Positions 1 through 12,665 of a DNA stretch of 12,665 nt are shown one piece after another. This DNA is from Nitrospirota bacterium (GTDB lineage Bacteria; Nitrospirota; UBA9217), in NCBI GenBank assembly GCA_029858565.1, contig JAOUEV010000079.1, positions 1 to 12,665 of the forward strand. Direction: 5' to 3'. Within the stretch, counting starts at the first letter, position 1, and each line of letters begins with the position of its first letter. A model generated the notes under the pieces. The model searched no databases, was not told where the DNA came from, and worked only from the letters and a program-made list of their open reading frames with translations. Made by a program: the position numbers and the translations under genes.

Positions 1-7
1 CTGATTG

Positions 8-101
8 GCCACGGATGGACACCGATGGACACGGATAACTGCGAGAATTGATATCAAAGAATATCCGCCTTCATCCGTGTGTATCCGTGTGAATCCGTGG
101 C
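8..101. repeat. Intergenic fold-back element built from 10-bp-period tandem repeats (REP/MITE-like)
   Basis: Left arm CACGGATGGA/CACCGATGGA/CACGGATAAC (10-39). Right arm ATCCGTGTGT/ATCCGTGTGA/ATCCGTGGCA (73-102), plus a degenerate unit at 63-72. GCCACGGAT (8-16) is the exact reverse complement of ATCCGTGGC (93-101), and ACACGGAT (29-36) of ATCCGTGT (73-80). Confidence 0.85.
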
Positions 102-165
102 AAGGAAAGTCTGTTTTTGATGTGCTCCTGCTCCCTGTCTCGCGGATCGCACACCCTGAAATTGC

Positions 166-891
166 TCACCAATGCAATTCATGCGGCGGACGGCGTACCG
201 CGTTCGTCCCGATGTTCGCTATCAATCCGTTGGACAGATGCACCACCCGGTCGGCCATGGCCGCGATGTCGGCGTTGTGGGTGATGATCACCGTGGGCGT
301 GCCGAGCTCGCGGTTCACCCGTTCGAGCGCTTCGAGCACCACCACGCCGGTCTCCGAGTCCAGCGCGCCCGTTGGCTCGTCGCAGAGCAGCACCGCCGGG
401 TTCTTGGAGATGGCCCGGGCTATGGCAATGCGCTGCTGTTCCCCGCCCGAGAGCTGGGACGGGAAATGGTCGAGCCGTTCCGAGAGGCCCACGAGGGAAA
501 GCGCGTCCTCGGGCCGCATGGGCTGCCGCGCGATCTCGGTCACCACGGACACGTTCTCCCGCGCCGTGAGGCTCGGGATCAGGTTGTAGAACTGGAACAC
601 GAAGCCCACCTGGTACCTGCGGTACTCGGTCAGCTCCTGCTCCGTGGCCAGGGTCAGTTCCTTGCCCCGGTAGGTGACCCTCCCGGCCGTGGCGCTGTCC
701 AGACCGCCCATGATGTTCAGGAGCGTTGACTTGCCGCTGCCCGAGGGGCCGAGCAGCACGATCAGCTCGCGCTCCGAAAGGTCCCAGTCAACTCCGCGCA
801 GGGCCTCCACCTTCACCTCGCCCATCACGTAGACCTTGGTGAGGCCGCGGACCTGGAAGACGACAGCGCTATCTGTTCTTTGATCATCCAT
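166..891 (-). CDS. ABC transporter ATP-binding protein, LolD/MacB(SalX)-type
   Basis: Walker [10 protein letters not shown]-loop GFVFQFYNL, signature LSGGEQQR, Walker B/D-loop [12 protein letters not shown]-loop ITHN. Start placed at the ATG at 891 (MDDQR..., 241 aa) because the ORF-track start at 930 lies inside a repeat element. The exact start is uncertain. Confidence 0.93.
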
Positions 892-916
892 AGCAAAACA
901 AGACCAACGGCAATGT

Positions 917-985
917 TCGCACGAAGGCACGAAGAACTGCGCCGGAACGTCATGTCCTCTTCATGTCCTTTGTGGCTTTGTGAGA
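917..985. repeat. Intergenic fold-back element built from 8-bp-period repeats
   Basis: GCACGAAG x2 (919-934) and CTTTGTGG/CTTTGTGA (968-983). 917-937 pairs with 965-985 with two G-T wobbles and three mismatches. TCATGTCCT is also duplicated at 950-958 and 961-969. Confidence 0.7.
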
Positions 986-1090
986 GAACGATCTTTGTAC
1001 TTCTGTCGAGCCTGTCTAGTTCAAGTATATCCAAAGCGTTTCAGAGACGCAGAAAAATAGCCTGCCCATAGCATGAAATTGCACCTCGCC

Positions 1091-1119
1091 TTGCCATCAC
1101 TGCGTCCAAGCTCTATAAT
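1091..1119 (+). promoter_or_regulatory. Sigma-70-type promoter for the TolB-like gene, possibly also the downstream kinase
   Basis: TTGCCA (1091-1096), 17-bp spacer, perfect TATAAT (1114-1119), ending 32 nt before the ATG at 1152. Confidence 0.75.
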
Positions 1120-1151
1120 GTAGAAAGAGTATCCTTCTTGAGGGGGGTCCG

Positions 1152-2216
1152 ATGAACCGTCTTTTCACAGCAGCAGCGATCATCCTTGCATTCACCGGTT
1201 GTCCGAAGGCTCCCGGGCCGGGGCCGACCGTGCCGTTCTCAGGCGACCGTCACCTGGCGAATGTGACCGGGCTTACCACGGACGGGGACAACGGCGAGGC
1301 CTACTTTTCCAGGGACGGAAAGAAGCTCATCTTCCAGTCAAGCAGAGGCGGCTTTGCCTGCGACAAGATCTGGACCATGAACATCGACGGCACGGACAAG
1401 CGCATGGTCAGCCCTGACCACGGCGCCAATACCTGCTCGTTCTTCCTTCCTGACGGACGCATCGTCTACTCCTCAACGAGCCATATCCCGGGCGCTTGCC
1501 CGCCCAAACCTGCCACCCCGGCAGGCAGCCGCTATGTCTGGCCGCTCTATCCCTACGATATCTACATCGCCAATGCCGATGGTTCGGACCCCAAACCTCT
1601 TACGGACAATCCCAAGTACGATGCAGAGCCGGTGGTGACGTCGGACGGGAAGCGCATTGTTTTCGGCTCCCAGCGGGACGGCGACTTCGACATCTACAGC
1701 ATGAACAGCGACGGCACGGATGTGCGGCGGCTTACGGACCGGATGGGCTACGACGGCGGTCCCTGGTTCTCGCCTGACGGCACCAGGATCGCCTGGCGGG
1801 CCTGGTATCCCGAGACCGACGCCGAGAAGGCCCTTTGGAAGGACTGCATGGACAAGGACTACATCGTGGCCGTGCCGCTGGACATCTGGGTGATGAACAG
1901 CGACGGCTCGGACAAGCGGCTGTTGGTGAAGAACGGGGCGACCAACTGGGCGCCGTCGTGGCACCCCGACGGGAAGCGCATCATCTTTTCTTCCAACAAG
2001 GACGACTGGCGCGACGATATCAAGGCCTTTGGCCATAATTTCGAACTTTATATCATCAACCTCGACGGGACGGGACTTGAGCGGCTGACCTTCAACAGGA
2101 CCTTCGATTCCTTCCCCATGTTCTCGCCTGACGGGAAGAAGGTCGCTTTCGGATCGAACCGCGATCCGCTGAAGCCGCGCCAGACGGACATCTTTATCGC
2201 TGATTGGGAAGAATGA
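1152..2216 (+). CDS. TolB-like PD40 (WD40-like) beta-propeller lipoprotein
   Basis: Signal peptide with lipobox (MNRLFTAAAIILAFTG-C). Repeated PD40 motifs FSRDGKKLIF, FSPDGTRIAW, WHPDGKRIIF, FSPDGKKVAF and IxxMNxDG. Purine-rich RBS GAGGGGGG upstream. No Tol-Pal context, so not called tolB. Confidence 0.92.
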   Translation: MNRLFTAAAIILAFTGCPKAPGPGPTVPFSGDRHLANVTGLTTDGDNGEAYFSRDGKKLIFQSSRGGFACDKIWTMNIDGTDKRMVSPDHGANTCSFFLPDGRIVYSSTSHIPGACPPKPATPAGSRYVWPLYPYDIYIANADGSDPKPLTDNPKYDAEPVVTSDGKRIVFGSQRDGDFDIYSMNSDGTDVRRLTDRMGYDGGPWFSPDGTRIAWRAWYPETDAEKALWKDCMDKDYIVAVPLDIWVMNSDGSDKRLLVKNGATNWAPSWHPDGKRIIFSSNKDDWRDDIKAFGHNFELYIINLDGTGLERLTFNRTFDSFPMFSPDGKKVAFGSNRDPLKPRQTDIFIADWEE

Positions 2217-2222
2217 TAGACC

Positions 2223-2255
2223 GACACGGGGACACGGGGACAGGGAGACGCGGGG
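2223..2255 (+). repeat. 8-bp-period G-rich tandem repeat (GACACGGG-like x4) matching the G-quadruplex pattern
   Basis: Units GACACGGG, GACACGGG, GACAGGGA, GACGCGGG (2223-2254). G-tracts at 2228-31, 2236-39, 2243-45 and 2252-55, with loops of 4, 3 and 6 nt. Confidence 0.75.
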
Positions 2256-2280
2256 AAAATGCGAATCCCGGAGTGAATGG

Positions 2281-5200
2281 ATGAACGAAGAACGAAGGAT
2301 CAACGAGGAATTGAAAGCGGAGCTGGAGCAGCTCCGCAAACGCGCCCGGTACCTGGAACAGGAGCGCGGGAAGATGCAGGAAACGCTCACGGATGCCGAA
2401 GAGCGGTGCCAGCTGATCTGCGAGAATTCGCCGATCGGCATGGGATTCATCAACCTCGACGGCGTGCTCGTTGACTGCAATGACGCGCTCTCGTCGATCA
2501 TCGGCACCCCCCGGGACCGTTTGATCGGATTCCCGATGAAGACGGGTCTCACCAACGAGGCGGTTGCCGTTGCCCTGGCGCGGGCATTTGCGGGGCGCAC
2601 CGGCGCGTTCGAGGGCGAGTACGCGGGGGTAACGAGCGGCAAGACGACGTCCCTTCGGGCGATCTTTTCCCCGCTGTTCAGCAGGGACGGGATGCTCAGG
2701 GGAGTATTGTTCCTTGCAGAGGACATCAGCGAGCGCAAACAGATGGAAGAATCGCTCCGGCAGAGCGAGGAGCGGTATCGCCAGCTGTTCGAAGCGGAAT
2801 CGGACGCTCTGTTCCTGATCGACAACGAAACAGGCCGCATCCTCATGGCGAATGCCGCAGCCGCGGCCATGTATGGATTCAGCGAGGCGGAACTCCGGGA
2901 AAAGAAGAACACCGACCTGTCCGCGGAGCCGTCGGAGACCCGGCGGGTGACCGAGGAAACGCCGGTGCTGAAGGATGCCGCGGTGACCATTCCTCTCCGG
3001 TATCACCGCAAAAGAGACGGCGCGGTCTTTCCGGTGGAGATCACGGGCAGGTTCTTTGACTACAAGGGCCGGCCGGTCCACATCGCCGCCATCCGGGATA
3101 TCTCCGAACGCAAAAGGGCCGAGGAACAGCTTAAGGAAAGCGAGGAAAAGTACAAGTTCCTTATCGAGGCGACCAGGACCGGCTTTGTGATCATCAATGG
3201 TGAGGGACGCGTTCTTGATGCAAATGACGAGTATGTGCGCCTGAGCGGTCATGCCAAGCAGGAGGATATCCTCGGCAGGGGCGTGGTGGAGTGGACCGCC
3301 GCGCATGACCGGGAGCGCAATGCAGAGGAAGTGAAAAAGTGCGTGGAAACAGGATTCGTCCAAAACCTGGAGGTCGACTATGTGCACGAAAACGGCCGAA
3401 TTTCTCCGGTCGAGATAAATGCGACGGCCATGCGCACCGGCGGCGCGATACGGATATTCACCATCTGCAGGGACATCACCGAGCGCAAACGGGCGGAGGA
3501 GGCGCTCCGGGACAGCCGGCGGTTCCTGGAGGAGATCATTGAGTCTGCGCCCACCTGAATCAAGGTCATTGCTGCAGACGGGACTCTGCAGAGGATGAAC
3601 ACCGCGGGACTGGCAATGCTCGAAGCGGAATCCCTTGATCAGGTCAAAGGCCTCTGCGTCTATCCGATGGTATCCGGGGAATATCGGAAAGCGTTCGAGG
3701 CCCTGACGCGGGATGTCTTCAAAGGGGAAAGCCGAACACTGGAATTCAAAATGTCCGGTTTGAAAGGGCGGCCGCTCTGGCTCCACACGCATGCTGTCCC
3801 TCTGCGCAACGAACAGGGGGAGATCGTTTCAGTGCTTGCGATCACGACCGACATCACCGAGCGAAAGCTTGCAGAAGATGCGCAGAAAGAGAGCAAGCGA
3901 TCCCTCGGGAGGCTCATGGGCAATCTTCCGGGCATGGCCTACCGCTGCCGGAACGACCGGGACTGGACCATGGAGTACGTGAGCGAGGGCGCGCTCGACC
4001 TGACCGGCTACCAGCCGGCCGACCTCCGGGAGAACGCGAAGGTCGCGTACAACGAGCTGGTCGATCCCGAGGATCGGCAAGCCGTATGGGATGCAGTCCA
4101 GCAGGCGGTCCGGCAGAAACGGAAGTTCACGCTGAACTACCGGATCCGCACGGCCGATGGCAGGGAGAAGCGGGTCTGGGAGCAGGGGCAGGGGGTCTTT
4201 TCCGAGGAGGGAGACCTGCTCGCACTGGAGGGATTCATCACCGATGTTACCGAACGGCAGCTTCTCGAGGAGGAGCGTCTCAAGACCCAGAAGCTCGAGT
4301 CCATCGGCACGCTTGCCGGCGGCATTGCCCACGATTTCAACAATCTGCTGCAGGGCATGTTCGGGTACATTTCCATGGCCAAGGTGTCCCTGGACCAGAA
4401 GGAGAAAGCCGGCGCCATGCTCGAACAGGCGGAGAAGGCGCTGCACCAGTCCGTGAACCTGACGACCCAGCTTTTGACCTTCTCCAAGGGCGGCAGACCG
4501 GTCAGGAAGACGATCCCGCTCCGGCCGGTGATCGAGAACGCCGTGAAGTTCGCCCTGAGCGGATCCCGCCTGAACTACCGGATCGATATGGACGATCGGC
4601 TTCGGCCGGTGGAAATCGACGAAGGCCAGATCGGCCAGGTGATCCAGAACATCGTGCTGAACGCTGACCAGGCCATGCCCCTGGGCGGGAACATCAGGAT
4701 CGAGGCCCGGAACGTCCATACCGGGGACCCGGGGGTGCCGCAGACGCTGGCCCCGGGCGACTATGTCGCCATAGCGATCAGCGATAACGGCATCGGCATT
4801 CCGGAGCAGTTCCTGTCCCGCATCTTCGATCCCTATTTCACCACCAAGGAGAAGGGGAGCGGTCTGGGGCTTGCGACATCCTATTCCATAGTCAAGAACC
4901 ATGAAGGGATCATCGATGTCTCGTCCCAGGCAGGGACGGGCACGCTGTTCACGATCTACCTTCCCGCGCTTCCCGGCAGTGCGGCCGAGGCGGACATCGG
5001 TCCAGCTGCGGCGCCCCCGGCACGGCGGGGCCGCATCCTGGTGATGGATGACGAGGAGATCGTCCGGATGGTCTCGGGAGAGCTCATCCGGTCCCTGGGA
5101 CATGAGGTCGACTTCGCGGAGCACGGCGACGCCGCGGTCGTGAAGTTCCGGGAAGCAAGGACCGCGGGTCATCCTTTCGATGTGGTCATCCTGGACCTGA

Positions 5201-5400
5201 CGATCCGCGGCGGTATGGGCGGACTGGAGACGTTCCAAAAGCTGAAGGAGATCGATCCGGAGGTCAAGGCAGTGGTATCGAGCGGTTACTCCGACGACGC
5301 GATCGTCGCGAACTACCGGAAGCACGGGTTCCGGGCGTTCCTGAAGAAACCCTATGATCTCGCGGAATTGCGGAGCATTCTGGACTCCCGTATGGCATAA
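2281..5400 (+). CDS. Cytoplasmic hybrid sensor histidine kinase (coiled coil, 5 PAS/PAC, HisKA, HATPase_c, REC), 1039 aa with one in-frame TGA at codon 426; candidate selenoprotein, alternatively a nonsense-split pseudogene
   Basis: ORFs 2281-3558 and 3595-5400 share a frame and read continuously IIESAPT-TGA-IKVIAADGTLQRMNTAGLAMLEA. Five PAS domains end in DISER/DITER/DVTER. H-box GGIAHDFNNLL, N-box QVIQNIVLNA, G1 DNGIGI, F/G2 FDPYFTTK..GSGLGL, receiver ILVMDDE...ILDLTI...FLKKPY. SD GGAG at 2270-2273. No transmembrane segment seen. Confidence 0.88.
3566..3598 (+). promoter_or_regulatory. Putative bacterial SECIS hairpin
   Basis: Upper stem CTGCAGA (3572-78)/TCTGCAG (3585-91), a perfect 7 bp. 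Apical loop CGGGAC. Lower stem TCATT (3566-70)/GATGA (3594-98) beyond a 1x2 internal loop. There are 20 nt between the TGA and the loop. Confidence 0.6.
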
Positions 5401-5439
5401 TGCCGGAGACAGGGCGGCAGTGACCGACCGGCGGAAAGG

Positions 5440-6129
5440 ATGGCACGATTGGCGCAGCCATGGCAGAACATATCACAGCACGAGACGCGGGACGGCGTCC
5501 TTGAATTGCGCAGGCGGGGCGAGAAGGATTTCCTCATCCTGATCAACGGCAGGGTGCTGATGAACAGCAGCGCGAACCGGTCCGAGATCGCCCTGGGCGA
5601 GAGCGCCTGTCAGATGCTGGCCAGCCTGCAGCAGCCGCGGGTCCTGATCGGCGGTCTCGGCATGGGGCTCACGCTCCGCGCGGCGCTCGACGTCCTTCCT
5701 GCATCGGCAAAGGTCGTCGTTGCGGAGCTCAATCCGGTGGTCGTCTCCTGGTGCAGCGGACCGCTGGCGCCGCTTACCTCGGACGCCGTGGATGATCCGC
5801 GGGTGTTCGTGGTGATCGATGATGTGTCCGCGGTCATCGCCCGCGCGGCCCGTTCCGACGGCGAGCGGTTCGACGCCATTGTCATCGACCTCTACGAGGG
5901 GCCCCACGCGAAGACCGACGAGCAGAACGATCCCTTCTACGGCAGGCGTGCGCTCGGGAAGGTCCATGACGCGCTGGCCGCCGCCGGGGTCTTCGCAGTA
6001 TGGGGGGAGCAGCCCGATGCCGGGTTCGAGAAGCGGCTGGAATCAGCGGGATTCATCATTGAGCGCCAGCGGCCGGGCCGGGGCGGTCTGCGGCATGTGG
6101 TCTACCTGGCGCGGAAGAAGACGGAGTGA
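5440..6129 (+). CDS. Spermidine-synthase-like SAM-dependent methyltransferase-fold protein
   Basis: LMNS motif, motif I RVLIGGLGMGLTL, VVVAEL, FDAIVIDLYEGP, GVFAVW. An alternative TTG start at 5449 (MAQPW...) is better spaced from AAGGA at 5436-5440. Confidence 0.85.
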   Translation: MARLAQPWQNISQHETRDGVLELRRRGEKDFLILINGRVLMNSSANRSEIALGESACQMLASLQQPRVLIGGLGMGLTLRAALDVLPASAKVVVAELNPVVVSWCSGPLAPLTSDAVDDPRVFVVIDDVSAVIARAARSDGERFDAIVIDLYEGPHAKTDEQNDPFYGRRALGKVHDALAAAGVFAVWGEQPDAGFEKRLESAGFIIERQRPGRGGLRHVVYLARKKTE

Positions 6130-6141
6130 TCCCGGAGACGA

Positions 6142-6657
6142 TCAGCGCTTGCGCACATAAGTGACCTGCACGAGCCCGCTGTCAAAGGTAGTGCTGTCCA
6201 CCAGGGTGAGCCACGACGTGGGGAGCGGCGGACGGAAGAGCGGAATGCCGCCGCCGAGCACCACGGGATGGACGGATATGACGTAGGCGTCGATCAGGTT
6301 CTCCTGCATGAAAGCGCGGACCAGTTCAGCGCCGCCCACGAGCCAGATGTTCTTGCCCTGCCGCTGCCGGAGCCGGCTGACGAAGGTGTCCGGGCTCTCG
6401 GCGATGAACGCCACATGCTCATCGCGCCGGCCGGCATGCTGGCGGGAGAACACGTAGCCTTCCCTGCCCGGATAGGGGTAGCCTCCAAAGGTCAACGACT
6501 GTTCGTAGGTCTTGCGGCCCATCACGACCGTGTCCACGCCGGCGAAGAACTCCCGGTACCCGTAGTCCTGATCGCTGAACAGCCAGTCAATGCTGCCGTC
6601 GGCCCGGGCAATATAACCGTCAAGGCTTGTTGCGATATACAGGATAAGCGACCGCAT
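6142..6657 (-). CDS. Dihydrofolate reductase family protein (RibD C-terminal-like)
   Basis: YIATSLDGYIA, VVMGRKTYE, IWLVGGAEL, HPVVLGGGIPLF, SGLVQVTY. SD GGGAG upstream on the minus strand. Confidence 0.93.
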   Translation of the reverse strand: MRSLILYIATSLDGYIARADGSIDWLFSDQDYGYREFFAGVDTVVMGRKTYEQSLTFGGYPYPGREGYVFSRQHAGRRDEHVAFIAESPDTFVSRLRQRQGKNIWLVGGAELVRAFMQENLIDAYVISVHPVVLGGGIPLFRPPLPTSWLTLVDSTTFDSGLVQVTYVRKR

Positions 6658-6700
6658 CGTACGACTCCCGTTCTCCCCCTCATGACGCGAGACAATTCCC

Positions 6701-6729
6701 TTTACCTGTTCCCGCGTCTATCATACAAT
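6701..6729 (+). promoter_or_regulatory. Putative sigma-70 promoter for the M28 peptidase/methyltransferase pair
   Basis: TTTACC (6701-6706), 17 bp, TACAAT (6724-6729) in the divergent intergenic region. A possible overlapping minus-strand extended -10 (TGcTATATT, 6735-6727) could serve the DHFR-family gene. Confidence 0.5.
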
Positions 6730-6758
6730 ATAGCATATCCCGATACCCTGGAGGTCTG

Positions 6759-8003
6759 ATGCTTCCCTTCCGCGCGGGTCTTTCCGTTCTGGCGGCACTG
6801 ATCGTTCTGCAGGCCTGTTCCCACGGCAAACCGCCGGTGGACGAGGACCGGCTGGAGCGCATGACCGCGACCGTAAGCCTTCTTGCCGGTCCGTCATTCC
6901 ATGGCCGCGGTGTCGGCACGCCGGAACTGGACAAGGCCGGGCAGTATATTGCCGACCGGTTCGAATCCGCAGGGCTCATGCCGGGCGGCTCCCGGGGATG
7001 GTTCCAGGAATGGACCGATCCTGACCTGAAGGTGCGGATGCGGAACGTGGTCGGCATCCTGCCGGGCAGGAACCAGGAACTTGCCGGCCAGAGCGTTGTC
7101 ATCGGGGCGCACTACGACCATCTGGGCGCCGGCGGTCCCGGGGCGTACAAGGAGAATCAGGGCAGGGTCCATCCCGGGGCTGACGACAACGGGAGCGGCG
7201 TCGCGGCGCTGCTGGAACTGGTGCATGTCATGACGCTGGACCCGACGCCTGAGCGGAGCATCATCTTCGTGGCATTCACGGGCGAGGAAGCGGGCAGAAA
7301 GGGATCGCGCTACTTCGTCGCGAACATGGCGGGGCATCCTCCATCGAAATGCGTCGGCATGATCAACCTCGACACGGTCGGACGTCTGGGAAAGGGCAGG
7401 CTGATCGTGCTGGGCGAAGGCTCGGCGCGGGAATGGCCGCAGATCTTCCAGGAAGCCGGCAAAGCGGCGCAGATCGGGGTCGTGGGGAACAGCGCGGCCC
7501 TTGATGCAAGCGACCAGGTGAGCTTTCATGAGGCCGGAGTGCCGGCGGTGCAGCTCTTTTCCGGCCCCCATCCGGATTACCACCGTCCTTCGGACACAGC
7601 GGAGAAGATCGATTATACCGGCCTTTCCGCGATCACGACCGTCGCGAGGATCGCCGGTCATTATCTGGCGAACCTGCAGGGCCGTCTCTCTGCCACGATC
7701 GCGCTCCCTGCTTCGATTGCCGCTGCCAAGACCGGGGACCGCAAGACCACGCTCGGCATTGTGCCGGACTTCACCTATCAGGAGCGCGGCGTCCGTCTCG
7801 GCGGCGTGAGTCCCGGAGGGCCGGCGGAAGCAGCGGGCATGCGCCAGGGAGATATCATCACCCAGGTCAACAGCAGGCCGGTCGCCGGGCTGAAGGACAT
7901 TGCCGATGAACTGCGGTCCCGGAATCCTGGGGACCAGGTTCGGGTGTTCTTCCTGCGGCAGGGAAAAGAAATGAAGGCTGATGCCGTGCTGAAGGAAAAG
8001 TAA
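6759..8003 (+). CDS. M28-family Zn aminopeptidase with C-terminal PDZ domain, probable lipoprotein
   Basis: Lipobox LQAC. Zn-ligand motifs GAHYDH, GADDNGSG, FTGEEAG, MINLDTVG, SDQ..F, DYHRPSD. PDZ: LGIVPDF...GPAEAAGMRQGDIITQVN. SD GGAGG. Confidence 0.93.
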   Translation: MLPFRAGLSVLAALIVLQACSHGKPPVDEDRLERMTATVSLLAGPSFHGRGVGTPELDKAGQYIADRFESAGLMPGGSRGWFQEWTDPDLKVRMRNVVGILPGRNQELAGQSVVIGAHYDHLGAGGPGAYKENQGRVHPGADDNGSGVAALLELVHVMTLDPTPERSIIFVAFTGEEAGRKGSRYFVANMAGHPPSKCVGMINLDTVGRLGKGRLIVLGEGSAREWPQIFQEAGKAAQIGVVGNSAALDASDQVSFHEAGVPAVQLFSGPHPDYHRPSDTAEKIDYTGLSAITTVARIAGHYLANLQGRLSATIALPASIAAAKTGDRKTTLGIVPDFTYQERGVRLGGVSPGGPAEAAGMRQGDIITQVNSRPVAGLKDIADELRSRNPGDQVRVFFLRQGKEMKADAVLKEK

Positions 8004-8026
8004 ATCGTAGTTTTTCCGAGGGTAAC

Positions 8027-8716
8027 GTGGAACTGAAAAGCCTTGACCTGCATGAACTGAACCTTCTGAACCAGAAGCGCTATGCCTGGACCGCCTGGTT
8101 CTACGACATCCTGGACTGGCCCTGGGAGCGGCAGTACCGCACCTGGCGGCCGGGCCTGCTGGCCGATGTTTCCGGCGAGGTGCTTGAGGCGGGCGTTGGC
8201 ACCGGGCGCAACCTTCCGCACTACCCCGAGCACGCGCACGTGACTGCCGTGGACTTCAGTCCGGCCATGCTGAAGCGGGCATCGAAACAATGCCGCAATG
8301 CCGTCTGCTCGGTCAGGTTCGTGCATGAGGACGCCTGCAGGATGGAGTCCGTTCCGGCGGCGTCCTGCGACTGGGTGGTGGCATTCTTTCTCTGCTGTGT
8401 TCTGCCCGAGGAGCTGCAGGACCGGGCCATTGCCGAGTTCGCCCGGGTCCTGAAACCCGGAGGCAGGTTCCGGCTGCTCGAGATGCGCTACTCTGACGAC
8501 CCGAAACTGCGCAAGCGGCAGGACCTGTTCGCGCCTTTCGTGCGGAAGGTCTACGGCGCCGGGTTCGACCGGAACACGCTGAAGCATCTGCGGAGCAATC
8601 CGGACCTGGAGATCACGGGAACGCGGTTCGTGAAGCACGACACCTATCTGCTCATTGAGGGAAAAAGGAGCCACCCGGGAACGCCGGGGTATTCTGAAAA
8701 AAAGCGGCCTTTATAA
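8027..8716 (+). CDS. Class I SAM-dependent methyltransferase (Methyltransf_11, UbiE/PmtA-like)
   Basis: Motif I VLEAGVGTGRNL, VTAVDFSPAML, EDA, EFARVLKPGGRFRLLE. GTG start with GAGGG upstream, 23 nt after the peptidase stop. Substrate cannot be assigned. Confidence 0.9.
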   Translation: MELKSLDLHELNLLNQKRYAWTAWFYDILDWPWERQYRTWRPGLLADVSGEVLEAGVGTGRNLPHYPEHAHVTAVDFSPAMLKRASKQCRNAVCSVRFVHEDACRMESVPAASCDWVVAFFLCCVLPEELQDRAIAEFARVLKPGGRFRLLEMRYSDDPKLRKRQDLFAPFVRKVYGAGFDRNTLKHLRSNPDLEITGTRFVKHDTYLLIEGKRSHPGTPGYSEKKRPL

Positions 8717-8738
8717 ATTTGATCGCCCATGGTAGTAT
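8710..8738 (+). promoter_or_regulatory. Putative sigma-70 promoter for the NtrC-family regulator/sensor pair
   Basis: TTTATA (8710-15), 17 bp, TAGTAT (8733-38) with extended -10 TG at 8730-31, in a locally AT-rich stretch. Confidence 0.4.
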
Positions 8739-8740
8739 GA

Positions 8741-8774
8741 AGCAACTTGTTGCTGAAGAGTGCATTGTGCAATG
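8741..8774. promoter_or_regulatory. Two short palindromes, candidate operator sites
   Basis: AGCAAC-tt-GTTGCT (8741-8754) and CATTG-tg-CAATG (8763-8774). Confidence 0.35.
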
Positions 8775-8813
8775 AGATCCGAATAGCCGTTCACCGCTTG
8801 CCAAGAAGGATCC

Positions 8814-10142
8814 ATGGAAAAGTTGCCAGTCAGGATGTTGATCGCCGATGATGAGAAGAACATCCGGGAGTTGCTGCGAAACGAGCTCTCAACGATGGTT
8901 TCGTCGGTCCAGGAGGTGGAGAGCGGTGTACGCGCCCTGGAAGAGCTCGAAAAAAGCGAGTATGATATTCTTCTGCTCGACCTTACCATGCCCGAGATGG
9001 ACGGCATTACGGTCCTCAAGAAACTGAAAGCTCTCGATATTCCCGCCGAGATCATCATTCTCACCGCCAACGCCACCGTGCAGACTGCTGTCGAGGCCAT
9101 GAAGCTCGGCGCCTGCGATTACCTTATGAAGCCCTTCAGGATCGCGGAGTTGCTCCCGGTCGTTGAAAAGGCATACGAGAAAAAGAAGCTCCGCTCCGAG
9201 AACCTTCTGCTCAAGACCCAGGTTAAGAAACAATCGGAGATCCGCAGTCTGATCGCGGAAAGCCCGATGATGCGGGAGGTGATCGGGCGGTCGAAAAAGA
9301 TCGCGCATTCGGATTTTCCCGTGCTGATCACCGGGGAGAGCGGGACGGGCAAGGAACTGATAGCGCGATTCATCCACAACGAATCCCCCCGCGCCGACCG
9401 GTCCTACGTTGTCATCAATTGCGGCGCCCTGCCTGATAATATGATCGAGAGCGAGCTGTTCGGCTATGAAAAGGGCGCGTTCACCGGCGCGCAGGCGAGA
9501 AAGCCGGGTCTGCTCGAGATCGCCAACGAGGGAACGCTCTTCCTTGACGAGATCGGGGACATGCCGCTGCCGCTCCAGGTAAAGCTGCTGCGGGTCATCG
9601 AGACCGGAACATTCTACCGGCTCGGGGGCACCCGGGAGCAGCAGGTCAACGTACGGATCATTTCCGCGACCAATAAGAACCTGAAGGCCGGGATCGAGAA
9701 AGGCGTATTTCGGGAGGACCTCTATTACCGGGTATCCGCCCTTGCCGTTCATGTCCCTCCGCTGCGGGAGCGGAGGGAAGACATTGTCCCTCTTGTCGAA
9801 CACTGCAGGCGCGGCAATCCCGCGTTCAAACAAAAGCAGTTCAGCAGCGATGCGCTGAAAATATTGTCCGACCACGCCTGGCCGGGGAATGTCCGACAGC
9901 TTCAGAACATGGTCCATCACGCCCTTCTGCTGAGTACGAACGATCTGGTAGAGCCTCCGGACCTGTCTTGTGATCTGGAGGGCCGGCCGGCAAGAACCGC
10001 TACCCGGCTCGACGAGCTGGAACGGGAGCACGTCCTGCGGATGCTGAGGCAGGCAGGGGGCGACCGGAACAAGGCGGCCGCGGCGCTGGGGATCCACACG
10101 AGGACCCTGGCCCGGAGGCTCGAGGAGTACGGGGTTGAGTGA
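8814..10142 (+). CDS. Sigma-54-dependent response regulator, NtrC/AtoC family (REC-AAA+-Fis HTH)
   Basis: Receiver LIADDE...LLDLTMP...YLMKPF. Walker A ITGESGTGKE, ESELFGYEKGAFTGA, Walker B LFLDEIGD, FREDLYYR, WPGNVRQL, HTH GGDRNKAAAALGIHTRTLARRL. SD AAGGA. Confidence 0.96.
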   Translation: MEKLPVRMLIADDEKNIRELLRNELSTMVSSVQEVESGVRALEELEKSEYDILLLDLTMPEMDGITVLKKLKALDIPAEIIILTANATVQTAVEAMKLGACDYLMKPFRIAELLPVVEKAYEKKKLRSENLLLKTQVKKQSEIRSLIAESPMMREVIGRSKKIAHSDFPVLITGESGTGKELIARFIHNESPRADRSYVVINCGALPDNMIESELFGYEKGAFTGAQARKPGLLEIANEGTLFLDEIGDMPLPLQVKLLRVIETGTFYRLGGTREQQVNVRIISATNKNLKAGIEKGVFREDLYYRVSALAVHVPPLRERREDIVPLVEHCRRGNPAFKQKQFSSDALKILSDHAWPGNVRQLQNMVHHALLLSTNDLVEPPDLSCDLEGRPARTATRLDELEREHVLRMLRQAGGDRNKAAAALGIHTRTLARRLEEYGVE

Positions 10143-10154
10143 TGACATACTCTC

Positions 10155-12665
10155 ATGCCTGATATGAATATTCAGGGGATCTTTCGAAAGTTCACGCTGA
10201 ACATGGCAGGCGTTCTTAATCGCCGGTCTTTTGCCATTAAGGCACTCTCCGTTATTGTACCGGTCATCGCTCCCCTTGTGTTTTGTTCTCCGGCGTTTTG
10301 TCTTCAAAAAACCGCTAAAATCGGCGTTCTTGCATACCGTGGCGCCGCGGAAGCGCTGCAGATGTGGTCTCCAACCGCTGCGTACCTGAGCGCACACGTC
10401 CCGAATTACCATTTTTCGGTCATTCCCCTGACTTTTCGCGAGATCGGCCCGGCTGTCCGCAACGGCGAAGTCGACTTCGTGGTTGCGAACACCTCCATCT
10501 ATGTGGAGCTTGAAACACAATATGGCATCAGCAGGATCGCAACGATCAAGAACAAGAGCCGGCTCGGCGGTTTCACGGTATTCGGCGGTGTGATATTCTG
10601 CCGGACTGATCGGCGCGATATCCGCGAGATCGGGGACCTGAAGGGCAGGTCGTTCATGGCTGTTGACGAAACCTCTCTGGGGGGGTGGCAGGCCGCATGG
10701 AAAGAACTGAAAGGCCATGGGATAGAACCGCATCGTGATTTCAAGGGTCTGCGGTTCGGAGACACGCATGATGCGGTTGTGCATGCAGTGCTGAACGGCA
10801 AGGTTGACGCGGGAACGGTGCGCACTGATACGCTCGAGCACATGGCGGCGGATGGGAAAATAGATCTTCAGGCCTTCCGCATAATCAATGAGCAGCGCGT
10901 CGAGGGCTTCCCGTACGCGCTCAGCACCCGTCTATATCCTGAATGGCCCTTTGCCAAGCTGCGCCACGCTGATAATGAGCTTGCCCAGAAGGTCGTTATT
11001 GCGCTGCTCCGGCTCGCTCCGGACAGCCGGGCGGCAAAGGCGGCGAAGATCATGGGCTGGACCGTGCCGCTCGATTACGAGCCGGTCCATGAGCTTCTGA
11101 AGGGGCTCCGCATGGGCCCCTACAAAGACTATGGGAAGATCACCTTGTCCGCGGCGATCAGGCATCATTGGCACTGGGCCGCACTCGCTTTGCTGACAGT
11201 GCTGTTGATGGCGGCAGCCACGTCATATGTGTTCGCACTCAACCGAAGATTGGCGCTCTCGCAGGGGCGGCTGGAGGAGGCGAAAAACAGTCTTGAGCGC
11301 GAGGTGCGGGACAGGACGGCAAAACTTTCGGAAAGCGAGGAGCGCTACCGGCTGATCGTGGATACGTCGCTTGAAGGAATTATTACGATCGATCCCAGGG
11401 GAGAAATCGTCCTCTCGAATAATCGGATGGCGGAGATGCTCGGACGGACCCGGGAGGAGCTCCTGGGGGGGTTGCTCGTGTCGTTCGTGCATGAGGACGA
11501 GGCACTGGACCACGAGAAACAGCATAACCTGTGGTTGCAGGGGAAGACCTCGTATTATGAACGCCGGTTCCGCAAGAAAGACGGCACGGTGACCTGGACA
11601 AGCGCCACGGCAACGCCGCTATTCAATCAGGACGGAACTTTGCGCGGCGCGTCCGGCCTGTTCACCGATATCACCGAGCGCAAAAAAGCGGAGAAGGACC
11701 TGCAGCGAGAGCGAGACCGGGCGGAACGGTATCTTGATATTGCGGGGGTAATGTTCGCTACGCTGAACACCGAAGGGGAAATATGCCTGGTCAACAAAAA
11801 AGGATGCAGTATTTTGGGATATGACGATGAGTCTGAACTGCTTGGCCGCGACTGGTTCGAGGTATGCCTGCCCGGCACTGTCAAGGATTCGGTGAAGGGA
11901 GTGTTTGATCAGCTTATGGCAGGCGATGTTGAGCCGGTCGAATATTACGAGAACCCGGTGGTTACGAAAGCGGGCGACGAGCGGATAATCGCATTCCACA
12001 ATACAGTCTTGTATGATCCGTTGTCAAAGCGGCCCTCCGGCATCTTGTTCTCAGGCGAGGACATTACCGACCGCTACAAAATGGACCGGGCGCTTCGTGA
12101 AACGAACGAAATGCTTGAGACTCTGGTGCGGGCATCGCCGCTGGCGATTGTCGTTTTTGACGGGGACGGGAATGTGGCGCTCTGGAATCCGGCTGCAGAG
12201 CGGATTTTCGGCTGGAACGCGCAGGAAGTACTGGGCCGCTTTAATCCGATCGTGGGGGAAGAAAAAAAACAGGAGTTCCTGGCCCTCCTGGACCGGGTGA
12301 TGCACGGCGAATCGCTGTCCAGCGTGAGCCTGCGGCGGAGCAAAAAGGATGGCTCGGTCATAGATGTCAGCGTATCGTCTGCACCCATGCGCAATGCGGC
12401 CCATGAGCCTGTGGGCATTATTTCGGTGATCGCCGACATCACCGCGAGGAAACAGGCTGAAGCGGAGCGGGAAAATCTTATCGCCGATATCCGGAGCGCT
12501 CTCGATGCCGTGAACCGCTCGAAAAAAGAGTGGCAGGAGACCTTCGACAGCATCACGGACATGATATCCATCCACGACAGGGACTATAACGTCATCAAGG
12601 CGAATAAGGCGTTCTCGGCGAACCTGGGGAAAACCCCTCAGGAGGTCATCAACAGGAAATGTTAT
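10155..12665 (+). CDS. Membrane sensor, probably a histidine kinase (3'-truncated): PhnD/phosphonate-binding-type periplasmic domain (TtrS/ThsS-like), TM helix, at least 4 PAS domains
   Basis: Hand-translated open frame from ATG 10155 (alternatives 10164, 10203) to the window end with no stop. Hydrophobic N-terminus, KIGVLAYRG..W.PTAAYLS, VDFVVAN..YVELE, SLGGWQ, VDAGTVRTDTLE, STRLYPEWPFA, GWTVPLDY, TM WAALALLTVLLMAAATSYVFAL (about 11175-11240), then PAS domains ending DITER, DITDR and DITAR and the start of a fourth. The kinase core is not in the window. Confidence 0.9.
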   Translation, partial: MPDMNIQGIFRKFTLNMAGVLNRRSFAIKALSVIVPVIAPLVFCSPAFCLQKTAKIGVLAYRGAAEALQMWSPTAAYLSAHVPNYHFSVIPLTFREIGPAVRNGEVDFVVANTSIYVELETQYGISRIATIKNKSRLGGFTVFGGVIFCRTDRRDIREIGDLKGRSFMAVDETSLGGWQAAWKELKGHGIEPHRDFKGLRFGDTHDAVVHAVLNGKVDAGTVRTDTLEHMAADGKIDLQAFRIINEQRVEGFPYALSTRLYPEWPFAKLRHADNELAQKVVIALLRLAPDSRAAKAAKIMGWTVPLDYEPVHELLKGLRMGPYKDYGKITLSAAIRHHWHWAALALLTVLLMAAATSYVFALNRRLALSQGRLEEAKNSLEREVRDRTAKLSESEERYRLIVDTSLEGIITIDPRGEIVLSNNRMAEMLGRTREELLGGLLVSFVHEDEALDHEKQHNLWLQGKTSYYERRFRKKDGTVTWTSATATPLFNQDGTLRGASGLFTDITERKKAEKDLQRERDRAERYLDIAGVMFATLNTEGEICLVNKKGCSILGYDDESELLGRDWFEVCLPGTVKDSVKGVFDQLMAGDVEPVEYYENPVVTKAGDERIIAFHNTVLYDPLSKRPSGILFSGEDITDRYKMDRALRETNEMLETLVRASPLAIVVFDGDGNVALWNPAAERIFGWNAQEVLGRFNPIVGEEKKQEFLALLDRVMHGESLSSVSLRRSKKDGSVIDVSVSSAPMRNAAHEPVGIISVIADITARKQAEAERENLIADIRSALDAVNRSKKEWQETFDSITDMISIHDRDYNVIKANKAFSANLGKTPQEVINRKCY

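Follow-up and report, generated by a model that had tools for sequence, protein, structure and literature searches.

A candidate selenocysteine codon in a Cys-type PAS domain of a Nitrospirota hybrid histidine kinase

The great majority of known bacterial selenoproteins are redox enzymes or resemble thiol oxidoreductases. Cysteine-based sensing in PAS domains is established for the redox-active cysteines of ArcB, the flavin-Cys adduct of LOV domains and the chromophore thioester of PYP. In the FdhA/fdhF and SelD selenoprotein genes, including those of the genome studied here, an in-frame UGA stands where homologues have Cys, a hairpin within the coding sequence lies just 3′ of it with a G-rich loop about 20 nt downstream, and selA, selB, selC and selD are present. 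The kinase gene described below shares these features, but its product is a multi-PAS hybrid histidine kinase and not an oxidoreductase. Its proposed selenocysteine (Sec) also lacks a UxxC or CxxU motif, occupying the context P-T-U-[IV]-K with the nearest Cys 33 residues away.

The original prediction held that no Sec-containing two-component kinase had been characterised, in agreement with Table 1 of a 2026 review (PMC13188914), where none of the 119 selenoprotein families and subfamilies is a PAS, histidine kinase or two-component entry. That inventory includes no signalling protein. The available portions of three selenoproteome papers contain no relevant mention of a kinase, two-component system, sensor or signal transduction. 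‘A histidine kinase’ from marine Deltaproteobacteria figures among the SECIS-based, unverified selenoprotein candidates in the accessible passage of Kivenson et al. 2021 (PMC8318568). According to this passage, that gene likewise combines an in-frame UGA with a predicted downstream SECIS, but it belongs to another phylum, and the passage gives no domain, position or Sec/Cys comparison, leaving its PAS-family identity undetermined. On this partial evidence, the candidate may bear on the novelty of a Sec-containing kinase.

The window, the whole 12,665-nt stretch of Nitrospirota DNA that was analysed, carries a hybrid sensor histidine kinase gene on the plus strand at 2281-5400, comprising 1039 codons and a TAA stop, with one in-frame TGA at residue 426. 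Translation table 11 calls two open reading frames here, 2281-3558 (425 aa) and 3595-5400 (601 aa). Reading TGA as U yields a single frame of 1039 residues closed by the terminal TAA, with U426 the sole codon to differ from table 11; the predicted long open frame interrupted by one TGA is thereby borne out. The favoured explanation, inferred by sequence comparison and given a probability of roughly 0.85, is that the gene encodes one hybrid histidine kinase at full length, with UGA-426 read as Sec.

The kinase is laid out as five PAS domains, HisKA, HATPase_c and a receiver, all encoded on the plus strand. Pfam places PAS_4, PAS_9 and PAS in four to five stretches and PAS_3 at residues 566-652. 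The HisKA phospho-acceptor region (4306-4491, residues 676-737) aligns at 22.4 bits, under its 26.9-bit cut-off, while the PAS domains, the HATPase_c catalytic domain (4618-4968, residues 780-896, 82.8 bits) and the Response_reg receiver domain (5035-5382, residues 919-1034, 62.4 bits) exceed theirs, and the gene meets the criteria for a hybrid sensor histidine kinase with HisKA aligned below cut-off. Matches to named kinase families in an NCBIfam scan all fall below their cut-offs, with no named equivalog; the only model above cut-off is the generic PAS S-box TIGR00229 (259.9 bits against 22.9). A profile search of solved structures returns generic PAS similarity only (best hit 3lyx, E = 4.4e-5), without any clue to a ligand. 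No RNA datasets containing the stretch are listed, and the kinase lacks both expression and protein evidence.

The TGA (3556-3558, plus strand) is located in the fourth PAS domain (3490-3870, plus strand; residues 404-530), at the start of strand A-beta, where it aligns with a family-invariant Cys. It occupies column 23 of a 127-column PAS alignment, within the domain and not in a linker, as had been claimed. The domain belongs to a Cys-type subfamily designated by the motif EPECVK, represented here by APT-U-IK. This motif, given in the original prediction, is genuine: within the wider family, the column stands most often in the context EPECVK[LVI]. Invariant columns of the subfamily are P21, C/U23, K25, M36, N37, W97 and H101, and the window domain passes the subfamily test, with P-T-U-I-K, M36, N37, W97 and H101 all in place; Ala and Thr stand in for Glu-21' and Glu-22' of the common motif. 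At E <= 1e-30 the subfamily includes 3530 representative proteins. The prediction also placed the TGA on a Cys position. Among 31 matches in 30 family loci, the aligned codon is TGA in 3 and Cys in all 28 others; among the 150 best representatives out of 1.84 billion proteins, Cys is found in 130 of 132 strong domains, defined as those scoring at least 90 bits and counted within these 150 only.

Cys-type EPECVK domains share the fold and invariant columns of the window domain at 50-70% identity and reside in similar multi-PAS kinases, one of them a paralogue in the same genome (58% identity). They differ in carrying Cys (TGY) in place of TGA, in lacking the hairpin (2.9 of 7 stem pairs), in having Leu or Ile where the Sec clade has Gln+11, and in placing Glu-Pro-Glu ahead of the Cys, a stretch that reads Ala-Pro-Thr in the Sec clade. 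We know of no characterised function for this subfamily.

At this column the TGA recurs in 11 species-representative genome contigs and in 18 contigs from metagenomes, with few exceptions titled Nitrospirota; adding the source genome (G000) and G066 gives 28 distinct domain sequences. The degenerate pattern for the TGA form matches only true in-frame homologues, in 11/11 genome and 18/18 metagenome stretches. In a sample of 401 genomes of the phylum, the TGA pattern is present in 4 and the TGY pattern in 76, and a reversed-pattern control gives 0 matches. Three of the TGA-bearing genomes are G002, G066 and G233, and the predicted occurrence of TGA at this column in independent genomes is borne out by these together with the 11 genome and 18 metagenome stretches. 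A further candidate, G010:C244, was rejected as a second TGA kinase; the TGA there is the ordinary stop of that gene. In the tree, all 11 TGA rows and 2 Cys rows (G009 and G016, nested within the Sec clade) form a single well-supported clade (starred, 97/92). Eleven species-level genomes (nine named assemblies, G000 and G066) belong to this clade, along with many metagenomes, and all of them retain the TGA and a hairpin. The counts of Sec forms against Cys forms used below come mostly from this one clade and are not phylogenetically independent.

This distribution bears directly on whether the TGA is real. An assembly or sequencing error, or a recent nonsense mutation private to this genome, could be suspected in an assembly fragmented into 144 contigs, where the site is covered only by the probable source run (X1); the other runs, X2-X4, account for small shares and do not extend over the TGA. 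Nevertheless, Logan's separate assembly of X1 reproduces 3474-3900 with 0 differences at a depth of about 13, and contigs of 9 other named assemblies, as well as metagenome contigs with 15 distinct dataset prefixes, share the TGA at this column. An error or private mutation is thus practically ruled out.

The TGA might instead be a genuine stop, ending a 425-residue PAS-only protein, with the kinase part either a pseudogene or translated by re-initiation at the ATG at 3595-3597 (plus strand), the likely choice of gene callers for the start of the downstream frame. The two separate table 11 frames agree with this, and in one metagenome copy (L097) the frame is lost 107 codons past the TGA. Bacteria generally decode Sec with low efficiency, and a truncated product would be expected beside the full-length protein. 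Against a true stop, both flanking frames are open around the same TGA in 28 other loci. Across the 104 codons after the TGA, dN/dS among Sec forms is 0.12-0.21 with dS of 0.97-1.5; at such near-saturated dS this is incompatible with an old pseudogene, and the relaxed selection that would have counted against the prediction is replaced by purifying selection. The ATG at 3595 had been judged a poor start, and this holds: it lies mid-domain, encodes the invariant PAS Met (column 36) of the family's ‘MN’ motif and directly adjoins its GAGG. That GAGG is not conserved, relatives having AGT, ATG, AAA, AGC or ACA, the ATG is not a conserved start, and translation from this point would leave the PAS domain without strand A-beta and most of B-beta. 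Termination at this codon as the whole explanation is accordingly given very little weight.

A SECIS-like hairpin follows the TGA at 3566-3598 (plus strand). A lower stem (3566-3570/3594-3598) supports a 7-bp upper stem, CUGCAGA at 3572-3578 paired with UCUGCAG at 3585-3591, which begins 13 nt past the UGA and is retained in 21 distinct sequences. The G-rich apical loop CGGGAC (3579-3584) begins 20 nt past the UGA. In bSECISearch-type criteria, the apical loop lies about 16-37 nt past the UGA with a G among its first bases, and the kinase hairpin fits both. The hairpin loops of fdhA and selD in the same genome are GGUCU, GGG or AGGUC and begin at nt 22-27, compared with nt 24 for CGGGAC in the kinase, a resemblance in both spacing and loop type.

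Thermodynamically the region is unexceptional. In folding energy, the 91-nt region is ordinary compared with shuffles (z = -0.97; 33/200 shuffles fold equally well or better), and comparative evidence is therefore relied upon. Within the 21 distinct sequences, 92.1% of hairpin cells are paired, against 34-54% when the hairpin is slid. Sec forms retain a mean of 6.6 of 7 upper-stem pairs, while 26 Cys forms outside the clade retain 2.9 of 7 (maximum 5), and the median local folding energies are -11.0 and -5.35 kcal/mol, respectively. Codon choice follows the same division: the Gly+8 codon is GGG in 20/21 Sec forms against 3/23 Gly codons of Cys forms, the Leu+10 codon is CTG in 21/21 against 15/26, and in three Sec forms synonymous codons are identical at 6/8 sites within codons +1 to +14 but at 9/48 further downstream. 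Covariation is not significant, with a single double-sided change and 49/500 shuffles reaching the score; RNAalifold detects 0 compensatory pairs in the hairpin alignment, and Rfam yields no relevant match within 3400-3800 at E <= 10. The stem is partly encoded by conserved residues (A-D-G-x-L-Q), and the Cys forms of G009 and G016 retain the same hairpin, showing that it is not exclusive to TGA. The putative SECIS-like element is backed by conservation through fixed synonymous codons, not by compensatory change.

The machinery for Sec insertion, whose presence the original prediction left to be checked, is complete in the source genome. The tRNA-Sec (selC) scores 64 bits against a gathering score of 47, and selA (604 bits) and selB (389 bits) both exceed curated cut-offs, as does selD. 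Two Sec-type selD and three fdhA-like genes each contain one in-frame TGA at the canonical site. In the 144-contig assembly, the sel genes lie on contigs other than that of the window. Both selA and selB occur in all three other TGA-bearing genomes tested (G002, G066 and G233); in G066 they share a contig with the TGA, about 11 kb away. Because TGA is the terminal stop of 4/7 neighbouring genes, a general reassignment of this codon does not apply.

A more specific departure from Sec is conceivable, in which the UGA is read as Cys or another standard residue through a selC* tRNA(Cys), a mis-acylated tRNA-Sec or near-cognate suppression stimulated by the hairpin. The consulted part of one report (PMC5389517) describes tRNA-Sec-like selC* tRNA(Cys) species with GCA or UCA anticodons in Thermodesulfovibrio and on probable Nitrospirae contigs, one of which was shown in E. 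coli to decode the opal Sec codon as Cys. By analogy, the UGA could specify Cys in some relatives, and Cys is functionally acceptable at the aligned column. In the source genome, however, ARAGORN finds no selC*-type tRNA(Cys): the one tRNA with a UCA anticodon is a 99-nt tRNA-Sec, and the only tRNA-Cys among 45 tRNAs is an ordinary 76-nt GCA species. The selA/selB/selD set is complete, a TGY codon would suffice for Cys, as it does in 76/401 sampled genomes, and the clade-wide upkeep of both TGA and hairpin points to a benefit specific to Sec. Decoding as another residue is hence considered improbable, if somewhat less remote than termination.

Incorporation of Sec at codon 426 itself is judged highly probable, with no direct demonstration that the protein contains selenium. 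The original prediction of a signalling selenoprotein has withstood every computational test named as able to refute it (an erroneous base, missing sel genes, a residue other than Cys at the column, or the absence of TGA in relatives together with relaxed downstream selection). In the inferred mechanism, SelB-GTP carrying Sec-tRNA(Sec) would bind the hairpin on the translating mRNA and, competing with release factor 2, deliver Sec at the UGA. The selenol would then sit where strand A-beta of PAS domain 4 begins, taking the role that Cys has in the rest of the family, but presumably with a lower pKa than Cys and more easily oxidised in a reversible way. It would most likely act as a reactive sensing residue, forming a selenenylsulfide with Cys459, an adduct or a ligand bond. 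A change of bonding at U426 is envisaged to alter the PAS conformation and, through it, autophosphorylation of the kinase as well as phosphotransfer to its fused receiver.

The candidate partner Cys459 (3655-3657, plus strand; alignment column 56) is co-fixed with Sec. Cys occupies this column in 21/22 distinct full Sec-form domains and is nearly fixed in the Sec clade, compared with just 5/26 Cys-form domains outside it. That U426 acts as a redox or ligand sensor is still only inferred, solely from the invariance of the Cys column and this co-fixed second Cys, and the odds that the selenol itself is the sensing group are regarded as even. In ArcB, LOV and PYP a single reactive PAS Cys turns a chemical or light event into kinase regulation, and the Sec or Cys of the present family may work alike; those cysteines are found elsewhere in the fold than the start of A-beta, and the kinase family has no known cofactor or stimulus.

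A broader proposal is more tentative and rather doubtful as a whole: that the kinase is the first selenium-based two-component sensor, switched by a U426-Cys459 selenenylsulfide or a selenol-ligand bond, with full-length synthesis gated by selenium, and that it reports both selenium status and redox. The gating would arise because the UGA is upstream of the kinase core, and the 425-residue PAS-only product would then be the default under selenium scarcity. If the proposal is true, the selenol would provide a lower-potential switch resistant to over-oxidation, suited to an anaerobe.

Replacement of an invariant Cys by Sec in this PAS clade would extend the use of selenium to signal perception, and it offers a natural Sec/Cys pair for probing what is sensed by the Cys that stays invariant across a very large PAS subfamily. 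Since gene callers split or truncate such genes at the TGA, these kinases are mis-annotated in Nitrospirota genomes.

Under translation table 11, the kinase gene is called as two open reading frames that share one frame: 2281-3558, encoding 425 aa, and 3595-5400, encoding 601 aa. When the TGA at 3556-3558 is read as selenocysteine (Sec), the frame yields 1039 uninterrupted residues with U426 as the sole departure from table 11, in agreement with the original prediction of a single TGA interrupting a long kinase frame. This TGA is interpreted, with a probability of about 0.85-0.9 on comparative sequence evidence alone, as a genuine and evolutionarily maintained Sec codon in a PAS domain of a hybrid histidine kinase. 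The interpretation is supported by the placement of the UGA on an invariant Cys column, a SECIS-like hairpin that is conserved, a full Sec apparatus and selection downstream of the codon. The protein, encoded on the forward strand, carries four to five PAS stretches (PAS_4, PAS_9 and PAS), a PAS_3 domain (residues 566-652), a HATPase_c domain (residues 780-896) and a receiver (residues 919-1034), all above the Pfam cut-offs, together with a HisKA match (residues 676-737) that remains under its cut-off (22.4 versus 26.9 bits). In NCBIfam, every match to a named kinase family falls under its cut-off and only the generic PAS S-box model TIGR00229 passes, so that no specific kinase equivalog exists for the protein. 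Within the 127 columns aligned for the fourth PAS domain (3490-3870), the TGA occupies column 23, directly past the N-cap helix where the first strand begins, and therefore lies inside a domain rather than between domains, as had been claimed.

The PAS domain is matched in 51 of 64 genomes of the same family (E <= 1e-20), and among the matches listed one TGA is present in each of three, from the source genome, G002 (same genus) and G066 (another genus), with none in the rest. Codon inspection at 30 loci (31 hits) shows TGA at the aligned position in three hits and TGY in all 28 others, the nearest Cys forms being those of the related genomes G009 (69% identity) and G016 (67%). An alignment profile run against 1.84 billion representative proteins (E <= 1e-30) delimits a family of 3530. 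In the best 150 of these, the domains scoring at least 90 bits carry Cys at the TGA column in 130 of 132 cases, with one Ser and one Leu; the other PAS domains that these proteins contain match weakly and usually carry Gly, Pro or Ala there. Both the Cys expected in relatives and the motif originally proposed around it are thus recovered, EPECVK[LVI] being the commonest context. The Cys column is invariant in the family along with Pro-21, Lys-25, Met-36, Asn-37, Trp-97 and His-101. By inference, such invariance favours a role in reactivity or ligand binding over a structural role. A second Cys, C459 (3655-3657, column 56), is found in 21 of 22 distinct full domains of the Sec clade, in 5 of 26 Cys forms outside it and in 36 of 132 wider-family domains. 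Its near-fixation in the clade suggests a putative U426-C459 selenenylsulfide switch, for which there are no distance data. That the selenol is the sensing group is an evenly balanced proposition, and the stimulus is open.

A degenerate nucleotide pattern anchored on the TGA and conserved codons downstream recovers TGA at this column in independent genomes, where the original prediction had proposed to look for it. The 11 stretches from species-representative genomes are all in-frame homologues (A/V-P-T-TGA-[IV]-K) whose reading frames stay open upstream and downstream of the TGA; ten of them are labelled Nitrospirota, Nitrospirae, Thermodesulfovibrionia, Candidatus Sulfobium or uncultured Nitrospira, and one (L080) Candidatus Omnitrophota. 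The regional protein sequence of L080 is identical to that of the Nitrospirae contigs L086 and L079, one of which belongs by title to the same groundwater series, and the label could reflect mis-binning or recent transfer. All 18 metagenome stretches are likewise homologues, and in 17 the frame is open up to a normal stop or the contig end; the other (L097, 1350-1397 and downstream) keeps the TGA and hairpin and loses the frame some 85-107 codons on, through decay of the copy or a frameshift error. With the source genome and G066, these stretches provide 28 distinct TGA domain sequences. Among 401 genomes sampled evenly across the phylum, 4 match the TGA pattern and 76 the TGY pattern, and the reversed-pattern control gives 0 in both searches. 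Maximum-likelihood analysis of 39 domains groups every one of the 11 TGA rows with the Cys pair from G009 and G016 in one starred clade (97/92), whose sister is the Cys form of the related genome G008. Another starred clade, apart from this one, collects 25 other Cys forms, and the starred branches are compatible with one Cys-to-Sec change. The TGA form L093, from a metagenome, is almost identical to the Cys forms of G009 and G016, which indicates that closely related sequences switch between Sec and Cys. Two genomes, G233 (WPIF01; L079/L082) and JACRGY01 (L083/L086), hold two Sec-PAS genes each. Several architectures include the Sec-PAS module, and some products stop 189 or 317 codons past the Sec, without a kinase core.

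Downstream of the TGA, with the U of UGA as nt 1, a hairpin is formed by a lower stem (nt 11-15 with 39-43), an upper stem (CUGCAGA, nt 17-23, with UCUGCAG, nt 30-36) and an apical loop (CGGGAC, nt 24-29). Across 21 distinct sequences with TGA, pairing holds in 92.1% of cells versus 34-54% with the partner slid, and RNAalifold independently recovers the 7-bp upper stem. No true covariation is detected in the hairpin (one double-sided change, with the observed score reached by 49 of 500 shuffles), so the argument for the hairpin is built on conservation beyond what the protein sequence requires. The Sec forms hold a mean of 6.6 of 7 upper-stem pairs, against a mean of 2.9 and a maximum of 5 in the 26 Cys forms outside the clade, including 2-5 pairs in the eight that share the A-D-G-x-L residues. 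For Gly+8, 20 of 21 Sec forms use GGG, and the 23 Gly codons of Cys forms include 16 GGC and 3 GGG; Leu+10 is CTG in 21/21 Sec versus 15/26 Cys forms, and Gln+11 (CAG), the source of the 3' arm, is clade-specific. Among three Sec forms, synonymous codons are identical at 6/8 sites within codons +1 to +14 versus 9/48 further downstream (Fisher p = 0.003, in a range picked after inspection), and the median local folding energy is -11.0 kcal/mol in Sec forms (n = 11) versus -5.35 in Cys forms (n = 28). These contrasts set a clade against its outgroup and are not phylogenetically independent. Several findings count against the hairpin: folding of the 91-nt region is no more stable than shuffles, no Rfam model matches the hairpin, and a TGA-exclusive hairpin is opposed by the two nested Cys forms, G009:C38 (L024/L048) and G016:C307 (L049), which have a TGT codon and retain the full hairpin, and look like recent Sec-to-Cys replacements with a relic SECIS. 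Upstream of the TGA (3490-3555), synonymous codons are also unusually conserved (three Sec forms agree at 8/12, and GCG CCC ACC stands directly 5' of the TGA), which may reflect codon context for Sec decoding or a piece of a larger RNA element.

Bacterial Sec insertion depends on SelA, SelB, SelC and SelD together with an mRNA hairpin. The source genome (3.9 Mb, 144 contigs, 57% G+C, the window being the entire contig C57) contains the full set named for checking: selA (604 bits), selB (389 bits), a 99-nt tRNA-Sec (64 bits, gathering score 47) and two selD genes. The organism uses selenocysteine. Each selD (C3:2376-3290 and C14:90529-91446, at the canonical G-U-x-x-K site) and each of three fdhA-like genes (C24:36502-39606, C41:36624-37355 and C7:7744-8481, ahead of H-S) has one in-frame TGA, followed by a hairpin of loop type GGUC- or GGG, so that together they offer a useful set of reference SECIS elements from within the genome. 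The loops of these bona fide genes (GGUCU, GGG or AGGUC) start at nt 22-27; that of the kinase starts at nt 24 and reads CGGGUC in many relatives. TGA terminates four of the seven neighbouring genes in the window and is thus an ordinary stop except at special sites. SelB would bring Sec-tRNA(Sec) to UGA-426 to give the full-length kinase, and termination there would leave a 425-residue PAS-only by-product, as inferred from the established pathway. Cys could instead be inserted by a selC*-type tRNA(Cys), of a kind reported for Thermodesulfovibrio and Nitrospirae (PMC5389517); none is found in the source genome, whose one UCA-anticodon tRNA is the tRNA-Sec. Both selA and selB are present in G016, G002, G066 and G233, and neither is detected in G009 (96% completeness) with the models used. 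In G066 they share a contig with the TGA kinase, about 11 kb upstream of it (C11:52799-56312 and 67101), which answers the worry that machinery and kinase were wrongly binned together.

Over the 104 codons after the TGA, dN/dS among Sec forms is 0.12-0.21 (dS 0.97-1.5), which means that this part is translated and shows none of the relaxed selection that would have refuted a Sec codon. True termination with re-initiation, or pseudogenisation, is contradicted by this constraint and by the ATG at 3595, which, as proposed, is mid-domain with an abutting GAGG; it is the invariant Met of the PAS domain, and the GAGG is not conserved in relatives. Assembly error is likewise contradicted: the base check reproduces the TGA in a Logan contig of sequencing run X1 (1387 nt, depth 13) that spans 3474-3900 with zero differences, but X1 (99% of sampled words) is the probable source run and no independent sample, and it is the many other records with TGA that make the error explanation untenable. 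At 3468-3510, contigs of all four runs pile up, with depths of up to thousands, on a DITERK-R-AEE linker; many unrelated kinases carry this linker repeatedly between their PAS domains, and it is not a repeat of the locus.

The recoding mechanism is a known one, and the protein class is new to curated lists. Table 1 of a 2026 review of prokaryotic selenoproteomes (119 families/subfamilies; PMC13188914) contains no histidine kinase, PAS or two-component protein, consistent with the earlier statement that no characterised Sec-containing two-component kinase is known. Kinases, two-component systems, sensors and signal transduction receive no relevant mention there, in a 2022 review (PMC9312934) or in the deep-Sep paper (PMC12013277). 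The only relevant statement found by full-text search, in the excerpts accessible, is that of Kivenson et al. 2021 (PMC8318568), who name 'a histidine kinase' as one of several putative new selenoproteins of marine Deltaproteobacteria, predicted by UGA and SECIS and explicitly unverified. The Sec/Cys, clade and hairpin evidence is not in print as far as literature searches show.

Downstream of the kinase gene, the window encodes an M28 peptidase with a PDZ domain (6759-8003), a methyltransferase (8027-8716), a sigma-54-dependent response regulator (8814-10142) and a second sensor kinase with a periplasmic phosphonate-binding-type domain and PAS domains (10155-12665), which runs off the contig. 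The regulator and the second kinase probably constitute a separate two-component pair.

Follow-up and report, generated by a model that had tools for sequence, protein, structure and literature searches.

In the SECIS element of Escherichia coli fdhF the UGA is followed by an 11-nt spacer, an upper stem with a bulged U and a GGUC-type loop, and the upper part together with the loop G constitutes the SelB-binding unit. Among signaling proteins, the hybrid histidine kinase ArcB has a PAS domain with a functionally critical Cys, its redox Cys residues being situated elsewhere in the fold than the position considered here. The general model of bacterial SECIS elements allows an apical loop of 3-9 nt and an upper stem of 4-16 bp (PMC13188914 Fig. 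2 legend), with G as at least one of the first two loop nucleotides and usually G or U after it (PMC13188914), a distance of 16-37 nt from the UGA to the apical loop and a minimum free energy (MFE) of -7.5 kcal/mol or lower (PMC13188914 section 5). The catalogue of prokaryotic selenoproteins in Table 1 of that work (May 2026) comprises 119 families or subfamilies, almost all of which are oxidoreductases, transporters or metal-binding proteins (PMC13188914). In the whole of this table there is no PAS domain (PF08448, PF13426, PF00989, PF08447) or HATPase_c domain (PF02518), nor any histidine kinase, sensor or two-component entry, and our literature searches for a selenocysteine (Sec)-containing kinase or PAS protein found none.

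Here we describe a gene for a hybrid sensor histidine kinase on the forward strand, at 2281..5400 of the window, i.e. the whole stretch of 12,665 nucleotides of Nitrospirota DNA that was analysed, whose product would comprise 1039 aa if an in-frame UGA at 3556..3558 is read through. The hairpin at 3566-3598, just downstream on the same strand, is very probably a functional bacterial SECIS for this UGA, and the kinase would hence represent an apparently unreported selenoprotein family. The 1039-aa product has a coiled-coil N-terminus, five PAS domains, HisKA, HATPase_c and a receiver domain (PAS_4, 1.9e-58; HATPase_c, 3e-23; Response_reg, 5.5e-17). Under translation table 11 the gene is split into two ORFs in the same frame, 2281-3558 (425 aa) and 3595-5400 (601 aa), and beyond the UGA the reading frame remains open for 613 more codons. 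The fourth PAS domain, a 134-aa query segment encoded by 3496..3897 (forward strand), is matched over its residues 5-128 by the TIGR00229 sensory_box model (E 3.2e-11). The UGA, the proposed selenocysteine codon U426, aligns to a Cys of the homologues; it is residue 21 of this segment and, as judged from the sequence, lies at the beginning of the first β-strand region. The NCBIfam matches of the kinase are to generic PAS and kinase models only; likewise, PDB sequence and profile searches with the PAS domain returned generic PAS matches that are uninformative on the Cys, and no solved structure retrieved by sequence carries a Cys at the Sec position.

The hairpin begins within a 13-nt spacer, as defined by the fold (3559..3571), the last part of which doubles as the 5' arm of a lower stem (UCAUU, 3566..3570). 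The upper stem is formed by CUGCAGA (3572..3578) and UCUGCAG (3585..3591), which flank the apical loop CGGGAC (3579..3584), and the lower stem is closed by its 3' arm GAUGA (3594..3598), which includes the AUG start of the ORF 3595-5400; all these elements lie on the forward strand. An unpaired G at 3571 faces AG at 3592-3593 in a 1x2 internal loop, and 20 nt (3559-3578) separate the UGA from the apical loop. The lower stem is predicted by RNAfold, the loop by RNAfold and the homologue alignment, and the upper stem by both of these and by RNAalifold. RNAfold of 3556-3605 recovers the hairpin as both the MFE and the centroid structure at -15.0 kcal/mol; it is retained in the MFE fold of the longer segment 3526-3660, and the 20-nt upper hairpin alone has an energy of -9.0 kcal/mol. 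The architecture given in the preliminary description, with a 5-bp lower stem, a 1x2 internal loop, a 7-bp upper stem, the loop CGGGAC and a 20-nt distance, is thus confirmed from the sequence and by RNAfold.

Like the elements of the bacterial model, this hairpin is part of the coding sequence and follows an in-frame UGA directly on the 3' side, with a 6-nt loop, a 7-bp upper stem, a UGA-to-loop distance of 20 nt and an MFE of -15.0 kcal/mol, and position 2 of its loop is a G that is followed by another G. The consensus fit that had been claimed for it held against all four of the published constraints (PMC13188914 section 5); however, the loop CGGGAC departs from the commonest sub-pattern 'N1 G [G/U] N N2', in which N1 and N2 are paired. 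In common with the fdhF element it is a stem-loop set a short, fixed way downstream of the UGA, but it differs in having a 13-nt spacer and an upper stem without a bulge. As a further reference we used 11 Pfam-supported selenoprotein genes from the same genome, encoding two FdhA, SelD, HesB-like, DsbA-like, two rhodanese, NifU-like, Pyr_redox_2 and Trx-Pyr_redox proteins and the large subunit of a NiFe hydrogenase. Their elements have spacers of 9-15 nt, stems of 6-11 bp, UGA-to-loop distances of 17-26 nt and MFEs of -13.1 to -23.3 kcal/mol, and the geometry of the kinase hairpin (13-nt spacer, 7-bp stem, 20-nt distance and G-rich loop) falls inside the range of these genes, bearing out the likeness to other SECIS elements of the host that had been put forward as a check. 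Its loop also has a GGAC/GGUC-like core, comparable to GGAC in the HesB-like gene, AGGUC in selD and GGUCG in the NifU-like gene, although at 6 nt it is the longest of the set, the others having 3-5 nt. This comparison is partly circular because the scan chose genes by such hairpins, and it omits non-conforming elements such as that of selD-2 on contig C14.

Taken by itself the hairpin is weak evidence, because tests against shuffles, context and Cys codons reveal only a mild rarity: its z-score is -1.94, its stability being equalled or surpassed by 9 of 200 dinucleotide shuffles, the stability of the 135-nt context 3526-3660 is ordinary (z 0.26), and an equal hairpin occurs behind 60 of the 8047 Cys codons in long ORFs. 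An Rfam E-value scan of 3400-3800 retrieved no SECIS-like family and four chance-level matches. It is the comparative evidence, rather than the hairpin alone, that carries the case for a SECIS.

Protein-based searches of 401 genomes of the phylum, which are blind to RNA structure, recovered 5 TGA-bearing matches, each with the TGA at the identical codon position and each with the hairpin (5/5). Pattern scans in which the 3' arm was left free yielded true homologues at 11 of 21 and at 16 of 29 loci, again with the hairpin in all of them; the class-level genome set consisted of the same 64 genomes as the order-level set and added nothing. An alignment with 22 distinct TGA-bearing segments from Nitrospirota genomes and metagenomes showed 92.8% of cells to be paired, as against 34-54% with a slid partner. 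The upper stem is retained in all of these segments (151/154 cells paired), and RNAalifold independently predicts the same upper stem. The lower stem is partly conserved (94/110 cells) and missing from the RNAalifold consensus. The distance from UGA to loop is 20 nt in 22/22 rows, with a spacer free of indels; the loop columns 36-38 (CGG) are invariant across them, the loop CGGGUC being found in many relatives, and the energy of the upper hairpin lies between -7.5 and -9.0 kcal/mol in the 12 genome-derived TGA rows. The covariation that had been sought as a further check did not appear: the upper stem has no double-sided change in the 22 rows, six of its seven pairs being invariant or broken only by unpaired cells and the remaining one varying between A-U and G-U (15/6), while the sole double-sided change in the hairpin is one cell of the lower stem. 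As the upper stem lacks compensatory changes, the structure is backed by conservation and association and not by covariation, and since its bases also encode a conserved A-D-G-x-L-Q, this conservation is partly at the protein level. In contigs from four DNA runs the differences within 3559-3598 among the listed matches fall at 3565, 3570, 3571, 3583, 3593 and 3594, with none in the UGA or the arms of the upper stem, at a thin coverage of depth 2-14. The heavy depth at 3468-3509 in these contigs corresponds to a generic PAS linker from other genes.

At the protein level, the UGA column is occupied by Cys in 33/33 non-TGA homologue rows, as well as in a paralogue from the kinase's own genome that is 56% identical. 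At E 1e-30 or better, the subfamily defined by this Cys contains 5470 representative proteins; in a sample of 150 representative proteins Cys is found at the Sec position in 110 of the 111 subfamily domains scoring at least 120 bits. The motif APT-U-IKV of the kinase corresponds to EPE-C-VK in the Cys homologues; the UGA and the Cys thus form a Sec/Cys pair, with the UGA over a conserved Cys and flanks conserved on both sides. Outside the clade of TGA-bearing sequences the hairpin is not kept: in the 30 Cys rows found there 54% of cells are paired overall, the upper stem is paired in 84 of 203 cells (29 distinct rows) and the upper-hairpin energies range from -5.5 to +10.4 kcal/mol, so that the loss of the stem expected for Cys homologues was observed in these 30. 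Cys-codon homologues with a hairpin of equal stability, which had been named as evidence against a SECIS, do literally exist in two sequences, L027 and L029; both, however, are recent forms inside the TGA clade (support 99/98), separated from a TGA form by dS values of 0.156 and 0.077, and their hairpins are intact because the divergence is too recent for decay. (The second tree was built without five metagenome rows shorter than 402 nt, L118, L121, L122, L125 and L127, and without the duplicate L102.) L056, the one Cys sequence within the clade whose divergence is old, has kept the peptide AADGTLQ and has lost two of the seven upper-stem pairs through synonymous changes to the codons GCC and ACG; its hairpin dS is 0.94-1.8, as against 0.25 between two Sec forms that are about equally diverged. 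The Gln and Arg/Ser residues whose codons create the 3' arm are restricted to the TGA clade. An origin of the Cys forms through loss of the Sec machinery was considered and rejected, since one genome concerned, G009, encodes SelA and SelB as well as a selD of the TGA type, and another, G001 (96% complete), has a tRNA-Sec (61.7 bits) and a TGA-type selD, SelA and SelB not being found in the latter with PF03841 and PF09107.

Codon usage points in the same direction. ACT accounts for 7% of Thr codons genome-wide, and that of the hairpin is the sole ACT among the 56 Thr codons of the gene, where GCT and GCA make up 5 and 15 of 99 Ala codons (GCT is at 13% genome-wide). The earlier remark that the stem relies on uncommon codons ending in A or T therefore largely stands, the exception being CTG, the most frequent Leu codon, whose third base is G. 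Among 128 seven-codon windows the top eight all overlap the hairpin, with a fraction of identical synonymous codon pairs of 0.76-0.94 vs 0.56 overall, and dS is 0.42 at codons +1..+12 vs 1.14 upstream and 1.41 downstream (L114, which has a frameshift late in the domain, was excluded from these analyses). Codon +5 has T as its third base in 24/24 TGA rows, the loop Gly codon is GGG in 23/24 of them vs 4/27 outside rows, and the synonymous third positions of the rare stem codons ACT and GCT are fixed in 24/24 and 21/24 rows. The dN/dS ratio is 0.24 upstream and 0.14 downstream of the UGA, indicating purifying selection on both sides.

These observations allow the alternatives to be weighed. Were the UGA an ordinary stop, the locus would encode two proteins, one of 425 aa with PAS domains only and a kinase of 601 aa translated from AUG 3595, or else be a split pseudogene, with a hairpin that is incidental or serves mRNA stability or translational coupling. 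Table 11 indeed yields exactly two such ORFs, no stop codon is used more often in the genome than TGA, and the hairpin alone is weakly significant; but the split would fall inside a PAS fold, leaving the downstream piece without its first two strands, and AGGA abuts AUG 3595, which leaves no usable Shine-Dalgarno spacing. Moreover, a TGA stands at the same codon in at least 22 distinct sequences without other lesions, the purifying selection extends over both flanks, and codons +1..+4, which separate the TGA from the AUG, show synonymous variation with their peptide kept. The ORF continues past the TGA for 189-1002 codons in 13 of the 14 homologues read (L114 has 107 codons and a frameshift), and in four homologues the TGA comes just 44-57 codons after the start, so that termination there would leave no functional protein. 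We regard termination at this codon as very improbable indeed. Hardly more credible is the suggestion that read-through is independent of a SECIS and that the hairpin has another RNA role or is a by-product of the sequence A-D-G-T/S-L-Q combined with codon preference: its upper-stem bases do overlap conserved codons, compensatory covariation is missing and two Cys homologues have the hairpin, yet the stem is built on rare codons, ACT and GCT, that are fixed in TGA rows, L056 loses two pairs while encoding the same peptide with a Cys codon, and the Gln and Arg/Ser of the 3' arm are confined to the TGA clade.

A different possibility accepts the SECIS as working and has cysteine delivered at the UGA, always or under selenium shortage, the carrier being either a tRNA(Cys) of the SelC* type whose anticodon is UCA or tRNA(Sec) on which Cys is mis-made. 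According to PMC5389517, such delivery has been proposed for some Thermodesulfovibrio and Nitrospirae, and selC* tRNA(Cys) genes are reported there from the lineage. The host genome encodes SelA, SelB and two Sec-type selD genes, each with an in-frame TGA, and has one tRNA-Sec (64 bits, anticodon UCA). The latter, the single UCA-anticodon tRNA found by ARAGORN, has a discriminator G (G73) followed by CCA and not the U73 of selC*, and the sole tRNA-Cys is of the usual kind, 76 nt long with a GCA anticodon. A search for a SelC*-type tRNA(Cys) in the genome found none, in an assembly of 144 contigs from which a second gene could be missing. The genetic code itself is not reassigned, TGA being the commonest stop of the genome (697/1449 long ORFs). 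We consider cysteine delivery very unlikely.

A selenocysteine-specific SECIS thus remains our preferred explanation, being directly supported by the structure, the Sec/Cys alignment, the Sec machinery, the association of hairpin and UGA, the synonymous constraint and the purifying selection on both sides. We infer that a ribosome on the kinase mRNA would reach the UGA at 3556-3558, where SelB carrying Sec-tRNA(Sec) would bind the upper stem-loop starting 13 nt downstream; selenocysteine would enter as residue 426, and translation would proceed through the remainder of PAS 4, PAS 5, the kinase core and the receiver domain. This would yield a selenoprotein of 1039 aa carrying Sec where the PAS subfamily has its defining, invariant Cys. 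While this recoding mechanism is already known from bacteria, the kind of protein is outside the known selenoproteins, redox enzymes in nearly every case: it resembles the catalogued ones in having Sec for a conserved Cys, an in-frame SECIS and an origin in an anaerobic, Sec-rich lineage, but differs from them in being a signal-transduction sensor.

By analogy with other Sec/Cys pairs, residue 426 is probably a redox-active or a ligand- or metal-contacting sensing residue. With ArcB the kinase has in common a conserved Cys/Sec in a PAS domain of a hybrid histidine kinase, although the match of its PAS segment is weak (NCBIfam E 7.4e-4). As a tentative and rather speculative extension, the kinase might be the first selenocysteine-based sensor, in which Sec itself senses a redox, chalcogen, metal or oxidant signal, with the gene acting in addition as a translational switch for selenium status. 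If so, the lower pKa and redox potential of the selenol would tune the PAS sensing residue and, because the kinase core is encoded beyond the UGA, production of the complete kinase would hinge on the selenium supply, with scarce Sec-tRNA resulting in the PAS-only fragment of 425 aa. A Sec at this point of a histidine kinase's input domain would single out the Cys conserved throughout a very large PAS subfamily as a chemically active residue, and the Sec/Cys pair offers a direct handle on what the sensors of this subfamily detect. A second Cys (G-x-C-V-Y-P, at +33) was considered as a selenenylsulfide partner and rejected as unspecific, being present in the Cys forms L031, L036, L041, L043 and L045 and absent from the Sec forms L057 and L067. 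We also sought a functional clue among the genes neighboring the kinase and found none; they encode a PD40 repeat protein, an M28 peptidase-PDZ protein, a methyltransferase, a sigma-54 activator and a second PAS kinase.

The Sec-PAS module appears to be mobile, occurring at varied positions in hybrid kinases and also in two small non-kinase proteins. The PAS_4 match spans the Sec in L057 (118-226, Sec 123), L070 (40-148, Sec 45), L119 (51-160, Sec 57) and L102 (309-417, Sec 314). Gene callers split or truncate such genes, and where the UGA is 44-57 codons from the start it is the N-terminus that is lost.

The hairpin that the preliminary description placed just 3' of the in-frame TGA at 3556-3558, within the forward-strand sensor kinase gene (2281..5400), is confirmed by inspection of the sequence and by RNAfold. 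It comprises a lower stem UCAUU/GAUGA (3566-3570 with 3594-3598), a 1x2 internal loop (G 3571 opposite AG 3592-3593), an upper stem CUGCAGA/UCUGCAG (3572-3578 with 3585-3591) and the apical loop CGGGAC (3579-3584), with the claimed 20 nt separating the UGA from the loop. For 3556-3605 both the minimum free energy (MFE) and the centroid structures are the one described, at -15.0 kcal/mol, and the hairpin is retained when 3526-3660 is folded, the stability of that longer stretch being ordinary (z 0.26). The shorter segment has a z-score of -1.94, with 9 of 200 shuffles equally stable, and an equally good hairpin follows 60 of the 8047 Cys codons in long ORFs of the same genome (0.75%, a background rate by the criteria used here). 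Taken alone, the hairpin is real but proves little.

The bacterial SECIS model (PMC13188914) allows a loop of 3-9 nt, an upper stem of 4-16 bp, a G within the first two loop positions, a UGA-to-loop distance of 16-37 nt and an MFE of -7.5 kcal/mol or lower; the element agrees with every constraint (6 nt, 7 bp, loop start CG, 20 nt, -15.0 kcal/mol), as had been proposed for the loop G and the distance. For comparison with host elements, the genome was scanned for TGA read-through ORFs with hairpins, and 20 of the 36 filtered candidates were checked against Pfam. Ten fall into families in which Sec forms are known or a redox motif is plausible (two FdhA, Pyr_redox_2, HesB-like, NiFe hydrogenase large subunit, two rhodaneses, DsbA-like, Trx-Pyr_redox and NifU-like), and the other ten, which lack a family, look like spurious ORFs. 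In eleven host elements, these ten and selD-1, the spacer is 9-15 nt, the stem 6-11 bp, the UGA-to-loop distance 17-26 nt and the MFE -13.1 to -23.3 kcal/mol, with G at position 1 or 2 of the loop. The kinase hairpin falls inside these ranges (spacer 13, stem 7, distance 20, MFE -15.0), although its loop has 6 nt as against 3-5 nt in the host set; since the scan itself selected such hairpins, this is compatibility and not an independent match.

In the [NiFe] hydrogenase large subunit (L085, G000:C18:47643-49343, minus strand; NiFeSe_Hases, 3e-215), codon 64 is an in-frame TGA and corresponds to the second Cys of R-x-C-G-x-C, the nickel-binding motif at the N-terminus, whereas descriptions of [NiFeSe] hydrogenases usually place the Sec in the C-terminal motif. 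The TGA is followed after 14 nt by a 9-bp hairpin with a GGU loop. In the pyridine-nucleotide disulfide oxidoreductase (L082, G000:C4:422-1828) the TGA is the second residue of the redox pair, G-G-T-C-L-N-T-G-U, with a long 11-bp hairpin (loop GGC) 15 nt downstream.

The 3.9-Mb host assembly, in which the window is contig C57 of 144, contains one tRNA-Sec (64 bits; SeC with anticodon tca by ARAGORN; discriminator G, then CCA), adjoining SelB and SelA genes on contig C101, and two selD genes. These selenophosphate synthetase genes, at G000:C3:2376-3290 and G000:C14:90529-91446, both carry an in-frame TGA near the N-terminus. TGA terminates 697 of the 1449 long ORFs of the genome, and is therefore the normal stop codon in this host. 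PMC5389517 reports a SelC*-type tRNA(Cys) with U73 for Thermodesulfovibrio and Nitrospirae; none was found among the tRNAs of the 144 contigs.

The ORFs 2281-3558 and 3595-5400 share one frame. Translated across the TGA, they encode a predicted hybrid sensor histidine kinase of 1039 aa, in which five PAS stretches are joined by HisKA, HATPase_c and receiver domains. A 134-aa PAS segment (3496..3897) contains the TGA as its residue 21, and a TIGR00229 match spans residues 5-128 of this segment; termination there would sever the PAS fold past its N-terminal cap. The nearest paralogue in the same genome (contig C144, 56% identical) carries TGC in the corresponding position. Searches at the level of the order recovered a match in 51 of 64 genomes (E 1e-15 or better), three of them containing TGA (the window's own, G040 and G042), and a phylum sample gave a match in 105 of 401 genomes (E 1e-25 or better) with at least five TGA-containing matches among those listed, the new ones being two in G233. 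The TGA occupies an identical codon in every TGA-bearing match, and all 33 distinct non-TGA rows extracted have Cys in that column. Searching 1.84 billion representative proteins with a profile gave 5470 at E 1e-30 or better; in the best 150 of these, Cys occupies the Sec column in 110 of the 111 domains with scores of 120 bits or more, and the generic PAS domains of the same 150 proteins have G, A or P. Cys being near-universal in the column, the Sec would therefore stand in for the residue that defines this PAS subfamily. The motif of the Cys forms is EPE-C-[VI]K, and that of the window's form APT-U-IK.

Further TGA homologues were recovered by scanning with a pattern derived from the peptide that flanks the TGA, in which the Ala-Asp-Gly codons fix part of the 5' arm and the 3' arm is left free. 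Species-representative genomes gave 21 loci, 11 being true homologues, and metagenomes 29 loci with 16 true homologues; after removal of duplicates the TGA set comprises 22 distinct 72-nt segments. Ten of the 11 belong to records whose titles name Nitrospirota, Nitrospirae, Nitrospira, Thermodesulfovibrionia or Candidatus Sulfobium. Only L067 comes under another title, Candidatus Omnitrophota; its domain is identical to that of the Nitrospirae record L080, TGA and hairpin included, and the label probably reflects a binning error or a very recent transfer. Among 14 homologues traced, 44 to 397 codons precede the TGA, measured from the start or the locus edge, and in 13 the frame stays open for 189-1002 codons beyond it. 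The fourteenth, L114, runs for 107 codons past the TGA, with a frameshift. In this metagenomic copy (L114:1074-1529) the TGA and hairpin are intact, and translation collapses late in the domain and runs into stops thereafter, which indicates a frameshift arising from an assembly error or in a decaying copy. Seven TGA homologues were examined with Pfam, and a PAS_4 match covers the Sec position in four. Five are hybrid kinases with the Sec-PAS module at varying positions; the other two, L057 and L070, are small, lack a kinase and have a C-terminal Cys-rich motif. These small proteins (L057:1195-2130, with a hydrophobic N-terminal segment, and L070:1162-2247) share a conserved tail, LPIC-x-x-CKKIRDD-x-GYW ... 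HG-x-CP-x-C, that resembles an output of the zinc-ribbon type.

Across the 22 TGA rows, 92.8% of cells are paired in the proposed register, against 34-54% with the 3' partner shifted by 1-3 columns. The upper stem is kept in 151 of 154 cells and the lower in 94 of 110; RNAalifold, run without a supplied structure, recovers the same 7-bp upper stem and does not predict the lower one. The covariation that had been suggested as a check did not emerge, there being no double-sided change in any upper-stem pair; one such pair varies between A-U and G-U (15/6), and lower-stem variants are U-G, C-G, U-A and one A-U. Synonymous sites were analyzed on 21 TGA rows, L114 being excluded because of its frameshift. 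The top eight of 128 seven-codon windows overlap the hairpin (identical synonymous codon pairs 0.76-0.94 versus 0.56 overall), and median dS is 0.42 over codons +1 to +12 from the TGA, compared with 1.14 on the upstream and 1.41 on the downstream side; the corresponding dN/dS values are 0.24 and 0.14. The third base of codon +5 is T in 24/24 TGA rows, that of codon +9 in 21/24 versus 2/30 outside rows, and the loop Gly codon is GGG in 23/24 versus 4 of 27 Gly codons of outside rows. The stem codons ACT and GCT are indeed uncommon in the window's gene: ACT is one of 56 Thr codons (the hairpin's own) and GCT five of 99 Ala codons.

The expected loss of the stem in Cys homologues holds outside the TGA clade, where 84 of 203 upper-stem cells are paired; all-stem pairing is 54% in the 30 outside Cys rows (29 distinct), and their 20-nt upper hairpin has energies of -5.5 to +10.4 kcal/mol, versus -7.5 to -9.0 in 12 genome-derived TGA rows. 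It fails for L027 and L029 (genomes G001 and G009), which have TGT and a perfect hairpin, an observation that the preliminary description had counted as refuting. In domain trees built without the hairpin-coded columns, a branch (100/98) parts all TGA rows and the Cys rows L027, L029 and L056 from the 30 other Cys rows, and L027 and L029 group with the TGA rows L103 and L115 (99/98). By dS outside the hairpin (0.156 for L027-L103, 0.077 for L029-L103) both appear to be recent derivatives; at most 1-2 synonymous hairpin changes are expected at such distances, and L029 shows one (GGG to GGC). Each of the two genomes uses Sec: G001 has a tRNA-Sec (61.7 bits) and a TGA-type selD, and SelA and SelB were not found in its 96%-complete assembly (PF03841, PF09107), which one missing contig would explain because the two genes are adjacent in the window's genome. 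The third Cys row of the clade, L056, is long-diverged (dS about 2) and encodes the same AADGTLQ with GCC and ACG, keeping 5/7 upper pairs; its hairpin dS is 0.94-1.8, against 0.25 in the equally distant Sec-Sec pair L016-L055. All three have the Cys codon TGT, a single step from TGA, and the starred branches of the tree require at least two Sec/Cys changes. With a Cys-side root, the simplest history would be a single gain of Sec and hairpin followed by two or three reversions, which is suggestive rather than strong because it rests on one old reversion.

The comparative evidence supports the SECIS interpretation of the preliminary description. We infer recoding at the kinase UGA from it, with selenium insertion predicted; the best reading of the element is a bacterial SECIS, ordinary in its design, and that of the host protein a putative selenoprotein not catalogued before, namely a sensor kinase with PAS domains from Nitrospirota of the Thermodesulfovibrionia type. 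Table 1 of a 2026 review (PMC13188914), with 119 selenoprotein families/subfamilies, has no PAS, kinase or sensor entry, and the review nowhere mentions sensor, two-component, signal transduction, histidine or the relevant Pfam numbers. For the 1039-aa kinase, NCBIfam offers only generic models. Full-text literature searches found no Sec-containing sensor histidine kinase, although supplementary tables of large screens may hold unnamed candidates; papers returned by broader searches, PMC2702500, PMC2398784 and PMC1976440 being among those checked, use the terms in unrelated contexts, and the terms do not occur in bioRxiv 10.1101/2022.07.06.499078.

Elsewhere in the window, 8814-10142 encodes a sigma-54-dependent response regulator, followed at 10155-12665 by a second sensor kinase with an N-terminal phosphonate-type periplasmic binding domain and PAS domains, one of which is related to the Sec-PAS at 30% identity and has no TGA. 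At 3468-3509, metagenome contigs of four runs stack up (summed depth hundreds to thousands) and diverge to the left and right of it; the stretch is a generic inter-PAS linker (..DITERKRAEEAL..) common to many unrelated PAS proteins, and not the kinase gene.
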